Source of the DNA: a virus
Direction: 5' to 3' (one strand)
Length of the DNA stretch: 64,000 nucleotides
IMG/VR virus record: IMGVR_UViG_2884683641_000001
Location: 62-64,061 of that record
Part shown: piece after piece, positions 1 through 64,000 of the stretch
Layout of the letters: each line of letters starts with the position of its first letter
Position numbering within the stretch: the first letter of the stretch is position 1
The notes under the pieces: generated by a model
The model's database searches: none
Told to the model about the DNA's origin: nothing
What the model saw: only the letters and a program-made list of their open reading frames with translations
Program-made: the position numbers and the translations under genes

Positions 1-350
1 CGCACCACCAGCTTCCCGGCATCGCTGCGGATTTCTGCGATGTTGGGCGGCAGACTCGGATCGACCACCAGGCGCAGGCCCAGGGCGGCGCCGTCAGCTG
101 CCACGGCCGCTTTGGCGCGGCTGGCCAGCTGGTTGCCGTTCACCATGCCGCCGGCGCATTCCGAGATTTCCAGGAGCAGGGCGGCGGTGGCGCCGAGCGG
201 TGCGCGGTTCAGTTCCAGCTTCAGCCAGAACAGTTCGGTTTCCAGCTCGAGCGCGCGCCGGCGGAGCAGGGCGTTGTCGCGCGCCTCGCCCTGCAGTTCC
301 TTCACGAGCCGCTCGCGAGGCCGGGTCATGAGGGTGTTGTAGAGGCTCAC
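1..350 (-). CDS. Hypothetical phage protein (runs off left edge)
   Basis: GTG at 350 overlaps the stop of the 347..1591 ORF; read manually as MSLYNTLMTRPRERLVKEL..., open to position 1. Confidence 0.6.
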   Translation of the reverse strand, partial: MSLYNTLMTRPRERLVKELQGEARDNALLRRRALELETELFWLKLELNRAPLGATAALLLEISECAGGMVNGNQLASRAKAAVAADGAALGLRLVVDPSLPPNIAEIRSDAGKLVV

Positions 351-1591
351 GCAGCACCGCCTTTCTCGCCATGCTGCGCGGCCATGGCAGCGATAGCTTC
401 ATACATCGGGCGCAGTAGGCGGTGCGCTACATTGCCGGCATCCGTCATCACCTTGAACTCGGCGCTCACGTCTGGGCCGGGGAAGTCATGGTCCTTTGCT
501 GCGGCGAGCTTTCCGTTGTACTTGCCAACGGCTTCGATGCGCGCCTTCTCGGCGGCGTGCCAAGCGATCACTGCGGCGGGTGTCGCAGCATCGTGCTCGC
601 TGTCCGGCTGGCTGGCGCCGCGCTGGGCGAGGGCTGCATAGTCGCTGTATTTTACGAATTCGCCTTCCTTGTGGAAGTAAGCGCCTTCCGAGTGCTCATG
701 CAAACGATAACGATCCACATCGCCCGCTTCCTGGTTCAGCGCCTCACCCTGCACGTCGCCGGCAGTTGCGGCCAGAGCTTGCCGTGCACGAGCAAAACGG
801 GCCGTCAGATCGGATTGCGATTGGAAGTCGCCAGCACCGTTAAGCGCGAACTTTTCAGCTACCATCACATCAATCAATGCCGAGCGCACTAAACCGCCAT
901 TCTGTTGCGCGGGCCAAGGAACCGCCTCACCCTGCGCGTTGGAGGGCTGGGCGGCTTCAAGCAGGTATTCCAGCTCTTCAACGCGACGCTGTGCGGCGCT
1001 GGGGCCTGCGCAGACTTCGGCATACTGCTCATCGGTGATGGCTTCCGCCGCCGCGAGCAAGTCTTCCCACTCCCACTCATCGGCCAACACTTCCAGCATG
1101 CCGCGGGTGAGGTGCAGCGGGACCAAAGCCATCTTGTGCTGAGCCGCAGCCGTGTGCAGTTGCTCCAGTTCTACCGGCTTCGCATCCACTGGCGCTGTAT
1201 CTGCTGGGGGATGTGCGGCCAAAAGCTTCTCTAATGCGGCCTTCGCGATCCATCCGTCCTCGACAGTTGCGGTGTTGCTTCTGTCCTCAAGAAAGTTGGA
1301 AGGCTCGCCACTCACCGTATCCCACGCATCAGGGGCGTGTCTGGCGAAATGATTTCCATCGGCATAGAACGTAAGCGCATCGATCACCTCGTCCATTACC
1401 ACACCACCGGCCTGTTGGCCGACTGCTGGCGCGGGCTGGCGGGCGACGAGGATGGCGCGAACCTCATTGCCGAAATAGCCAACCAGTGCAGCACGGAAGT
1501 CGTCCGGCACCTTGGTGCTTTCGATTGCTTTGCGCAGCGCACGCACCAAGTCGATTTCGCTCAGCGCCTGAATGTCTTTGTTCGTTTCCAT
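347..1591 (-). CDS. Mosaic hypothetical early phage protein (414 aa)
   Basis: Long ORF, co-oriented with the early-left operon; no recognisable catalytic motif. Confidence 0.75.
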   Translation of the reverse strand: METNKDIQALSEIDLVRALRKAIESTKVPDDFRAALVGYFGNEVRAILVARQPAPAVGQQAGGVVMDEVIDALTFYADGNHFARHAPDAWDTVSGEPSNFLEDRSNTATVEDGWIAKAALEKLLAAHPPADTAPVDAKPVELEQLHTAAAQHKMALVPLHLTRGMLEVLADEWEWEDLLAAAEAITDEQYAEVCAGPSAAQRRVEELEYLLEAAQPSNAQGEAVPWPAQQNGGLVRSALIDVMVAEKFALNGAGDFQSQSDLTARFARARQALAATAGDVQGEALNQEAGDVDRYRLHEHSEGAYFHKEGEFVKYSDYAALAQRGASQPDSEHDAATPAAVIAWHAAEKARIEAVGKYNGKLAAAKDHDFPGPDVSAEFKVMTDAGNVAHRLLRPMYEAIAAMAAQHGEKGGAA

Positions 1592-1693
1592 GGTAGTGTC
1601 CTTATTGTTTGAGGGCGTGGCGCATCATGGCCGCAGCTTGGGAAAGCATGTTTTGTTGCCGTATCACGCGGCGCAGTTCACCGTAGAATTCGC

Positions 1694-2752
1694 TCATGCG
1701 CCCTCCGTTTTGTTGAGTGCGCGAATTACCGCTTCGCAGTCGAGCCCGGCTTGCAAGCGGTCAGGATCAAGCTGCTCGAGCGCGAACTGGTGTGCCGCAT
1801 TCCCTGTCCGTTCCAGCGCAGCAGCGCGGCACTGGTGGCCGTAGATGCGGATTGCTTTGGCTTCAGGCTCCGTCCAAGTAAGACCGAATCCATCGCAACT
1901 CGTGGGCAGCGGCGGCAGTTCCCCTGCTACGGGCTGGGCCAGTACTGCCATGTCGCCGCTGCAATCAGGGCAATCCTTCACGCACTTTACGGGACCATGC
2001 ATGAACGGCTCACCATTTGGGTAGCAGTCAATTTCGCCATCATCCACGACACCAGTGCCGCCGCAGTTTTTGCACTTTGGCACCGCGTGCGCATGCTCCA
2101 CCAGCTTCTCCTGCGCGGCCTGGGAATTGTGCTCGCCGATTGGGTCGGAGGCTTGCGCATGCTGCTGTGAGGCGGTGAGAACGCGAACTGCACGGAACAG
2201 GTCTGCAAGAAGCACCGCACTGACCTCAGCGTCCTCATCATCCTCCGCCATCTCGACCAGCGCGAACATCGGATCAGTGAGGCATGCCTCCTCGTGTTCT
2301 GCCAGCAGCGCTTGAGCAGCTACCACGAGATCTGTGCTCGCTGCCACTGGCGCTGATGCATGCGCGGCCGGCAGCGGCGAATGCTTCGGCTTCGCGGCCT
2401 GCTTGGCGCGGATCGCCTCGACCTTCGTCCAGATGCGCACCAGTTCGGTCTCGCCGCACTGGTGCATGTCCAGATCGTTCGCCAGGCACAGCGCTGCCAG
2501 CGTGACCATGACGCCGCCGACTTCCTGAGCTGGCTCGCCGACCGGCCGGCCGTAGACGTAGTCCACCAATTGGCGCGCCTCGCTGGCCGTGCAGCCGGTG
2601 GCCTGCACTAGCTCCAGCGCCTCCTCCAGGAAGCGGTGGTTGCGCTCTTCGCGGTCGCTGGCGATCAGCTCGCCGAAACAGGCCAGCATCCAAGGTTGCA
2701 CGCGCTGCTGGAAAGTTGCGCCGGCGTCGCCGTTCTCAATTTTGCTTATCAT
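1694..2752 (-). CDS. MazG-like/NTP-pyrophosphohydrolase-like N-terminal domain plus CxxC...CxxC zinc finger
   Basis: ERNHRFLEEALELVQ...QEVGGVMVTL acidic helical motif; CKNCGGTG...CPDCSG. Confidence 0.55.
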   Translation of the reverse strand: MISKIENGDAGATFQQRVQPWMLACFGELIASDREERNHRFLEEALELVQATGCTASEARQLVDYVYGRPVGEPAQEVGGVMVTLAALCLANDLDMHQCGETELVRIWTKVEAIRAKQAAKPKHSPLPAAHASAPVAASTDLVVAAQALLAEHEEACLTDPMFALVEMAEDDEDAEVSAVLLADLFRAVRVLTASQQHAQASDPIGEHNSQAAQEKLVEHAHAVPKCKNCGGTGVVDDGEIDCYPNGEPFMHGPVKCVKDCPDCSGDMAVLAQPVAGELPPLPTSCDGFGLTWTEPEAKAIRIYGHQCRAAALERTGNAAHQFALEQLDPDRLQAGLDCEAVIRALNKTEGA

Positions 2753-2991
2753 TGCGGTTCCTCAGTAATCGTTAATTCACTCGGACGCACCGGCTCGACG
2801 ATGCCTTCCAGGTAGACCGTTCCTTCGGCATCGCCCTTGTGCCAGTGCAGGCCGGCGATGAACTGCTTGATACCCTTGTACAGCACCGGACGGCACAGCT
2901 GCTTGGCGCGCAGGAGACGCATGTCGTGCTTTTCGGCGAGGTCGCGGGCGGTTTCAACCGGCGCCGCTGGCAGTTTGTCGCGGGCGCTCAT
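2749..2991 (-). CDS. Hypothetical protein (80 aa; start re-called at MSARDK)
   Basis: ATGA overlap with the upstream small ORF. Confidence 0.65.
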   Translation of the reverse strand: MSARDKLPAAPVETARDLAEKHDMRLLRAKQLCRPVLYKGIKQFIAGLHWHKGDAEGTVYLEGIVEPVRPSELTITEEPQ

Positions 2992-3104
2992 GCCAGCCAG
3001 TCCCAAAGTAGGGCGGCGATCAGCAGGCCGTAGATCACCAGGATCTCGCGCCAGACGGTGGCGCGGGCATTGTGGTCGCGCGCAGGTTTGTTATTGCTGC
3101 TCAT
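2988..3104 (-). CDS. Small single-TM protein (38 aa)
   Basis: Manual translation MSSNNKPARDHNARATVWREILVIYGLLIAALLWDWLA; ATGA-coupled on both sides. Confidence 0.55.
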   Translation of the reverse strand: MSSNNKPARDHNARATVWREILVIYGLLIAALLWDWLA

Positions 3105-3430
3105 GATCTGCCTTTCTTCTTTTTGAGGTAAGGGCGGTCGCTGCCGTAGGCGGGCGCACTGCGCTTCGGTTCCTGACTAGACGCGCGTACCATCCGTTCA
3201 AGATCCATCTCGACGCGGCTCGGCGCTCCGGCAATGACATAGACTTCGCTGCCAACCTGCACTTGCTGACCAGCGACGCAGCCGTGGCCGCGACTGGTCA
3301 AGATGCGCGAGCGGACGGCTTCCTTGTCGGCCTCCTGCGCGGACTCTAGGAGCACCTTCACATGCGGAAGGTGCGCGATTGCCGCCAGAGCTGCAGCGCA
3401 GCCGCTGCCGATGTTGGCGATCCTGGTCAA
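3101..3430 (-). CDS. Hypothetical protein
   Basis: Coupled ORF in the early-left operon. Confidence 0.6.
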   Translation of the reverse strand: MTRIANIGSGCAAALAAIAHLPHVKVLLESAQEADKEAVRSRILTSRGHGCVAGQQVQVGSEVYVIAGAPSRVEMDLERMVRASSQEPKRSAPAYGSDRPYLKKKKGRS

Positions 3431-4161
3431 GGCGCCACCCGCTTAAACTCGACCACCCAGACCCATGGGTTTGTCAGCCAGTTCGGCTCCCCATTGATCG
3501 ACTCCCATAACGAGCGGAACGAGTTTTGAGGCATGCATACCCGAGGAGTCCAGCCGTTCTCGGGGCGGTAATTGCGCCAGAGCTTGGTGTCGGGCACCTC
3601 GCACGGCATTTGCTCGATGCCCTCGGCGATTGCATCCGCCTCGCTGAGATCGTTCAGCCGCTCCACGCGCACGCTGACGATCTCCAGCAGGATCCGGCTG
3701 GCCGCGCGCGGCATGAAGATGGCGGGCCGCTTGTACCATCCTGGCAGCGCGCCTCCGCGTCCCGTTGCAAGCGACACGTCAGGGCTGTCGGCGTCGTACT
3801 GGTAGGCGCGGCCGCACTCGGTCGTCATGTCGATGAAGTGCCACTCGTCGCGCTGTTTCTTCTCGGTGTAGCGAGTCTCCCAGCGGCCGTAGGCGAAAAA
3901 GGTCTCGCGCACCCAGATGCAGTGGGCAGGGCCGCCGTGCGGGAATTTTCGGCCGGCAGTTTCGTCCGATGCGCCGAAGATTTCAGGGCCGGGCGCGTCG
4001 TACCCGCTGTTGTCGATTACAGCCGGGTTGCACAAGCCCACGACTGGATTCCAGTACGGGCCTGGATCGGGCTTCACGATGCGCCGCGTCTGCGACTTGG
4101 TGCCGCCGAGCAGTGCGCGGATCATGGGTGCGCTGAAGAGAATCGGATGGTCCCTACTCAT
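3427..4161 (-). CDS. ASCH/PUA-like phage protein
   Basis: N-terminal PILFSAPMIRALLGGTKSQTRR, IWVRETF, KRPAIFMPRAASRILLEI and C-terminal NPWVWVVEF motifs. Confidence 0.7.
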   Translation of the reverse strand: MSRDHPILFSAPMIRALLGGTKSQTRRIVKPDPGPYWNPVVGLCNPAVIDNSGYDAPGPEIFGASDETAGRKFPHGGPAHCIWVRETFFAYGRWETRYTEKKQRDEWHFIDMTTECGRAYQYDADSPDVSLATGRGGALPGWYKRPAIFMPRAASRILLEIVSVRVERLNDLSEADAIAEGIEQMPCEVPDTKLWRNYRPENGWTPRVCMPQNSFRSLWESINGEPNWLTNPWVWVVEFKRVAP

Positions 4162-4194
4162 GCTAATATTCCCTTTTGCTAACTATTAATCGAA

Positions 4195-4959
4195 ATGGCA
4201 ACTGCCCCTCAAACGCCAACTAGCGCTCAGGCGCAGTCATCAACTACGCCCCATTCGGCGTCGCAGCTGATCGATGGCTCAGACTCTCCTGTTGGCAAAT
4301 TGGCGGCTGCATTCGAGCTCGCTCTTCGCCAGCGCGAATTCGAAATCGCGCAATTGACCCAAAGAAATAATTTCTTCATGATCTTCCAGGGTGTACTGAT
4401 GGCAGGTCTGATCCAGTCTGGGGGAGCGGCTGCTCCTGTAGTCGCTTTCGCAGTCTGCGCGGCGGGATTTCTAGTATCGATCCTCCAGATAGGTATGGCT
4501 GCGGGCTCGAAATATTGGCAGGTGCGCTGGGAGCGAGCGGCGAAGACTACCGAAATCTGGTTGCTTGAAGCGCTCAAGGATGAGCCTCGAGTCAGCCATT
4601 TTTTCACGGCGGACAAAGATGGGTTAAAGCAGAGTGAGCTGACCCGGCTGAATGTGGTGAACTCGACCTTGGCGCGCCAAGCTGACCCGCTCGAAATCAT
4701 CGCGAAGGCGACGACCAAAGCAAATCGCGAGGAGCTAGCGCTTGGCAAACCTTGGATTTGGCATAGATTTTGGAATAGTGTCATTTTGATGAAGTTCTCA
4801 GTTAGCAGAATTCCTATTTACGTTGGTGCGGTACTCGCAGCGTTTTGGTTTTTCCTCTTGACGTTCACGATTTCCTACGATGGCGGGAACCTGTGGCAAT
4901 GGCTAGCCTCCTTGCCTGGGGTGTCACATTTATCACTGGTCCCATTGAAATCGTCATAA
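4195..4959 (+). CDS. Antisense moron, multi-TM membrane protein (pore-effector-like; defence candidate)
   Basis: Opposite strand to its neighbours, lower GC; LRQREFEIAQLTQRNNFFMIFQGVLMAG then hydrophobic segments and a C-terminal TM. Confidence 0.75.
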   Translation: MATAPQTPTSAQAQSSTTPHSASQLIDGSDSPVGKLAAAFELALRQREFEIAQLTQRNNFFMIFQGVLMAGLIQSGGAAAPVVAFAVCAAGFLVSILQIGMAAGSKYWQVRWERAAKTTEIWLLEALKDEPRVSHFFTADKDGLKQSELTRLNVVNSTLARQADPLEIIAKATTKANREELALGKPWIWHRFWNSVILMKFSVSRIPIYVGAVLAAFWFFLLTFTISYDGGNLWQWLASLPGVSHLSLVPLKSS

Positions 4960-4963
4960 ATCG

Positions 4964-6403
4964 CTACGCGAGAATTTCGCGGCTGCCGTTCGAACCTGCC
5001 GGTCCGACGACCGATCCTTCCATGGCCTCCAGTAGCCGCGCCGCTCGGTTGTACCCGATCAGAAGGTGGCGCTGGATCAGCGATACCGACGCGCGCTGGT
5101 TGGTGCGCACCACGGCCACGGCCTGGTCGTACAGCGGATCGGTGGCGCTGCCGTCGCCGGCCGGCACGTCGGTCGCAGCGCCGACCACGCGCTGCTCGCG
5201 TACCGGCTCGTCACCTTTGGCCGGCCGTGGACTTGGCTCGACCATTTCAATCGCCGCGACCAAGAACATTTGCGCCGTCTGCGCGCCACCGGTGTGTTGC
5301 TTCGCCAGCGTGAGCGCTGTTTGGATCTCGTCGGCCCCGGTCTGCTGCATAGACTCGCGGACGGTGTCGATGTACGGTTTCAACGTTTGCTCGTACAGAG
5401 TGTCTAGCACGGCGCGGTGCATGTCGCGCACGTTGTACATTTCCGAGGTGAGCTTGATGGCGCGTTCGACCTGCTGCTGCCCCGGCTCTGCCTGGTTGCC
5501 AGACGCTTCCATCGTTGCCTCGCCGCCCAGTACCTCGACCAGGTCGCCCAGCATCTTTGCCAGCTCGCCGGTCATCAGCGCGAAGTCGCCGTCGAAGCGC
5601 TCATCGTCGTTGTGGCTGGTGATCTCGCGCTCGGTCAGCACGTCCAGCGGCTTGACCGACTTGACGGCCAGGCTCTCGTCCAGCACGAAGCTGATCTTGC
5701 TGTCCCAAGTCATGGCCAGGCGGGTGCACTGCTTGCCGGTGTCGATGTGCCGGCGCACTTCGGCCGGCTCCAGCGTGTGGCGCTTGTACGCCACCTGCGC
5801 CTTGCTTTCGCCGGTGGCACGCAGCGTCGCGTCCTGATCGACGGTGAAGCCTGCCGGTGCCTCGTCGGTGGCCAGCCATTCGGTCATGACGCCGACTGGC
5901 GAGCGTTGCACGCGCAGGCTTTCCAGCGGCATGCGGTCGACCGCCTTGAGCAGCAGCTTGATCACTTCGTCGGCCTTGGCCGGGCTGGCGGCGTCGATGA
6001 CCAGCCAGCCGTTGACTGGATCGATCCAGGCCCAGGTGTTCGATTCGATACTGAAGGCGCGCGGCAGCAGTTCGTCGGTGACGCGCTCCTTCAGTTCTTT
6101 CATCGCCTTTTTGCCTGGCGCGAAGCCCTGGGCCTCTTCCATTTCGGCGGCGCGCGCCTTCGTCATCTGGTTGATGACGGTCGCCGGCAGCAGCTTCTTC
6201 TCGCCGCGCAGGCGGATCAGCATCTGCCTGTTGACGGTGTGCACCAAGCCGCCGTCCTTGCGAGGCGCGTCCCAGCCCTGGCGTAACAGCTCGCTGCTGC
6301 TGGCCGGTGCGAATGCTTGCTTCGCGAGGGCGGCGGCCAGCGCGTCGGCGGTCAGCGCGTAGTCGCGCGGCAGGCGATAGATTTGAAGATTTTTAAACCA
6401 CAT
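4964..6403 (-). CDS. rdgC: Recombination-associated protein RdgC fused to a C-terminal FtsK-gamma winged helix
   Basis: [12 protein letters not shown]-terminus and [12 protein letters not shown]-terminus [11 protein letters not shown]...[22 protein letters not shown]. Confidence 0.9.
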
Positions 6404-6411
6404 TACTGATC

Positions 6412-6825
6412 CTATTCGGAAAAAACGACGTCGCGAGCGGCGCCGAAGGCATACAAAAACTCGATGAACTGCGCTGCTTCCTTCACGTAGAACTCGGCTG
6501 TTTGAATGCCGAGTTGCACGGTGCGGCGCCCATCAAAGCTGACGGTCACCCGGCCGTCGTGGTGTAGTGGCGTACCGGCCAGGCGCATCTCGTCGGCGAA
6601 CTCATCCACCAGAAGGCGCTTCATGTCGTCGGCATCCCACTTGCGGCCGATGTGTTCGACCTGGGAGGCGATTTCCGCGATCATGGCGTGGTACTTTTCT
6701 TCCTGGGCGCGTTTCTTGCGCGGCTCGGAGAACACCACCATCCAGCCATCTGGCGCCTTTTGCGCGAAGTCGGCTACATTGCGCCGGGCCTGTTCGTGCG
6801 CGAGAAAGAATGTGCGGCGCGTCAT
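6412..6825 (-). CDS. ninB: NinB/Orf family recombination mediator
   Basis: [20 protein letters not shown]...[11 protein letters not shown]...[14 protein letters not shown]. Confidence 0.8.
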
Positions 6826-7469
6826 GGCGGTGTCTCCGCTGGCACCGCCTCGGCCGCCTGCTTGACCTTGTCGTATTGCTCAATGCCCCAAGCCAGCGCG
6901 TAGCAGCACCAGAGGAAGCGGAAGGTGTACTCTTCGCAGTCGACCTCCCAAAAGTCGTTAAACACGGCACGGCCGTCCCATACGAAATCTCGCACCGCGC
7001 GGTAGGCCTCATCGGCGCCGTCGTCGGCATGAGCCAGCACTTCGGATTCCAGTTCTTCGCGCAGTCCGTGCCCGAGCTTGCCGGTCAGGCCGCAGCGCTC
7101 GACATACTGCATCACCTGCTGCTTGAATTTGTCGGACGAGAATTCCCGGTAACCATCGTTTTTACCGATAGCTTCAAGCTTCTCTCCCCAATAGCTGCGG
7201 TTGACGGCCAGCCGCGCGTCTCCTGGGCGCTGGTGCAGGCGATCCGTCCGGAAAAATGCAAACATGTCTTCGGTGCGCTGAAACACGTAGGTGCCCATGT
7301 CGCCGGTGTAGCAGAGGTAGCCCGGCCAGGTGATCAGGTCGAAATACATGTTGCTGCTATTTGGCTGCTTGAACCGCACATGGCGGTTCGCGCCCTCATC
7401 GCGGATCACGATCATCTTGTGATCGTCCACGTCGCGCAGGAAGCGCGCTTCGGTGCATTCGTGGGTCAT
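6822..7469 (-). CDS. Conserved phage hypothetical protein
   Basis: Coupled ORF, aromatic-rich (FDLITWPGYLCYTGDMGTYVF). Confidence 0.75.
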   Translation of the reverse strand: MTHECTEARFLRDVDDHKMIVIRDEGANRHVRFKQPNSSNMYFDLITWPGYLCYTGDMGTYVFQRTEDMFAFFRTDRLHQRPGDARLAVNRSYWGEKLEAIGKNDGYREFSSDKFKQQVMQYVERCGLTGKLGHGLREELESEVLAHADDGADEAYRAVRDFVWDGRAVFNDFWEVDCEEYTFRFLWCCYALAWGIEQYDKVKQAAEAVPAETPP

Positions 7470-8098
7470 GCGCCCTCCAAGTCATCGCACAGGTCGCAGA
7501 ACACACTGCGCTTCCCATCGGCGCGCAGCAGGATCGGCTCGCCATTGTTCTTGAACGTCGACCCGCTGTAGCGCTGGCCGTTCGGCAGCAGCTTCACGTA
7601 GTAGCGCTCGTGGTATGCCAGCGCTTCGGCCTGGACCGCCGCCATTAGCGCCTCGGTGCCGACACGGCGCACCCACACCCACTGCGGCCCGGATTCGCTG
7701 TCGTGTATCGACAGGGTGAACCAGCCTTCGCCGGCCGGCGGTTCGCAGTACCAATCGCGCACGTGGCAGGCGTTCTGCTCGTAATACGCGATGGCAGCCG
7801 GATGGTCATCACGCTCATCCTCGAGCGAGTCGAAGCGATATTCCAAGCCCTGCTCCAGCATCCAGGCGGCGTACGCCCGGTGGTCTTCTTCGAAGTCCGG
7901 CAGGCCCGGGTGCCAATACCAGCCATCATCGTCACGCTGGGCCGGTAATGGTTCGATCAGCGCAACCGGTGCCGGCGCGAGCGGCGCAGGTTCGGCGGGT
8001 GCCTTGCCGCGCGCAATATGCTGCACATGCATCGCGCCGCACGAAAAAATGACGGCGCTGACGCTCATGAGCAGGGCGGCGATTTGCACGTTGCTCAT
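7466..8098 (-). CDS. Hypothetical protein with N-terminal hydrophobic segment (start re-called at MSNVQI)
   Basis: ATGA overlap at 8095-8098; the longer track ORF overlaps another gene. Confidence 0.65.
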   Translation of the reverse strand: MSNVQIAALLMSVSAVIFSCGAMHVQHIARGKAPAEPAPLAPAPVALIEPLPAQRDDDGWYWHPGLPDFEEDHRAYAAWMLEQGLEYRFDSLEDERDDHPAAIAYYEQNACHVRDWYCEPPAGEGWFTLSIHDSESGPQWVWVRRVGTEALMAAVQAEALAYHERYYVKLLPNGQRYSGSTFKNNGEPILLRADGKRSVFCDLCDDLEGA

Positions 8099-8349
8099 GC
8101 CGCCGCCTTGCCGACTACCGGCGTCACGCGCTCCAGCAGATAGCAGCCGCTGACGCCCTTGAGCCAGATCACCGCGCTGTGACCGCTCAGCACCTGAGCT
8201 TCGCTGGTGGTGATCGTCTCGCGCACTTCGCCTCCGTCCAGCAGCACCGTGACGGTGGTGCCGACCTGATTCGCGGCATTGAACTTGTCGCAGGCGGCCT
8301 GCAGCTGCGCGCCAGCCTGCGCAAGGCGGCGGGATACGCGGCTGCTCAT
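8095..8349 (-). CDS. Hypothetical protein
   Basis: Coupled ORF, 84 aa. Confidence 0.7.
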   Translation of the reverse strand: MSSRVSRRLAQAGAQLQAACDKFNAANQVGTTVTVLLDGGEVRETITTSEAQVLSGHSAVIWLKGVSGCYLLERVTPVVGKAAA

Positions 8350-9110
8350 ACTGCACCGCCCAGGTCGGCCACGCTGATTACGATGCCGCGGCAGTACACC
8401 TCGGCCCCTTCCAACACCTCGAACGTCGCGTGCGGCACGGCCGTGCTGTACGACCAGGTCGCGTTGTCATCGCTGTCGCACCACAGCGCCTCGACCTTCT
8501 TCGCGTCCGGCTCGCGGGCGAAGTAGTCCTTCAGCGCCGCATCGTCGTCCGGGTCGATATCATCGCGCGCCGGCAGTGCCCCCTTGGCGTCGATCAGCAC
8601 CGTGCCGCCGTCGTAGCAGCTCGCCTCGTCATCGATGGCGCCGCTCAGCACCATCAGGTCGTCGCTGGCACCGAAAATTACCACCAGGCCGGCGGCCTTG
8701 GCCTGCAGTTCTTCTTCGCGGGTGATTTCGCTGCCGGTCTGACGGCCGTTCAGCGCCAGGGCCAGCAGTTCCTTCGTCAGCACCGGCGCGGCGGCCTCTG
8801 CCAGCGTGGCAGGCTTCGCCACCGGCTGCGGCGCGGTGTGGTTGAACGCCGCCTGGTCGACCTTTGTGTAAGGGAACTGGTCCGCGCATTTCTTGATGCG
8901 CTGAATGAAGAACGAGCCCTGCGATTGGGCGCCAAGGAACTCGGCGAACATGTCGGCGCTGACGCCCTGGTAGTGGTAGATATCCGACTCACCCGTCGAT
9001 TTCTTCGGGTGGAACTGGATGGCCAGCAGGTTCAGCTCCGGCACATGGCCGATGGCTGCGAACTGGCTGGATTCGACTTTCTGCATGGTGATGGTGGGGA
9101 TGGCGCTCAT
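8346..9110 (-). CDS. KTSC-domain protein fused to an acidic phage domain
   Basis: VESSQFAAIGH...LAIQF...YHYQGVSADMFAEFLGAQSQGSFF is a KTSC pattern. Confidence 0.8.
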   Translation of the reverse strand: MSAIPTITMQKVESSQFAAIGHVPELNLLAIQFHPKKSTGESDIYHYQGVSADMFAEFLGAQSQGSFFIQRIKKCADQFPYTKVDQAAFNHTAPQPVAKPATLAEAAAPVLTKELLALALNGRQTGSEITREEELQAKAAGLVVIFGASDDLMVLSGAIDDEASCYDGGTVLIDAKGALPARDDIDPDDDAALKDYFAREPDAKKVEALWCDSDDNATWSYSTAVPHATFEVLEGAEVYCRGIVISVADLGGAV

Positions 9111-9128
9111 GGTGCTCTCCTGTGGTTG

Positions 9129-11042
9129 TTATGCGGAATACTTCTGCTGGACTGCATCGATGTGGCGGCGCAGGGCGGCGCACATGCGCGGGAAGTCGGC
9201 GTCATGGAACAACTTGCCCGGCTTGTCGGTTTTCGTGTGGACGAATCCCAGCGAGGCCAGGAAGTCGGCAGTCATCGTGAAGCCCAGGCGGTCGTTGATT
9301 TCGCCCAGCTTCAGCGAAGGCGGCGCGGCGGGCGTCGGCGTCGTGTGGCCGAATAAGTCGCCATCGGCAGCGGCGGCCGGCGGCGCATCGGTGACTGGCT
9401 GGGCGTCTGCCATGTCGGCAAGGCGGGCTTGTTCGGCCAGCGACGCAGCGCGGTCGGCGGCGGCCAGTTGCTGGGCCTGAGCGATAGCAGCGGCGGCTGT
9501 GGTTGGGCGCGCGGCCTGGGCGACCTGCTGCGGGCGCTGCTCTTCGGCCTGGCGCTGCGCTGCGATCTGCGCGGCTTGCGCTTCCAGTTGGCGTTTCGTT
9601 TCGGCGGCGACGCGCGCCTGTTCGGCGGCCTGGCGCTCGGCGTCCGCTTTGCGCTCGGCGGCTAATTTCTCGGCGGCTGCAGCTTCAGCTTTGGCGCGCT
9701 CCTGCTCTTCGATCTGCTTGCGCAGCGCTTCGGCCTTCGCCGCTTCAGCGCGCTGGTGATCAGCGATGCGCGTGCGCACCACCAGTTGGAAGTCATCGTA
9801 CGCCTTCCAAGAGAGCTGTTGCAGGTCGGCGAACAGGCCAGCGTGGTCGCCGACATTGGCGTTGTACCATGCGAGTTTGGCGCGGACGTCAGCAGCCGCC
9901 TGGCTTGCGGCGATCTTGGCGTTCGCCAGCGTGGTGTTGACCGCATCGTGCAGGCTGGCCAGCGTGCGCTTGTTCTTCATTGCGCCGGCGAAGTCGGGCG
10001 CCGGCAGCGACAGGCGAATCGGCGTGATTTCGGTTTCGAGCTTCTGCACGTGGTCCTGATAGGCGTAGCGGCCTTCGTTCAGGATGGTTTCTTTGATCTG
10101 CTCTTTGCGGACTTTGACCAGCTTTTCCAGCTCCAGGCGCTTGGCGCGGAACTGCGCCTTGATGTGGTCGACCGTGCGCATCACCTCGTCGATGGTCGAG
10201 GTCTGGGCCAACGCGGCCGCCTTGGCATGCTCGAGCTTGGTCTCGGCCTCGCCGCAGAATTTGACGTTGTATTCCGCGTCGGCGAAATCCTGGTCGTCCT
10301 GCAGGTCGGTCTTGATGGTGGCCAGGAACTTCTCTGCGGCCTTCTGATACACAATTAGGTTGCTGCTGACGACCTTACCTTCGGTCTGCACGACCAGCGC
10401 GGGCAGGGCGGCAGCAGGCGCCGCTTCGGGTTTTACCGCGTGGTCTACCTGCGTGTAGTTCGCGACGTCGGCGTCGAATTGTTCCCAGCCGGCGACGATG
10501 CGCGCGAACCAGGCTGGATCCGGCTGCACCCACATCCAGACCATGTTCTCTTCAGTCCCATCGGAGACCATGAACATCCACTTCTCGGCGCCGCTGACCA
10601 TGAGCTGCTGCTGGACCTGCGGCATATGCGTGTCGGGCAACTCGCCGGCGGCGACGGCGGCCGCCAGCTCGGCGTTCCACTGCTTGTGCTCCCAGCCGAT
10701 GGTTTCATCCATGCTCAGGCCGTCGCAGGAAGCGCTTTCGGCGCCCAAGGACAGCGTGACCGGATACAGATCTTCGGCGATGATTTTTTCGGCCAGCGGG
10801 CGCGCCAGCGCCTCGACCTCGTGGCCGTAGTCCAAGATGTTCTCTTGCACCCAGTCACTGAACTCTTTGGCGAGGCCGGTGGCCTTCATGCGCACGAGTT
10901 CGGAGCGGGTTACCTTCTGCGACAGGCCCAGCATCGCGGCGGCCTCGCTGGCGCCGTGGTGGTTGAAGCGGAAGGCGTGCCATTCGTCGCTGCCCTGCAG
11001 CAGGTTGTGGATTTCGCGGGTGAGGGAGATTTCGCGCTGCAT
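9129..11042 (-). CDS. YqaJ/lambda-exonuclease family protein with long coiled-coil C-terminus
   Basis: QGSDEWHAFR, GASEAAAMLG, GHEVEALAR, ASCDGL, EHK, QVQQQL motifs. Confidence 0.9.
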   Translation of the reverse strand: MQREISLTREIHNLLQGSDEWHAFRFNHHGASEAAAMLGLSQKVTRSELVRMKATGLAKEFSDWVQENILDYGHEVEALARPLAEKIIAEDLYPVTLSLGAESASCDGLSMDETIGWEHKQWNAELAAAVAAGELPDTHMPQVQQQLMVSGAEKWMFMVSDGTEENMVWMWVQPDPAWFARIVAGWEQFDADVANYTQVDHAVKPEAAPAAALPALVVQTEGKVVSSNLIVYQKAAEKFLATIKTDLQDDQDFADAEYNVKFCGEAETKLEHAKAAALAQTSTIDEVMRTVDHIKAQFRAKRLELEKLVKVRKEQIKETILNEGRYAYQDHVQKLETEITPIRLSLPAPDFAGAMKNKRTLASLHDAVNTTLANAKIAASQAAADVRAKLAWYNANVGDHAGLFADLQQLSWKAYDDFQLVVRTRIADHQRAEAAKAEALRKQIEEQERAKAEAAAAEKLAAERKADAERQAAEQARVAAETKRQLEAQAAQIAAQRQAEEQRPQQVAQAARPTTAAAAIAQAQQLAAADRAASLAEQARLADMADAQPVTDAPPAAAADGDLFGHTTPTPAAPPSLKLGEINDRLGFTMTADFLASLGFVHTKTDKPGKLFHDADFPRMCAALRRHIDAVQQKYSA

Positions 11043-11044
11043 GA

Positions 11045-11902
11045 TTATTCCTTGTTATCGGCGGTTGTATCAGCCGGCTTTTTCGTCCAGCTGAGGATGG
11101 TTTTTTTCTGTGCTTCGGTGAAGGTGGCGCGGGTGCTGACGGTGGCCAGCATTTCCTCGGCCGTTTTCTTGCCGCTTTCGACGACCTTCCGCCATTTCGG
11201 CGATTCCACTGCGAACAGGTCGTCGCTGCACAACGGCAATCCGGAGGATGTTTGGCCTTTCACGGTGGTGGCGGCCGGTGTCTCGTTCACTGGTGTGTAT
11301 TGACCACCGTGCCCGTCGTCGTCCATCTGCTCGTTGGTGGCCAGGCCGCAGGCGGCGAGCAACGTGTAGCGCTGCAGGTAGGTGATGGTCGAAGCGATCT
11401 GTTGGATCGCGTTCTTCTTGCCCGAGGCATCCGGCGGGGCCTGCATGCGAGTGACCTCCGAGTGCCCCATGGAATGCGTGATAGTGCAGGTGACCGACAC
11501 CATGCCGCTAGGAGGCTGCTCGGTGTCCCAGCGGTGCGAGAAGCCTTGCCTCCCCAGCCCCTCGACTATGGCGCCGCACACGCTACCCAGAGTTGCATGC
11601 ATGTAGCTTGTGTTACTGCCGTCGCGGCCATCGAAGCTGACGAGCTTGTCCTTCACGATCTGCGGTGGATTGCGCTTGAACTCCGCCATTGCGGCGACAT
11701 AGGCCTTACGGGCCTGGTTCGCCTCCAGGCGCTCCTGCAGTTCGATAAAGGTGCGCAGCTCCTCCATCGATGCGCCACGCGCCGCCGCGTGGGCGACCAG
11801 TTCAAACGGCGTCGTGGGTACGACAGCCAGCGGCTGGGCGGCCGGCGCCGCGATGGCGCGCTGCTCCGCCGCCGGCTTTTCCATTTCAAGCACATCGTTC
11901 AT
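11045..11902 (-). CDS. erf: ERF family single-strand annealing protein
   Basis: AYVAAMAEFK...YMHATLGSV...HSMGHSE...QIASTITYLQRYTLLAACGLA; adjacent to the exonuclease. Confidence 0.88.
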   Translation of the reverse strand: MNDVLEMEKPAAEQRAIAAPAAQPLAVVPTTPFELVAHAAARGASMEELRTFIELQERLEANQARKAYVAAMAEFKRNPPQIVKDKLVSFDGRDGSNTSYMHATLGSVCGAIVEGLGRQGFSHRWDTEQPPSGMVSVTCTITHSMGHSEVTRMQAPPDASGKKNAIQQIASTITYLQRYTLLAACGLATNEQMDDDGHGGQYTPVNETPAATTVKGQTSSGLPLCSDDLFAVESPKWRKVVESGKKTAEEMLATVSTRATFTEAQKKTILSWTKKPADTTADNKE

Positions 11903-12039
11903 GCTTCCCATTTCATTCTCCGGTTCAGGTTATTCACTTCGATATTCAGCAACGCCAGGCGCAGCGCATGGGCTGGGCGGTGGCCGGCGCGCAGGTTGCG
12001 CAGCGTGGCGCTGGCGAGATAGGCGAGGGCGGCTTTCAC
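11899..12039 (-). CDS. Small hypothetical protein (46 aa)
   Basis: Manual ORF; GTGA/ATGA coupling at both ends. Confidence 0.45.
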   Translation of the reverse strand: MKAALAYLASATLRNLRAGHRPAHALRLALLNIEVNNLNRRMKWEA

Positions 12040-12170
12040 TTATTCGCCTTGCCGACGAGGACCGCGCGGTCGCGCACCGCCGATTCTTCGTCGGCCTGCT
12101 GCATGAAGGCGTAGGCGCTGCCGATCAGCATGCCCAGGGCCGCCATGGCCAGCCATTCACGCAGCTTCAC
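12036..12170 (-). CDS. Small single-TM protein (44 aa)
   Basis: Manual ORF: MKLREWLAMAALGMLIGSAYAFMQQADEE... Confidence 0.5.
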   Translation of the reverse strand: MKLREWLAMAALGMLIGSAYAFMQQADEESAVRDRAVLVGKANK

Positions 12171-12378
12171 GGCGATCCTTTCGGCGGGCGCGCCGCTGCA
12201 TGATGCGATCGCGCTTCCACTGGATCAGGATGCGCAATTCTTGCTGGCGCGCGTCCGGGCTGTAGCCCAAGCCTTCCAGGGCGATTTCGACAACGCGCAG
12301 TTCGCGGCCATTCAACTTGGCGCCGGCACAGCGCGCCACGGTGATGATGTGTTCCAGCGCGGCGATGGCGGCGCTCAT
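12157..12378 (-). CDS. Hypothetical protein
   Basis: Coupled ORF, 73 aa. Confidence 0.65.
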   Translation of the reverse strand: MSAAIAALEHIITVARCAGAKLNGRELRVVEIALEGLGYSPDARQQELRILIQWKRDRIMQRRARRKDRREAA

Positions 12379-12731
12379 TGACGCACCCGGATCGAGAAGC
12401 CCATGGCGCCGGCGTCGCGGGCAGCATCTTCCAGCGCACGCGGATCGCCGATGGCGGTGTAGGTGCGCGCGCGGTCGTGAGCGTCCCGCACGGTGATCAC
12501 GTAGCTCAGGCCGAACTCGCGCGCAGCCAGCTGCGGCGCCACGCTATTGCGGCCGCCGCCGGCGATCTGGTAGCGGCTGACGTGGCTGCCGGCCGGCGCC
12601 GCTTTCGGCGCATCCAGGTTGCCGCTAGTCAGCGCGCTTTCAAAGCCCGAGTCCTGGTAGGCGAAGGCGAGCAGGGCAGATACTGCGAGGCGCGAGGCTT
12701 TGCCTGCGGTGATGTGCGTGACGGTGCTCAT
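12375..12731 (-). CDS. Hypothetical protein (start re-called at MSTVTH)
   Basis: ATGA overlap at 12728-12731. Confidence 0.65.
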   Translation of the reverse strand: MSTVTHITAGKASRLAVSALLAFAYQDSGFESALTSGNLDAPKAAPAGSHVSRYQIAGGGRNSVAPQLAAREFGLSYVITVRDAHDRARTYTAIGDPRALEDAARDAGAMGFSIRVRQ

Positions 12732-12916
12732 ACAGCACCTGCCGATGTGCCATTCAACTCGGACCTGCGGCGTTTGAATTCCTCCGCATAGCCTTCCTCG
12801 AAAGCTTGGTGCAGCACGGCGTGCCTTTTGAGATCGTACGGGTTTCGAAACGACATCAGCCGGCACGCGACCTTCCCGGTGTTCTTCGCTGCTTGCATCT
12901 CCTGCTGCTTTAACAT
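12728..12916 (-). CDS. Small protein, weak Rmf/CrpP-like pattern
   Basis: GGGAGA SD; RNPY...AFEEGY motif. Confidence 0.5.
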   Translation of the reverse strand: MLKQQEMQAAKNTGKVACRLMSFRNPYDLKRHAVLHQAFEEGYAEEFKRRRSELNGTSAGAV

Positions 12917-12946
12917 CGCGTTCTCCCTGTTGACTTCGTTGTTCGT

Positions 12947-13030
12947 TGGTGCCCCGCTGGGAGTCGAACCCGGCCGCTAAGCCATCCTCCGAGTTAGTTT
13001 CCTCGGCGCTCTCCACTGAGCTAACGGGGT
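12947..13030 (-). pseudogene. Degenerate tRNA-like element A
   Basis: TAGCTCAGTGGAGAGC D arm, CCGAG/CTCGG arm with 8-nt loop GAAACTAA, GGTTCGACTCC T loop, CGGGGC-A-CCA end; mismatches in acceptor and T stems. Confidence 0.7.
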
Positions 13031-13161
13031 ACTGCGAGGCTTTGACCAAGTCCTCCTTGGGCCTGTGCGCACTCAGGCTGGCGTTTGGCGGCAACGGCCT
13101 GTCATGTCCGCTGCATTTATGCGACTTCTCAGATCGGCAAATGCCTAAGCTCCATCGCTCA

Positions 13162-13256
13162 CCACATCGAAGCCGGCTGGATTCGAACCAGCGTCTCCCG
13201 GAACCGTCGCGCGCGGAATAGGTGCCCTTGGCCGCTAGACGACAGCTTCGATGTGG
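13162..13256 (-). ncRNA. tRNA-like element B with a 14-bp extended acceptor helix and no CCA
   Basis: CCACATCGAAGCTG/CGGCTTCGATGTGG helix, GTCTAGCGGCCAAGGGC D arm, perfect GCTGG-TTCGAAT-CCAGC T arm, 26-nt aberrant anticodon region. Confidence 0.7.
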
Positions 13257-13288
13257 TTCCCGCGCTTAACCGGCGCGGGACGGTCCTT

Positions 13289-13441
13289 CTACTGCTTCGG
13301 CTCATCGAGCCAGTTGGCCTCCACCCAATCGCGCGCCGATTCCTCATCCAGTCGCTGAGCCTTGCCGCAGTGCGCGCACTGCCGCGTGGTGTTGCTGGTG
13401 TACGTCCATTTGTGAAGCCCGACGATGCATCGCAGTTTCAT
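13289..13441 (-). CDS. Small Cys/His prophage protein (DUF1660-like, 50 aa)
   Basis: Manual translation MKLRCIVGLHKW...RQCAHCGK. Confidence 0.6.
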   Translation of the reverse strand: MKLRCIVGLHKWTYTSNTTRQCAHCGKAQRLDEESARDWVEANWLDEPKQ

Positions 13442-13530
13442 GGGTGACTCCGGCAGGTTGTTTGAGCAGGTCCCCGCGCGAGCCCGGCGCGGGGCGGGTT
13501 GGTGCTAGTGGCGGCTTGGCCGCCGGCCTT

Positions 13531-13716
13531 TCACGCTGCGGTCACCTGCGATGGTCGGAAGGATTTGACGCCGCCACCCGCTTCGCCCAGGTCCACGTCG
13601 TAGAAGACGCCTTTGCCGGCCGGGCGCTCGGCTACGAACTTGCCGTCGGAGACCTTGCCAGTCTTCGCACTGCGTGCCTTCACCGGCGCGTTTTTCTTGA
13701 ATGGTGCTGCTGCCAT
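13531..13716 (-). CDS. Small basic protein (61 aa, possible beta-barrel)
   Basis: Purine-rich leader (GAAAGGCAAAAAC ATG); MAAAPFKKNAPVK... Confidence 0.6.
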   Translation of the reverse strand: MAAAPFKKNAPVKARSAKTGKVSDGKFVAERPAGKGVFYDVDLGEAGGGVKSFRPSQVTAA

Positions 13717-13869
13717 GTTTTTGCCTTTCGTTGGTTGGTGCCGCGCTGGCCCGGGATGGGTCGACCGCGCGGCGTGGTCGGGGCATACTGATCCCACAGG
13801 GCGCAGTTCTATCGCCTGGCCAGGGCTATCGCTGCGTTGTACTTCGGGGCAGCGCGCTCCGAATTCGGA

Positions 13870-14238
13870 TCAGGGTGGCTCTGCGACGCGGCGCATCCAC
13901 AGTGCGCGCTCGGCGCGGTCTTCGTGCTGCGAGGCCAGCAGCAGTTCGTCAGTGCTCGGCAGACGCCGGTTGCACCAGGCGCTCAGCTGGAACAGCACGG
14001 TTGGCGCCAGCCACGCGCCCAGGTCGACCTTCAGCTGCTGGTGCTGCGATGGCCAGAGCGCGACGTGCTCCACCAGGTAGCCGGACTCATCCAGCGAACC
14101 GTACAGGTCAACCAGCAGGCCGTCGTGCTCGAACTGCGCGGCCAGCAGGCGCGCGGTCGGAGGTACGGTGGGCTGAACGCGCGGCGCCGGCGCGTTGGAG
14201 CGCAGCTGGAGCACGGCGGCGGAGATTGGAGCGTTCAC
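13870..14238 (-). CDS. Hypothetical protein (GTG start, MNAPIS)
   Basis: GTGA overlap with the upstream ORF. Confidence 0.6.
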   Translation of the reverse strand: MNAPISAAVLQLRSNAPAPRVQPTVPPTARLLAAQFEHDGLLVDLYGSLDESGYLVEHVALWPSQHQQLKVDLGAWLAPTVLFQLSAWCNRRLPSTDELLLASQHEDRAERALWMRRVAEPP

Positions 14239-14456
14239 GCTGCGACCTCGAAAATCCAGCCGGACGCCAATGCCGCGGCGCGGCTGCGCTCCATGCGCTG
14301 CTGCGCGGCCAGGTCGCTCTCGGTGTAGTACAGGCGACGGCGCGTCAGCTTGCGACCGAACTCGTTGCAAATTTCCAGGCGGCGCGGGCAGCCGATGCTG
14401 GCGACCAGGCCGGCGCATTGCAGGTCGGTGGTGTTCTTGCGGAGGACTTTGCGCAT
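14235..14456 (-). CDS. Hypothetical protein
   Basis: 73 aa, GGAGG SD. Confidence 0.65.
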   Translation of the reverse strand: MRKVLRKNTTDLQCAGLVASIGCPRRLEICNEFGRKLTRRRLYYTESDLAAQQRMERSRAAALASGWIFEVAA

Positions 14457-14468
14457 GGCGGCCTCCGC

Positions 14469-14576
14469 TTAACCCAGCGTCGCCGGCGCGGCGGGCTGGC
14501 TGAAGTCGAAGGCGGGAACTGCGTCGCCAGCAGCAGCGGCTGCGTCGATCAGGGCTTTCAGTTCGGCTTGAGACAT
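14469..14576 (-). CDS. First pL ORF, 35-aa peptide
   Basis: GGAGA SD; MSQAELKALIDAAAAAGDAVPAFDFSQPAAPATLG. Confidence 0.55.
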   Translation of the reverse strand: MSQAELKALIDAAAAAGDAVPAFDFSQPAAPATLG

Positions 14577-14612
14577 TTCGTTCTCCATCGTGATTGGTGC
14601 GTCGATGAAGTG

Positions 14613-14641
14613 ATAATACACAAACTGTGTAGTTATATCAA
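14613..14641 (-). promoter_or_regulatory. pL promoter
   Basis: TTGATA-17 bp-TATTAT on the minus strand, overlapping the operators. Confidence 0.8.
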
Positions 14642-14673
14642 ACGATTTGTGTAATTAATTTTCGAAATGTGTA
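14617..14673. promoter_or_regulatory. OL operator array (3 sites)
   Basis: TACACA-aac-TGTGTA palindrome at 14617-14631; partial sites at 14639-14653 and 14659-14673 match the OR sites. Confidence 0.85.
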
Positions 14674-14884
14674 AGGGCGGTGTTGCGCCCAAATCTCCAT
14701 GCCGAAAAAAGCCGCTTGGCGGGGTGCTTTGGGGGCGGGGGGGGGCAACGTGCTGCGCCGACTGTGGTCCTGAACGGCCTGACTCATGTACAGCGCCGAT
14801 CCTGCAAACAAATCAATTGCCAAAAATAGTTCTAAATAAGATAATTAACTAGATGCAATAACTACAACGTTGAAAGGGATCGGG

Positions 14885-15556
14885 ATGAGAATGTTCAAGC
14901 TGGTTGTGGCAGCAATGTTGGTCGCCGGTGCATGCTCGGCTAGGGCTGAAGTGATTACCTACGATTTTTCCGCATCGGTTGCGCAGATATCTAATCGCGA
15001 GGGCGATGAATCGTTTGACGAAACTGTGATCAAGGGGATGAGCGTTGGGATTGGCAATACGGTGCACGGCCGATTTAGCTACGACACATCTGCACCTGTC
15101 TGGGGTGGAGAAGGCGACTACTGGAAAGTCTATCTCAACGTTGGCGCACTGTCGGCTAAGTTCGACAATGGTCCAACTATTGGAGATCGTCCTGAGCCCT
15201 ACACGACGCTTTTAGATACGTCTAACAACTACCCGGTAGGACCCGGGCACTGGTTGGACAGCTTTACCTTTTCATCCTATACGTCGTCTCCGGGAGAATA
15301 CCTGTATGTCCAGCTTGTCGATCTCACCGGCAAGACTTTTAGTAATTCGGCAATTCCCGAACAGCTGACTTTGGATGAGTTTTTCCAAAGGAATTTCTAC
15401 TACTATATGAACGTCGGTGCAGACGAGGTCCACGTTCGCGCCGAAATCACATCTCTAGAACGAGTCGCGGCAGTTCCTGAGCCTGAGACCTACGGCATGC
15501 TGCTAGGCGGCCTGAGCGTCCTGGCTGCGGTAGCGCGCCGGCGCCGCCAAGTCTGA
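14885..15556 (+). CDS. PEP-CTERM sorting-domain exoprotein
   Basis: Signal peptide (ARA-EV); C-terminus VPEPETYGMLLGGLSVLAAVARRRR. Confidence 0.92.
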   Translation: MRMFKLVVAAMLVAGACSARAEVITYDFSASVAQISNREGDESFDETVIKGMSVGIGNTVHGRFSYDTSAPVWGGEGDYWKVYLNVGALSAKFDNGPTIGDRPEPYTTLLDTSNNYPVGPGHWLDSFTFSSYTSSPGEYLYVQLVDLTGKTFSNSAIPEQLTLDEFFQRNFYYYMNVGADEVHVRAEITSLERVAAVPEPETYGMLLGGLSVLAAVARRRRQV

Positions 15557-15574
15557 GCTGGCCAGCGTAGAGAC

Positions 15575-15595
15575 GCCGCCTTCGGGCGGCTTTTT
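15575..15595 (+). terminator. Intrinsic terminator
   Basis: GCCGCC-TTCG-GGCGGC-TTTTT. Confidence 0.85.
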
Positions 15596-15632
15596 ATTGG
15601 CCGGCGCAGGTACCGAATCGGTCGCCAAAACA

Positions 15633-15661
15633 CTGGCGATTCATACAGGTCGTGCTAAGCT
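15633..15661 (+). promoter_or_regulatory. LexA (SOS) box plus extended -10 promoter
   Basis: CTG-N10-CAG (reverse complement CTGTATGAATCGCCAG) at 15633-15648; TG-C-TAAGCT at 15653-15661. Confidence 0.65.
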
Positions 15662-15711
15662 TATGTCTTCAGGCGAACACATCCCCAAACCCAGCGCGGA
15701 GAGATAATTCG

Positions 15712-16347
15712 ATGAGCGGTCCCATACGAGATTTTGAGCCGGCCATGAGCAGCATGGAGATGGTCGAATTTATCAACGCGGACAGGAAGGCAAGGGCGAC
15801 GGCGGAGAAGCCGTACGTCGAGTTGCGGCACGAGAGTCTGATGACCAAGGCTCGAAAAGTGCTGGGGGAGGGTGTCCAAAAATTTTTGGGCACCTACCAG
15901 CATCCTCAGAATGGCCAAACCTACGACTGCTGCTATTTCCCTAAACGGGAAGCTTGTCTGATGGCGATGAGCTACAGCTACGAGCTGCAGGCGCGTGTGT
16001 GGGATAGGATGGTAGAGTTGGAGGCCGAGCTGGCGCTGCAGCAGTTGAGCACCTACCGTGACCGGTTGCCGCTGCACCAGGCCGCGCTGGAGATGGTCGG
16101 CCGCCACGGAATTCTCTTTTCGACCGCACACACCGCGAACAACGCGCTGGCCGGCTCGAAGCACTACAACGAGATGACCAAGAGTCAGGTGGTGAAGGCG
16201 CTACCGGCGGCGCAGAGGCTGGCCAGCGGTACGGCGACGCCGGAGGATTTCGCACTGCTCGAGGATCGGACGCGCGAGCGGTTCGGTGAGCCCGCGCAGC
16301 TGGAGATGGCGTTTGATCGGACATCGCTCATCACGAAGAGAAGCTGA
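15712..16347 (+). CDS. Rha-family/antirepressor-like regulator
   Basis: MSSMEMVEFIN...LRHESLM...YQHPQNGQTYDCCYFPKREACLMAMSYSYELQARVWDRMVELE; GGAGA SD. Confidence 0.75.
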   Translation: MSGPIRDFEPAMSSMEMVEFINADRKARATAEKPYVELRHESLMTKARKVLGEGVQKFLGTYQHPQNGQTYDCCYFPKREACLMAMSYSYELQARVWDRMVELEAELALQQLSTYRDRLPLHQAALEMVGRHGILFSTAHTANNALAGSKHYNEMTKSQVVKALPAAQRLASGTATPEDFALLEDRTRERFGEPAQLEMAFDRTSLITKRS

Positions 16348-16397
16348 CTCTGCGAGCGCGATAGAATTAAAAGCCTCGACCGCGGAGCTCGTAATCT

Positions 16398-16691
16398 TCA
16401 TGGGCACCGGTCGATGATTTTATGGGTTGCAACCCTCCGAAGGGTTGCGGTTTCACCCTCGATTTCAAGTGAAATTTTGTAGCTGTGATTGGATAGCACG
16501 TCGACAGTGTACACTTTCGGATTTTTAAATCCAGTCAGTGGGTGTAAGCGCCGGGTTGCCGGTATTGGATCTTTTAGTAGATCACGAACAACCTCTTTCG
16601 CTGCGAGTTGGATATCAATGGGAAGGCTTTTCATATCCTTTGCGAATCTGGGCTTGTACTGCAGCTCAGTAACACGCAGGCGGGTACGCAA
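16398..16691 (-). CDS. RelE/YafQ-superfamily toxin-like protein
   Basis: 97 aa, basic; YKPRFAKDMKSL...LHPLTG...YTVDV...YKISLEI...LRRVATH. Confidence 0.7.
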   Translation of the reverse strand: MRTRLRVTELQYKPRFAKDMKSLPIDIQLAAKEVVRDLLKDPIPATRRLHPLTGFKNPKVYTVDVLSNHSYKISLEIEGETATLRRVATHKIIDRCP

Positions 16692-17180
16692 TTACACACC
16701 CATCGACGCAAACATATCATCAGCATCTTCGAACGATAACGGAACAGTCTCTTCCGCGTCCACAATTTGCTCACCGATAATCCATGCAAGATTGCTCAAG
16801 CTGTTGTGGTAGGCCGCAGCTTGCTCTACCAAAGCGTCGTATGCCTCCACAATGCCATCGTCTTCGGTCAAGCGCTTATCGTCAACCGCACTCTGACGCA
16901 TAGCGACGACGGTATCATAGTATTTTTCGCTCACTGGGAGAGCGCTGACAAACGCGGCCTCAACCTCAACCAACTTGTCTGTGTTTGGAAATTTTGCTTT
17001 CTGCACTGGGTCAATAAGGCTGTCTACCATAAGTGACATGGACTGAAATTTAACAGTCTGATCAGCAACAGCCTTAAGGGTTTGGTCAATTTTACCTAAC
17101 AGCTCAAGGTCGCGAGCCTGCGGCATTTCGCGGAGTGTGCGCCCCACGGCGCCAAGTATTTGCAATTCAACTGCTGACAT
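16692..17180 (-). CDS. Putative antitoxin or partner (162 aa, acidic, helical)
   Basis: Directly abuts the toxin gene; C-terminus SFEDADDMFASM. Confidence 0.6.
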   Translation of the reverse strand: MSAVELQILGAVGRTLREMPQARDLELLGKIDQTLKAVADQTVKFQSMSLMVDSLIDPVQKAKFPNTDKLVEVEAAFVSALPVSEKYYDTVVAMRQSAVDDKRLTEDDGIVEAYDALVEQAAAYHNSLSNLAWIIGEQIVDAEETVPLSFEDADDMFASMGV

Positions 17181-17484
17181 GATGTCCTCCCTCGGGGAGT
17201 CCCGTCTATACGAAATCGGCTATCGATTTCGGTTCCTATAAAAGTCCTTCAGGCATTCAGATGGCGCTACAACCTATTTTTGTCAATAGGCGTTCTGATT
17301 GGAGAATCATACCAGTTAAAATTTTTTTGCGCCAAATTACTGACATTAAAAATTAGAGCAATGTCAAGTATCGAGCCGAAAACTTAGCATCGATATTTTG
17401 ACCACCAAAGTTCTCCCAAATGTGAGGATCGATCCCGTGCCCGTTATTTTGAACACGTATTTCTGGCTAAGCGGCGACACGGGG

Positions 17485-17799
17485 CTAGAGCCAACTCGCC
17501 ACGCCGCCATGCCGCGAACAAGTGCCACGCCGGCTCTTGCTGAAGCTGTAGCTCTCATCCCGGCACTTCGCCGTGGCGCCGTCCGGCACCTTGCCATCGA
17601 CGCTCTTCGCCGGCGAGTGCACATCCTGGCCAGCCTTGTTCACGTAGTGGCCGTGCGTCTGCAGGTCGGCTTCATTGGGCTCGGTTTTCTTTGGCGCGGC
17701 CGGCGCAGTTGCAGGTGTGCCTGGTGGTGGCGCGAGCTGGGCGAGGGCATCGCAAACACCGCCCGCAAGTAGCAGGGAGAGGAGGAGGGCGCGCAACAT
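17485..17799 (-). CDS. DUF3761-like secreted protein
   Basis: Signal peptide; HYVNKAGQDVHSP...ATAKCRDESYSFSKSRRGTCSRHGGV. Confidence 0.85.
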   Translation of the reverse strand: MLRALLLSLLLAGGVCDALAQLAPPPGTPATAPAAPKKTEPNEADLQTHGHYVNKAGQDVHSPAKSVDGKVPDGATAKCRDESYSFSKSRRGTCSRHGGVASWL

Positions 17800-17802
17800 C
17801 GC

Positions 17803-18090
17803 TTACTTCGTACCTGGCTTGCCGGTTTCGGGATTGACGTTACCCTTCGTGGACCAGTTGTTGGCCTTCGTGCCGTCCTTGGTGGATCGATTATGTGCGG
17901 CCACGTGGGTGCCATCCTTTTTTGTGTAGCTAGACACATGCTCGCGGGAGGACTTCGCGCCGGTACCAGTAGCCGGTTTGCTGGAATAGTGAGCGCCACC
18001 AGAATGCCCACCGCTATGACCGCCGCGCGCGAACGCGGATGTTGTGGCGCAGATTGCCAGAATTACGACCAATGCTATTTTCACAATCAT
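17803..18090 (-). CDS. Small secreted Gly/His/Lys-rich protein
   Basis: Signal peptide (AFA-RG); HVSSYTKKDGTHV...NWSTKGNVNPETGKPGT; GGAG SD. Confidence 0.75.
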   Translation of the reverse strand: MIVKIALVVILAICATTSAFARGGHSGGHSGGAHYSSKPATGTGAKSSREHVSSYTKKDGTHVAAHNRSTKDGTKANNWSTKGNVNPETGKPGTK

Positions 18091-18163
18091 CTCCAGGATC
18101 GGCAAGAACGTGCCGTTTCGTTCGGAAATTATATGATTTATTGACAATTGGAAATCTATCCAA

Positions 18164-19102
18164 TTATTTCGATTGGCGAATCCGATCTAGCCTCACCTCA
18201 TCTCGACCTTCTAATATTTCGGCGCATCGCGCGCGCAGTTTTCGAAGTGTCACGGGTCCGATGCCCTTGATTTTGAGCAGTTGATCATCGGATGCGTCGC
18301 TGATACGATTGGGCGTATCGAGCGCCACATCCCACATCGCCGTAACTGCCGTATAAGGGAGCCCCGGAATTGTGTCGATGAATCGCGGGAAGAACCAGCC
18401 GCAAAGATCCTCGGCGCGATGTCCGATCAAGCCTCTATACTTTCCCCATCGAGGATCGCTGGCCGCCGCAAAAACGGCGTTATGGCGATGCTCAATCAAG
18501 CCTGGGGTTTCAGCGGCTAGTCTGAGGGCCACCAGAAAATCCCGATAGCCCCAATCGTCACCATTGCGCACCTGCACCTCAAGCGGCACCCAAGCTGGCG
18601 CGGGCTCATCCATATCCACGCCCATTTGGCGGAGGGTTTTTGTCCTTGCACGCCAGTGACCGTAATCACCTGGTGGCGCGCCCGGCATCCGGGTCTGCTC
18701 AAGGTCACGAGTTCCATGCAGCAGCAGATGTTCAAGAGGCGTGGAAAAGTGCATGACGGCGCGATACTCCCACCCATCATAGATACCTCCGCGCTGCAAA
18801 GGATGGAGCTCAAATGTCGCATCGATTTCCACCTGAATCGCTGCGATGCCCGCTTTCAGTTCATTTAGATTGGTGGCTTTGATGCGGGGATATTTTGCGG
18901 CGATGAATTCAAATTCACGAAGCTTTTCTCGGGCTAAGTCTAGGCGCAACCTTCGAGTATCGATGTTTGTGCTTTTGGCCGCAAGCTGCGCGGATTCATT
19001 AATTATGCGAACGAGATTAAGAAGTTGCCCAACCACGAACCCAGGAACAATGTCGTCATTCGCTGGCGTGGGTTCGTGTGAGGCAAAGCGCCATACGCTC
19101 AT
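18164..19102 (-). CDS. Hypothetical protein with C-terminal helix-hairpin-helix
   Basis: LLKIKGIGPVTLRKL; starts 15 bp downstream of cI. Confidence 0.75.
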   Translation of the reverse strand: MSVWRFASHEPTPANDDIVPGFVVGQLLNLVRIINESAQLAAKSTNIDTRRLRLDLAREKLREFEFIAAKYPRIKATNLNELKAGIAAIQVEIDATFELHPLQRGGIYDGWEYRAVMHFSTPLEHLLLHGTRDLEQTRMPGAPPGDYGHWRARTKTLRQMGVDMDEPAPAWVPLEVQVRNGDDWGYRDFLVALRLAAETPGLIEHRHNAVFAAASDPRWGKYRGLIGHRAEDLCGWFFPRFIDTIPGLPYTAVTAMWDVALDTPNRISDASDDQLLKIKGIGPVTLRKLRARCAEILEGRDEVRLDRIRQSK

Positions 19103-19116
19103 ACCGCATGGTTCCG

Positions 19117-19800
19117 TCAGATGTGGTCAGTCTCGCGCTTAACCACGCGTCCGATTATCTCGCAATCCCCAGTCCGGCAACCCTTGGGGCGGTGCCGGGC
19201 CTGGTCTGGATTGTCAGAGAATAGCCACCAATCGCCACGTTCCTTTACTAGCCGCTTGATCACCGCCTCGCCGTCGTAATTGAAGGCGTAGACCACCCCA
19301 TCCTTCATCGCCTTGTCAGCGGTATCAATGATGACCACGTCACCTTCGTACAAATTGGGTTCCATGCTTTCGCCGGCCACTGTAAGCGCAAGCAGCGTGG
19401 ACGGGTGAATTCCTTTGCGGTCCACCCAGTTCTTGCGCAAGCTGATCGTGTCGCCGTCGTAGATGTCAGGCACCGTCTGAAAACCGGTAACGCCGGCGCG
19501 GAGCTGAAGCTTTACCTTTTTGATGTGGTAGAAATTCGGGTCACCCTGTTCGGCGATCACCACGCGCATTGCGCCAGGAATATCGACAGGATCAGCTGGA
19601 GAGCCGAGAAGTTGGTCAGTGGTGAGCCCGAGTGCTAGAGCGATCGATACCGCTTTGCTGGCGGGTGCGCCGCGAGACTTCCAGTTCGTGATGACATTCG
19701 CCTCAATTTCAAGGCTCGAGCGCAACCACGCCTGATCCTTTCCAAGCTCTGCCAAGCGGGCCTCTATCCGGGCCCAAGGAATATTGCCTCTTTTACTCAT
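19117..19800 (-). CDS. cI: CI-like repressor (HTH plus S24 autopeptidase)
   Basis: N-terminal HTH, Ala-Gly site (RAGVTG), GESMEP Ser and VIKRL Lys; divergent from cro. Confidence 0.93.
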   Translation of the reverse strand: MSKRGNIPWARIEARLAELGKDQAWLRSSLEIEANVITNWKSRGAPASKAVSIALALGLTTDQLLGSPADPVDIPGAMRVVIAEQGDPNFYHIKKVKLQLRAGVTGFQTVPDIYDGDTISLRKNWVDRKGIHPSTLLALTVAGESMEPNLYEGDVVIIDTADKAMKDGVVYAFNYDGEAVIKRLVKERGDWWLFSDNPDQARHRPKGCRTGDCEIIGRVVKRETDHI

Positions 19801-19806
19801 GCGCGA

Positions 19807-19875
19807 AGGATAGCGACCTATTCACAAAACGTGTTACACAAAAAGTTTGACTGCGATACACAAGATGTGTAGCAT
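19807..19875. promoter_or_regulatory. OR operators with pR and pRM
   Basis: Sites at 19821-19835, 19835-19849 and TACACA-aga-TGTGTA at 19857-19871; pR TTGACT-17-TAGCAT; pRM -10 TATCCT on the minus strand at 19807-19812. Confidence 0.85.
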
Positions 19876-19881
19876 GGCCTC

Positions 19882-20229
19882 ATGAACTCACTCGACAAAG
19901 CAATTCAGTGGTGCGATGGCCTGTCATCGCTAGCGGAAAAAATTGGCATTAGTTCTGCTCGCCTCGGCAACTGGCGCGTGCGCGGCGTGCCTGTCGAGCA
20001 TTGTCTCGCCATCGAAAAAGCTACAGACGGCCAGGTCACACGCAAAGACCTGCGCCCCGACGACTGGCAAAACATCTGGCCAGAATTGGCCGATGACCAC
20101 ACTCGCCGCGCCACCGACCCCGCACCACCCGCTGGCCACGCCGGCCGCCAACCATCATCCCCTCACAACATCACCGACACTGTTCCTGAACGTGCGGTGG
20201 TGACACCTCTGCTTGGAGAAAAAGCATGA
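19882..20229 (+). CDS. cro: Cro-like (YdaS-type) regulator
   Basis: SLAEKIGISSARLGNWR...CLAIEKATDGQVTRKDLRPDDWQNIWPEL. Confidence 0.88.
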   Translation: MNSLDKAIQWCDGLSSLAEKIGISSARLGNWRVRGVPVEHCLAIEKATDGQVTRKDLRPDDWQNIWPELADDHTRRATDPAPPAGHAGRQPSSPHNITDTVPERAVVTPLLGEKA

Positions 20230-20720
20230 AGAAGATCATCGACCGCCTGATGGCGAAGCTGGGGTACGTGCCGGCGGCCGCACTCGATGCGCTAGCCTTC
20301 ACTCCACTGAAGATCGAAATCGACACCAGCCAGGTAAGCGACGCGCTCACCCTGTTGGAGAAGGTGATTAGCGTCGCGCAGAAGGCGGAGGTTGCCGTCG
20401 CGGCGGTGAGCGCGGCTGCTGGTATGCCCGCGCCGGTACCGGCGGATGGCGGTCTCGTGCTCAACGAATTACGTGCCATGCGTGCTGAACTCAAGTCGAT
20501 TCGCGAGCACTCTGGCGCACGCCTCGCAACCGTCACCGACCGCGAGCGCTTCGCACATGTGCCGCCGCCGGCCGGCGCAAAGCGCGGCCACTGGGCATGC
20601 ATTGTCGGAAGCGCTGCGCCTGTATGGATGGAGGATCGTCCAATGGAATACGATCCGGCGACTGGTGGCGTTAGGGCTCCTGGTTCAGCAGCTTCTGAAG
20701 TTGCAGGATTGCGGATTTGA
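20226..20720 (+). CDS. Hypothetical protein
   Basis: ATGA-coupled to cro. Confidence 0.65.
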   Translation: MKKIIDRLMAKLGYVPAAALDALAFTPLKIEIDTSQVSDALTLLEKVISVAQKAEVAVAAVSAAAGMPAPVPADGGLVLNELRAMRAELKSIREHSGARLATVTDRERFAHVPPPAGAKRGHWACIVGSAAPVWMEDRPMEYDPATGGVRAPGSAASEVAGLRI

Positions 20721-20874
20721 TCGGAATTTCCTTCAGATCCTTCGCTGTGTACGAATCGACATCCGCTATAGAGACGTTCACGCTGACGTTGATCTTGAGC
20801 CAATCGAAATCGTAGGTTGCTTCCGCTTCGAAATTTTCGCTGAACGTGATCTGAACATTTTGTTTGCAGTCCAT
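20671..20874 (-). CDS. Small antisense moron (67 aa)
   Basis: AT-richer segment, AAGGGA SD; MDCKQNVQITFSENF... Confidence 0.55.
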   Translation of the reverse strand: MDCKQNVQITFSENFEAEATYDFDWLKINVSVNVSIADVDSYTAKDLKEIPIKSAILQLQKLLNQEP

Positions 20875-20959
20875 GGGAGATCCCTTTGCAAGTTGTTGTG
20901 TGAGAACTGCAACTGTACCGCATTGGAATCTCCCGCCCGATTTTCTGAAAGGAAGCTGT

Positions 20960-21403
20960 ATGAGCAACCACCAAGCCCTGAGCGCCGCGCTGCTGGCCGC
21001 ATTCCAGCTCGACGCTGATAGCCGCGACCCGGCCGCCATCGCCGACACGGCCGCCACGCTGCTGATCGAGCTCGCCACCATCCTGCGCGGCCCGCCTGTG
21101 ACCGTGGCCAACATCGCCGGCGTCGAACTGGTGGGCGATGAAACCCAGGCGCTGATGCTGGCCGAGCTGCGCAAGCAGACCACGCTGCTGGAAGTGATCG
21201 CCAAGCAGGGCGACCAGCAAATCAAATTCTTCGCGCCTGCATCCCCAGCGGACGTCGATGGCGACTCGAAGGCGAAGCAGCAGCAAGCACTTATCAGCGA
21301 CCTCAACCTGCAGGATCCAGCTGACCGTGAAAAATTTATGCGTATCGCGGCAGCGGCCAGTGATCCAGTCTGCGGCGCCGCCGCTTGCGGCATGCCGGGC
21401 TGA
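20960..21403 (+). CDS. Hypothetical protein (start MSNHQA)
   Basis: AAAGGAAG SD; phage-like codon use. Confidence 0.65.
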   Translation: MSNHQALSAALLAAFQLDADSRDPAAIADTAATLLIELATILRGPPVTVANIAGVELVGDETQALMLAELRKQTTLLEVIAKQGDQQIKFFAPASPADVDGDSKAKQQQALISDLNLQDPADREKFMRIAAAASDPVCGAAACGMPG

Positions 21404-21481
21404 CGCCGCTATCGAAATTTGCACCACCAGCATCATCCGCATCACCTGAAATCCTGAATCACTTTTATAGGAAAAAACACC

Positions 21482-21754
21482 ATGAACCGCAACAAGATGC
21501 CCAAACCTCGCGTCCTCGTCGCGAAAGCGTTGTTCAACGAGGATGAATACCGCGACTTCAGCGCCGCATGTGCCGAGGCCGGCGAGTCGCAGAGCCGCAC
21601 GCTGCGCCAGCTGGCAAACGACTGGTCGGCGCGTTTTCAAAATGATAGGCGCCGCGGCGCGCAAACGGAATGGCCGAAAGCTGGCCAGAACATGGCCATG
21701 TTTTTGCCCGGCCGCGCGAATTTCAGCGTGCCGCGCCACCACATGCGTATGTGA
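21482..21754 (+). CDS. Small putative DNA-binding protein
   Basis: AGGA SD, 90 aa. Confidence 0.6.
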   Translation: MNRNKMPKPRVLVAKALFNEDEYRDFSAACAEAGESQSRTLRQLANDWSARFQNDRRRGAQTEWPKAGQNMAMFLPGRANFSVPRHHMRM

Positions 21755-21850
21755 ATCCTCGGCCAGTCTATTCCCACCTGGAGTGCTGAGCCTTGATCTA
21801 ACCGGGATGCCGCGCCCCGTCGCGCGCGGCGAATAGAGGATGAAAATCAC

Positions 21851-22105
21851 ATGTCCAAAGCATCGCTACAACAGCAAAAGCCCGGCGCCGCATCCGCTCT
21901 GCTGGACCAGTTTGCCGCCCAGCTGCGGTTGAAGAACGACGCTGCCCTGGCGCGCGCCTTCGAGGTGGCGCCGCCGGTGATCAGCAAGATCCGCAAGGAC
22001 AAGATTCCCTTCGGTGATCGCATGATCCTGAAGGCGCACGAGAAGTTCAACTTCGCAGTCGCGCCGATCCGCAAAGTTCTGTCCGGTGAGGCGCTGACCG
22101 TATGA
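21851..22105 (+). CDS. HTH DNA-binding protein
   Basis: LKNDAALARAFEVAPPVISKIRK. Confidence 0.75.
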   Translation: MSKASLQQQKPGAASALLDQFAAQLRLKNDAALARAFEVAPPVISKIRKDKIPFGDRMILKAHEKFNFAVAPIRKVLSGEALTV

Positions 22106-22242
22106 GCCAACCGCAACAACCAGCGCACGACGACAAGCCGATGGATGTCGAGCCGGCCCACGTCATGTCGCACGAGAAGCACCGCCAGCGCGAGCACTAC
22201 GAACGAATGCTCCGCGAGCTGCGAGAAGAGCGGCGTAAATAA
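22102..22242 (+). CDS. Small charged protein (46 aa)
   Basis: Manual ORF, ATGA-coupled. Confidence 0.45.
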   Translation: MSQPQQPAHDDKPMDVEPAHVMSHEKHRQREHYERMLRELREERRK

Positions 22243-22394
22243 AAAAGGCCGCGTCGATGCGCGGCCGAAAAAATCCACTTCAGGGTATTTCGAAGACCAT
22301 CGTAGCACAGCCTGAAGCGGGAAAAATTACGGTTAGGTAATGCAAATAAAAGGCCACGTTGCAGCGCGGCCTGACCATATAGCAGAGGAAACAC

Positions 22395-22598
22395 ATGTCC
22401 ACAATTTTACAGCAAGGACCGGCGCCAGACCACCCTGGCACGCCGGAGGGCAACATCACGCTCGCCGCGCGCGAATGGCGCGAAAAGGACCGTGATCACA
22501 TCGCCGAGAAGAGCGCCACCACCGGGGCCGCCGAGTACCGCGCGCGCCGTAAGCTGCGCATGACGGTTGACCTGAACGCACCTGCGGGGCAGCCATGA
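22395..22598 (+). CDS. Hypothetical protein
   Basis: GAGGA SD. Confidence 0.6.
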   Translation: MSTILQQGPAPDHPGTPEGNITLAAREWREKDRDHIAEKSATTGAAEYRARRKLRMTVDLNAPAGQP

Positions 22599-22942
22599 CG
22601 CGCGCGCTTCCACGCAAGGAAACGCGCTCCTACGCGCTGCTGATCGCCCTGCAGCAAGGCCCGGGCACCTTCTATCAGGTCTGCGAGCGCGCCGGCTTCG
22701 ACATCGAGCAACCAGGTGTCGAATCGCGTCTGCGCCCGATCTTCGCCACCATGATCGGCGGCCACGCCCAGCAGCACGGCATCATGTACTCGCTTACCGA
22801 CGAGGCGCGCGAAGCATTCGGCATCGTGCCGCCGGCGCCACCTCCGTACGTCGGCCAGGTCGCGGGCCCGGCGTTCCGCGGAGAGCACCACCCGACCACC
22901 GTGTTCATCACACGCCGGCCGAAGGAAGGGGCGCGGGCATGA
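22595..22942 (+). CDS. Hypothetical protein, possible winged helix
   Basis: Coupled ORF. Confidence 0.6.
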   Translation: MTRALPRKETRSYALLIALQQGPGTFYQVCERAGFDIEQPGVESRLRPIFATMIGGHAQQHGIMYSLTDEAREAFGIVPPAPPPYVGQVAGPAFRGEHHPTTVFITRRPKEGARA

Positions 22943-25224
22943 AGCGCGACGCCTGCACCTTCGAACTGCCGCTGGGGCACGAACTTATCATCGACAACTT
23001 CGCTGGCGGTGGCGGCACTAGCACCGGCCTCGAAGCGGCGTTCGGTCGGCCGGTCGACATCGCCATCAACCACGATCCCGAAGCGCTGGCGATGCATGCC
23101 ATCAACCACCCGCACACGAAGCACCTGTGCGAGAGCGTATGGGACGTCGATCCAATCAAGGTAACCAACAACCAGCCGGTGGCGCTGGTCTGGCTGTCGC
23201 CGGACTGCAAACACTTTAGCAAGGCCAAGGGCGGCACGCCGGTCAACAAGAACATCCGTGGCCTCGCATGGGTAGGATTGCGCTGGGGCTACCTGACCAA
23301 GCCGCGCGCCATCCTGCTCGAAAATGTTGAAGAGTTTAGGACCTGGGGGCCGCTGAAGGTCGGCGCCGACGGCAACATGTATCCCGATCCCGAATTCCGC
23401 GGGCGCCTGTTCGAGGCGTTCAAGGCAGCACTGTCGACCGGCATTCCGGCTGACCATCCCGATCTGGAAGAAATCTGCGAAGTGCTGGGCGAGAGCGTGC
23501 CGCGCGAAGCCTTGGTGAAGGGCCTCGGCTATATTGTAGAGTTTCGCGAACTGCGCGCCTGTGACTACGGCACGCCAACGATCCGCAAACGTCTGTTCAT
23601 GATCGCGCGCCGCGACGGACTGCCAATTCGGTGGCCGGAAGCTACAAATGGCGCGCCGACGTCGGCGGCCGTCATCGCAGGCAAGTTAGCACCGTGGCGA
23701 ACAGCCGCCGAGTGCATCGACTGGTCGATTCCTTGCCCATCGATCTTTGAGCGCAAGCGCCCGCTGGCCGAGGCCACGATGCGGCGCATCGCCAAGGGCA
23801 TCATGCGCTACGTGGTGGAGTCGGCGTCGCCGTTCATCGTGGGGCAGGGTGGCCCGATCTACTCTGGCAAACCGGTGTCGGCGGAGCAGCCGTTCGGCAC
23901 CCTAACCACAGAGAACCACCGCGCCGTGGTCGTGCCCAGCATCGTGCCGTTGACGCACCAAGGCGGCGAGCGGAACGAATCCGTGCACGAGCCGTTCCGC
24001 ACGATCACCGGCGCGCAGCGCGGGGAGAAGGCGCTGGCTACCGCCACCATGGTGCAAGTGGGCTACGGTGAACGCGCCGGCCAGGCGCCGCGCGCACTCG
24101 ACGTCGAGAAGCCGCCCGGTACGGTGGTGAGCGCGAACAAGGCCGCATTGGTCACGGCATTTCTGAATGAGCACGCCAATGCGCACAATCAGCGCGTGAT
24201 GCCGGCGGACGAGCCGCTGCGCACCATCTGCGCCCAAGTGAAGGGCGGCCACTTTAGCGCCGTGTCCGCGACCCTGGTGGGCGTCGGCGGCCGCGCCGGT
24301 GAGAGCCGCCCGCGCGGCGCGAACGAGCCGGCTGCAACCATCACCGCAAAGGGAGATACCGCAGTCGTCACCGCCGAACTGGCGCCATTCGTCATGACCA
24401 ATACGACCGGCCACCCTGGTGCTGAAGTCGACGCGCCGGTACCCACTATCACCGCAGCGGGCAACCAGGCGCTCGCGGTCGCGCACATTACCAAGTTCCG
24501 CACCGGCGCCACCGGGAGCGACATGGCCGAGCCTCTGCCGACGATCACCGCTGGTCCGAAGGAAAATCCGGCTGGGTGCGCGCACGCGATGGGCATCGTG
24601 ACGGCAAACCTGATCCACATGGGGCACGGCGAGGGGCAGGCTGGCGGAAAGCGCTTCAGCCATGGTATTCGCGATGTGGAGCAGCCGCTGAACACCGTGA
24701 CCGCGAGCGGCGCCGCCGGCGGTATCGTGACCAGCAGCCTCGTGAAGCTGCGCGGCACCAGCACTACAGCTAGCATGGACGAGTCCTTGCACACTATTGG
24801 CGCCGGCGGCCAGCACCACGCCGAGGTGCGCGCGTTTCTGTTGAAGTACTACGGCACCGACCAGGATCCGCGCCTGGAGGAGCCGCTGCACACGGTCACC
24901 ACCAAGGACCGATACGGCCTCGTCACCATCCAGGGTGTGGACTACCAGATCGTCGACATCGGCCTGCGCATGCTGGAGCCGGCCGAGTTGTATCGCGCGC
25001 AGGGTTTCCCGGCCGACTATGTGATCCGCGAGATTCCTGACCCGGAGCTACTGTTCAAGGACGGCCACCAGGCCGACGGCGACCCGCTGCTGCTGCCGCG
25101 CGTGCCGCTGACGAAATCAGCCCAGGTACGCATGTGCGGAAACAGCGTTTGCCCGCCGTTGTCGGAAGCGCTGATTCGCGCCAACTTCACGCACGAGCGT
25201 GAGATGGGCTTGGTGGCGGCGTGA
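22939..25224 (+). CDS. DNA (cytosine-5)-methyltransferase with a repetitive variable region
   Basis: FAGGGG (motif I), SPDCKHFS (IV), LLENVEEF (VI), TIRKRLF (VIII), CGNSV (X). Confidence 0.93.
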   Translation: MKRDACTFELPLGHELIIDNFAGGGGTSTGLEAAFGRPVDIAINHDPEALAMHAINHPHTKHLCESVWDVDPIKVTNNQPVALVWLSPDCKHFSKAKGGTPVNKNIRGLAWVGLRWGYLTKPRAILLENVEEFRTWGPLKVGADGNMYPDPEFRGRLFEAFKAALSTGIPADHPDLEEICEVLGESVPREALVKGLGYIVEFRELRACDYGTPTIRKRLFMIARRDGLPIRWPEATNGAPTSAAVIAGKLAPWRTAAECIDWSIPCPSIFERKRPLAEATMRRIAKGIMRYVVESASPFIVGQGGPIYSGKPVSAEQPFGTLTTENHRAVVVPSIVPLTHQGGERNESVHEPFRTITGAQRGEKALATATMVQVGYGERAGQAPRALDVEKPPGTVVSANKAALVTAFLNEHANAHNQRVMPADEPLRTICAQVKGGHFSAVSATLVGVGGRAGESRPRGANEPAATITAKGDTAVVTAELAPFVMTNTTGHPGAEVDAPVPTITAAGNQALAVAHITKFRTGATGSDMAEPLPTITAGPKENPAGCAHAMGIVTANLIHMGHGEGQAGGKRFSHGIRDVEQPLNTVTASGAAGGIVTSSLVKLRGTSTTASMDESLHTIGAGGQHHAEVRAFLLKYYGTDQDPRLEEPLHTVTTKDRYGLVTIQGVDYQIVDIGLRMLEPAELYRAQGFPADYVIREIPDPELLFKDGHQADGDPLLLPRVPLTKSAQVRMCGNSVCPPLSEALIRANFTHEREMGLVAA

Positions 25225-25232
25225 GAAATCGC

Positions 25233-25433
25233 CTATTTCTTCGCATCGATGCGCTGCTTTGCTTCTTGGGCAGCCTCCATCAGCGCGAGCTCGTATCCGG
25301 GAATCGGGCGATCACACATCTCTGTGTAATCGAGTCCGTCGACGGTAAAAGACCAGCGCCAATTACCCTTTGAATCAACGGAAACGGAAATTTCCACGCG
25401 ATGGCCTTTATATTGAAAAGCGTTATCGGACAT
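25233..25433 (-). CDS. Small antisense moron (66 aa)
   Basis: AT-richer; own TG-C-TATGCT extended -10 at 25457-25465. Confidence 0.65.
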   Translation of the reverse strand: MSDNAFQYKGHRVEISVSVDSKGNWRWSFTVDGLDYTEMCDRPIPGYELALMEAAQEAKQRIDAKK

Positions 25434-25464
25434 TAAAAATCCAATCACAAAGAGGCAGCATAGC

Positions 25465-25902
25465 ATGATCTACGATCTAAGCCGCGCGGAGCGCCAGCAC
25501 CGCGCCATCAGCAATGAAAAGCCCGCACCCAACCTGGTGCCAAAGCGCTGCACCTGCGGCAAGGCGGCGCCGGCCAAGGTACTGGTCCAGCACGGCAAAT
25601 GCCACGCCTGCCAGCTGGCCGACCGCGTCGCCACGCTCGAACCCGGCGACGCCGACCTGCTGCTGTTCATGCTCGGCGCCACGCCGCACTGGCCGCGCGT
25701 GCGCTGGGGCTACCGCAACCACTACCTGGTCAACCGCCGCGATCGCGCTGCTATGGAGCGCCTGGTGGCGGCCGGCTTCGCGCGCGCCGGCGCCGTGCTG
25801 CTCCAACTGCAATACTTCCACGCGACGGAGGTCGGCTGCCGGCTGGCCGGCCTGGATGCGAAGCGCACGCGGGTGGCACTGTCGCTGGGAGCGCGGCCAT
25901 GA
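25465..25902 (+). CDS. Hypothetical protein with a Cys cluster
   Basis: RCTCGK...GKCHAC; GYRNHY. Confidence 0.65.
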   Translation: MIYDLSRAERQHRAISNEKPAPNLVPKRCTCGKAAPAKVLVQHGKCHACQLADRVATLEPGDADLLLFMLGATPHWPRVRWGYRNHYLVNRRDRAAMERLVAAGFARAGAVLLQLQYFHATEVGCRLAGLDAKRTRVALSLGARP

Positions 25903-26504
25903 CGCGCGATGCACTCGAACTCACCGGTGCCGAAATCGACACCCTGATAGCGCTGATCGAGCGCGGCCCATTACAGCACGGCGAGGAGCCGAGCAAATCC
26001 GGCCGCGACAGTCTGATTCAGCGCGGCCTGGCCGTGTCCATCGTCCACAAGCTTGAAGATGGCTGGACCGCAGCCACGCTTGCTGGCGTGAAGGCGGCTA
26101 CCAACTGGATTGGTTACAGCACGGACGAAATGGGCCGCGCACTCAGGGCGCAGGGCGCCTCAAAAAATAAAGGAAAGTGGCAGGTCGGCTTTCCTCTGAT
26201 TCGCCTTGGGCTATCTCGCAGCAACGCTATTGCCATCGTTGAGGGAATGGGGTGGCCGACGCCGCCAAGTTCCTCGTGCTGGATGTGCCCCAACCACCAC
26301 ATGCGGGAGTGGCGCGAGATTAAAAACGACCCGCGTGATTGGCCGAAAGTCGTGCAGTTTGATCGGGAGTTGCGCCGCTTGGATGCCCACGCTTGGCTGA
26401 CAGACCAGCCCGTCCCTATTGACCAGGTGGACTTCAGTGATGCTCAAGAAGTGCTGTTTGGCCGAGAGGCTGGCTCTTGCGAGAGCGGGATGTGCTTTCT
26501 ATGA
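25899..26504 (+). pseudogene. Chimeric ORF: phage protein N-terminus fused to the C-terminal half of a PAPS-reductase-like protein
   Basis: WIGYSTDE...FPLIRLGLSR...PPSSSCWMCPN...CESGMCF present; no N-terminal SGGxDS loop. Confidence 0.6.
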
Positions 26505-26548
26505 TGCGCCGCACACCCCTCAAGCTCGACGAGACCTCAATGGTTGTG

Positions 26549-26809
26549 CTATCGGCGCAAGGCGTCAATCAACTGCTTAGCCTCGCTGAGCAGAAGCCCG
26601 ATGCATTCGTCGCCGCTAGGGAAGCTGCGGCCGCCGGTCGTAAGCACCTGCATCCGCGGATCAACCCAGGCGCTCGGATCTTCCGCTGGTTCGAGCTCAG
26701 CTTCCGCCACGGCGGTATATCTCGATGGGTGACCGACCTTGCTCGAAATGTGGCTGCATCGGATGGTGATTTCCCAGCCCCGGTAGTTCTCCTGAACAGT
26801 GTAAGACAT
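26549..26809 (-). CDS. Small antisense moron (86 aa)
   Basis: GAGG SD; YRGWEITI...EAKQLID. Confidence 0.7.
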   Translation of the reverse strand: MSYTVQENYRGWEITIRCSHISSKVGHPSRYTAVAEAELEPAEDPSAWVDPRMQVLTTGGRSFPSGDECIGLLLSEAKQLIDALRR

Positions 26810-26898
26810 GCCACGCCCTCGCAAGTAGTTGTAAATATTATCACGCAACACATCATTTTTGTTGATAGCTTTTTGCTATGGAATAAAGGCGTGGCGCA

Positions 26899-27582
26899 AT
26901 GAAACGGTCCCGAATGCCACCGCGCAAGGCGTTAATGAAGGTGAATGGATTCAATCGCCTCGAGCGAGTCGAAGGCCGCGAGGTCAACAAGATCGTCGCG
27001 CGCGAGAAGAAGCACAAGTGCGCCGTGCGCACTTGCCGCGCCGAATTCGTGCGGCCGGCGCCGTTTGTCACCTGGTGCTCACCAGAGTGCGGCGCGGTGC
27101 TGGCCATGGCAAAGCTGGCAAAGCAGAAACAGGCTCAGGCCGCCGCCGAGCGCAAGGACCGCCAGCAGAAGCTGGCCAAGTTTAAGCGCAAGGCCGACCA
27201 CGTGGCCGACTGCCAGACGGCATTTAACGCCTGGGTGCGGTTCCGTGACCGGAACGAACCTTGCATCTGCTGCGGACGCTGGCCGTCCAGCCAGTCGCTC
27301 ACGGGCGGCGAATGGGACGCCGGCCACTACCTCTCACGCGGCAGCCACCCGCACCTGCGCTTCGACGTGCGCAACGTCTTCAAGCAGATGAAGGGCTGCA
27401 ACAGGCCCGGGGGCACCACGGCGGCGTCGTTCCGCGCCGGCGTCGTCGCGCGCATAGGCCTGGCCGCCGTTGAGGCGCTGGAAGCCGACCACGAGCCTCG
27501 CCACTATACGGTCGACCAGCTGATCGCCATGACCGCGCACTACAAGCAAGAACTGAAAAAACTGAAAGCGGCCGCCGCGTGA
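26899..27582 (+). CDS. ninG: NinG/Rap family endonuclease
   Basis: FNAWVRFRDRNEPCICCG...WDAGHYLSRGSHPHLRFD. Confidence 0.88.
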   Translation: MKRSRMPPRKALMKVNGFNRLERVEGREVNKIVAREKKHKCAVRTCRAEFVRPAPFVTWCSPECGAVLAMAKLAKQKQAQAAAERKDRQQKLAKFKRKADHVADCQTAFNAWVRFRDRNEPCICCGRWPSSQSLTGGEWDAGHYLSRGSHPHLRFDVRNVFKQMKGCNRPGGTTAASFRAGVVARIGLAAVEALEADHEPRHYTVDQLIAMTAHYKQELKKLKAAAA

Positions 27583-27613
27583 CGGCCGTCCAAAACTATG
27601 CAATGGAGAATCT

Positions 27614-30256
27614 ATGAGCGCATTTAGCCTCGAAGAACAGCAGAGCCTGGTGGCCGCGCAGTACCACGAATTCCTTCGCGAGAAGATCAAGTTGGCGCCG
27701 CGCTGCGGCTTCGACGTGCCGCTGTACCAGATCAACCCACATCTCAAGCCACATACCCGTGACATCGCGCGCTGGGCACTCTCCGGTGGGCAGCGCGCCA
27801 TCTTTGCATCGTTCGGCCTGCACAAGACCGCAACCAACCTGGAAGTGATGCGCCTGATCGGCGCCAACCGGCCGGGCTTGCGCCGCCTGATCATCATGCC
27901 GCTGGGCGTGCGCCAGGAGTTCGCGCGCGAGGTGCGCCAGCGCTTTACCGGCGAGTACGCCGTCGAGCTGAAATTCATTAAGACTTCGGCCGAGGTCGAC
28001 CGCGACGACGTGATCTACGTGACCAACTACGAGCCGGTGCGCGACGGTAAGATCGATCCATCGCTGTTCGGCGCCGTGGCGCTGGACGAGGCGGCCGTGC
28101 TGCGCAGCTACGGCAGCAAAACCTTTCAGGAGTTCTTGGACATCTTCGCGCACGCCGAATTCAAGTTCGTGTACACGGCGACGCCGAGCCCGAACCGCCT
28201 GAAGGAGCTGATCCACTACGCCGGCTTCCTGGGCGTCATGGACACCGGCCAGGCGCTGACCCGCTTCTTCCAGCGCGACAGCGAGAAGGCCGGCAACCTG
28301 ACGCTTTACCCCCACAAGGAACGGGAGTTCTGGCTCTGGGTGGCCAGCTGGGCACTGTACCTGCAAAAGCCCAGCGACCTGGGGCACTCGGACGAGGGCT
28401 ACGTGCTGCCGCCGCTGAACCTGCAGGTGCACGAGTTACCAAGCAACTATCAGGCCGCCGGTAACGAGAAGAACGGCCAGGGTCTTCTGATCCCCAATGT
28501 CGCCATGGGCCTGTCGGCGGCGGCCGGCGAGAAGCGCGAAAGCCTGGCTGACCGCGTCGCTAAGGTGGTCCAGTTGCTGCGCGCGCGGCCGGCCGGCGCC
28601 CAGGCCATCGTCTGGTGCGACCTGAACGACGAGCAGCGGGCGCTGGAGCGCGCGATTGCCGCGGAAGGCTGGAGCGTTGCGTCGCTGGACGGGAGCCAAG
28701 ATCAAGATCTGCGTGAGGAGCTGATGGACGACTGGCGCGAGCGGCGCCGCGACATCTTCCTGTCCAAGCCGGTGATGTACGGCGCCGGCCCGAACCTGCA
28801 GCAGTGCCAGCTGATGATCTTCGCCGGCATCGGCTTCAAGTTTGCGGACTTCATCCAGGCCGTGCACCGGATCCTGAGGTTCGGCCAGCAGGGCACCTGC
28901 AGCGTGCACCTGATTCACACCGAGGTCGAGCGCGCGGTGCTGGCGACGCTGATGGAGAAGTGGCGCCTGCACGACGACTCGGTCGCCACCATGGGTGAGA
29001 TCATCCGCACCTACGGCCTGGACCAGCTGCAGATGCAGGATACGCTGGCCAGGACCATCGGTGTCGAGCGCCAGGTGGCCGAGGGTGAGCACTTCCGCGT
29101 CGCGAACAACGACTGCGTGCTGGAGGCGCTGCAGCAGCCGGACAACTCGATGGGCATGATCCTGACGTCGATTCCATTCGGAAACCAATATGAGTACTCG
29201 CCGAGCTATAACGACTTCGGTCACACCGTCGACAATGATCAATTCTGGCGCCAGATGGACTTCCTGACGCCGCAGCTGCTGCGCATCTTGCAGCCGGGCC
29301 GCATCTATGCCTGCCACGTGAAGGACCGGATCCTGTTCGGCAACGTGACCGGCGCCGGCGTGCCGACCGTCAGCCCGTTTCACGCCGAGGCGATCTTCCA
29401 CGCGCGCCGGCATGGCTTCGACTACATGGGCATGATCACCATTGTCACCGACGTGGTGCGCGAGAACAACCAGACCTACCGCCTGGGCTACTCCGAAGTG
29501 TGCAAGGACGGCACGAAGATGGGTGTGGGCATGCCCGAATACGTGCTGCTGTTCCACAAGCCGCAGACCGACCGCAGCAAGAGCTATGCCGACACGCCGG
29601 CGACCAAGGCGAAGCCGCTGTGCATGGACGAGCAGGGTGCGGCCGTGCCGTTCGATCGGAAACTCCCACCGATCCCTGGTACCGGCTACAGCGTCGCGCG
29701 CTGGCAGGTGGACGCGCACGCCTTCTGGCGCTCAAGCGGCGACCGCCTGGTCGGCGCTGCGGAGATGGCCAGCTACGGCCCGGGCAAGCTGGCGAAGTAC
29801 TTCACCGAGTCCTCGCTGCAGAACGTCTACGACTACGAGTTCCACGTCGCCGTCGGCGAGCGCATGTTGGCCGAGAAGACCCTACCGGCCACTTTCATGA
29901 GCTTGGCGCCCGGCAGCCACGATCCGATGGTCTGGCACGACATCGTGCGCATGAAGACGCTGAATGGTGATCAGTCGGCGCGCGCCGTTGAGAACCATGT
30001 GTGCCCATTCCAGATTGACATCGTGGACCGCCTGATCAACCGCTACACCAACCCCGGCGAGACGGTCTACGACCCGTTCCACGGCCTAGGCACGGTCGGC
30101 GTGCGGGCGGTCAAGCTCGGCCGCCGCGGCGCCGGCTCGGAACTGAACACCAGCTATTTCCGCGACCAGGTGCACTACCTGCAGCTAGCGGAGCGCGAGG
30201 TGAGCATGCCGACGCTGTTCGATCTGGCCGCGCTGGATGTGGAGAACGAAAAATGA
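27614..30256 (+). CDS. SNF2-like helicase domain fused to an N4/N6 DNA methyltransferase
   Basis: FGLHKT, LDEAA, TATPSPN, QAVHRILRFGQ; then LTSIPF and YDPFHGLGT (motif IV before motif I, beta class). Confidence 0.88.
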   Translation: MSAFSLEEQQSLVAAQYHEFLREKIKLAPRCGFDVPLYQINPHLKPHTRDIARWALSGGQRAIFASFGLHKTATNLEVMRLIGANRPGLRRLIIMPLGVRQEFAREVRQRFTGEYAVELKFIKTSAEVDRDDVIYVTNYEPVRDGKIDPSLFGAVALDEAAVLRSYGSKTFQEFLDIFAHAEFKFVYTATPSPNRLKELIHYAGFLGVMDTGQALTRFFQRDSEKAGNLTLYPHKEREFWLWVASWALYLQKPSDLGHSDEGYVLPPLNLQVHELPSNYQAAGNEKNGQGLLIPNVAMGLSAAAGEKRESLADRVAKVVQLLRARPAGAQAIVWCDLNDEQRALERAIAAEGWSVASLDGSQDQDLREELMDDWRERRRDIFLSKPVMYGAGPNLQQCQLMIFAGIGFKFADFIQAVHRILRFGQQGTCSVHLIHTEVERAVLATLMEKWRLHDDSVATMGEIIRTYGLDQLQMQDTLARTIGVERQVAEGEHFRVANNDCVLEALQQPDNSMGMILTSIPFGNQYEYSPSYNDFGHTVDNDQFWRQMDFLTPQLLRILQPGRIYACHVKDRILFGNVTGAGVPTVSPFHAEAIFHARRHGFDYMGMITIVTDVVRENNQTYRLGYSEVCKDGTKMGVGMPEYVLLFHKPQTDRSKSYADTPATKAKPLCMDEQGAAVPFDRKLPPIPGTGYSVARWQVDAHAFWRSSGDRLVGAAEMASYGPGKLAKYFTESSLQNVYDYEFHVAVGERMLAEKTLPATFMSLAPGSHDPMVWHDIVRMKTLNGDQSARAVENHVCPFQIDIVDRLINRYTNPGETVYDPFHGLGTVGVRAVKLGRRGAGSELNTSYFRDQVHYLQLAEREVSMPTLFDLAALDVENEK

Positions 30257-30669
30257 ATATTAAAAATTCATTAACTGCTTACCGCATCACCCAGATCACT
30301 GCGGCGCTGACCGAGCGCGCCCAGACGGTAGACGACATCGCACTGGAGATTGGATTGTGTCGCGCGCACCTGGCGCGCTATTTGGCTGAGCTGCATGCTG
30401 CCGGTGCGATCTACATCGCCTCGTGGGCAGTACGGCAGCAGGGCCGCGCAACGCGCCTCCCGGTCTACCGGCTGGGCGCGCGTCCAGATGCGCAACGGCC
30501 AGCCAATCTCACACAGCGGGAACGCCAGGCCGCGCACAAGGCGCGCATCTACGCTGACCCAGAGCGCCACGACAGGTACAAGGCGCTCGGCCGCGCGCGC
30601 AAGCTGCGGGTGAAGCGCGATCCGCTGGTCGTGGCGATGTTCGGCGCCGCCGGGGGCGCGCATGCGTGA
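30253..30669 (+). CDS. Winged-helix protein
   Basis: TVDDIALEIGLCRAHLARYLAELHAAGAIY. Confidence 0.7.
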   Translation: MNIKNSLTAYRITQITAALTERAQTVDDIALEIGLCRAHLARYLAELHAAGAIYIASWAVRQQGRATRLPVYRLGARPDAQRPANLTQRERQAAHKARIYADPERHDRYKALGRARKLRVKRDPLVVAMFGAAGGAHA

Positions 30670-31594
30670 TTATTCGAAGGTTGGCCCGCAATTTTGGAAT
30701 GGTCGCACGGGCAAGGCATTGAAGGCAAAGGGCAGCGAGGCGGTCATCGTCGGCATGTATCTGATGACCTGCCAGCACGCCAATATGCTCGGCCTGTACT
30801 ACCTGAACAAAGCTTACATCGCCGTCGATACCGGCCTTGGCTTGGAAGGGGCTAGTAAGGGGCTCCAATGGGCCTGTGAAGTAGGGTTTTGCAGTTACGA
30901 CGAGGCCAGCGAGGTCGTGTGGGTAACCGAAATGGCGCTGTACCAGATTGGCGAGCAGCTGGAGCTCAAGGACAACCGCTGCAAGGGTGTCCAGCGCGAG
31001 TACGATTCAGTGCCGGAAAACCCTTTCCTTTCAGCGTTTTACGAGCGCTACGCGAAGGTTTTTCACATGACAAATCGCCGCGTTCCTGAGGTTGAAAGCA
31101 CAAGCCCCTTGCAAGCCCCTTCGAAGCCCCTACCAAGCCAAGAACAAGAACAGGAACAAGAACAGGAGAAAAACAACACGTCGGCGAAAACCGCCGCCGC
31201 GGCGCCGCTCACCTCGGAATGTCGCGAGGACGGATCGACCGAGCGTCGGCAGAAACGCCGCGGCACGCCAGAGGATGAAACCTGCGCACGCTGGCTCTTC
31301 GGCCGCATCCTGGCGAGCAACCCGGAGCACAAGCCGCCGAATTTCTCCACCTGGGCGGACGAGGTGCGGCTGATGCGCGAGCGGGATGGGCGCACACACC
31401 GGGCTATCTGCGAGCTGTTCGACTGGGCGCAGGGCGACAGCTTCTGGCGCGCCAACGTCCTCTCGCCGGCCAAGCTGCGCGAGAAGTGGGACCAACTGAC
31501 GATCAAACGCGGCACGCCGCAGAAAGGACAAAAACATGACAACTTCGCCACGCAAGATTACCGCGCAGGTGTTGCTCCCGATGGCTCGTTCTGA
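30662..31594 (+). CDS. Replication initiator (lambda O-like)
   Basis: MRDYSKVGPQFW N-terminus, QEQEQE linker, WADEVRLMRERD...FWRANVLSPAKLREKW; precedes the DnaC-like gene. Confidence 0.85.
   Translation: MRDYSKVGPQFWNGRTGKALKAKGSEAVIVGMYLMTCQHANMLGLYYLNKAYIAVDTGLGLEGASKGLQWACEVGFCSYDEASEVVWVTEMALYQIGEQLELKDNRCKGVQREYDSVPENPFLSAFYERYAKVFHMTNRRVPEVESTSPLQAPSKPLPSQEQEQEQEQEKNNTSAKTAAAAPLTSECREDGSTERRQKRRGTPEDETCARWLFGRILASNPEHKPPNFSTWADEVRLMRERDGRTHRAICELFDWAQGDSFWRANVLSPAKLREKWDQLTIKRGTPQKGQKHDNFATQDYRAGVAPDGSF
31101..31140 (+). repeat. Putative origin iterons
   Basis: AAGCCCCT x3 plus a partial copy at about 11-bp spacing inside O; inverted AAGGGGCT x2 near 30847-30865. Confidence 0.6.
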
Positions 31595-32360
31595 AGGTCG
31601 TCAGCGCTTTTTCAGCGCGCTGCTGGAGACTTGTGCCCAGCACGGCGAGTACACTTCGATGCTGGTCGGCGGGAACTGGTCGGCCTGCGTCGAGTGCACC
31701 CACGATGCCGAGAAGGCCGCGGTCGCCGCGGCGCAGGTGGCGTGGCGCGGCCAGTTGGCGGCGCGCGCTTGGGACGCCCGCCTGGGGCGCGCGGCGATCC
31801 CTGAGCGCTTCGCTGACCGGCGGCTAGCTACGTACCAGCCGACCTGTCACGAAGCGGCGCAGGCGCTGCAGGTGGCGCAGCGCTATGCCGACAACTTCGG
31901 CGCCGTACGCCGGTCTGGCGCCTGCCTGATCTTCTGCGGCGACGTCGGTACCGGCAAGACCCACCTGGCCGTCGGCATCGCGCACGAGGTGCTGGAGCAG
32001 GGCGGCCAGGCCGTGTTCTCGTCGGTGATTCGCGCGGTCCGGTCGGTGAAGGAGACCTTCAGCAAGGGCGCCGGCCGCACCGAGGCAGAGGCGCTGCGCG
32101 ACCTGGTTGAACCGGACTTGCTGATCCTCGACGAGGTGGGCGTGCAGTTCGGTACCGACGCCGAGAAGCTGATCCTGTTCGAGATCATCAACGGCCGCTA
32201 CGAGTCGCGCCGGCCGACGATCATCATCAGCAATCTGGCCATCGGCGAGCTCGAGAAGTACCTCGGCGCCCGCGCGGTGGACCGGCTGCGCGAGGGCGGC
32301 GGCAAGGTGGTGGTGTTCGATTGGGAGTCGTACCGCGGGCGACGCGAGGTGGTCTCGTGA
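31536..32360 (+). CDS. DnaC/IstB-like ATPase (helicase loader)
   Basis: GDVGTGKT Walker A, LILDEVG Walker B, PTIIISN, VDRLREG. Confidence 0.92.
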   Translation: MTTSPRKITAQVLLPMARSEGRQRFFSALLETCAQHGEYTSMLVGGNWSACVECTHDAEKAAVAAAQVAWRGQLAARAWDARLGRAAIPERFADRRLATYQPTCHEAAQALQVAQRYADNFGAVRRSGACLIFCGDVGTGKTHLAVGIAHEVLEQGGQAVFSSVIRAVRSVKETFSKGAGRTEAEALRDLVEPDLLILDEVGVQFGTDAEKLILFEIINGRYESRRPTIIISNLAIGELEKYLGARAVDRLREGGGKVVVFDWESYRGRREVVS

Positions 32361-32767
32361 GCGGCCGCGATGGCTTCGTGCTCAATCCGCTCGCGCTCCT
32401 GGCCGGCAAGCAGCTGGTCGGCCAAGAGGAGGGCGACAAGACGGCGCTGCTGGTGCTGATCGCCCTCGATGCCGCGAAGCGCGGCGCGGCGCCGGCTAGC
32501 CTGGCCAATACGCTGACGGAGCACCTGCTGACCAGCGCGGCGATCTGGTCGCAGCAAGGCAATCGGCGGCTGTACGACGTGGCGGTCGAGGCATGGATGG
32601 CGCTGGGCAAAGCCTGCGCGCGGCCCACGGCACTGCTGGACCTGACGACCGGCGAATACCTCGCGATCCGCCGCGCGATCGGCTTCTACGTCCGCGCGCT
32701 GCCGCGGCTTGAGGTCGGCGCGCTCGCTGCGGCGTATGCCAAGGCGCTGCAGCAGTTGCGTGCATGA
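32357..32767 (+). CDS. Hypothetical protein (GTG start)
   Basis: GTGA-coupled to the DnaC-like gene. Confidence 0.65.
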   Translation: MSGRDGFVLNPLALLAGKQLVGQEEGDKTALLVLIALDAAKRGAAPASLANTLTEHLLTSAAIWSQQGNRRLYDVAVEAWMALGKACARPTALLDLTTGEYLAIRRAIGFYVRALPRLEVGALAAAYAKALQQLRA

Positions 32768-32844
32768 CGCAGTTGCCATAGCGACAGTCTAGCGCAACGG
32801 AAATACCTGTGTTAACGTCCAGCTACACTTTCTGGAGCGCACAT

Positions 32845-33405
32845 ATGGGCTTTGCCGACCGATACCTGCACGCCGTCAATTCAAGCGATCTGCGCGATGA
32901 CGAGCACCATCACGCAACCGATGCGCTGTGCGCCGCGGCGCTGGCCGACGTCACGGGCGCCGGCCTGGGTTCGCTGCTCTCGCGCGTAAAGTACGCCGAC
33001 GGCACTCAGCACAAGCTGTTCGAATCGGGCAGCGCCAACCTGGCCAGCTTGCTGCGCATCTGGACTGAGCGCGTGATCCAGAAGGGCCGCGAGCGGAAGT
33101 GGTTGAAGGAGAATACCGCCTGGGATGCGGATAGTGCGCAAAAACTTTATCGCCGTATCGCCGAGCGCTCGCTTGCGCACTGGCTGGACGGAAAATGCGC
33201 TGCGTGCTCTGGTAGTGGCAACACGCTGGATCGGCGCATCTGCGTAACCTGCAAGGGTACCGGCAAGGCTGAGATCACCGGCGCCGGCGGCTTCGAGTTG
33301 GAGAAGGTCAAGGACATGGTCAGCGAATTGGAAGGGCTGCTCCAGTCGCATAATGCGCGCGCGGCCGGCATGCTGCGTGGCGCAAGTCATACGCACCGGG
33401 ATTGA
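32845..33405 (+). CDS. Late antiterminator Q-like protein
   Basis: CAACSGSG...CVTCKGTG zinc finger; position directly before a promoter-terminator pair. Confidence 0.75.
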   Translation: MGFADRYLHAVNSSDLRDDEHHHATDALCAAALADVTGAGLGSLLSRVKYADGTQHKLFESGSANLASLLRIWTERVIQKGRERKWLKENTAWDADSAQKLYRRIAERSLAHWLDGKCAACSGSGNTLDRRICVTCKGTGKAEITGAGGFELEKVKDMVSELEGLLQSHNARAAGMLRGASHTHRD

Positions 33406-33431
33406 CACCGCCTCGCGAAGTACGTTAACGT
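33402..33431 (+). promoter_or_regulatory. Late promoter pR'
   Basis: TTGACA-18-TAACGT immediately after Q. Confidence 0.6.
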
Positions 33432-33570
33432 TGGGCCTTCACACACTTTCGGCACTCGTAATGCGGGCTACGGCCCCACCGATAGCCGGAATTCGAGGCT
33501 AGCACCAATCCTTTGATGCTTTCGCTCGCGTGTACACCGCCCACTTCGCAGATAGCGCTGGGGCACAACG

Positions 33571-33596
33571 AAGCCACCCTCGCGGTGGCTTTTTTC
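33571..33596 (+). terminator. tR'-like terminator
   Basis: AAGCCACC-CTCGC-GGTGGCTT-TTTT about 140 nt after pR'. Confidence 0.85.
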
Positions 33597-33622
33597 ATTT
33601 CCGCGCCCGCTGCGAGGCCGCC

Positions 33623-33766
33623 ATGGATTCCGAATTGACCCACGCCGAGGTGCAAGCCCGCATCCGCTGGACGCGCATGTGCATGGCGCTGCTGGTGCTG
33701 CAAGACGACTTGCGCATCGCGCGCGATCTCGCTGAGCTGCAGGGCCGCAAGTCGAAGCGCTGGTAG
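33623..33766 (+). CDS. Small hypothetical protein (47 aa)
   Basis: GAGG SD; MDSELTHAEVQARIRW... Confidence 0.5.
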   Translation: MDSELTHAEVQARIRWTRMCMALLVLQDDLRIARDLAELQGRKSKRW

Positions 33767-34068
33767 CGCACCGAACACGAAACGCGCAGGCCGCAGCACG
33801 ACGGCCGCCAAGGAGGTGCATCATGAAATAGCGAAACTCAGAGCCTCACCGCCAGCCGACAATCCCGTCCGCTGCCGGCATAGAAGCGCCACGACAGCGC
33901 GCACGGGTCAAAAATCGGCTGATGAGTTTCGGAGCACCCGCCCGGAGATACTCAGGGGACGCCACCACGAGATCATGCAATTCACGGCCCTCGGGCCACC
34001 ACCAGCCGGACGCCGCCACAAGGCCGCGCGCCTGACCGGCAGCCTGGACGCTGTAACCAGGCAATCAC

Positions 34069-34160
34069 GGAGCAGAGGCGAATATCGGCTAAGTCGCCAC
34101 GGACTGTAAATCCGTAGTCTGCTTGACAGGGTGCTGGTTCAACTCCAGCCTGCTCCACCA
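34069..34160 (+). tRNA. tRNA-Tyr (GTA)
   Basis: GGAGCAG/CTGCTCC-A-CCA acceptor, ACGGA-CTGTAAA-TCCGT anticodon arm, long variable arm, GCTGG-TTCAACT-CCAGC T arm. Confidence 0.93.
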
Positions 34161-34298
34161 GAATTCGCTTCATCTGCGTTAATCCCGAAGCTACGGCAGA
34201 GGATGAGACCGCAGGGCGGCAATACGCAGTATCGCGGTTCTGGCCTGGGAGTGCCCGGGCGCCGCAGCAGTTCTCCCGTTCAGCTACCGCTGGGCCTT

Positions 34299-34320
34299 GC
34301 CGCCGTTGCGCGGCTTTTTT
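34299..34320 (+). terminator. Intrinsic terminator
   Basis: GCCGC-CGTTGC-GCGGC-TTTTTT. Confidence 0.7.
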
Positions 34321-34333
34321 ATTCGAGGTGGTC

Positions 34334-34480
34334 ATGCCTGACATCGATCTCCGCAAGATCCTTATTGGAGGCGCGCTGATCGGCGGCGCGGCTGCTGGCG
34401 CGGCCATTGGCGTGGTCATGTGGCTGGGCCCATATGTGTGGGCTTGGCTCAAGCCTATCCTGCTCGCCGTGACGGCCTGA
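34334..34480 (+). CDS. Small membrane protein (48 aa)
   Basis: GAGGTG SD; ILIGGALIGGAAAGAAIGVVMWLGPYVWAWL. Confidence 0.65.
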   Translation: MPDIDLRKILIGGALIGGAAAGAAIGVVMWLGPYVWAWLKPILLAVTA

Positions 34481-34482
34481 CT

Positions 34483-34788
34483 ATGCGCATTTCCGCCGAT
34501 CCGAAGAGCCCGCACTACTCGACATGCAGCCGCCAGGCCACCGTGTTTCTGAATGGCGAGCAGTTGAAGCACTGCGTCACCGCCGACGACGAGGCCGGCA
34601 CCGCCGAGTGCTATCGCCTCGACGCCAACGGCGAAATCTTCCGCGACGGCGAGTTCGCCGAACTGCAGGTGCTGCGCGGCCAAGTCGAAATCGTGCTGGA
34701 GGATATGGACTTCGACGCATGGCTGCGCCGCCGCACCGAGCGCGCTCACGCTGACTTCATGGCGCGCACGTCGCGGCTACCAGCATGA
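34483..34788 (+). CDS. Hypothetical protein (start MRISAD)
   Basis: Follows the previous gene by 2 nt; VFLNGEQLKHCVTADDEAG. Confidence 0.65.
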   Translation: MRISADPKSPHYSTCSRQATVFLNGEQLKHCVTADDEAGTAECYRLDANGEIFRDGEFAELQVLRGQVEIVLEDMDFDAWLRRRTERAHADFMARTSRLPA

Positions 34789-35071
34789 GCATGCTCGCCA
34801 TCATGATGATCCTGTGGGGCGTAGAGCGCCCTGCACCAGTGCCGGCCACGCCGCGCACACCAACCCCGGCTTCCTGGCCATACCAGTAACGTTGCGTTGC
34901 CGCCCATCGCGCTCCAGCGGGCGGGCTCAAAAAGCGGGCGCAGTCGCTGACGAAACATGGCCGGGTGGGTCCGGCTGCCGGGTGCGCTACACACCCAGCG
35001 GCTCTAGCCCGGAGCGGGCGGCGACATCCATCTTTTGTGTTATTGTTAACTCTCCTAAACTCGGGAGAATA

Positions 35072-35524
35072 ATGATGAATGTACAAAAGACATACATGGA
35101 AGCAAAGCAACGAGCTGACCAAGGATTGGCGGCAGATGAGATGGCGGATTGGTTCATCAAAACCATCCTATCAGCCGAACAATTGGATTTTCCGGAGCCG
35201 AAGCACTTGCTTATTGCTGATGGCTCTCCTCGTGGCTGGGCGCTCTATGTTGGGGCACATCGAAAGGATTTCGCTGGCATTGTCCAGCACGCGCGAATGG
35301 ATGGGCAGATCATAGGTCAACTTGTTTTGAGAGAGTCTTTGCCTAATGGCGAGTTCGGCCCGATAATCTTCTCTCGCAAGATTCTGGAGGCTGGGTTCGA
35401 GTTTAGCGATGGTAGCGTTGTTCATCCTTACTACATGGGCGAGACGACGAATCCAACGCAAACTCGGAGGCGTATAGCAATAGAATTGCTGCACGCAATT
35501 CAAGAAGCTCTCCCGCAAATTTAA
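35072..35524 (+). CDS. AT-richer moron, hypothetical (150 aa)
   Basis: GGGAGA SD; followed by its own terminator. Confidence 0.7.
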   Translation: MMNVQKTYMEAKQRADQGLAADEMADWFIKTILSAEQLDFPEPKHLLIADGSPRGWALYVGAHRKDFAGIVQHARMDGQIIGQLVLRESLPNGEFGPIIFSRKILEAGFEFSDGSVVHPYYMGETTNPTQTRRRIAIELLHAIQEALPQI

Positions 35525-35534
35525 CCCCGCCCCG

Positions 35535-35559
35535 AACCGCCTACATGGCGGTTTTTTTT
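35535..35559 (+). terminator. Intrinsic terminator
   Basis: AACCGCC-TACAT-GGCGGTT-TTTTTT. Confidence 0.85.
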
Positions 35560-35561
35560 CA

Positions 35562-35807
35562 ATGAATAAAATCCAGCATCCATCGAACAACGACGTACTC
35601 GGCGCGCCGGCTGGTTGGGACCAGGGCGAACTGCCTTGCTCCGCGCTGCCGATCACGCGCGCCAAGTTTGGCGACATGGAGGCGGTCGTCTCCTACTGGC
35701 GCCCTAGCCAGGAAGAGCTGGCCGTGCTGAACGCCGGCGGAAGTGTCGAGCTGGCCATCCTCGGACGCACCATGCCACCGGTGATGCTGTCGGTCGACCA
35801 GCAGTAG
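35562..35807 (+). CDS. Conserved phage hypothetical protein
   Basis: GAPAGWD...CSALP...SYWRPSQEEL. Confidence 0.7.
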   Translation: MNKIQHPSNNDVLGAPAGWDQGELPCSALPITRAKFGDMEAVVSYWRPSQEELAVLNAGGSVELAILGRTMPPVMLSVDQQ

Positions 35808-35809
35808 CG

Positions 35810-36439
35810 ATGGCTAAGAAGCCAGCCGCGCCAAGCGCGGGCCGCCCGCTGCCGCCGGAGTCGTTCGCCGACCCGATGAACATCCGGTTCGTGCCTGCGC
35901 CCGAGGTGCTGACCTGGGCGCGCCGCGAGATCCTGACCGAGGGCGGCCAGCTATTCAATGAAGACCACGCGCACCTGGAATACGCCGATGTGCAGTTCCT
36001 CTGGGCGCCTGGCAGCTTTGCCAAGCAAGGCCGCACGGTGATCGGCCAATGCGAGGAGGTCACCTTCCGCTGCGGGCCGTGGCAGAAAGGCCGCCAGCAA
36101 CAGCAGATGTCCGACTGGTTCGGCTACGTACCCGCGTACCTGATCACGCTCGACGCACGCTACTGCTTGGAGTGCAGCGACGCCGAGTTTTGCGCGCTGG
36201 TGGAGCATGAGCTGATGCATATAGGACAGGAGCTCGACGAGTTCGGCTCACCCAAGTTCACTAAAGAAGGGCTCCCGAAACTAACGCTGCGCGCACATGA
36301 CATTGAAGAATTCGTCGGCGTGGTGGCTCGTTATGGCGCGACGCCAGAGGTTCAGCGGCTGATAGATGCGGTCGCAGCTGGCCCGACGGTGAGCTCTGCG
36401 TCAATCAGCCGCGCTTGCGGCACATGCTCCCGAGGATGA
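35810..36439 (+). CDS. Phage putative metallopeptidase
   Basis: LVEHELMHIG...HDIEEFVGVVARYG. Confidence 0.85.
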   Translation: MAKKPAAPSAGRPLPPESFADPMNIRFVPAPEVLTWARREILTEGGQLFNEDHAHLEYADVQFLWAPGSFAKQGRTVIGQCEEVTFRCGPWQKGRQQQQMSDWFGYVPAYLITLDARYCLECSDAEFCALVEHELMHIGQELDEFGSPKFTKEGLPKLTLRAHDIEEFVGVVARYGATPEVQRLIDAVAAGPTVSSASISRACGTCSRG

Positions 36440-36440
36440 T

Positions 36441-36938
36441 ATGGATATGGAAGAGTGGCGTGTCGCGCCCGGCTGGCCGAATTACGCAGTTAGCTCGCAT
36501 GGTCGCGTTAAGCGCCTGACGACTCGCAACAGCGGCGTGGCCGGTGCGATTCTCGCATCATTTCTGGTATGTGGTTACCCATCGGTGAATCTCTCAGCTC
36601 CTGGCACTCGCAAATCCGTTCGCATTCACCGACTGGTGGCTGAAGCGTTCCTTGAACAACCCCAAGGTGCAACGGAGGTTAATCACATCGACGCGAGCAG
36701 GGATAACAACCACGTCGCCAATTTGGAATGGGTGACTGCCAGTGGTAACCGGCTGCATGCCTACAGCTACGGCAAATTGCGCGCTGCCGGAGAATCGAAC
36801 GGTTACTCCAAACTAACTGAACATGCCGTGGCTGCAATTCGCGGCGCGGGCGCTGAGGAGATGCTGGCGAGACAGTTCGGCGTTTCCGTCCGCACTGTGC
36901 GCGATGTGCGTGCGCGCCGCACTTGGAACCACATTTAA
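36441..36938 (+). CDS. NUMOD4-HNH endonuclease
   Basis: WRVAPGWPNYAVSSHGRVK; HRLVAEAF; VNHIDASRDNNHVANLEW. Confidence 0.92.
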   Translation: MDMEEWRVAPGWPNYAVSSHGRVKRLTTRNSGVAGAILASFLVCGYPSVNLSAPGTRKSVRIHRLVAEAFLEQPQGATEVNHIDASRDNNHVANLEWVTASGNRLHAYSYGKLRAAGESNGYSKLTEHAVAAIRGAGAEEMLARQFGVSVRTVRDVRARRTWNHI

Positions 36939-37004
36939 GGGCACTGATACCTGTCTGCTGAAGGCGGCTTGACATTGACGGCCCCTTGACGGAAGGCAAC
37001 CCAT

Positions 37005-37484
37005 ATGGCTGCACTCAAGGATGACGTCAAAGCCTTCATCGTGCAGGCGCTGGCGTGCTTCGACAAGCCGACGCAGGTTGTCGCGCAGGTCAAGGAAGAA
37101 TTCAAGCTCGACGTCACCCGCCAGCAGGTGGAGACGTACGACCCGACCAAGTACGCCGGCCGGACTCTGAACATCAAGTGGCGCACGCTGTTCGAAGACA
37201 CGCGCAAGCGCTTCCGCGAAGAGACGGCCGAGATCGGGATTGCCAATCGTGCCTATCGCCTTCGCGCTTTGGACCGGATGGCCGAAAGGGCTGAGAGCAA
37301 AGGCAACATGCCTCTGGCCATGCAGATCATCGAGCAGGCCGCCAAGGAAGTCGGCGACGTCTACGTGAACCGCCGCCTGGACGCGCCAAGAGCGCCAGTC
37401 GGCACCGATGACGGCGGCATCCCGAAGACGCCCGAGTACGTGCTGAAGCCTGACGAAGATGTCCCAGACCAGCCCATACTCTGA
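37005..37484 (+). CDS. terS: Terminase small subunit (DUF2280-like)
   Basis: MAALKDDVKAFIVQALACFDKP...IGIANRAYRLRAL; precedes TerL. Confidence 0.85.
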   Translation: MAALKDDVKAFIVQALACFDKPTQVVAQVKEEFKLDVTRQQVETYDPTKYAGRTLNIKWRTLFEDTRKRFREETAEIGIANRAYRLRALDRMAERAESKGNMPLAMQIIEQAAKEVGDVYVNRRLDAPRAPVGTDDGGIPKTPEYVLKPDEDVPDQPIL

Positions 37485-38778
37485 TCCGCCGGTCGTCCTG
37501 ACGCCGAAGCAGGCGAACATCTACGTCTGGGGTTGGCAGAAAAAAGCGCGCTTCCGTGACGCGGTGTGCGGCCGGCGCTTCGGCAAGACGTTCCTCGGCA
37601 AGGCTGAGATCCGGCGCGCTGTTCGCCTGGCGGCCGAGTGGGGCGTCAGCGTTGAGGACGAAATCTGGTACGGCGCGCCGACGTTCAAGCAGGCCAAGCG
37701 CGTTTTTTGGCGACGCCTGAAACAGGCCATCCCCTCCAGTTGGCGCGCGAGCAAGCCGAACGAGACCGAGTGTTCGATCACGACGAAGGCCGGCCACGTG
37801 GTGCGCATCGTCGGCCTGGACGCCTACGACAACCTGCGCGGCTCGGGACTCTTCTTCGCGCTGGTGGACGAATGGGCGGACTGCCCGTACGAGGCTTGGG
37901 AGGAAGTCTTGCGGCCGATGCTGTCGACGTGCCGCTATAGCGTCAACGGCGAGCAGCGGATTGGCGGCCACGCGCTACGGATCGGCACGCCGAAGGGCTT
38001 CAACCACTGCTACGACAGCTATCTGGACGGGCAGGGTAAAGAGCCGGACCACAAAAGCTGGCTGTACACCTCGGTCGATGGCGGTAATGTGCCGGTGGAA
38101 GAGCTCGAGGCGGCGCGGCGCAAGATGGACCCGCGCACGTTCCGGCAGGAGTACCTGGCCAGCTTCGAGAACTACCAAGGCGTCATCTACTACTGCTTCG
38201 ACCGCCGGAAGAATCACACCGACGACACGGTCAAGCCCGGCGACGCGCTGCACATCGGCATGGACTTCAACGTGGGCAAGATGGCCGCGGTGGTGTTTGT
38301 GATTCGCGACGGCCTGCCGCGCGCCGTGGATGAATTCTCGGAAGTGTTCGATACGCCGGCCATGATCCAGAAAATCAAGGATCGCTACCAGCAGGCCGGC
38401 CAGCAGCATACGATCGCGGTCTATCCGGATGCGTCCGGCCAGAATCGCAAGTCGAGTTGCGCGAGCGAGTCGGACCTGTCGCTGCTGCGCGGCGCGAAGT
38501 TCACCGTGGTGGTTGACTCGACCAACCCGTCAGTCAAAGACCGCATCAACAGCATGAACGCCATGCTGTGCAATACGTACGACGAGCGTCGGCTGCTGGT
38601 GAACACGAATAAGTGCCAGAAGTTCACGCTCTGCCTTGAGCGCCAGATCTACGACGACAAGGGCGAGCCGGACAAGAAGGGCGGCTTCGACCACAACAAC
38701 GACGCCGGTGGCTACTTCATCACGAAGCGCTGGCCGGTCGTCAAGCGCAATGCCCAGGCGGGCGAGCTCCGAATCTAA
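37459..38778 (+). CDS. terL: Terminase large subunit
   Basis: CGRRFGKT, NLRG, VDEWAD, IGTPKG, IGMDFN, YPDASG. Confidence 0.95.
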   Translation: MSQTSPYSDPPVVLTPKQANIYVWGWQKKARFRDAVCGRRFGKTFLGKAEIRRAVRLAAEWGVSVEDEIWYGAPTFKQAKRVFWRRLKQAIPSSWRASKPNETECSITTKAGHVVRIVGLDAYDNLRGSGLFFALVDEWADCPYEAWEEVLRPMLSTCRYSVNGEQRIGGHALRIGTPKGFNHCYDSYLDGQGKEPDHKSWLYTSVDGGNVPVEELEAARRKMDPRTFRQEYLASFENYQGVIYYCFDRRKNHTDDTVKPGDALHIGMDFNVGKMAAVVFVIRDGLPRAVDEFSEVFDTPAMIQKIKDRYQQAGQQHTIAVYPDASGQNRKSSCASESDLSLLRGAKFTVVVDSTNPSVKDRINSMNAMLCNTYDERRLLVNTNKCQKFTLCLERQIYDDKGEPDKKGGFDHNNDAGGYFITKRWPVVKRNAQAGELRI

Positions 38779-38789
38779 GCAAGGAATCT

Positions 38790-40247
38790 ATGTCCAAGGT
38801 CAACGACAAATCATCAGCCGTCGCGGCCATGGAGGGCGACTGGGCGAAGATCGACGCTTTGGTGGGCGGCACGAAGGCGATGCGTGCTGCCGGCACGGAC
38901 TTCTTACCTAAGTTTCCAGCCGAGAGTCAAGAAGCTTACGACTTCCGCAAGAAAACCAGCACGCTGTACAACGCGACCGGCCGCACCATCGAGAACATGG
39001 CGGCCAAGCCGTTCGCCGAGGCGACGACCGTGCGCGATATCGAAGAGCCGGGTAAGACGTGGCTCGAAAACATCGATTTGTGCGGTAACAACGTGACCGT
39101 GTTCGCGCACAAGCTGCTGCAGGCGGGCTTGGCGTACGGCCTGACGCACATCCTGGTCGACATGCCCACCACCGTCGATAAAGACGGCAAAGCGCTGTAC
39201 CCGACCAAGGCGGCGGAGCAGTCTGCAGGCGTGCGGCCGTACCTGGTGCACATCACCCCGAAGCAGATCCTCGGCTGGCGCAGCACGCGCGGCGCCGACG
39301 GACAGGAATCGCTGGCGATGCTGCGCTTCATGGAATCGGTCGAAGAGAACAATGGCGAGTTCGGTACCAAGACCATCGCGCAGATTCGCGTGCTGACGCC
39401 GACGACCTGGGCTACCTACCGTAAGGTTGAAAAGCCGACCAGCGGCCAGGCCGCCGAAGAATGGTCGTTGGACAAATCTGGCCCAGTCTCGCTGGGCAAA
39501 GTGCCGCTGGTGACCTTCTACACGAAGCGCACCGGCTTCATGACCGCCGTTCCGCCGCTGCTGGACATGGCGGACCTGAACATCAAGCACTGGCAGTCGT
39601 CGAGCGATCAGGATTCGATCCTGCACACCGCGCGCGTGCCGGTCTTGGCCATCTCCGGCGTGCAGGACGACGACAAGATCGAGATCGGACCGAAAGCCTT
39701 CCTGCGGCTGCCGATCGGTGCTGAGGCCAAATACATCGAGCACTCCGGCGCGGCGATCGAGGCCGGCCGCCTGTCGCTGAAGGATCTGGAAGACCAGATG
39801 CGCGCCATGGGCGCCGAGCTGTTGGTGGAATCTCAGGTGGCCACGACCGCCACGCAGAACAACATCGAGGACGGCGAGGCCAAAAGCCAGTTGAAGCTGA
39901 TGGTTGAGGGCGAAGAGGATGCGCTGGACAACGCCATCACACTGATGCACGAGTGGGTGGGCCTGGAGTTCAAGGGCAAGACCGACATCTTCAAGGACTT
40001 CTCGTCCGATGCGATCCTGGCCGCGGCGGCGCCGTTTGTCCTGTCGCTGGTGCAGCTGGTGAACAACCGCCTGATGTCGAAAGAGGACGCGTTCAACGAA
40101 ATGCGCCGCTACGGCATCATCAATCCGGACCTGGTCTGGGCCGACGTGCAGGAGCGCATCGCCGCCGAGCCGCCGGAGTTCGACATGGGCATGCTTGGCG
40201 CGCCAACTCCCAGCTCGGCGCCCGCACCGGCACCGGCTGCTGACTAA
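38790..40247 (+). CDS. Portal protein (DUF4055-like)
   Basis: Position after TerL; GLTHILVDMP, DLNIKHWQSSSD. Confidence 0.88.
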   Translation: MSKVNDKSSAVAAMEGDWAKIDALVGGTKAMRAAGTDFLPKFPAESQEAYDFRKKTSTLYNATGRTIENMAAKPFAEATTVRDIEEPGKTWLENIDLCGNNVTVFAHKLLQAGLAYGLTHILVDMPTTVDKDGKALYPTKAAEQSAGVRPYLVHITPKQILGWRSTRGADGQESLAMLRFMESVEENNGEFGTKTIAQIRVLTPTTWATYRKVEKPTSGQAAEEWSLDKSGPVSLGKVPLVTFYTKRTGFMTAVPPLLDMADLNIKHWQSSSDQDSILHTARVPVLAISGVQDDDKIEIGPKAFLRLPIGAEAKYIEHSGAAIEAGRLSLKDLEDQMRAMGAELLVESQVATTATQNNIEDGEAKSQLKLMVEGEEDALDNAITLMHEWVGLEFKGKTDIFKDFSSDAILAAAAPFVLSLVQLVNNRLMSKEDAFNEMRRYGIINPDLVWADVQERIAAEPPEFDMGMLGAPTPSSAPAPAPAAD

Positions 40248-41398
40248 TGAGCGCGCTCGAGCAGTGGCTGCTGGAGGTGCTGCTGGCCAACGGCGTCAAC
40301 ATGCTGCGCGCCGAGGCCGAAATCAAGGCCAAGGTGATCGCGCTGCTGGTGCTGATGCAAAAGGACATCGTCGCGCTGCTGGCGAACGCGGTGGAGATGT
40401 CCGACGCCGGCAAGCAGGCGAAGGCGGCCGTGCTGCGCGAATCGAACGCGCTGATTGCCAAATATTACGGTCAGGCGCAGCTGCAGATGGACCTGCGCGC
40501 GGTCGCCGAAGTCGAAGCGCTGGGCGTCAAGAAGGCGCTGACCAGCGTGATCGGCCGCGCGGCGCCGGGCGAGATCAGCGCGGCTGTGCGCATGGGTATC
40601 GGCATCCCGACCGAGGGTTACCTGAAGAAGCTGGCCAGCGACATCCTCATCCAAGGCTCGCCCGCGAAGAACTGGTGGTTGCGCCAGCAGCAGGACACGC
40701 AGTTCAAGGTCGCCAACCAAATCCGGATCGGCGCCGCCCAGGGTGAGACGAACGCGCAGATCATCAAGCGCATCGTTGGCGAAGAGGTCAAGGTTAAGCC
40801 GGCGCCCGCCGCGCCGACGGCGAAAGGTCCGGCGGTACCCGAAATCGTGCCGGGCCACCCGGGCGTCTTGCCGCTGGCGCGCAAGAATGCGGCAGCCGTT
40901 GTGCAAACCAGTATGACAACGGTCGCCGCCGCCGCGCGCCGCGCCACGCTCGAACTGAACCGCGATATCACCAACGGCATCATGCAGGTGAGCACGCTGG
41001 ACAGCCACACCAGCCTGACGTGCATCGCTTACAGCGGCGCGCAGTGGGATTGGGACTACCGGCCGATCAACGGCAACAAGCTGGAATACAACGGTGGCGT
41101 GCCGCGGCATTGGAACTGCCGTAGCGCCGAGGTGGCGATCATGAAGACGCTACGCGAGATGGGCATCGACATGGACGATCCGGATCCTGGCCAGCGCGCC
41201 TCGGCCGCCGGCCCGCTCAGTGCGAAGACCACCTTTGCCGACTTCCTCAAGGTGATGGGGCCGGCCTACCAAGACGAGACGCTGGGCAAGGGTAGGGCAG
41301 AGCTGTTCCGCGCCGGAAAGCTGACGCCGGCGCAGTTAGTGGACATGAGCGGCCGGCCGCTGTCGCTGGAAAAGCTGCGGGAGGCGTACGCGAACTGA
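40247..41398 (+). CDS. Minor head protein (SPP1 gp7/Mu gpF-like)
   Basis: STLDSHTSLTC...PRHWNCRS; YQDETLGKGRAELFR. Confidence 0.82.
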   Translation: MSALEQWLLEVLLANGVNMLRAEAEIKAKVIALLVLMQKDIVALLANAVEMSDAGKQAKAAVLRESNALIAKYYGQAQLQMDLRAVAEVEALGVKKALTSVIGRAAPGEISAAVRMGIGIPTEGYLKKLASDILIQGSPAKNWWLRQQQDTQFKVANQIRIGAAQGETNAQIIKRIVGEEVKVKPAPAAPTAKGPAVPEIVPGHPGVLPLARKNAAAVVQTSMTTVAAAARRATLELNRDITNGIMQVSTLDSHTSLTCIAYSGAQWDWDYRPINGNKLEYNGGVPRHWNCRSAEVAIMKTLREMGIDMDDPDPGQRASAAGPLSAKTTFADFLKVMGPAYQDETLGKGRAELFRAGKLTPAQLVDMSGRPLSLEKLREAYAN

Positions 41399-41412
41399 GG
41401 TAGAATCGGGGC

Positions 41413-41745
41413 ATGACCTTCGATGCCAAAACCTTACTTACCGCGCCGCTCCCGCCTGATCTGACGGTCGATAGGCTTGCGGTGGCGATCAAACACCTGC
41501 AGGAGCTGGGCCTCGGTGGTGCCACGATCAAGTTGCCCGATGGCGCCCCGCTGGGCGGTGTGGAGCTGGTGGCGCAGGGCGCTGAACCCGCCCATATCGT
41601 CTTCAAGCAAACGACCGGCGCCCGAGAGTGCGAACACGACTTTCAGCGCAGAGACATGTCGATGCCTAGGCCAGACGGAACACAGTCCCTTTACTACGCT
41701 TGCAAGCACTGCGGCTTGCGCAGGGAGCAAGTCATAGAAGCATAA
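41413..41745 (+). CDS. Moron-like hypothetical protein with a C-terminal Cys/His cluster
   Basis: CEHDF...YACKHCG; TAGAAT box 6 nt before the ATG; followed by a terminator. Confidence 0.7.
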   Translation: MTFDAKTLLTAPLPPDLTVDRLAVAIKHLQELGLGGATIKLPDGAPLGGVELVAQGAEPAHIVFKQTTGARECEHDFQRRDMSMPRPDGTQSLYYACKHCGLRREQVIEA

Positions 41746-41747
41746 GC

Positions 41748-41770
41748 AACCCGCCCAGGCGGGTTTTTTT
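41748..41770 (+). terminator. Intrinsic terminator
   Basis: AACCCGC-CCAG-GCGGGTT-TTTTT. Confidence 0.85.
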
Positions 41771-41888
41771 ACGTCTCAACGAAGGCCGCCCGGGCAACCT
41801 GGTGGCTTTTTTATTGCCGCAAGCGGATGCGACGCGGCGCAACGGCCGGACGGCCATCGATAGGGCGGATGCCCGGAAAGACCTCACC

Positions 41889-42701
41889 ATGCCATTCAAA
41901 ACCGATGCCAACGGCGCCATCGTGATCGACGCCGAAAAGAAACTGCCGATTTTCGTTCACACGAACGGCACCGAAGCGCCGTTCGACGCGGACGCCACGC
42001 TGGGCACCATCACCCGCCTGAACGGCGAGGCGAAGGGGCACCGTGAAGCCAAGGAAGCAGCGGAAGCGCGGCTGAAAGGCTTCGAAGGCATCGAAGACGG
42101 CGAGGCCGCACGCAAAGCGCTGGAAACCGTCAAAAGCCTGTCTGCTGGCGACCTGAAGACTGCCGCGCAGGTGCAGGAAATCAAGGACGCGGCCGCCCGC
42201 GCCGCGCAGGAGCAAGTCGCTGCCGCAGCCAAGGCCAGCGCCACCCAGATTCAAGAACTGACCGCGACGCTGGATAAGCGCACCGCAGAACTGAACAACC
42301 ATATGGTCGGCGGCGGCTTCTCGGGCTCCAAGCTGCTGAGCGACGACAAGCACCCAATGCGCCTGGCCATCCCCGCTGAGATGGCCCGCGCCTACTTCGG
42401 CGGAAATTTCAAGGTCGAAGACGGCAAGATCGTGCCGTACGACGCTGCCGGCAACAAGATCTACTCTCCGACCCGCCCCGGCGAAGTCGCCGACTTCGAC
42501 GAAGGCCTCGCTCAGCTGGTGCAGGCGTGCCCGTTCAAGGACCAGATCCTGAAGGGCTCCGGCGCATCCGGCAGCGGCGCCCATCAAAGCGGCAAGTCGG
42601 GCAGTGGCGGCAAGCGTGAAATTACGCGCGCCCAGTTCGACGGCATGGACGCCGGCGCCCGCCAGGCCGCCATCAAGGAAGGCGCCGTGTTCGTGGACTG
42701 A
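41889..42701 (+). CDS. Head scaffolding protein (start MPFKTD)
   Basis: Coiled coil, GSGASGSGA linker, C-terminal ITRAQFDGM; precedes the capsid gene. Confidence 0.8.
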   Translation: MPFKTDANGAIVIDAEKKLPIFVHTNGTEAPFDADATLGTITRLNGEAKGHREAKEAAEARLKGFEGIEDGEAARKALETVKSLSAGDLKTAAQVQEIKDAAARAAQEQVAAAAKASATQIQELTATLDKRTAELNNHMVGGGFSGSKLLSDDKHPMRLAIPAEMARAYFGGNFKVEDGKIVPYDAAGNKIYSPTRPGEVADFDEGLAQLVQACPFKDQILKGSGASGSGAHQSGKSGSGGKREITRAQFDGMDAGARQAAIKEGAVFVD

Positions 42702-42810
42702 GCCCCTGCCGTCGGCAGCAATTTAAGTAATGCAGCTGCCATGACCCGGATGGGGATTGGTGTTTTGGGCTGGATGGCCTAACAAATCTGACAACTCAAC
42801 TCACTCGATA

Positions 42811-42835
42811 AGGCTCGCTTCGGCGGGCCTTTTTT
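42811..42835 (+). terminator. Intrinsic terminator in the capsid leader
   Basis: AGGCTCGC-TTCG-GCGGGCCT-TTTTT. Confidence 0.75.
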
Positions 42836-42855
42836 CATCTCCGAAAGGTTTTAAC

Positions 42856-44025
42856 ATGGGTGCACTCACTCTGACTGGTCTGATCCCAACCATCTACGAA
42901 GCGATGGATGTCGTGTCGCGCGAGAAAATTGGTTTCATCACCGCGGTATCGCAGGACTTCAGCGCCGAACGTGCCGCGCTGAATCAGACCATCAGCTCGC
43001 CGGTCGTCGGCGCGATGGTGGCGGAAGACCTGACCCCGAGCCCATTCGCGCAAGACACGCCGAACCAATCGATCGGCAAGGTCGACATGACCATCTCGAA
43101 GTCCCGCTCGGTACCTTTCGGCATCACCGGCGAGGAGACCAAGGGCCTGCAATCGGCCGGCACGCTGGTGCAGATCAACCGTGACCGCATCGCCCAGGCG
43201 ATCCGTACGCTGAGCAACGAAATGGAAGTGGACCTGTACACTGAACTGTACAAGTCGGCCAGCCGCAGCTACGGCACCGCCGGCACCACGCCGTTCGGAA
43301 CTGCCAGCGATTTCTCGGACTTCGCCGGCATGAACGAGATTCTGGACGAGAACGGCGCGCCGGACTCGGATCGCCACCTGGTGCTGGGCTCGGCTGCGAT
43401 CCGCAACATTCGCGGCAAGCAGGCGGTGCTGTTCAAGGCGAACGAAGCTGGTACCGAAGACCTGCTGCGTCGCGGCATCATCGGCCAAGTTGAAGGCCTG
43501 GACATCCACCAGTCGGCGGCCATCAAAGGCACCGTCGCCGTCGGTACCGGCGCCTCGGCGACGACCAACACCGCAGGCTACGCGGTCGGCGCCACCGTGA
43601 TCACCCTGGCCGCCGCGGGTACCGGCGCGATCCTGGCTGGCGACTTTGTGCAGTTCGCCGGCGACTCGCGCAAATACCTGCTGGACGCCGGCAACGCCAA
43701 CGTTTCGGCCGGCGGCACCATCACGCTGTCCGAACCGGGCCTGCTGCAGGCTATTCCGCCGTCGGCGACGGCCGTCACCGTCGTGGCCGCCGCGACCCGC
43801 AACATCGCGTTCCACCGCACCGCGATCCAGCTGGCGACCCGCGCGCCGGCCATGCCGGAAGGTGGCGACTGCGCCGATGACGTGATGATGGTGACCGATC
43901 CAATCACCAAGATCACCTACGAGTTCGCGCTGTATCGCCAAAAGCGTCAGGTGCGTTACGAGGTCAACCTGGCGTGGGGCAAGAAGCTGATCGCCAAGCG
44001 CCACTCGGGCATCCTGCTGGGCTAA
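42856..44025 (+). CDS. Major capsid protein (P22-coat-like)
   Basis: LIPTIYEAMDVVSRE...AIRTLSNEME...APDSDRHLV; size and position. Confidence 0.88.
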   Translation: MGALTLTGLIPTIYEAMDVVSREKIGFITAVSQDFSAERAALNQTISSPVVGAMVAEDLTPSPFAQDTPNQSIGKVDMTISKSRSVPFGITGEETKGLQSAGTLVQINRDRIAQAIRTLSNEMEVDLYTELYKSASRSYGTAGTTPFGTASDFSDFAGMNEILDENGAPDSDRHLVLGSAAIRNIRGKQAVLFKANEAGTEDLLRRGIIGQVEGLDIHQSAAIKGTVAVGTGASATTNTAGYAVGATVITLAAAGTGAILAGDFVQFAGDSRKYLLDAGNANVSAGGTITLSEPGLLQAIPPSATAVTVVAAATRNIAFHRTAIQLATRAPAMPEGGDCADDVMMVTDPITKITYEFALYRQKRQVRYEVNLAWGKKLIAKRHSGILLG

Positions 44026-44075
44026 TCCACCCGGCCCGGCTGCTGCGCGCCGCTGGGCCTCACCGCGAGTTCATC

Positions 44076-44549
44076 ATGACCACCATCAAAATCAAATCCA
44101 CCGACCCGGACAGCCAGGGTCCATTCGTCATCATCGAGAAGGCGGACTTCAATCCGGACAAGCACGAGCTGTTCGAAGGCGAGAGCCTGGGTGATGGCAC
44201 CGGCGCGGTCGGCCTGGGCGGCGACGGCGTGCCCACCCTGGCCGAACTGATGTCGGGCGCCAAGCAGTTGCAGGCCCGCAAAGAGCAGCTGGACGACTTC
44301 GAAATGCACCTGAACCAGCGCGCCAGTCTGCTGGATGAGCGCGAGCAGGCGGTGCTGGCGCGTGAGCAGGCCAACGAAGCGGAAGCGCTGCGCCTGGCCG
44401 CGCTGGCTGCCGCTGGCACCACCTCGGCGCCAACCGATCCCGCGGCAATGAGCAAAGAGCAGCTGCACGCTGCTCTGGACGCCAAGGGCACCAAGTACCC
44501 GGCAGCCGCAAACAAGGCTGAGCTGGTCGCGCTGCTGACTGGCGCCTGA
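44076..44549 (+). CDS. Head-associated protein with C-terminal HeH/LEM-like motif
   Basis: MSKEQLHAALDAKGTKYPAAANKAELVALL. Confidence 0.75.
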   Translation: MTTIKIKSTDPDSQGPFVIIEKADFNPDKHELFEGESLGDGTGAVGLGGDGVPTLAELMSGAKQLQARKEQLDDFEMHLNQRASLLDEREQAVLAREQANEAEALRLAALAAAGTTSAPTDPAAMSKEQLHAALDAKGTKYPAAANKAELVALLTGA

Positions 44550-44607
44550 TCGATGCAATCCCGCCCGCCGCGCGCGGGCTTTCTCCATTCTGCAACCGAG
44601 ATAGCCA

Positions 44608-46104
44608 ATGTCCAAACTTACCACGATCCGCGCAGGTGAACTCCCCAAAACCGTGACTCTGCCTGCCGGGCGGGTTTTGATGTTGGATGGCTATGAAAGC
44701 GCAAGCGGCATCGCGTACCAGCTTGATCCGAGTCTTGGTGGCACGAACTCGGTTCGTTCTTGGCCGCTAAGTGCTGGCGGCGCACCGAAGATCGGCCCGT
44801 TTGCGGACGAGCAGCGCTTCTTGATTTCGTGCGCAACGGGCGCTTTCGAAGTGTCCCACGGGTTGCCGGCTCTGTATCCGGCTGCCTCAGCCTTTCCGAA
44901 TTCTGGTGTTTCTAGCGGCAATATCGCCACCCGCATGCTTACGGGGCGTGTGGCGAACGTCGTCAACAATGCGACCGGCTATTCCTGGGAGATGACTTTA
45001 TCGTTTGCCGCGCCGATCGATGCGATCCGCTGGATTTTTGGACAGTCCCGCAAGGCCGGCGTTGCGTCGGACGCGCCGACCTTCCTGGCCACAGCTTACG
45101 CGGCGGATTCCTTTGCGGACATCGATGCGGCCACGTTCACTCAATTCCTCTCCGCCGGCGGCAACAGCACGATGACTCTGGCCGCGCCGTCGACTGATTC
45201 CAACATCGTCTATACGGTTACCGATTGGCTGCGCCAGCCATCGAAAAAACGCACGGACGGCGGCCGTGGTGCACTACACTCCTGCCGCGCTTGGGTCAGC
45301 GGCGGCAACCGTATCGTCTTGCTCGGCGACGGCACTGATTCGTTCGATAACTGGGCCTCGCGGCCGGGCTCCGGTCCGCAGGCACGCATTAGGCGCACTA
45401 CTGCCGGGGGCAACGCAACTAATGCCGCCTTCGCCGGCTCGCTCGCATCGTCGTGCCCAATTTTGGGCGCGCAGATCGTCTCTCAGGGTCGGGTCTACAC
45501 CATCGGCGAATGGGGTGATTCGAACAATGAGCGCCGCGACCAGTTTATCGGCGAGGGCTTGTGCCTGCCGATGGCTGAGAAGATAAATGGCCTGAACCTG
45601 GGCTTTACGGTTGAGGCAATGTCCTGCGGCTGGTCCGGCGCGTCCACGAACGTTTGGCAAGCCAACATCAAAGCTGCGTTCGCTGCTGGCTTGATTCCAG
45701 ACGTCGCAATGTACAAAATGTTTTCTGGCAACGATATCGCATCGACGATCGCGCAATCAGACATCGACCTCATGCGTAGCCGTTTCGCTCTGCGCCTGGC
45801 CGACACCTTCGCCGGCGCCAAATGCCGTCCATGGTTGTTTGACTTCCAACCCTATAATAGCGACCAGAAGCCATTCGGTGCCACGGATATCGTGCGGCTC
45901 GGCGCCAACTCCGCACTCGCCGCCACCGGCTTTGACATCATCAACCAAAGCGCGATCGTGTCGGGCGCGGTGGATGGGACAGGTCAGACGCAGTTGGCGG
46001 ATGGCATGTTCATCGGTGACCGCATTCACTACAGCGCCAAGGCGTACAACGCGATGGTTGAAGCAAATTACCGCCGAGGGATTGAGTTGTTGACCTGCGC
46101 GTGA
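44608..46104 (+). CDS. SGNH/GDSL hydrolase-domain virion-associated protein
   Basis: GDSNNE (block I), SGND (block III), DRIHY (block V). Confidence 0.75.
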   Translation: MSKLTTIRAGELPKTVTLPAGRVLMLDGYESASGIAYQLDPSLGGTNSVRSWPLSAGGAPKIGPFADEQRFLISCATGAFEVSHGLPALYPAASAFPNSGVSSGNIATRMLTGRVANVVNNATGYSWEMTLSFAAPIDAIRWIFGQSRKAGVASDAPTFLATAYAADSFADIDAATFTQFLSAGGNSTMTLAAPSTDSNIVYTVTDWLRQPSKKRTDGGRGALHSCRAWVSGGNRIVLLGDGTDSFDNWASRPGSGPQARIRRTTAGGNATNAAFAGSLASSCPILGAQIVSQGRVYTIGEWGDSNNERRDQFIGEGLCLPMAEKINGLNLGFTVEAMSCGWSGASTNVWQANIKAAFAAGLIPDVAMYKMFSGNDIASTIAQSDIDLMRSRFALRLADTFAGAKCRPWLFDFQPYNSDQKPFGATDIVRLGANSALAATGFDIINQSAIVSGAVDGTGQTQLADGMFIGDRIHYSAKAYNAMVEANYRRGIELLTCA

Positions 46105-46113
46105 GTAAGCTCG

Positions 46114-47280
46114 TTAGGCTAAATTACGACCGTGTCGCTTCATCTTTGTCAGATCATCACGCATAGTTGCCCACGCCTCCTTCAGTTCAGATAGTGCTTT
46201 GATACGTCCAGCTTCGTCTTGAATGACAGATCGTATTGCTTTGAGGTCTGGCTCTGACCCGAATAGATCGCCAAATGCCGTTTCAATTTCCGGAACACAT
46301 TCCCAAGCTGCTTCGAGTGCTTCCTCCGCCGATGTACCCAGGTCGACATACCTCTCGGCAAGTGGGTGAATTACTCCGATGCAGTAAAACATGCGATGCG
46401 CAGCCTCTGGATGCGTCCGAGTGTTCGCCCCCGGCCACTCCCTTGGATTTAACAAGCGAAAGAACGAATAGGCGACGCGAGCCGTAGTCCTATAGCATGC
46501 GATGGGTGTTGAGAATAGTTCGTGTCTATTAAGAACTTCAGGCAATATCAAATGTCCAGAAATATCATTTGACTTGATGTACTGCGCGATAGGCAAGTAC
46601 TGCCGACGTCGATCAAGCAATTCTAAGAGTAGGTACTGGACCGCTGCGCTATCGGCGTCCATTTCGAGCGCGCGCCTTTGTAAATATATGTCGGTATTTT
46701 GTGCGTCAGAATCCATTTCCTGTATTTGGTTCTTGCCAGTGATCTTTTGAAGCCACCTAGTATGTCCATTATTAATGTGTGCAAATTCGTGATAGATGAG
46801 AAATTCTACGGCGAGGCAGGCGAACTGACTTGCGTACTCTCGTCGTTTGGGGTCTTCCGGCTGTACAGCTAGCGCCGCTGAGGTGCGAGCAAGATCAGAA
46901 AATGACTCTAGTCTAGCCTTAGTCGTTTCTTCTGGTGATGTCTTTGAAAATTCGGAAAATACCTTTGGATTGCAAAATATTCTATAAAAATAATTGAATA
47001 TAGTCGAAATGGCGATACTATTCACACCAATAAAATCAAAGCCATTTTTCTCATCAGGCGATGAATACGCGAATGCATTTATCCGGTCACCGTTAAGCAC
47101 GTCAAAGTAAATTGGGCGCAATTTGTCGGTAAACCATCTATGCGCTAAAATAGATACATAATTACTTATTCCGGCCTTGCATGAATTAATTAATTCATCG
47201 AAGCTTTTCGAAACGCCCGTTGGCGAAAATCTGCCGCCGCTTTGAGATATTAGATCTTCGAGTTCGTCGTTCGTCTGCAT
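46114..47280 (-). CDS. Antisense moron, HExxH zinc metalloprotease (Lit/peptidase U49- or M48-like)
   Basis: INAFAY, YHEFAHINNGH, ALEMDADSAA, THP...R; AT-rich; AGGAGG SD. Confidence 0.8.
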   Translation of the reverse strand: MQTNDELEDLISQSGGRFSPTGVSKSFDELINSCKAGISNYVSILAHRWFTDKLRPIYFDVLNGDRINAFAYSSPDEKNGFDFIGVNSIAISTIFNYFYRIFCNPKVFSEFSKTSPEETTKARLESFSDLARTSAALAVQPEDPKRREYASQFACLAVEFLIYHEFAHINNGHTRWLQKITGKNQIQEMDSDAQNTDIYLQRRALEMDADSAAVQYLLLELLDRRRQYLPIAQYIKSNDISGHLILPEVLNRHELFSTPIACYRTTARVAYSFFRLLNPREWPGANTRTHPEAAHRMFYCIGVIHPLAERYVDLGTSAEEALEAAWECVPEIETAFGDLFGSEPDLKAIRSVIQDEAGRIKALSELKEAWATMRDDLTKMKRHGRNLA

Positions 47281-47323
47281 TTTTCCTCCTCCTATTGCGT
47301 GCTGTTACCAAAGAGCTATACCA

Positions 47324-47842
47324 ATGCTAACTGAAACCGGCACCGGCCTGCCAAATGCCGAAAGCTACATCAGCGTCGCCGACGCGACCGCGCACCACGC
47401 CGCAATGGGCAACGCCGCCTGGGCCGCGTTGGCCAGCGACGACCTGCGCGAGCAGGCGCTGCGCCGCGCCACGGCCTACATGCAGCAGACCTATCGCGCT
47501 CGCTGGAAGGGTATGCGCACGACCAGCAGCCAGGCGCTGGACTGGCCGCGCTACGACGTGGAGCTCGATGACGTTGGCTATGGCCGCTACGCTTCGATCC
47601 TGCCGTCCAACGTTGTGCCGGCCGAGGTGCGCACCGCGTGCGCCGACCTGGCGCTGCGGGCGGCGACCGGCGTCGAATTGTCGCCGGACCTCGATCGCAC
47701 GATTACTCGCGAGACCGTCGGCCCGATTACCACCGAGTACGAGAACGGCGCGCCCGAGGCGCCGCGCTTCCGGTCGGTGGATCGCATGCTGGCGCCGTAC
47801 CTGTGCGGCTCGAGCCTTTCGGGTCGGATGGTGCGCGGATGA
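47324..47842 (+). CDS. Head-tail adaptor (DnaT-like ssDNA-binding-domain family)
   Basis: NAESYISVADA...QALDWPR...VPAEVRTACADLA...VGPITTEY. Confidence 0.82.
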   Translation: MLTETGTGLPNAESYISVADATAHHAAMGNAAWAALASDDLREQALRRATAYMQQTYRARWKGMRTTSSQALDWPRYDVELDDVGYGRYASILPSNVVPAEVRTACADLALRAATGVELSPDLDRTITRETVGPITTEYENGAPEAPRFRSVDRMLAPYLCGSSLSGRMVRG

Positions 47843-48276
47843 CGATCATTGCATGGGACGGTAAAACGCTGGCCGCCGACAAGCAGAGCACCTGCGCCGG
47901 GCACGCCTCGACCGTCACAAAAATCCATCGCACACAGACTGGCCTTGTCGGCTTCGCAGGCAAGGCGTCGCACGCCCGCGCGCTGCTGGAATGGTTTAAC
48001 GCTGGGGCGCCATTGGAGCGCTGGCCCGCCAGTCCCGATAGGGATAACTGGGCCGATGCGATTGTCGTTTGCCCGAGTGGCGAAGTACGCGAATATGTCG
48101 GCAATGGCGGCGGCCACTACGAACTGGTGGAAGATGCATTCTGCGCCATGGGCGGTGGTCGTGATTATGCGCTGGCAGCTATGTATCTCGGGAAGTCTGC
48201 CCGAGAGGCGGTTGAGGTCGCCTGTGCGCTCGACATCACGTGCGGCATGGGCATCGATACGCTGGAGCTGGAATGA
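47839..48276 (+). CDS. Ntn-hydrolase/HslV-proteasome-like small protein
   Basis: M-TIIAWDGKTLAAD...TKI...GGGRDYALAAM...SAREAVEVACALD. Confidence 0.65.
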   Translation: MTIIAWDGKTLAADKQSTCAGHASTVTKIHRTQTGLVGFAGKASHARALLEWFNAGAPLERWPASPDRDNWADAIVVCPSGEVREYVGNGGGHYELVEDAFCAMGGGRDYALAAMYLGKSAREAVEVACALDITCGMGIDTLELE

Positions 48277-48656
48277 CCGACTATACCGCCACCGCGCGCC
48301 GCGCCGACAAGACGCTGCGGCGAACCGGTCAGTTGCTCGAGTTGACGCTGAAGCAGCCGGGCGTCTACGCCGGCGGCGCCAAGCAACCGGGCGTGCCGAT
48401 CACTAAGCATGCCTGGGGCATAGAAACCGGCGTCACCGCGCACGACCTGGGCGTCGGCGCCATCAACGGCAGCCTGATCAAGTCCGGTGACCGCAAGATC
48501 CTGATGTCAGCCTTCGATGACGCCGGCGCCGCGCTGCCGGAGCCGAAGGTTGAGGATCTGGTGCTGGCTGGCGGCGTGAAGTACGCCATCAAGAACATCG
48601 ACAAGGTGGCGCCGGCCGGCGTGGTGGTGATGTGGCAGCTGGTGGCGCGGATCTGA
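48273..48656 (+). CDS. Head closure/completion protein
   Basis: LIKSGDRKIL, AIKNIDKVAPAG; position. Confidence 0.72.
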   Translation: MTDYTATARRADKTLRRTGQLLELTLKQPGVYAGGAKQPGVPITKHAWGIETGVTAHDLGVGAINGSLIKSGDRKILMSAFDDAGAALPEPKVEDLVLAGGVKYAIKNIDKVAPAGVVVMWQLVARI

Positions 48657-49246
48657 TGAGCACTTTCGCACTGCAGATAAGCGCTTGGGTGGAGAAGACG
48701 AAGAGCAATGCTGATCAGGTGACCAGGTATGCGTTGATGGAGATCGACAAACGCATCATCAACCGCTCCCCGGTTGGTGATCCAAAGTACTGGAAGCACA
48801 ACCCGAATGCTCCGAAAGTGTTCGGAAAGTTTGGCGCAACCGGACCGAAAAAAGACTGGCAACTGGGCTTTCTGAGCGGCGAGACATCGTCGTATCGCAT
48901 GGGCGGCGCAGGGTATGTCGGCGGCCGTTTTCGAGCAAATTGGCAGATGTCGATCGGCACTCCGGCCGGCGGCGTCCTTGATGCGATCGACCAAGACGGC
49001 AAGGCAACCTTGGACTCGCATGCCATCGTCGTATCAATAGCAAAAGCGGGCCAGGTCTTCTACCTAATGAACAACCTGCCGTACGCGCAGTGCATCGAGC
49101 GCGGCTGGTCGCGCCAGGCGCCGGTCGGCGTCGTGGCGTTGACCGTGGTGGAGTGGAACAATATCGTCAACGACGCCGTCAACGGTGTGCGCGCCGGCAC
49201 CAGCGTCGCCGACTTCAAGCAGGGATACGAGAGTTACGGCCTATGA
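48656..49246 (+). CDS. HK97 gp10-like tail completion protein
   Basis: SPVGDP...GGRFRANW...NNLPYAQCIERGWSRQAPVGVV. Confidence 0.82.
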   Translation: MSTFALQISAWVEKTKSNADQVTRYALMEIDKRIINRSPVGDPKYWKHNPNAPKVFGKFGATGPKKDWQLGFLSGETSSYRMGGAGYVGGRFRANWQMSIGTPAGGVLDAIDQDGKATLDSHAIVVSIAKAGQVFYLMNNLPYAQCIERGWSRQAPVGVVALTVVEWNNIVNDAVNGVRAGTSVADFKQGYESYGL

Positions 49247-49656
49247 CCGATCCGATCATCAACATCCGCGACGCACTGGAGGAGGCGCTGGCCAGCGTCG
49301 ATCCGGCCATCGACATCGTGCACCAAGGCGAGGGCTACGAGCCGCTGCCGGACCGCCCGTACTGTGAAGCGTACCTGCTGCCCGGCCAGCCGAACAACGC
49401 CACGGTCGGCGCCGGCTTCTACCAGGAGCAGGGCATTTTCCAGGTCACGCTGAAATATCCGGATGGGATAGGCACCCTGGAGTGTGCAACCCGCGCCGGC
49501 CTCTTGCGGGCACTGTTCAAGCGCGGCGCCACCTTCAGCTCAGGCGGCGTCGACGTGCAGATCGATCGCACGCCGGAGTTGTCCGCCGGCTCGTCGGAGG
49601 ACGGCCACTGGCGCCAAGACGTGCGCATCCGCTGGCACGCCGATATCTTCACCTGA
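49243..49656 (+). CDS. Tail terminator protein
   Basis: QEQGIFQVTLKYP...LFKRG...VRIRW; position before the tube gene. Confidence 0.78.
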   Translation: MTDPIINIRDALEEALASVDPAIDIVHQGEGYEPLPDRPYCEAYLLPGQPNNATVGAGFYQEQGIFQVTLKYPDGIGTLECATRAGLLRALFKRGATFSSGGVDVQIDRTPELSAGSSEDGHWRQDVRIRWHADIFT

Positions 49657-49740
49657 TTCACCACCCAAGCCGCCGCAAGGCGGTTTTTCATTTCTGGCTC
49701 GCCATGTGCGGGCCTTTTTTATTTCCGAAAGGCTTTTCAC

Positions 49741-50946
49741 ATGGCAACCACTGCAAATGGTATTGACAGCCTGCTGGTGCTGGCGAAGCAGACCGCCGAG
49801 GGCACCCAGGCGCTGGCCGGCAACGGCAAGTTGTACCCGCGCGTCACCGCCACCTTCGACACCGAGGCCGACAAGTATAGTTCGAACGAGATCGATCCGA
49901 GCCAGCAGCAGAGCGACACGCGTCTGGGCAACTTCCGCGTGGCTGGCGCACTGAACGCGGAAGCCTCCTGCGGCACGTACGCCGACCTGATCGCCGCGCT
50001 GCTGCGCCGCGACTTCACCGTCGCTGGCACCACCGCCGCAGCAGCCACCATCGCCGCGGTAGCCGATGGCTTTACCCGTAGCGCCGGCTCGTTCATCACC
50101 GACGGCCACCGGGCTGGTACCGTCGTGCGCATTACCGGCTTCGCTGCGCCAGCCGCCGCGAACAACGGCAAGAATTTCTTCCTGACCGCTGTCACCCCGA
50201 CGAAGCTGTCCGGTCAATATCTGGACGGCAGCAGCATCGTGACCAAGGCGGCCGGCGACAACGTGGCGATCGCCGCGCCGGGCAAGCGCACCTTCACGCC
50301 GCTGACCGGCCACACTCGCGACTTTTTCACCTCCGAGGTACAGGACCCCGGCATTTCCGTGAACCGTGTGTTCGTCGATAACTTTGTCAGCAAAGGTGAT
50401 CTGTCGATCCAGCCGAACGGCCTGACCACGCTGAACTTTACCCTGATGGGCAAAAAAGAGCTCGACACGACGCCGGCGCCGTACTTCGCAGCACCCGCCG
50501 CGCCGCCGGGTACCGGTAAGTTTTCTGGCGCCACCGCCATGCTGTCGGTCGCCGGAATTCCGTCGCAAATTTGCACTGGCATGTCAATCAGCATCGACGG
50601 CCAGGGCAAGCTCGACAGCGTGATCGGCACCAAATACGCCACTGCTGTCTCGCGCGGCAAGATCGCCGGCACCGGCCAGTTCACGGTGATGCTGCAAGAC
50701 AGCGCCTACCTGGATTACTTCAAGGAAGAGATCGAGGTACCGCTGGCGTATGTCATGGCAGCAGGCAGTGGTCCGCTGGCCGACTGCATGGCCATCTCGG
50801 CTGGCCGCATCAAGATCACCTCGGCGAAGGTGGATGACGGCGAGAAAAACAAAATCGTCACCTGCGCTTTTGACATTTTGCGTTCCCGCGCAACGGACAT
50901 CCAGTTCGACAGCACCACCGTCGCCTGGCAGGACACGACCCTGTAA
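49741..50946 (+). CDS. Major tail tube protein
   Basis: 401 aa; SNEIDPSQQQSDTR; position before the chaperone and TMP genes. Confidence 0.82.
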   Translation: MATTANGIDSLLVLAKQTAEGTQALAGNGKLYPRVTATFDTEADKYSSNEIDPSQQQSDTRLGNFRVAGALNAEASCGTYADLIAALLRRDFTVAGTTAAAATIAAVADGFTRSAGSFITDGHRAGTVVRITGFAAPAAANNGKNFFLTAVTPTKLSGQYLDGSSIVTKAAGDNVAIAAPGKRTFTPLTGHTRDFFTSEVQDPGISVNRVFVDNFVSKGDLSIQPNGLTTLNFTLMGKKELDTTPAPYFAAPAAPPGTGKFSGATAMLSVAGIPSQICTGMSISIDGQGKLDSVIGTKYATAVSRGKIAGTGQFTVMLQDSAYLDYFKEEIEVPLAYVMAAGSGPLADCMAISAGRIKITSAKVDDGEKNKIVTCAFDILRSRATDIQFDSTTVAWQDTTL

Positions 50947-51072
50947 TTCACCGCCGGCGCCGCCGGTAATCCCTTTTGGCGTAAGCCATCACCAGCACCG
51001 ACCGGTCGCTGTCGCCTTTCGCGGGGCGCGGCGGCCGGCACGGGCACCTATATTCCCGCGAAAGGCAACACC

Positions 51073-51567
51073 ATGAACACTGCTCAAACCATCATCGCCA
51101 CCGGCTTCGATATCTCCGCCCTGACCGCAGCGCCGGCCGATCCGGCAACCTTCAACGTTGACCTGATCTTCAACGCCGACGGCGACGCGGTCAGCGGCCT
51201 GATCTGCGTCGGCAAGAACAGCCACCAATACCAGGAGATCACGAAGACCATTCGCGCCGAGAACCTGAAGCGCGGCGCGCGCACCGGTACCGCTATCGAC
51301 ACCAAGACCGACGAAGGCGCCGCGCTGGCAGTCGACCTGTCGAACGAAAACGCCAAGCGCATCGCGTTGGCCGTCACCGTTGGCTGGTTCGGCTTCACCA
51401 GCGCAGGCGCGCCGGCGCCGTTCGACAAAAACCTGATCAAAGCTGGCTTCGATAGCCGCCCGACCTGGGTGGACGCGGTGACGGCCGGCCTGGAAAAAGA
51501 CGCAAATTTTTCGAAGCTCTTGCCCAAAGCCTCCTCGACTTCGCCGGCCACCAGTTCCAACGGCTAA
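51073..51567 (+). CDS. Tail assembly chaperone (G)
   Basis: Position; KRIALAVTVGWFG; ANF at the slippery site. Confidence 0.82.
   Translation: MNTAQTIIATGFDISALTAAPADPATFNVDLIFNADGDAVSGLICVGKNSHQYQEITKTIRAENLKRGARTGTAIDTKTDEGAALAVDLSNENAKRIALAVTVGWFGFTSAGAPAPFDKNLIKAGFDSRPTWVDAVTAGLEKDANFSKLLPKASSTSPATSSNG
51504..51510 (+). other. Programmed -1 frameshift site A-AAT-TTT
   Basis: X-XXY-YYZ heptamer in frame; the -1 frame is open from here to 51872. Confidence 0.8.
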
Positions 51568-51872
51568 GCAAGGCCGCTGACGGCAATTCGAAGGGGGATC
51601 ACCTTGACGCCGCAAAGCGTCACCCCTTCTACAAGGCGGAGGTGGCGCCGGATCCTCCACGCTGCCCCTACGAGCTGACCGACCTGTGGGAATGGTTCAC
51701 CACGCTGAATCGCCGGCGTCAGGCCGGCATGGCGCTGAATCCGCTTTCGAGCGATGAGGTGTTGAAGTGGTGCGCGCGTCAGCGACTCAGCTTGAGTCCC
51801 TACGAGCACACCCTGATTGACCGGCTGGACGACCTGTATTTGTCGTACCAGAACCAGAAAGAATCCGCATGA
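51507..51872 (+). CDS. Frameshift extension (T part of the GT chaperone)
   Basis: -1 frame FEALAQSLLDFAGHQF...LWEWFTTLNRRR...LIDRLD; ends overlapping the TMP start. Confidence 0.75.
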   Translation, partial: FFEALAQSLLDFAGHQFQRLSKAADGNSKGDHLDAAKRHPFYKAEVAPDPPRCPYELTDLWEWFTTLNRRRQAGMALNPLSSDEVLKWCARQRLSLSPYEHTLIDRLDDLYLSYQNQKESA

Positions 51873-54800
51873 CCGATATCGCTTCGCTGGGCCTCGAGAT
51901 CAACACCTCGCAGGTCACCCAGGCTAATGCTGAGCTGGACAAGTTCACGGACGCTGCAAAGCGCGTGGACGAGGCCGTCAACAAGGTCAAGCCGTCGGTC
52001 GATGGTGCCAGCACGGCCATCGATCAACTGGGGGAAACCAGCGAGCGAACCGGTCAGCGCGTGCGAGTGAGCAACGGCCAGATGAACGATACGGCCGAAA
52101 TCATGCGCCGCGCCGCTGAGCAGGCCCGGCTGCTCGAGCAGGCCAACGATGCTTACCTGAAGTCACTGCAGCGCGAGATCGACGTGTTCGGTCTCTCGCG
52201 TGAAGAGCTGGCGCGCTACACGGCCGCCGAGCGCGGTCTGGCCCAGGCCACGCAGGATCGCGCCGCCGTGCTGGGCGCCAGCATCGACGCCATGCATCGC
52301 GAGGAGCAGGCCGCCCGCGAGCTCGCGGCTGCCGAAGACCGGGCGACGGCAGCCGCCGATTCCTTCATCAAGAAGCTGCAGGAGCAGGTGGCGACGCAGA
52401 ACCTGACCACGAAGGAGCTGCTCGCGCACCGCGCTGCGCAGCTGGGTGTCGCCGACGCCGCGGCGCCGCTGATCGCCCAGGTCAAGGACGCCGGCCACCA
52501 CATGGATGACTTCTCGCTGTCGACCGTTGGCGCGCGCCGCGAACTGCTGGTGCTGGCGCACGAGCTCAGCCAGGGCAACTTCCAGAAGTTCGGCGGCTCG
52601 ATGATGGTGCTGGGTGAGCAGACCGGCGCCGCTGGGTTGCTGTTCAGTGCCGCCGGCGTGGCAATTGCTGGCGTGGTCGGCGTCCTTGGTCTGGTTGGTT
52701 ACGCTGCCGTCAAGGGCGCGCTGGATCAAAAGCACATGAACGATGCGCTCATTATGACGGGCAATTATGCCGGCGTGACGGCGGATCAATTAAATGACCT
52801 CGCGCATGCCGCAGCTGCCGCCGGCGGAAGCATCGGCGAAGCCAAGAAAGTTGCCACTGAACTCGCGGCGAGCGGCAAATTCTCCGGCGAGCAGATCGGC
52901 TACATCACGGAGGCGACCGTCGCTTGGGAGCATGCCACCGGCAAGTCCACGGATAGCATCATCAAGGACTTCGAGAAGTTGGCGGTTCAGGGCTATGGGA
53001 ACAGTGCGCGAGCAACGGAAATGGTCTCGAAGCGCGCTCTCGAGCTCAACGACCAGTATCACTTCTTGACCGAGGCCGTCTACGAGCAAATTCGCGCCCT
53101 CGAAAAAGAGGGTGACGCCCGCGCCGCCTCGTCCCTTGCGTTGAAAACAATGTCGGACGTGACCAAGGAGCGCGCCGAAAGCATTACCGAAAATCTCGGC
53201 ACCATCGCGCGCTACTGGAATGCCGTGAAGCACGAGGTGGGCGGTGTCATCGACTACCTGGGTGACCTTGGGAAAAAGACTACGCCCGCCATGGAGGTTG
53301 CGCGGCTTACAAAAGAGATTGCTCAGATCGACAATGGCCAGTATGCCGCTATCAATGGTGGCGACCGATCTTCGTATGACCAGCGCACGCTCGCCGCGAT
53401 CCGCGCAGCCGACGTAAGGGCACTGACGAAAGCGCAAGCTGAGCTGAATGCAGTTAATGAGAAAGCTGCCGCGGATCGCGACAAGGCCATCGTCCAGTCG
53501 GATGGCGCGCATGCCGCCTCGCGGATCCTGCAGGACAACCAGAAGCTGGAAGCCAAGAACCTCAGCGAACTGGATATTAAGCTTCGCCAGTACGGGGAGG
53601 ATCTCGCCAAGGTTGCCGCAGCAAATCCTGACAGCCCGCTACTGGGGCAGGATGCCGTCAACGAGCACACCGCCGCGCTGATCAAGGCGCACTCCAAGCC
53701 TGAGAAGGGACAGGACGACCGCGCGAAGGTATTGCAAGATCGGCTGCAAAACGAACAGGCTGCGCTGGACGCTGAGAAGCGCATTTACGACTCACGCGAC
53801 AAGATGCTGGCTGTCTATCACGAAAAATTTGGTCTGTCGGACGATGCATTCTATGCCGGCCGTGCTGCGGCGCGCGCGGATTACCTCGCGGCCGAAGCGA
53901 TCACGTATGCCAAAGAAACCGCGCTGGTCCAGGCGTCTTTGGCCGCAGCGAAGAATCCAGCCGAAGTCGCCGCGGCGAAGTCGAAATACGACCAGCTCAC
54001 TGCCGCGCACCAGAAGTTCGTGGACGACATGCGCACCGTGGGCGGTGAAGATTCCATCAACGCTGCGGCTAATGTCGAGAAGTCCTATCAGGACGCGATC
54101 AAGGGCGTGCAGGCACTTGGCATCGCCGAAGGTAAGCGAGTGGACGATGCGATCGACAAGCAGAAGCTGCACAACGCCGAGATCGGCAAATCCAAGGATC
54201 AGATCGAATTGGCGAAACAAGCCGCTATCGATCTGGAGACTGTGCAGCTGGCCAGCGACGCCGACTACCTGCGCGACGCCATGAACAAGATGGACTTGGA
54301 CGAGAAGAGCCTGGCCATCTACACGATGCGGCTGAGCTATCTGGATGATGAGGTCGCGAAGCGCCGCCAGCTGTCCCAGATGCTGGCTGATGCGGCGGTG
54401 CTGCAAGCGAATGCCGATGCGGCAAAGAAGGCTGCGCACGAATGGGACGATACCGCCAAGCACGTCAGCAGCACGCTGGCCGACGCGATCGCCAACGGCG
54501 GCGGCAACGCCTGGAAGAAGTTGAAGGCGCAGATCATTCAGCTGGGCCTGGAGGTGCCGATCCAGTTCGCCGCCAACGGCATCGCATCGCTGCTGAACCC
54601 AGGCGCACCACAGGCCGCCGGCGCCGGCAACGGCCTGCTGAGCGCCGCCGGAAACGCCAGTTCGATTTACAACACGGTGACCGGCAAGAGCCTGGGCGGG
54701 CTGACCGGCACGCTCGGCAGCGGCATCGCTGCTATCGGCAACGGCATCGGCTCGTCCAGCCTGAGCGCCTTCGGCGCCGGCTTTGCCAACGTTGGCGGCG

Positions 54801-57349
54801 AAGCCATGTCGGCCGCCGAAACCTTCAGTGCCGCCGGCATGACCGCAGAGGCGAGCGCCGCGTCGCTTGGCTCGGCGATCAGCACCGCGCTACCGTACGT
54901 CGGCGCCGCCATTGTCGCCTACAAGGTGCTCGACAAGCTTTTCTCGGATGGCCCCGAGTCCGACACGCGCCTGACCTTCAACAGCAACAACTCCGCCGGC
55001 AACATCTCGATCAACGAGCGCGGCAACGAGGGCAAAAACGACAGCTATATCGCCGGCGCCAGCACCACGTCGTCGTTCGGCACCTTCGGCGTGTCGAGCA
55101 CCTTCTGGGCGCCGGCCGAGTCGGAGACGGTGCAGAACTTCGTCAAGACAGTCGGCATGGCCGACGACGCGCTTGCCAAGTACCTGACCACGTCCGAGAA
55201 GTCCAACGTCACTTCGTACCTGACCGGCAAGACCGATACCGCGCACGTCGGCGCCGAGGGCCAGATCGGCTCGGCGGAGGCAGGCGCCGCGCTGTCGAAG
55301 GTGTTCAACGACCGCATCATGAACATCCTCGAGGGAATTGAGCCGGGTCTGTCGAAGCTGGAAGATGGCTTCTCGGGTACGTCGGCCGAGCTGGCGACCG
55401 AAGTGCAGAACCTGCTGGCCTACCGCGCCGCGCTGCGCGACTCCGGTGAGGCAGTATTCGGCGCGCAGGTGACGCTGCAGCAGATCGCCGCGTTGAAGGC
55501 GCCGAGCGAGTCCACCGCCGCCGCGCTGACCCGCATCACCAATGAGTTCAATGCGACGAACCAGGTGGCGCAGATCCTCGGCAAGGACATGTCGACCGCG
55601 TTCGGGGCTGCCGGCCTGGCCAGCGAGGCCGCCCGGGCGCAGATCATCCTGCTGTCCGGCGGCCTGGACGCCTTCACCTCACAGGCCAGCTCGTTCGCAC
55701 AGAACTATCTGAGCGATGCCGAGCGCCTGGCGCCGATCGCCAAGCAGCTGGACGAGCAGCTCGCCGCCCTTGGCCTGACCACTATCCCGCAGACGAAAGA
55801 TCAGTTCAAGCAACTGGTGATGGGACTGGACCTGAGCAGCGAAAGCGGCCAGAAACTGTACGCGGGCCTGATGGGGTTGCAGGATGCGTTCGCACAGGTG
55901 CACGCCAGCGAGAAGTCGGCCGCCGATATCGCCAGCGAGCGTGCGGACCTGCAGAATAAGTTGGACGAGTTGACGATGACTCAGGCGCAGTTGGCCGAGA
56001 AGGCGCGCAACGCGATCGACGCGCACAACCTGGCGCTCTACGACCAGGTGGTCGCGGCGCAGGCGGCGAAGGATGCCGCCGAGGCTGCCGCTGAGGCGAC
56101 GAAAGCGGCGGCTGACGCCGCGAAAGATGCTGCGCAAGCGCTGCTCGACACGGCCGGCCAGGCATATTCTGATCTTCAGACGGTCGTCGGCCGGGAGAAG
56201 GACAAGCTCAACGCAATTTACCAGACGGCCGCCGACGGCCTGCAATCGAGCATCGACGGCGTGACCGCCTCGGTCAGCAAGTTGCAAAGCCTGTCTCAGA
56301 CGCTGCATTCGACGCTCGACGCTATGTCGGTGCCGGGGCAAGAGAAGGCGGACCGTCAAGCGGCGCAGGCGCAGCTCGAGGCGGCGCTGGCCATCGCGAA
56401 GGCCGGCGGTCCGCTGCCGGACGCCGACAGCATCAAGAACGCCTTGGCCACGGTTGGCAAGGATGCTTCGGGTCAGTTCGGCTCCTATCTGGACTACCAG
56501 CGCGATCTGTACCGCACGAAGAACACCGTGGGCGCTCTGGCCGGCTACACCGACACCCAACTGTCCACCGACCAGCTGACGCTGAAGACGCTGCAGGACC
56601 AGAAAACGCTGCTGGATAAAAACCATGCGGCCGATCTGGCAAAGCTGGACCAGATGCTTGACCAGGGCAAGGCGCAGCTTGACGCGCTTAACGGCGTCAG
56701 CACGGCGCTGATGTCGATCCCACAGGCATTGGCAGCACTGGCATCGTCCATCACTGCAGCGATGAATAACAGCATCGCTGCTGCTGGCTCCATCACCCAG
56801 AACGCCTACCAGCAATATCTCGGCCGTCCGGCGAGCACCAGCGAGGTCGACTACTGGAAGGGGCAAGCCGGGAACGGAGTGGACGTGAAGGATGCGATCG
56901 CCGAATCGAACGAGGCCAAGATCCAAGAGCTCTACAAAACACTGCTTGGCCGTACCGGCGAAGCGGCCGGCGTGGATTCCTGGGAAGCATCGCTTGCGGC
57001 GGGTGCCACCTGGGATCAGATCAAGCAGGGATTCCTCGACAGCGACGAGTACAAGAAGTTGCATCCGTTCGCGGTTGGTACGAACTCGGTGCCGCAGGAC
57101 ATGCCGGCGTACATCCACAAGGACGAGCGAATCATCCCGGCCGCCGACAACCGCGAGCTGATGGCGCGCCTGCGCACACCTGGTGCGGGCAATGCCGAGT
57201 TGATCGCTGAAGTGCGCGCGCTGCGCGCCGAGATGCGCGAACTTAAGGCGGCGGCCGCCAGTACCGCCGAAAACACCGGCGACGTTGCCAAGGTGATCAA
57301 GCGCGTCGCCGGGCGCGGCGACTTTATTGCAGTGAAGGAGTTTGCTTAA
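51869..57349 (+). CDS. Tape measure protein with C-terminal DUF4214-like repeats
   Basis: TDIASLGLEI N-terminus, Ala-rich helices; YQQYLGRPAS and LYKTLLGRTGEAAGVDSW...FLDSDEY; HPFAVGT...HKDERIIPA. Confidence 0.92.
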   Translation: MTDIASLGLEINTSQVTQANAELDKFTDAAKRVDEAVNKVKPSVDGASTAIDQLGETSERTGQRVRVSNGQMNDTAEIMRRAAEQARLLEQANDAYLKSLQREIDVFGLSREELARYTAAERGLAQATQDRAAVLGASIDAMHREEQAARELAAAEDRATAAADSFIKKLQEQVATQNLTTKELLAHRAAQLGVADAAAPLIAQVKDAGHHMDDFSLSTVGARRELLVLAHELSQGNFQKFGGSMMVLGEQTGAAGLLFSAAGVAIAGVVGVLGLVGYAAVKGALDQKHMNDALIMTGNYAGVTADQLNDLAHAAAAAGGSIGEAKKVATELAASGKFSGEQIGYITEATVAWEHATGKSTDSIIKDFEKLAVQGYGNSARATEMVSKRALELNDQYHFLTEAVYEQIRALEKEGDARAASSLALKTMSDVTKERAESITENLGTIARYWNAVKHEVGGVIDYLGDLGKKTTPAMEVARLTKEIAQIDNGQYAAINGGDRSSYDQRTLAAIRAADVRALTKAQAELNAVNEKAAADRDKAIVQSDGAHAASRILQDNQKLEAKNLSELDIKLRQYGEDLAKVAAANPDSPLLGQDAVNEHTAALIKAHSKPEKGQDDRAKVLQDRLQNEQAALDAEKRIYDSRDKMLAVYHEKFGLSDDAFYAGRAAARADYLAAEAITYAKETALVQASLAAAKNPAEVAAAKSKYDQLTAAHQKFVDDMRTVGGEDSINAAANVEKSYQDAIKGVQALGIAEGKRVDDAIDKQKLHNAEIGKSKDQIELAKQAAIDLETVQLASDADYLRDAMNKMDLDEKSLAIYTMRLSYLDDEVAKRRQLSQMLADAAVLQANADAAKKAAHEWDDTAKHVSSTLADAIANGGGNAWKKLKAQIIQLGLEVPIQFAANGIASLLNPGAPQAAGAGNGLLSAAGNASSIYNTVTGKSLGGLTGTLGSGIAAIGNGIGSSSLSAFGAGFANVGGEAMSAAETFSAAGMTAEASAASLGSAISTALPYVGAAIVAYKVLDKLFSDGPESDTRLTFNSNNSAGNISINERGNEGKNDSYIAGASTTSSFGTFGVSSTFWAPAESETVQNFVKTVGMADDALAKYLTTSEKSNVTSYLTGKTDTAHVGAEGQIGSAEAGAALSKVFNDRIMNILEGIEPGLSKLEDGFSGTSAELATEVQNLLAYRAALRDSGEAVFGAQVTLQQIAALKAPSESTAAALTRITNEFNATNQVAQILGKDMSTAFGAAGLASEAARAQIILLSGGLDAFTSQASSFAQNYLSDAERLAPIAKQLDEQLAALGLTTIPQTKDQFKQLVMGLDLSSESGQKLYAGLMGLQDAFAQVHASEKSAADIASERADLQNKLDELTMTQAQLAEKARNAIDAHNLALYDQVVAAQAAKDAAEAAAEATKAAADAAKDAAQALLDTAGQAYSDLQTVVGREKDKLNAIYQTAADGLQSSIDGVTASVSKLQSLSQTLHSTLDAMSVPGQEKADRQAAQAQLEAALAIAKAGGPLPDADSIKNALATVGKDASGQFGSYLDYQRDLYRTKNTVGALAGYTDTQLSTDQLTLKTLQDQKTLLDKNHAADLAKLDQMLDQGKAQLDALNGVSTALMSIPQALAALASSITAAMNNSIAAAGSITQNAYQQYLGRPASTSEVDYWKGQAGNGVDVKDAIAESNEAKIQELYKTLLGRTGEAAGVDSWEASLAAGATWDQIKQGFLDSDEYKKLHPFAVGTNSVPQDMPAYIHKDERIIPAADNRELMARLRTPGAGNAELIAEVRALRAEMRELKAAAASTAENTGDVAKVIKRVAGRGDFIAVKEFA

Positions 57350-58407
57350 TGCGCGTGACCGCTCCCATCGAAATCACCGATGCGATGCTGGTGAGTAGCA
57401 CGATCGTGGAGACGCCGCCGGCGATGCATGCCATGGGCACAACGTACGCCGCCGGCGCGACGGCCGCCACTGGCACCGTCGGAGGCGTGATCACCGTCTG
57501 GAAATCCCTCCAGGCGGCGAATACCGGTCATGCTCCGGCCACCAGCCCGACGTGGTGGCAGAACATCGGCGCCACATACGCTGTCTACGATCCAGCCGCG
57601 ACCTACGGCTTGGGCGACCGTGTGATCGATCCAGTGGCGCATCTGGTGTACGAGTCTGAAGTCGCGGGCAATCACGGTCAGCCGCTCACGGGCGGCACGG
57701 CCTGGCTGGTGATCGGACCGACGAACAAAAGAGCCTCATTCGATAACTTGCGCAACACGCAGACAGAGGCGCCAGTCGATATTGTGCAGACCATTCAGCT
57801 GACTGACCGAGCGTCGTCGATCGCGGTCATCGGCCTCGACGCACGCACCGTGACGGTGACCCAGACAGTCGGCGGCGTGCAGAAGTACTCGGTCACAGCC
57901 AACCTCAGCAAACGCAAGAGCCGCAGTTGGAAAGAATGGTTCTTCGGTTTGTTCAAAAGCCGAACCAGCGTGCAGTACTTCGATTTGCCACCATATCGGA
58001 ATGCGCAGATCACGGTGACCGTGGCCAAGCCTGGGTCCGGGCGGCGGGCGGTGGGCGGCATCCTGATCGGCAATGCGGTCTACATCGGCGATGTCCAGTA
58101 CGAGCCGACATCGGACCACCTCAACTTTTCGAATATCGAACGCGACAAGTTCGGGAACTTGACGCTCGAACCGGAGCGCTCGGTGCCGAAGGTCGACATG
58201 ACCGTATGGTTCGACAAGAGTCTGACAAGCCAAATTCTCGAACTGCGCGAACTGCTCAACGGCCGGCCGGCGGTATGGTCGGGCCTGGATGATTTCACGC
58301 TCGACTACTTCGAGCCTCTTTTTATTTTCGGTATTCACAAGGAGTTCAGCTTGAACCTGAAGGGCTTTGACTACGGCGTGATCACGCTGCAAGTGGAGGA
58401 GATGTAA
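57349..58407 (+). CDS. Tail tip/distal protein with two carbohydrate-binding-like repeats
   Basis: TYAAG...VWKSLQAANTGHAP...WW and TYGLGDRV...YES...NHGQP...W. Confidence 0.65.
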   Translation: MRVTAPIEITDAMLVSSTIVETPPAMHAMGTTYAAGATAATGTVGGVITVWKSLQAANTGHAPATSPTWWQNIGATYAVYDPAATYGLGDRVIDPVAHLVYESEVAGNHGQPLTGGTAWLVIGPTNKRASFDNLRNTQTEAPVDIVQTIQLTDRASSIAVIGLDARTVTVTQTVGGVQKYSVTANLSKRKSRSWKEWFFGLFKSRTSVQYFDLPPYRNAQITVTVAKPGSGRRAVGGILIGNAVYIGDVQYEPTSDHLNFSNIERDKFGNLTLEPERSVPKVDMTVWFDKSLTSQILELRELLNGRPAVWSGLDDFTLDYFEPLFIFGIHKEFSLNLKGFDYGVITLQVEEM

Positions 58408-60383
58408 TGACGATAACTGCACCAGTGCACGCCGATGTGCTCCCGGAAGGCCCGAGCATCGATGATCCGGACAACTTCGATGAGGAGGCGGATCTTTTTG
58501 TCGCTGATCTTCGGCCGTTCGGCATTCAAATGAACGCGCTCAGCGACAATGTCTACGCCAACGCGCTGGCGACGAAGGATCTGGCCGACGCAGCAGCCGC
58601 CAGCGCGAGCACGGCGACTGACCAGGCCGGCACCGCCACCACCCAGGCGGGCATTGCTACTACCAAGGCCAGTATCGCCACTACCAAGGCGCAGGAGGCA
58701 TCCGACAGTGCGACGGCGGCGGCCAATTCGGCGACGGGCCTGATCGCCACCAGCACCTCCTCGGTCGTTCTCGGCAACGGTTCCAAAGTGTTTGCCGTCG
58801 CGACCGGAAAGCAGTTCACGGCCGGCGTGGTGCTGCAGATGGTGAGCGTCGGCACGCCGACGGCGCGTATGTTCGGCACCGCCGCGTCGTATGTTGGGAC
58901 CACGCTGACCGCGACCGTCACGCAGACCGAAGGCCCTGCCGGCACGTATAACGACTGGGTGATCGCTCCTGGTGGTGCACAAGGCCCGACCGGCGGCACC
59001 GCCGGCGGCTCGCTGACCGGTCCACTGAATGCAAAGAAGGGCGCCGCGCCAGCCAGCTCGGCGACGCCGGACGTGTGGAACGCTGGCGGTAACTATGTTC
59101 CCATCACACAGACCGCCGCGATCACTGGCTTGCCGAATGCGCCGCAGGCCGGCGCCGCGCGCACGCTGAAAGCGGAATCCACCTTCCCGGTCGTCAGCAG
59201 CGCCAACTTCTTCGTGCATGGCGGGTCGACCGCGATCAATCCGGGCGATGAACTGGACATTGTGGCTGATACCGTCTCGACCTTCCTGGTGACGGTACGC
59301 CGCAATACCGGCACTGGTAACGGCGGCAGCTGGCGCAATGTGGAGATCCTGCTCGGCTCGACCGTCTGGACGGCCAAGGTGTCCGGCCTGCACCGAATCA
59401 TCCTGGTTGCCGGATGCGGTTCTGGCGGCTTGGCCATCGGTTCGAGCGGCGCTCGAGTTGCTGCAAGCGGCGGTTCGGGCGGCGGCTTGGTGATCAAAGA
59501 TTTCTACGCGAATGCCGGCGATGCTTACACTCTCGTGCTGGGCGCGCGTGGCGCAGGGGTGACGTTGGTGATGCAGACTGGCAACCAAACGTTGAGCGGT
59601 AACGATGCGGCAGACAGTACCTTTACGGGCAATGGCGTATCGCTGGTGGCCGGGGGCGGCAAAAAAGGTGTGGGCAGCGTGGCTACGTCAGGAAACGCCG
59701 TCGCCGTCGGCGCCGTCGGCGGCACCGCGTCAGGCGGCGACTTCAACTTTTCGGGCGGACCGTCCGGAACCGCGACCGCATCCGCGCCTTCTGTCAACGC
59801 AGTTGCCGCCACTGGCGGCGCAGTTGTGACATGGCGCGGAACACCGTATTCCAGCGGTACGGTGACGACCACCGGCACCGGTGGTGGCGGTAACCAATAT
59901 GCTTCTGGTGGCGCAGGTGTGGGCGGGAAGAGTGGGGATGTTATCGGTTCTGATCTGGGGCAAGCGGCGAGCGGCGGTGCTGGCGCCAACGGACCTTCCA
60001 GCAACGTGACGACACCCGGACTTTTTGTCGGCGGCCCCGGAATAGACACAAACTTCAGTTCGGTTGTGTATATGGCTCCGTTACGATTTACCGGCCAAGG
60101 AACACAGGCGGATATTTCGAGTTCTCTTGCAGCAAGTAGTGGCGCCGGAAGTGGCGCGGTAATTGGCACAACCGCCTCCAGGCAAACCGGCCAAACTGAC
60201 CACTTTGGCGGAACTGGCGGACTGGCGGCCTCGAACGGCAGCAGCGGATTAACCTTTACGAGCGGCACCGCAAACTATGGCGGCGCGAGCGGCGGCGTAG
60301 CTTTTTCCAGCAATTCCATCGTCAGCGTGACGGTCACGTCCGGCGCCGGTGGTGCCGCTTTCGCCATCATTCAAGCACCGTGA
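58407..60383 (+). CDS. Tail fibre/receptor-binding protein (Gly-rich C-terminus)
   Basis: Ala/Thr coiled N-terminus; many GGxGG repeats. Confidence 0.75.
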   Translation: MTITAPVHADVLPEGPSIDDPDNFDEEADLFVADLRPFGIQMNALSDNVYANALATKDLADAAAASASTATDQAGTATTQAGIATTKASIATTKAQEASDSATAAANSATGLIATSTSSVVLGNGSKVFAVATGKQFTAGVVLQMVSVGTPTARMFGTAASYVGTTLTATVTQTEGPAGTYNDWVIAPGGAQGPTGGTAGGSLTGPLNAKKGAAPASSATPDVWNAGGNYVPITQTAAITGLPNAPQAGAARTLKAESTFPVVSSANFFVHGGSTAINPGDELDIVADTVSTFLVTVRRNTGTGNGGSWRNVEILLGSTVWTAKVSGLHRIILVAGCGSGGLAIGSSGARVAASGGSGGGLVIKDFYANAGDAYTLVLGARGAGVTLVMQTGNQTLSGNDAADSTFTGNGVSLVAGGGKKGVGSVATSGNAVAVGAVGGTASGGDFNFSGGPSGTATASAPSVNAVAATGGAVVTWRGTPYSSGTVTTTGTGGGGNQYASGGAGVGGKSGDVIGSDLGQAASGGAGANGPSSNVTTPGLFVGGPGIDTNFSSVVYMAPLRFTGQGTQADISSSLAASSGAGSGAVIGTTASRQTGQTDHFGGTGGLAASNGSSGLTFTSGTANYGGASGGVAFSSNSIVSVTVTSGAGGAAFAIIQAP

Positions 60384-60391
60384 GGATCAAC

Positions 60392-60628
60392 ATGACCACT
60401 TCCTACACCTGCACCGGTTTCGAGAAGACTGGCGACGTCGAGCTCCTCGACGGGAGCGGAAACCACTTCACCACCATCGTCGCGTCGCGCTGCTTCGCCG
60501 AATGGTATTGCGCTGAGCACGGCTACACTTGGCGCTGGCGCGACGGCATCGACCCGGACGACCCCAGTACCTGGCCGCCGCCACCGGAAGACCCGCCACC
60601 CGATCCGGCGCCAGCACCCACCGCGTAA
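60392..60628 (+). CDS. Putative tail fibre chaperone
   Basis: GAGGA SD; small protein after the fibre gene with a Pro-rich tail. Confidence 0.55.
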   Translation: MTTSYTCTGFEKTGDVELLDGSGNHFTTIVASRCFAEWYCAEHGYTWRWRDGIDPDDPSTWPPPPEDPPPDPAPAPTA

Positions 60629-60635
60629 CACCTCC

Positions 60636-60656
60636 ACCCGCTCCGGCGGGTTTTTT
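60636..60656 (+). terminator. Intrinsic terminator
   Basis: ACCCGC-TCCG-GCGGGT-TTTTT. Confidence 0.8.
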
Positions 60657-60678
60657 ATCGTCCAAAGAAAGGGCTGGC

Positions 60679-60864
60679 ATGCCGGAAGAAGAACGCAAAC
60701 TCACCGACGCCGACATTGATGCGATTGTCGATCGGTTCGAAAACAAGGTCGCCGAGCGGTTCTACGGCGATCTCGGCCGCGGCGTATGGGGTGTGGTGTG
60801 GAAGGCCATCGTCGCAATCCTCGTGGGCTTCGCCGCCTACGGTTCAATGAAAGGTATGAAATGA
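60679..60864 (+). CDS. Single-TM lysis-associated protein (holin/antiholin candidate)
   Basis: Acidic N-terminus, TM VWGVVWKAIVAILVGFAAYG. Confidence 0.65.
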   Translation: MPEEERKLTDADIDAIVDRFENKVAERFYGDLGRGVWGVVWKAIVAILVGFAAYGSMKGMK

Positions 60865-61814
60865 AAATCTGGACCTATATCACCCGCCACCGCGCGGTAT
60901 TCCTCTTCGGCCTGACCCTGTTGGCGGCCGCGGCGTCGCTCGCATCGGACCCCGACAGCGGTTGGGCAACTGCGCTCGGCGGCCTAGCGATGCTGCAGGG
61001 GATTTGGGCGGTCGCCGCCTCGCACTGGGTGCGCAAGAAGCTGCTGGACTATCCGGCCGCCGACATGAGCAAGCTATTCGAAACGGCGAGCAAAGAGCCG
61101 ACGGGCGCCGGCCTGGCGCTGATCGCGATCTCAATCCTGCTGGTCGGCCTGCTGATGGTGTTCTCGCCGCGCGCGCATGCCGCTGAACTGCCGGCCGGCG
61201 CCGTGCGTTACCTGCCAGTGCTGAAGGCGGAGCAGCAGCGCCTGTGGCCTGATCACCCGCATCCGGTGCTGCTGGCCAGCCTGGTCGAGCAGGAGTCGTG
61301 CATCACGCTGCACTCGCGCGGCTGCTGGAACCCAGGTGCGCAACTGAAGACCGCGCGCGAGGAGGGTGCCGGCGTCGGCCAGATCACCCGCGCCTACCGC
61401 GCCGACGGCAGCCTGCGCTTCGACGCGCTGGCCGACCTGCGCGAGCAGTACGGCGCCGAGCTGGGTGCGCTGTCCTGGTCGAGTGTGTACCAGCGGGCCG
61501 ACCTGCAGCTGCGCGCCCTGGTGCTGATGTCGCGCGACTCCGCGCGGCAGTTCCGCCAGGCGCCGGCGATGCTGGAGTTCGGTGATGCCGGCTACAACGG
61601 CGGCCCGGCCGGCGTACAGCGCGAGCGCCGCGCCTGCGCCATGGCGAAGGGCTGTGATCCTGGCCAGTGGTTCGGTCACGTCGAACTGCACTGCCTGAAA
61701 TCGCGCCAGCCGCTGTACGGCGGCCGATCAGCCTGCGACATCAACCGCGAGCACGTGCGCAACGTGATCCTGGTGCGTGCGCCGAAATATGAACCGGCAT
61801 GGGCGGCACCATGA
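60861..61814 (+). CDS. 3-TM domain fused to a lytic-transglycosylase-like endolysin
   Basis: Three hydrophobic segments, then LVEQES (catalytic Glu), GVGQIT, GYNGGP; no stop codon between the domains. Confidence 0.82.
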   Translation: MKIWTYITRHRAVFLFGLTLLAAAASLASDPDSGWATALGGLAMLQGIWAVAASHWVRKKLLDYPAADMSKLFETASKEPTGAGLALIAISILLVGLLMVFSPRAHAAELPAGAVRYLPVLKAEQQRLWPDHPHPVLLASLVEQESCITLHSRGCWNPGAQLKTAREEGAGVGQITRAYRADGSLRFDALADLREQYGAELGALSWSSVYQRADLQLRALVLMSRDSARQFRQAPAMLEFGDAGYNGGPAGVQRERRACAMAKGCDPGQWFGHVELHCLKSRQPLYGGRSACDINREHVRNVILVRAPKYEPAWAAP

Positions 61815-62035
61815 GCTTCGCCAAGGATCTCTTCACTTGTGCGGACGGTGAGTCGTACGACATCGGCCGCGTGTCCTGGGCAGTGTCGACGGCCGTCATC
61901 ATCGCCGCCGCGGCGTGGAATGCCTGGCGCGGCGCACCGATTAACCTGACCGAGCTGGCCGGCGCGCTGGGCGGCGTGGTGGTGGCGCACGGCGCGGCGC
62001 TGTGGGCGAAAGCTGTGACGGAGCCAAAACCATGA
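61811..62035 (+). CDS. 2-TM holin-like protein
   Basis: Two hydrophobic segments; ATGA-coupled. Confidence 0.6.
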   Translation: MSFAKDLFTCADGESYDIGRVSWAVSTAVIIAAAAWNAWRGAPINLTELAGALGGVVVAHGAALWAKAVTEPKP

Positions 62036-62439
62036 ATGCGATCGAAGAAGTTGTGGCCGGCGCCGGCGGCGCGCTGGCCGGCCAGTTGTGGAAGGTAGCG
62101 ACCCTGGTGCTGGCCTTCCTGCTGCTGGTGGTGGGCGCGGGCGCCGGCACCGGCTGGTGGCTGGCCAGCACCGCACGCGACAAGGCCCTGACCGACCTCA
62201 AGGCGGAGCAGGGCGTCAACGCCGAGCTGCGCGCCGGCATCACGACTCAGAACACTGCGATCCTGGCGCAGGCCAAGCTGGCGCGCGAGGCGGAGGCGCG
62301 CGGTGACGCTGCCCGGCAGGCCGCCGCCGTGAGCGGCCGCCGTTTCGACCAGGCACTGCAGCAGCTGGCCGGCGCGCAGGCGACCGGCTGCGCCGACGCA
62401 ATGCCTTACGTGAACCAGTTGCTGGAGAAGGTGCGATGA
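62032..62439 (+). CDS. i-spanin (Rz-like)
   Basis: N-terminal TM, coiled coil, terminal Cys. Confidence 0.75.
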   Translation: MNAIEEVVAGAGGALAGQLWKVATLVLAFLLLVVGAGAGTGWWLASTARDKALTDLKAEQGVNAELRAGITTQNTAILAQAKLAREAEARGDAARQAAAVSGRRFDQALQQLAGAQATGCADAMPYVNQLLEKVR

Positions 62440-62714
62440 AGCGGAAAATCGTCAACTTGACCAAAACGGCAGGTTTGGCCGCCACGGTGCTGCTTGTCAG
62501 CTGCGCCAGCACACCGGCGCCGTCCACGCAGATTGTCCAGGTACCAGTCCCGGTGTCCTGCGTGAAGGACGCGCCGGCCCGACCCGAGTACGAGTTCGAC
62601 CGGCTGCCGGCCACGGCCAGCGACGGCGACAAGATCCTGGCATTGGTGCGCGACTGGGCGCGGTACCGGAAGTACACCGGCGAGCTGGAGGCGGTTATCG
62701 TTGGCTGCCACTAA
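62436..62714 (+). CDS. o-spanin (Rz1-like lipoprotein)
   Basis: Lipobox LVSC; Pro-rich VQVPVPVSC; terminal Cys. Confidence 0.8.
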   Translation: MKRKIVNLTKTAGLAATVLLVSCASTPAPSTQIVQVPVPVSCVKDAPARPEYEFDRLPATASDGDKILALVRDWARYRKYTGELEAVIVGCH

Positions 62715-62738
62715 ATTTGCAGCTAGGCGAGAGTCTGA

Positions 62739-63467
62739 TTACGCAGCCTCGGCAACTCTAGTCAGCTTTTCTTTCGCAGCCCACCAGCCGCATGAGTTTG
62801 TCATTCGAGGCATGCAATGATATGGGTCATCGCATCCATATGATTTCTTGCATCGCTTAGCCTTCAGCGCCCCGTCAATCAAATGCGATACTAGCTTTTG
62901 GTAAAGAAGTTCCACCGACATGGTGGCGTCCACGCGCTGAAGGGTTGGATCGGTAATCGCAATCGCGCGGAAAATCTCGCCAGCTTTCGCCAGGTCTTCT
63001 TGACGCTCGAAAAGATTTGCCTTTCCATCGCGGGCCGTTACACGATACACAGCAAGATCCGCAGGAAGATCCAGCCAAAAAGCGACATCTGGAGCAACCA
63101 CATCAGCACGAATTCGTTGCTCAATGCTTCTGTGGTCGTCAACAAGGATGCCCTGGTAGGCGATCGTGGAATAAAAATAACGATCTAAAATAACAACGTT
63201 ACCAGCCTCGAGAGCGGGAATGATTTTCCGCTTTAGGTGATCTTGCCGATCAAGAATAAAGGCATCCAACTCTTCCTCAAAAGGTAGTCTGCCGTTAAAT
63301 GCCGAATCGCGCAGCTTCTGGCCCCACTGGCCATCGGTAGGCTCTTTGGAAACAACTACCGTCTCACCGGTGCTCTCGAGCGCTGCCTTGAGCAGATGCA
63401 CTTGCGTGGTCTTGCCGGCCCCGTCAATGCCATCTACTGCAATTAAAATGCCAGGATAAGTATTCAT
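62739..63467 (-). CDS. tmk: Thymidylate kinase-like moron with a Cys-rich tail
   Basis: DGIDGAGKTTQ P-loop, SKEP, FILDR, ILDRYFYSTIAYQG, PDVAFWLD. Confidence 0.9.
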   Translation of the reverse strand: MNTYPGILIAVDGIDGAGKTTQVHLLKAALESTGETVVVSKEPTDGQWGQKLRDSAFNGRLPFEEELDAFILDRQDHLKRKIIPALEAGNVVILDRYFYSTIAYQGILVDDHRSIEQRIRADVVAPDVAFWLDLPADLAVYRVTARDGKANLFERQEDLAKAGEIFRAIAITDPTLQRVDATMSVELLYQKLVSHLIDGALKAKRCKKSYGCDDPYHCMPRMTNSCGWWAAKEKLTRVAEAA

Positions 63468-63528
63468 TTCTTGAGTATAGCAAAAACACCTCACTATTTA
63501 AATGAATAAAATATTGCTTGCATGCATC

Positions 63529-63774
63529 TTAAGGAGCTTCGTCAGCATCGCCTGTCTTCAATTTTACGATCGATAATTGGCCGGGCCGGAACACCTCATA
63601 TTCCTCTTCGCCTTCAACGTACCAGCGGCAGAGAATGCCGTTGCGCACGCCCTCCCAATCGTGCTGCTCGCCCAGGGCCGAGTTCAGCACCGTCATGATG
63701 GGCCCGTCGGCGTACGAGATAAACCGTACCAGACTACCCTCGATCGGCCTGCCTTCTTCCAATTCATCGCTCAT
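63529..63774 (-). CDS. YodC/DUF2158-like small protein
   Basis: GPIMTV...CRWY...F..GQL. Confidence 0.7.
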   Translation of the reverse strand: MSDELEEGRPIEGSLVRFISYADGPIMTVLNSALGEQHDWEGVRNGILCRWYVEGEEEYEVFRPGQLSIVKLKTGDADEAP

Positions 63775-64000
63775 AGCAACCCAATCTGCACATCTGGCGC
63801 CGGCGTTTCCGGCTCAGCCTTCTTCGCCCGCGGCGGCACCGGAAATTCCCAGGTGCGCATCAGCTCGGCCGGGTAGTGCCGCAGGAAGCTGCGCGCATAC
63901 TCGGGATCGCTGCAGTTCAGCCAGTCATCCCATTCTGTGTGTGGCACGATCACCAGCGCGCGTTTCTCATCGCCCGGCTTGTGGAAGCGCCGCATCAGCG
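63771..64000 (-). CDS. SOS-response-associated peptidase (SRAP/YedK) C-terminus, partial
   Basis: MRRFHKPGDEKRALVIV...DDWL; open to the window edge. Confidence 0.8.
   Translation of the reverse strand, partial: LMRRFHKPGDEKRALVIVPHTEWDDWLNCSDPEYARSFLRHYPAELMRTWEFPVPPRAKKAEPETPAPDVQIGLL

Follow-up and report, generated by a model that had tools for sequence, protein, structure and literature searches.

A predicted three-pass 8xMP/RipA-family membrane protein encoded by an inverted prophage cargo gene behind rdgC

What might a single gene that is read against all of its neighbours among the leftward early genes of a lambdoid-type prophage contribute to the phage or to the lysogen that carries it? 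This question is raised by a 254-aa open reading frame with an ATG start at positions 4195-4959 of the plus strand, the coordinates of which are as given in a preliminary description of this DNA. The reading frame lies in a window of 64,000 nucleotides, the whole stretch of viral DNA that was analysed, and it is the sole plus-strand gene in about 13 kb (347 to approximately 13100) of leftward prophage early genes. The region is otherwise tiled by genes of the minus strand (347-1591, 1694-2752, 3427-4161, 4964-6403, 6412-6825, 6822-7469, and on to 12375-13094), which show the short overlaps that are typical of a phage operon.

A cargo gene in a variable slot after rdgC

The reading frame is a real gene under purifying selection, as it matches a Pfam family, has 256 homologue clusters at 90% identity in a set of 5.8 billion proteins, and displays a dN/dS ratio of 0.11 in comparison with an 81%-identical copy on contig L113. 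An antisense frame of 185 aa (4227-4784, minus strand) is an opposite-strand artefact, the apparent relatives of which are only the antisense frames of other genes of the same family. In its composition the gene deviates from its surroundings: in 400-bp windows the GC content is 0.51-0.56 over the gene, compared to 0.60-0.67 in the flanks, and the gene as a whole has a GC content of 0.531 and a GC3 of 0.584, compared to a GC3 of 0.72-0.85 in five other genes of the operon.

The gene is tightly enclosed by its two neighbours (Table 1), the start codons on the left being divergent and 33 bp apart and the stop codons on the right being convergent and 4 bp apart. The preliminary description had placed it between an ASCH-like gene and rdgC. 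The latter was recognised correctly, as the right neighbour matches the Pfam models for RdgC (E 4.8e-112) and FtsK_gamma (E 3.3e-21), and a gene for NinB, likewise identified by Pfam, lies at 6412-6825 on the minus strand. The ASCH label finds no support: the left neighbour has no ASCH match in Pfam, and PHROG 874 is the sole match that was obtained for it in Pfam and PHROG. It belongs to a family, f1, which is present in 17 of the related prophages, and it is a boundary of the slot rather than a partner of the inverted gene.

Table 1. Coordinates of the inverted gene, of its neighbours and of the predicted parts of its product; nucleotide positions are those of the window.
Feature	Position	Strand	Basis
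8xMP/RipA-family membrane protein gene, 254 aa plus stop	4195-4959	+	ORF, Pfam PF24838, homologue clusters, dN/dS, GC3
Left neighbour, divergent, 244 aa, PHROG 874 of unknown function, slot boundary	3427-4161	-	PHROG match
Right neighbour, convergent, RdgC fused to FtsK-gamma, slot boundary	4964-6403	-	Pfam
33-bp AT-rich divergent spacer, start codon to start codon	4162-4194		sequence
Low-complexity A/P/Q/S/T-rich tail, aa 1-30, predicted disordered	4195-4284	+	pLDDT <50 for residues 1-25
Cytoplasmic helix into TM1, aa 32-60 (predicted)	4288-4374	+	AF2 helix 32-75, invariant columns
TM1-TM2 hairpin, aa 61-104, very short outer loop AAP (predicted)	4375-4506	+	hydropathy, AF2 helices 32-75 and 81-126
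Cytoplasmic extension of TM2, aa 105-126 (predicted)	4507-4572	+	invariant K106, W108, Q109, W112, E113, E120
Small helical cytoplasmic insert, aa 127-200 (predicted)	4573-4794	+	pLDDT 82-94, gaps in shorter members
TM3, aa 206-226 (predicted)	4810-4872	+	hydropathy 1.75, AF2 helix 206-225
Variable C-terminal tail, aa 227-254, predicted outside the cytoplasm	4873-4956	+	charge distribution, pLDDT 55-68

The position behind rdgC was compared among 79 prophage loci from IMG/VR whose RdgC proteins are 51-88% identical to that of the window. A gene of the same family follows rdgC in one of these 79 prophages, L031, where it is inverted, occupies the same place and is 58% identical. At the other loci the slot is filled by many unrelated genes, several of which are inverted and encode one to four hydrophobic segments; these slot genes gave no convincing Pfam match (weak matches below the cut-off in three) and no PADLOC match. 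The closest relatives of the protein are found on L113 (81% identity) and on L114-L117 (74%), and all of them retain the tight inverted arrangement, with 33-35 bp upstream and 3-7 bp downstream of the gene. The AT-rich spacer recurs in conserved form in L113, L114 and L031, irrespective of whether the upstream gene is the same. In L114 this neighbour, of 269 aa, is not homologous to the left neighbour in the window, and since the spacer is kept there nonetheless, gene and spacer appear to travel together. In the same taxonomic family, five of 151 genomes were above the cut-off, and none of the four other genomes of the genus was among them. The gene is thus a moron, cargo that was acquired horizontally and that occupies a hypervariable slot behind rdgC, as is evident from its being the only plus-strand gene of the region, from its GC3 and from its presence at this place in a single one of the 79 prophages. 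In these respects the preliminary description, which had called it an inverted antisense moron of lower GC content, was accurate: the gene is opposite in strand to every neighbour, its GC and GC3 values deviate, and its presence at a fixed slot is patchy.

The orientation of the gene opposite to that of the early operon implies a promoter of its own. Upstream of the ATG, no consensus sigma-70 promoter and no Shine-Dalgarno sequence were found, and no terminator-like hairpin lies between the stop codons of the gene and of rdgC. The spacer contains a weak -10-like element, TATTAA, at 4184-4189, 5 nt before the ATG, and may thus provide a weak promoter or a leaderless start, as judged from its letters. 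As consensus promoter, Shine-Dalgarno sequence and terminator are all lacking, expression in the lysogen is something that we infer rather than read from the locus.

Family membership and predicted architecture of the protein

The product matches Pfam PF24838, the '8xMP, octameric membrane protein family', with an E value of 1.4e-19 and 70.7 bits at a gathering cut-off of 30, residues 39-226 being aligned to positions 3-135 of the 136 of the model. A scan of the whole genome with PF24838 yielded 67.6 bits and a single copy. All 30 aligned homologues match the same model, and NCBI and UniRef list homologues under the product name 'RipA family octameric membrane protein'. An exhaustive library gave 241 representatives at 50% identity, and a language-model atlas returned 8xMP clusters. 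The preliminary description had named RipA-type proteins and had proposed an HMM search as a check; the search has now been carried out and was positive, Pfam and the database names being in agreement. There is hardly any doubt that the gene is a genuine 8xMP-family moron.

Structural modeling suggests a three-pass inner-membrane protein with its N-terminus inside and its C-terminus outside the cytoplasm. In the AF2 model, which has a mean pLDDT of 80, the helices span residues 32-75, 81-126 and 206-225. Three hydrophobic segments without a charged residue predict a multi-pass alpha-helical topology in the inner membrane. TM1 (approximately aa 61-78) and TM2 (approximately aa 82-104) are connected by an outer loop of three residues and reach a hydropathy peak of 2.37, and conserved polar residues of this hairpin (Q65, Q74, S75 and Q98) are located within or near the membrane. 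The charge distribution, with 17 lysine and arginine residues in aa 105-205, assigns both the N-terminus and the insert to the cytoplasm according to the positive-inside rule. Hydropathy, the AF2 helices and the alignment agree with the previously proposed order of a helical N-terminus (REFEI...RNNFF), paired transmembrane segments and a further C-terminal one.

The conserved residues are unevenly distributed over this structure. The tail of aa 1-30 differs among homologues, and the insert of aa 127-200, which the 136-position Pfam model skips, varies between subfamilies and is a candidate for a regulatory or sensing part. Invariant in the 30 homologues are R47, E50, I51, L54 and R57-N58-N59-F60 in the helix that leads into TM1, followed by F61, M62, I63, F64, Q65, G66 and V67, as well as M101, A102, G104, W218, the six residues behind TM2 that are given in Table 1, and S202, S204 and P207 of the SVSRIP motif before TM3. 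An alignment of 59 distant members, most of them shorter, shows at least 90% conservation at the same R, E, R, N, K, W, W, E, S and S positions. The best-conserved positions are hence R/E/R/N before TM1, K/W/W/E after TM2 and two serines before TM3, so that most of the conserved core lies where the hairpin faces the cytoplasm.

With the remainder of the PF24838 family the protein shares the core, which consists of a cytoplasmic helix, a transmembrane hairpin with R-x-x-E...R-N-N-F-F, the sequence K-x-W-Q-x-x-W-E after TM2, S-x-S-R-x-P and, finally, the third transmembrane segment. It differs in its membership of a subfamily from Burkholderiales and Pseudomonas with longer proteins (220-260 aa), in possessing a cytoplasmic insert of about 75 aa and a low-complexity N-terminal tail, and in being carried by a prophage. 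A recognisable sensor domain was not found in it. A search of the literature for an experimental function of 8xMP, PF24838 or octameric RipA proteins returned none, and no solved relative was identified in the PDB by sequence or profile. Similarly, Foldseek gave nothing against the PDB at E <= 0.001, VIA-align in its wide form gave generic helical bundles only (best Z 11.7, where about 13 is expected for helical models), and fold searches of the ESM atlas and BFVD were without a meaningful match. The protein had no match in PHROG and, by tblastn, none in 50,697 deposited phage genomes; one weak match is located on an Acinetobacter plasmid. A weak search for fused forms found no homologue of 446-2000 aa, and for three longer representatives the additional portions are without a relative in the PDB. 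Two long frames had been considered as domain fusions and were dismissed: that on L107 is a GC-rich read-through frame with a start as in the short form, and that on L108 carries integrase-like sequence in frame upstream, as judged by eye.

Genomic contexts of other family members

The family is represented on 30 IMG/VR contigs, and in all 30 the GC content of the gene is lower than that of its flanks by 6-16 points; it is inverted with respect to both neighbours in 7 of 28 contigs. In a prophage of Cupriavidus necator (L008) the inverted 8xMP gene is one gene away from a gene for RdgC-FtsK-gamma, and in an F-type conjugative element (L003) it is inverted between transfer genes. An integrase island of Ralstonia syzygii (L006/L007) carries it directly beside Lamassu genes. 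One close homologue (L001) adjoins an IS element and directly follows the gene for the lipid A deacylase LpxR, and one homologue is followed by a ParE toxin gene.

A distinct arrangement is observed in a group of prophages (L138-L147), in which the 8xMP gene follows that of a 186/P2-type CI repressor with an overlap of about 12 nt. At most of these loci a gene for an unknown 357-aa protein is next, which in L140 precedes an ASCH gene and an integrase gene; together with this integrase, the CI-8xMP arrangement is a lysogeny operon. The operon variant was absent from 5,426 complete E. coli genomes, in which the CI part alone gives matches. Neither the 357-aa gene nor the ASCH gene of L140 is related to the left neighbour in the window, and the same holds for the 269-aa neighbour in L114.

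When 129 neighbours of 20 loci were searched with PADLOC, a survey made without a matched control, they included HamA/HamB of Hachiman, LmuA/LmuB of Lamassu, a type IV restriction enzyme and two proteins of candidate systems. For some 8xMP copies, Lamassu or Hachiman genes are no more than 5 kb away, a neighbourhood which is suggestive of a defence role. Other members occupy different surroundings. Three syntenic Acinetobacter loci harbor the 8xMP gene between valS and a 5'-nucleotidase gene, in Comamonas it follows gatB, in Nitrosomonas it follows def, and further members are located among metabolic genes in chromosomes. Since members occur in such housekeeping neighbourhoods, the family is not exclusively devoted to defence.

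In none of the 20 loci, which come from different lineages, was a cyclase, SMODS, SLOG or other conserved partner found beside the gene, and in an all-against-all comparison of the neighbours the sole recurrence is the local synteny within Acinetobacter. The immediate neighbours in the window encode the PHROG 874 protein, RdgC-FtsK-gamma and NinB and comprise no signal-producing enzyme, and the close relatives on L113-L117 show the same solitary arrangement. The gene is therefore a stand-alone gene without a conserved partner, as had been noted from the letters.

Possible roles of the 8xMP protein

Of the roles that we have considered, we regard it as most likely, at a rough probability of 0.42, that this prophage moron encodes a three-pass 8xMP/RipA protein which protects the lysogen against other phages at the membrane. 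The anti-phage or exclusion role as such stands a little below even odds; it is rendered plausible by the AT-rich gene in all 30 contigs, by the group next to CI and by the proximity of other copies to Lamassu and Hachiman genes. While the CI-repressed prophage keeps the leftward operon off, the 8xMP gene would be transcribed from its own weak promoter. With no terminator between it and rdgC, it would be traversed in the antisense direction by early lytic transcription, and its translation would probably be weak or leaderless, given the missing Shine-Dalgarno sequence and the position of the weak TATTAA. The protein may then form a ring-shaped assembly in the inner membrane; for an octamer the family name is the only source. 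Such a ring would be held by the TM1-TM2 hairpin, which is nearly invariant, together with residues of the cytoplasmic face (R47, E50, R57, N59, K106, W108, W112, E113 and E120), and hairpin and charged or aromatic face might form the subunit contacts or a gate, while the variable insert of aa 127-200 and the tails might determine response and specificity. Protection could come about in one of two ways: the ring might open and the membrane potential collapse, as in abortive infection, or the entry of a genome might be blocked, as in superinfection exclusion. The preliminary description had proposed a single-gene sensor and pore for superinfection defence, towards which the carriage on mobile elements, the place in a lysogeny operon of another prophage group and some neighbours from defence islands are suggestive, whereas the housekeeping surroundings of other members are not.

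Lambda RexB with RexA, P22 SieA, T4 Imm and HK97 gp15 are membrane proteins by which prophages bring about superinfection exclusion or abortive infection. Proteins of this type are located in the inner membrane, are made from the repressed prophage and are often encoded by morons or in the repressor operon, and they are narrow in distribution and evolve fast. The 8xMP group directly behind CI resembles them. In contrast, no relation in sequence or fold to these proteins was found, and the 8xMP core is conserved across phyla.

Somewhat more tentatively, it may be proposed that the 8xMP/RipA family, or its AT-rich mobile branch, is a widespread single-gene system for immunity or exclusion at the membrane and thus a defence class that has so far not been catalogued. 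Family members would then be expressed in the lysogen from behind CI in P2/186-like phages and from an inverted cassette in lambdoid phages, and the variable cytoplasmic insert would act as the gate of a conserved core that forms the ring. The finding itself is incremental, as the family is already catalogued and the present copy adds no new architecture. Its value lies in the evidence from context that it provides for a large membrane-protein family of unknown function; new are the recognition of a slot behind rdgC in which cargo is swapped, the GC deficit shared by all 30 contigs, the position in a CI operon in another prophage group and the negative SLATT test described below. If a single member were to block phages, a widespread one-gene class of membrane immunity or exclusion would be defined, and the copies on prophages and other mobile elements would gain a candidate role.

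The foremost alternative, although we consider it unlikely, is a factor of envelope physiology, a case of lysogenic conversion, which would tune lipid A, LPS or membrane homeostasis of the lysogen in a way similar to RipA of Francisella and would affect phages only indirectly. The database name 'RipA family' points in this direction. Francisella tularensis RipA (FTL_1914 / FTT_0181c) is a small inner-membrane protein (PMC4688374) that is encoded by a conserved chromosomal gene, required for intracellular growth and linked to LpxA (PMC4322802); an interaction with LpxA as well as effects on growth at neutral pH and on cell integrity have been reported (PMC4688374, PMC4322802, PMC12444477). It is likely to be the namesake of the family, as it is the sole membrane protein called RipA that was found. 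RipA of S. pneumoniae had also been considered and was rejected, being a Rosmer toxin that acts on DnaN and whose paper never mentions the word 'membrane'. The likeness between Francisella RipA and the prophage protein is so far one of description, both being placed in the inner membrane; no Francisella protein is among the listed 8xMP homologues or the named loci, and a conserved chromosomal gene stands against a mobile cargo gene. An envelope role would further agree with the chromosomal, syntenic, housekeeping-type contexts of several members, with the homologue that directly follows the LpxR gene, and with the fact that the best-conserved residues face the cytoplasm, where contact with a conserved host partner would be expected. 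However, the LpxR neighbour is a single case, and the AT-rich foreign composition, the carriage on mobile elements, the patchiness and the neighbours from defence islands fit genes involved in conflict better. Should the family modulate lipid A synthesis like Francisella RipA after all, the prophage copies would represent a new kind of envelope-converting gene.

An addiction-type function is improbable. The protein would in this case be a toxin-like membrane protein that stabilises the element, is kept low by weak translation and antisense transcription, and penalises loss or misregulation of the prophage. The arrangement with rdgC would suit it, as the convergent orientation, stop codons 4 bp apart and the missing terminator imply that the transcripts of both genes must overlap, and so would the lack of a Shine-Dalgarno sequence, the carriage on prophages, a conjugative element and islands, and the ParE gene behind one homologue. 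However, neither an antitoxin gene nor a conserved partner was found at the loci, and the strongly conserved multi-helix architecture and the members in housekeeping contexts argue for a regulated function rather than for a simple poison. The membrane toxins known from type I systems, moreover, are of much smaller size than 8xMP.

There is only a slim chance that the protein serves the life cycle of the phage itself, in the timing of lysis in the manner of a holin or antiholin or by anchoring replication or recombination to the membrane: it is a phage-encoded multi-pass membrane protein whose gene lies beside recombination genes, but this gene is absent from the site in 78 of the 79 related prophages, is on the strand opposite to the early operon, is far from any lysis cassette and has a foreign codon usage, and its family occurs on non-phage elements and in chromosomes.

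An equally slim chance is left to an effector of SLATT-, Pycsar- or Thoeris-type signalling defence with a partner encoded elsewhere, a likeness that the preliminary description had drawn and that the present results do not support. One UniRef record (P0046) does name a homologue a SLATT domain protein, but none of the 30 family members matches the SLATT models of Pfam and NCBIfam at E <= 1. The 4195-4959 protein has no match in PADLOC-DB 2.0.0 at E <= 10 and neither has the homologue of L031, and no cyclase, TIR or other partner is present beside the gene or its close relatives. SLATT effectors are small alpha-helical membrane proteins with a transmembrane hairpin and cytoplasmic helices that are thought to oligomerise and to breach the membrane (10.64898/2025.12.03.692087); 3TM, 8xMP and RipA do not occur as terms in this preprint. 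Hairpin and cytoplasmic helices are thus features that the SLATT effectors of CBASS, Pycsar and Thoeris type have in common with 8xMP, in the absence of an HMM relation and, on the side of 8xMP, of a gene for a signal-producing partner. 8xMP differs further from SLATT proteins by its third transmembrane segment and by the conserved helix that precedes the hairpin.

Cargo downstream of rdgC

Across the prophage family to which the window belongs, cargo genes occupy a hypervariable slot immediately downstream of rdgC. This slot was surveyed next to rdgC in the window (4964-6403) and, in IMG/VR prophages with related RdgC proteins (loci L027-L105), after the RdgC match, at about 5900-9000 in locus coordinates. 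A recurrent occupant is the family f4, present in seven of these loci and encoding proteins of 173-231 aa with one or two hydrophobic segments. Neither f4 nor several further inverted slot genes in L027-L105 gave a significant Pfam match or a PADLOC match. RdgC itself occurs in two forms among these loci, either alone (about 297-306 aa) or followed by a linker and a C-terminal extension, reaching up to about 540 aa; the extension varies widely in length between related prophages and carries FtsK-gamma in the copy of the window.

Features in the slot and around 8xMP homologues
Feature	Locus and position	Description
f4 example	L029:6499-7152	inverted
P2/186-type operon	L140:5441-9136	CI repressor, 8xMP, 357-aa protein, ASCH-domain protein, integrase, in this order
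Hachiman-type pair	L025:3483-7027	Methylomicrobium sp. wino1; 315-aa ORF and DEAD/ResIII helicase (Pfam)
LpxR (lipid A 3-O-deacylase) gene	L001:6748-7851	directly upstream of an 8xMP homologue with 60% identity

8xMP in a lysogeny operon

In the prophages L138-L147, including L140, the gene for the RipA family octameric membrane protein (8xMP) is part of a lysogeny operon of the P2/186 type. In L140 it overlaps the CI repressor gene by 12 nt, and the 357-aa protein belongs to no Pfam family. This operon variant is absent from 5,426 complete E. coli genomes, where the match is confined to the CI part. The ASCH gene of L140, two genes after 8xMP, is confirmed (E 3.6e-07), and in L114/L115 a true ASCH gene lies two genes away from 8xMP (weak precomputed Pfam match). 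The left neighbour of 8xMP in the window (3427-4161), described as ASCH-like in the preliminary description, matches PHROG 874 only and not Pfam ASCH.

A possible island, defence genes and LpxR near other copies

At L108 (G103:C193, about 1474-3018), the 8xMP gene is preceded in frame by sequence that, by eye, looks like an integrase, and by a stretch similar to a translated tRNA gene, suggesting that an integrative island inserted at a tRNA has decayed there. About 1 kb downstream of the Hachiman-type pair lies a short, probably truncated 8xMP remnant; HamA and HamB are among the PADLOC matches of the pooled neighbours of 8xMP loci. The LpxR-8xMP pair, a single case, adjoins an IS element and is of note in view of the link between Francisella RipA and lipid A synthesis (PMC4322802).

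What the first reader, a model, noticed from the sequence alone, without database searches (positions are those of the whole stretch)
60679..62714. Lysis cassette with a 3-TM domain fused to the transglycosylase and an internal signal-peptidase-like site
Seen: one uninterrupted ORF (60861-61814) encodes three TMs, then SPRAHA-AELP (A-x-A), then an SLT-like domain. It is flanked by separate 1-TM and 2-TM genes and followed by two spanins overlapping by only 4 bp. Inference: the third TM acts as an internal signal cleaved by LepB, or the endolysin stays tethered until holin triggering. Either differs from canonical and SAR endolysins.
Basis: partly seen in the sequence, partly recalled or inferred. 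Interest (0 to 1): 0.6.

Follow-up and report, generated by a model that had tools for sequence, protein, structure and literature searches.

The report
Holin-like membrane module fused to endolysin
A prophage gene joins a three-helix membrane protein, which related phages encode separately and annotate as a holin, to a secreted cell-wall-cutting enzyme through a conserved signal-peptidase-type site, so one gene probably yields two lysis proteins.

Summary
ORF 60861-61814 (317 aa) has three N-terminal TM helices, then A-H-A (residues 105-107), then a lytic-transglycosylase fold with an invariant Glu145-Ser146. It lies in a five-gene lysis cassette in which each adjoining gene pair overlaps by ATGA.

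The fusion is not a one-off. About 59 of 151 family representatives (50%-identity clusters) share the architecture. Most of the rest carry a single signal-peptide-like segment.

The 3-TM module is homologous to the separately encoded "holin" of YuA-like phages (PHROG 8226; hhalign probability 97.6%, E 5e-12). In those phages it sits directly upstream of a signal-peptide form of the same enzyme. In the fusion the enzyme's own signal peptide is missing and TM3 plus A-x-A occupies its place. Position -1 is Ala in 67 of 69 sequences and -3 is Ala or Val in 61 of 69.

Best reading (about 0.6): TM3 is an internal cleavable signal, so LepB releases a soluble periplasmic enzyme and leaves a gp61-like membrane protein. 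A SAR mechanism is excluded by topology. A permanent tether is the main rival. Cleavage and holin activity are untested.

The scan's first readers noted the same architecture in four other genomes. I class it as a new variant of a known kind.

The parts
60636..60657 (+). Terminator-like hairpin plus T-run 27 nt upstream of gene A. No sigma-70-like promoter was found between it and the cassette.
   Evidence: sequence
60679..60864 (+). Gene A: 61 aa with an acidic N-terminal cytoplasmic part and one C-terminal TM (residues 35-53). Candidate canonical holin.
   Evidence: Homologues: 69% identity next to a fused endolysin in L010; 64% identity in L024, where it precedes a signal-less Peptidase_M15_3 endolysin and spanins.
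60861..61814 (+). Gene B: 317-aa fusion protein (P0001). Its ATG overlaps the stop of gene A (ATGA).
60861..61181 (+). Gene B residues 1-107: gp61-like (PHROG 8226-like) 3-TM module. TM1 is 60894-60947, TM2 is 60963-61025 and TM3 is 61104-61166. Predicted topology is N-in, C-out.
   Evidence: hhalign against the YuA gp61 family: probability 97.5-97.6%, E 5e-12 to 8e-12, with controls scoring 12 or less. K+R counts are 3 in the N-terminus, 0 in loop 1 and 5 in loop 2.
61173..61181 (+). A105-H106-A107: predicted signal peptidase I site, with cleavage before A108. P103 is at position -5.
   Evidence: Column statistics. In-register comparison with the signal peptides of unfused relatives. Model coil 101-111.
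61182..61811 (+). Gene B residues 108-317: periplasmic family-1 lytic-transglycosylase-like catalytic domain. Catalytic E145-S146 is at 61293-61298. Six Cys at 147, 155, 259, 265, 278 and 292.
   Evidence: PHROG 669 endolysin, E 5e-11. About 50% identity to YuA, Sonora and Bordetella phage endolysins from residue 110. Foldseek MltF/MltC/Slt70. E145 invariant. ESM Atlas neighbours.
61811..62035 (+). Gene C: 74 aa with two weakly hydrophobic Ala/Gly-rich segments. Holin- or antiholin-like accessory gene, not conserved alongside the fusion.
   Evidence: Absent from L010, L011, L005 and L008. Rare homologues in L019 and L021. No Pfam, PHROG or phage tblastn hit.
62032..62439 (+). Gene D: i-spanin, with TM at residues 22-40 and a periplasmic helical domain.
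   Evidence: (PHROG 3774, unnamed, 7e-5; PHROG 1403 Rz-like, 6e-4)
62436..62714 (+). Gene E: o-spanin lipoprotein with lipobox L-V-S-C (Cys24). It overlaps gene D by 4 bp.
   Evidence: LysC/Rz1-like, weak; PHROG 456 and 812 Rz-like. Homologues lie downstream of the cassettes in L010 and L024.

Best explanation
Gene B is a two-in-one lysis gene. Its first 107 residues are a homologue of the 3-TM membrane protein that YuA-like phages encode as a separate gene, annotated 'holin' (PHROG 8226). There that gene sits directly upstream of a Sec-exported, signal-peptide-bearing lytic transglycosylase endolysin (PHROG 669). In gene B the two genes are joined in frame and the enzyme's own signal peptide is missing.

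Proposed mechanism (inferred):
1. The protein inserts co-translationally with its N-terminus inside the cell.
2. TM3 acts as an internal start-transfer signal that carries the catalytic domain into the periplasm.
3. Signal peptidase I (LepB) cuts after A107.
4. This gives a 107-residue gp61-like membrane protein ending in A-H-A and a 210-residue soluble, disulfide-bonded transglycosylase, in 1:1 amounts.
5. Lysis is then triggered as for other Sec-exported endolysins, when the holin-type proteins (gene A, possibly the module itself and gene C) depolarise or permeabilise the inner membrane.
6. The D/E spanin pair finally disrupts the outer membrane.

Shown: the architecture, the homologies, the conservation of the site and the topology signals. 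Inferred: the cleavage, the holin activity of the module and the way the exported enzyme is held in check.
For: 1. The fusion is conserved. The listed top 120 of 1473 homologues are, with one exception, 308-334 aa and nearly full-length matches. Among 151 representatives of 50%-identity clusters, about 59 have 2-4 TM segments (51 have exactly 3) in a 102-245-residue N-region (mostly 103-150), and 78 have one signal-peptide-like segment.

2. The module is homologous to the gp61 family. hhalign gives probability 97.5-97.6%, E 5e-12 to 8e-12, over 79-83 collinear columns. Reversed and column-shuffled controls score 12 or less against 40 for the real two-sequence profile. gp61, the Sonora holin and ECML-606-1 gp12 hit PHROG 8226 'holin'.

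3. In unfused relatives a gp61-like gene sits immediately upstream of the signal-peptide enzyme. This holds for YuA, Sonora, E. coli phage ECML-606-1, Klebsiella phage KLB24 and prophage loci L012 and L015.

4. The junction is in register. The hhalign alignment stops 5 residues before both ends, at P-R-A-H-A here and L-W-A-K-A at the gp61 stop. Fused relatives read A-K-A then Q-D-V-R-T-F/Y, which equals the gp61 C-terminus followed by the predicted mature N-terminus of gp62.

5. The site has a signal peptidase I signature. Position -1 is Ala in 67/69 sequences. Position -3 is Ala 54, Val 7, Leu 2, Ser 2, Gly 1. Pro, Ser or Gly is common at -5. No such pattern follows TM1, which has the same orientation. 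In 120 close homologues A105 and A107 are present in 119.

6. Residues 101-111 are coil in the model.

7. The positive-inside rule, six Cys confined to the catalytic domain and secreted homologues all put that domain in the periplasm.

8. The architecture changed state many times on the catalytic-domain tree: 23 changes, against 38-47 in the shuffles inspected. Unfused enzymes are as similar to ours (54-56% identity) as many fused ones. A shared maturation route would explain this.
Against: - No experiment shows cleavage, and no SignalP-type predictor was available.
- The separately encoded gp61 family keeps A-K-A at its very C-terminus, where nothing is cleaved off. Conservation of small-x-small after TM3 could therefore reflect another role of that segment.
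- Holin activity of the gp61 family rests on annotation only. No functional paper was found.
- The module does not hit PHROG 8226 by plain hmmscan, and a word-based search found no standalone homologues.
- A freely soluble active transglycosylase exported early would risk premature lysis, and nothing here shows how it is restrained.
- The cassette already holds another good holin candidate (gene A), so the module's role could be regulatory.
Confidence: 0.6

Rival explanations
1. Permanent tether. TM3 is an uncleaved signal-anchor, and the transglycosylase stays covalently attached to the 3-TM module. It works from the membrane surface or becomes effective only when holins collapse the membrane potential.
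For: TM3 is strongly hydrophobic (mean KD 2.48, 13 of 21 residues L/I/V/F/M/W), so it is a good stable anchor. The A-K-A end is also conserved in standalone gp61, where no cleavage is needed. Membrane-anchored endolysins with N- or C-terminal TMDs are reported (PMC8541568, PMC8943055). The natural Clostridium holin-endolysin fusion was discussed as possibly uncleaved (PMC9527704).
Against: Residue usage at -1 and -3 matches signal peptidase I specificity, and the site sits exactly where unfused relatives have their cleavage site. Fused and unfused states interchange repeatedly among close catalytic domains. That is hard to reconcile with one being soluble and the other permanently anchored. 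The linker from TM3 to the first helix of the domain is only about 10 residues, which gives little reach into the peptidoglycan layer.
Confidence: 0.22
2. Two isoforms from one ORF. Besides the full-length protein, translation starts at Met69 (61065) and gives an ordinary signal-peptide endolysin of 249 aa, in analogy to dual-start lysis genes.
For: Starting at Met69 would give an n-region with Lys, the TM3 h-region and the A-H-A c-region, and a size like the unfused relatives (241-243 aa).
Against: No Shine-Dalgarno-like sequence lies upstream of 61065. At that column Met occurs in 52 of 120 close homologues, with Gln in 52 and Trp in 11, and in 5 of 49 distant fused representatives.
Confidence: 0.05
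3. SAR-type endolysin. TM3 leaves the membrane spontaneously on depolarisation, as in P1 Lyz and phage 21 R.
For: Phage Sonora's unfused homologue is annotated 'SAR endolysin transglycosylase'.
Against: TM3 is strongly hydrophobic rather than Gly/Ala-rich. It is preceded by two TMs and a 26-residue charged cytoplasmic loop, which would have to cross the membrane for release. A conserved A-x-A follows it. SAR domains are N-terminal and uncleaved (PMC6116005).
Confidence: 0.03
4. Not a lysis endolysin. It could be a membrane-anchored transglycosylase with another role, such as local wall remodelling for the lysogen.
For: NCBI names some homologues simply 'lytic murein transglycosylase'. The nearest solved folds are housekeeping enzymes such as MltF and MltC.
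Against: The gene lies in the late operon of a prophage after the tail genes, ATGA-coupled to holin-like and spanin genes. Homologues sit in the same slot in other prophages and phages, followed by spanins. It was found in only 7 of 201 genomes of the family, as expected for a prophage gene. Its structural neighbours in the ESM Atlas are mostly viral.
Confidence: 0.05

Closest known systems
YuA-like lysis pair: gp61 'holin' (PHROG 8226) plus gp62 endolysin (PHROG 669). Found in Pseudomonas phage YuA, Stenotrophomonas phage Sonora, Bordetella phages CN1/FP1/MW2, E. coli phage ECML-606-1 and Klebsiella phage KLB24.
   Same: The catalytic domain is about 45-50% identical from residue 110. The 3-TM module is homologous and of the same size and topology. 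The gene order is the same, with the module directly before the enzyme.
   Different: Those phages have two genes, and the enzyme has its own N-terminal signal peptide (V-A-L-A then Q-D in YuA gp62). Here there is one ORF without that signal peptide, and TM3 plus A-H-A takes its place. No fused form was found in 50,697 phage records with two queries.
Signal-peptide (Sec-exported, cleaved) endolysins, prototype Lys44 of Oenococcus phage fOg44 (reviewed in PMC6116005)
   Same: Holin-independent export through Sec, removal of the signal by signal peptidase, and activity presumably unleashed by holin-mediated depolarisation.
   Different: In Lys44 the signal is N-terminal. Here it is internal, behind a two-TM hairpin, so cleavage would also leave a defined 3-TM membrane protein.
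SAR endolysins (P1 Lyz, phage 21 R, phiKMV gp45)
   Same: The enzyme is Sec-dependent and membrane-associated before lysis, and small holin-like genes accompany it.
   Different: SAR domains are single, N-terminal, weakly hydrophobic and uncleaved. Here the segment is the third of three TMs, strongly hydrophobic and followed by a conserved A-x-A.
Xanthomonas phage Xp10 and Xop411 endolysins with N-terminal transmembrane domains (as summarised in PMC8541568)
   Same: Endolysins with one or two N-terminal TMDs that are proposed to transport themselves.
   Different: The enzyme family is different (lysozyme). Those sources report no homology of the TMDs to a separate holin gene and no conserved signal-peptidase site. 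I did not compare them by sequence here.
Natural TpeE-family holin-endolysin fusion in Clostridium sporogenes (PMC9527704)
   Same: A holin-type module is translationally fused upstream of its endolysin, and cleavage was considered possible.
   Different: That case is Gram-positive, with one TM plus an amphipathic helix, in six genomes of one species, and the proposed mechanism is C-terminal flipping. Here the host is Gram-negative, the module has three TMs, the topology is Sec-type, a signal-peptidase motif is present, and hundreds of diverged clusters carry the fusion.
Polyproteins cut at internal signal peptides: Bradyrhizobium FbcH (cytochrome b/c1) and flavivirus structural polyproteins
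   Same: One ORF, a TM segment acting as an internal signal, and host signal peptidase producing two functional proteins.
   Different: The proteins are unrelated. This is a mechanistic analogy only.

Membership tests
Family-1 lytic transglycosylase (SLT / GH23-like) | Lysozyme-like alpha-helical fold of SLT-type enzymes | tested here: met
   Foldseek against the PDB: MltF, MltC, Slt70, MltE, LtgA and g-type lysozymes, probability 1.0, best E 4e-4. ESM Atlas neighbours carry PF01464.
Family-1 lytic transglycosylase (SLT / GH23-like) | Catalytic Glu followed by Ser (E-S motif) | tested here: met
   E145 is invariant in 69 sequences. E145 and S146 are present in 119 of 120 close homologues.
Family-1 lytic transglycosylase (SLT / GH23-like) | Match to Pfam SLT (PF01464) at the gathering score | tested here: not met
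   No Pfam hit for the whole protein at E 0.1 or for residues 108-317 at E 1. PDB sequence search gives only MltF at E 0.18.
Family-1 lytic transglycosylase (SLT / GH23-like) | Produces 1,6-anhydromuropeptides | not testable with these tools
   Needs an enzyme assay.
PHROG 8226 'holin' (YuA gp61-like) | Sequence homology to the family | tested here: inconclusive
   Profile-profile comparison gives probability 97.6%, E 4.6e-12 over 83 columns, with controls far lower. Plain hmmscan of residues 1-107 against PHROGs gives no hit at E 0.01.
PHROG 8226 'holin' (YuA gp61-like) | About 110 residues, three TMs, N-in/C-out, ending in small-x-small just after TM3, placed directly upstream of the PHROG 669 enzyme | tested here: met
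   The difference is that here the position is fused rather than adjacent.
PHROG 8226 'holin' (YuA gp61-like) | Holin function (timed membrane permeabilisation) | not testable with these tools
   Annotation only. No functional study was found.
SAR endolysin | Single N-terminal, weakly hydrophobic (Gly/Ala/Ser-rich) TMD | tested here: not met
   There are three TMs. The one next to the enzyme has mean KD 2.48 and 13 of 21 strongly hydrophobic residues.
SAR endolysin | Signal not removed by signal peptidase | tested here: inconclusive
   The conserved A-x-A argues for removal. Processing was not measured.
Sec signal-peptide endolysin (Lys44 type) | N-terminal tripartite signal peptide | tested here: not met
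   An h-region (TM3) and a c-region (P-R-A-H-A) are present, but they begin at residue 82, behind a two-TM hairpin.
Sec signal-peptide endolysin (Lys44 type) | Signal peptidase I motif (-3, -1 small) before the mature enzyme | tested here: met
   The position matches that in unfused relatives.
Two-component spanin (Rz/Rz1 type) | i-spanin with an N-terminal TM plus a periplasmic helical domain; o-spanin with a lipobox and an outer-membrane sorting residue | tested here: met
   D has a TM at 22-40. E has L-V-S-C followed by Ala at +2. PHROG Rz-like hits at 6e-4 and 6.5e-4.

The most novel reading that the evidence does not exclude
A bacteriophage 'polyprotein'. One ORF is split by the host's signal peptidase into a functional holin, whose native periplasmic C-terminus is created by that cut, and a soluble endolysin, so the two are made in fixed 1:1 amounts at the same membrane site. 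The separately encoded YuA-type holins, which almost all end in W-A-K followed by Ala, Gly, Thr or Val, would be the fission products or precursors of this arrangement. Fusion and fission have happened repeatedly.
Probability: 0.4. Interest if true: 0.7.

Novelty: new variant of a known kind. Interest (0 to 1): 0.55.

Why it matters
Phage lysis is normally described as separate holin, endolysin and spanin genes. Exported endolysins are described as having either a cleaved N-terminal signal or a SAR anchor. Here a large, diverged and mostly unannotated group of prophage endolysins carries a fused copy of the neighbouring holin-type gene, with that module's last helix doing the job of the signal peptide. 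Neither domain has a Pfam family.

If the cut is real, this would be a bacterial-virus example of a host-signalase-processed polyprotein. It would give a natural system for asking three questions:
- Why must holin and endolysin stoichiometry or co-localisation be fixed?
- How is a Sec-exported transglycosylase kept harmless until triggering?
- What does the PHROG 8226 'holin' actually do?

It also matters for annotation. These genes are currently called 'hypothetical' or 'lytic murein transglycosylase'. The unfused relatives are variously called SAR endolysins, although their N-termini look like cleavable signal peptides.

Tried and rejected
- **Pfam on all five proteins** gave nothing useful.
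- **PHROGs on the N-module** of three fused proteins gave no hit.
- **Pairwise BLASTP of residues 1-110** against the Sonora and YuA holins was not significant (E 0.26 and 4.5). Only profiles showed the relationship.
- **Word-based search for standalone homologues of residues 1-107** found one 98-aa fragment.
- **tblastn of the N-module against 50,697 phage records** gave no match at E 1.
- **tblastn of gene C against the phage records** gave no match.
- **ESM Atlas search by features for the N-module** gave no usable hit.
- **PDB sequence search** gave only weak MltF hits.
- **Bacillus phage AgentSmith as a possible fused form** was rejected. It has a truncated duplicate and a full signal-peptide enzyme flanking a homing-endonuclease-like gene.
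- **Klebsiella phage KLB24 as a form one stop codon away from fusion** was rejected. The two ORFs are in the same frame, but the enzyme keeps its own signal peptide.
- **Locus L020** comes from an unpublished genome (G081) and was not used.
- **Tree of architectures.** It is a FastTree on 147 catalytic domains with hydrophobicity-based labels. The count of 23 changes is rough and says nothing about direction.
Full report
**Context**

The window carries a siphovirus-like prophage. Pfam finds a terminase, a DUF4055 protein (portal by my reading), a Mu F-like protein, a P22-type coat protein, a tail tube protein and an 1826-aa tape measure. The finding lies at the right end of the late operon, after the tail-fibre-like genes. 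It is followed by a convergent thymidylate kinase gene. The window is contig 6 of a 6.56-Mb genome.

**The observation**

Five + strand genes are chained by ATGA start/stop overlaps:
- A: 60679-60864, 61 aa, one C-terminal TM.
- B: 60861-61814, 317 aa.
- C: 61811-62035, 74 aa, two weak Ala/Gly-rich hydrophobic segments.
- D: 62032-62439, an i-spanin-like protein with an N-terminal TM.
- E: 62436-62714, a lipoprotein with lipobox L-V-S-C.

Gene B has hydrophobic helices at about 12-29, 35-55 and 82-102. Then come P-R-A-H-A (103-107), A-E-L-P, and a 210-residue domain with six Cys and E145-S146. The AlphaFold2 model built on 69 homologues is confident (pLDDT 94, pTM 0.79). It shows three long helices, a coil at 101-111 and a mostly helical domain with short strands. 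Foldseek matches that domain to MltF, MltC, Slt70, MltE, LtgA and goose-type lysozymes (probability 1.0, E 4e-4). ESM Atlas neighbours are viral proteins of 304-310 aa, followed by PF01464 SLT proteins. Pfam's SLT model does not detect it, and PHROG 669 'endolysin' does. 'SLT-like' is right at the level of fold and catalytic motif.

**Is the fusion real and conserved?**

Yes. A search of 5.8 billion proteins found 1473 relatives. Of the 120 best listed, all but one are 308-334 aa and cover at least 92% of the query at 67-88% identity. They come from Duganella, Pseudoduganella, Gallionellaceae and many metagenomes.

An exhaustive HMMER scan of 50%-identity representatives gave 484 hits. I aligned the best 150 plus the query and counted hydrophobic segments upstream of the catalytic domain:
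- 51 have three segments, 5 have four and 3 have two, in an N-region of mostly 103-150 residues.
- 78 have one signal-peptide-like segment, and most of these are about 230-290 aa.
- 14 have none or are truncated.

Fused representatives go down to 36% identity, so the fusion is old and diverged.

The gene is sporadic in the host family. It was found in 7 of 201 genomes searched, which fits a prophage gene.

**What the N-terminal module is**

Isolated phages match gene B only from residue 99-110 onward, at about 50% identity. These include YuA-like Pseudomonas phages, Bordetella phages CN1/FP1/MW2 and Stenotrophomonas phage Sonora. In YuA and Sonora the enzyme is 241-243 aa with its own N-terminal hydrophobic signal. 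Directly upstream lies a 111-aa three-TM gene annotated 'holin', which belongs to PHROG 8226.

Pairwise BLAST between that holin and residues 1-110 of gene B is not significant. Profiles are decisive:
- 50 fused N-modules against 33 gp61-family proteins give hhalign probability 97.5%, E 8e-12, over 79 columns.
- The independent tool run gives 97.6%, E 4.6e-12, over 83 columns.
- With a two-sequence template the real score was 39.8. The reversed template scored 8.8, and 60 column shuffles scored at most 12.3. Block permutations kept part of the score only when the loop 2 and TM3 blocks stayed adjacent.

Features shared by the two families are visible by eye:
- An Asp-Pro-containing short periplasmic loop between TM1 and TM2.
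- A basic residue after TM2.
- A loop of equal length with a D-L-x-x-(L/W) and A-x-x-x-G motif running into a Gly/Ala start of TM3.

**Gene arrangements in relatives**

The pair 'gp61-like gene followed immediately by the signal-peptide enzyme' recurs in several places:
- Prophages of the same bacterial family, L012 and L015.
- E. coli phage ECML-606-1.
- Klebsiella phage KLB24.

Gene B is therefore the fused version of a known gene pair.

**The junction**

Pairwise alignment with YuA gp62 lays TM3 of gene B on the gp62 signal peptide without a gap. The hhalign match to gp61 ends five residues before both ends, leaving P-R-A-H-A in gene B and L-W-A-K-A before the stop in gp61.

Several fused representatives read A-K-A then Q-D-V-R-T-(F/Y)-(V/I)-P. 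That is the gp61 C-terminus followed by the predicted mature start of gp62, Q-D-A-R-T-F-V-P. The enzyme's own signal peptide is exactly what is missing.

Across 69 fused sequences the residue usage is:
- Position -1: Ala in 67.
- Position -3: Ala 54, Val 7, Leu 2, Ser 2, Gly 1.
- Position -2: variable (His, Arg, Lys).
- Position -5: often Pro, Ser or Gly.
- Position +1: Ala, Gly, Gln, Glu or Asp.

From my own knowledge this is the signal peptidase I pattern. TM1 has the same in-to-out orientation, yet bulky and aromatic residues follow it and no such pattern appears. Unfused relatives show the same small-x-small motif at the same distance from the conserved (I/V)-P-x-x-A start of the domain.

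**Topology**

K+R counts are 3 in the N-terminus, 0 in loop 1 and 5 in loop 2. The catalytic domain holds all six Cys, and its homologues have N-terminal export signals. So the topology is N-in with the enzyme in the periplasm.

A SAR mechanism is excluded. TM3 is strongly hydrophobic (mean KD 2.48), and its release would drag a charged 26-residue loop across the membrane.

**Internal start**

Met69 would give a textbook signal peptide. However, there is no Shine-Dalgarno sequence before 61065. The column is Met in only 52 of 120 close homologues and in 5 of 49 distant ones. It is not a conserved feature.

**The neighbouring genes**

Gene A:
- It has a 69%-identical homologue ATGA-coupled to a fused endolysin in L010, which lacks gene C.
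- It has a 64%-identical homologue in L024. There it precedes a signal-less Peptidase_M15_3 endolysin (E 3e-18) and spanins. That is the behaviour of a canonical holin serving a cytoplasmic enzyme.
- Small proteins of the same build, with an N-terminal helix and one C-terminal TM, follow the pair in ECML-606-1, L012 and L008.

Gene C is rare, with matches in 3 of 400 other genomes of the family. It sits in other phage late-operon ends. It is not conserved with the fusion.

Some fused genes have no small TM gene next to them at all (L005, L008). This fits with the module itself supplying holin-type function, but it does not prove it.

**Mechanism**

I commit to the following, at about 0.6 confidence. 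TM3 is an internal cleavable signal. LepB cuts after A107. The products are a gp61-like 107-residue membrane protein and a soluble periplasmic transglycosylase. Triggering by the holin-type proteins and the spanins then completes lysis.

The architecture, the homology, the site conservation and the topology signals are shown. The cleavage, the holin activity and the restraint of the exported enzyme are inferred. The main rival is a permanent tether (about 0.2).

The repeated switching between fused and unfused states among similar catalytic domains argues for a common mature enzyme. The tree shows 23 changes against 38-47 in the shuffles inspected. Unfused enzymes are 54-56% identical to ours.

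The best counter-argument is that standalone gp61 proteins also conserve A-K-A at their C-terminus, where nothing is cut off.

**Comparison with the literature**

Exported endolysins are known as cleaved signal-peptide enzymes (Lys44) or SAR enzymes (PMC6116005). Endolysins with one or two N-terminal TMDs are noted for Xanthomonas phages Xop411, OP1 and Xp10 (PMC8541568). A natural holin-endolysin fusion was reported in 2022 as 'so far not recognized', in six Clostridium sporogenes genomes, with a one-TM TpeE-type holin (PMC9527704).

I found no paper that describes the present fusion or tests gp61. No fused form turned up among 50,697 phage records.

Within this scan, first readers flagged the same architecture in four other genomes. 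Follow-up agents described an analogous two-helix hairpin plus signal-peptidase site on BcepMu-type SLT endolysins. I did not test those notes.

**Verdict**

This is a real, conserved and unannotated variant of Sec-exported endolysins, a fused holin-like module with an internal signal. It is of moderate interest, and the key step, cleavage, can be tested easily at the bench.

Noticed in passing
window 60636-60657: A terminator-like hairpin (6-bp stem, 5 of them G-C) with a T-run lies 27 nt before the first lysis gene, and no sigma-70-like promoter lies between them. The lysis cassette may depend on read-through or antitermination.
   Followed up: partly
alignment A3 (YuA gp61 family, PHROG 8226): The 107-119-aa standalone 'holins' end almost invariably in L-W-A-K-A followed by the stop. 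L107, W108 and K110 are invariant. This is a signal-peptidase-product-like C-terminus on the periplasmic side, and it is unexplained if nothing is cleaved there.
   Followed up: partly
L013:1134-2124 (genome G103): A gp61-like ORF of 119 aa ends 4 nt before a catalytic-domain ORF that has no signal peptide, and the two are in different frames. The upstream codons in the second frame read R-R-A before the Met. This could be a frameshifted fused gene, a sequencing error or a genuine canonical holin plus cytoplasmic endolysin pair.
   Followed up: partly
L024:1501-2977 (genome G288): A gene A homologue (64% identity) heads a cassette with a signal-less Peptidase_M15_3 endolysin and spanins related to gene E. 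The small one-TM gene therefore moves between cassettes with unrelated endolysins.
   Followed up: partly
L017:268-2349 (Bacillus phage vB_BspM_AgentSmith): A truncated copy (111 aa: signal peptide plus the first third of the enzyme) and a full copy (308 aa) of the transglycosylase flank a NUMOD-domain homing-endonuclease-like gene. It is odd that the best phage hit of a Gram-negative-type exported enzyme is in a phage listed with a Bacillus host.
   Followed up: partly
L026:1375-2382 (Klebsiella phage vB_KM5a1-KLB24): The gp61-like TM protein and the signal-peptide lysis protein lie in the same reading frame, separated by a single stop codon and one further codon.
   Followed up: yes
L019:799-2185 (genome G228): A gene C homologue (36-37% identity) heads a cassette made of a lipobox lipoprotein and a class-3 lipase (Pfam Lipase_3, E 2e-9) instead of a peptidoglycan hydrolase.
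   Followed up: partly
window 62739-63494 (- strand): A thymidylate kinase gene (Pfam E 3e-37) of lower G+C, with a Cys-rich C-terminal tail, converges on the end of the lysis cassette. It marks the edge of the late operon.
   Followed up: no
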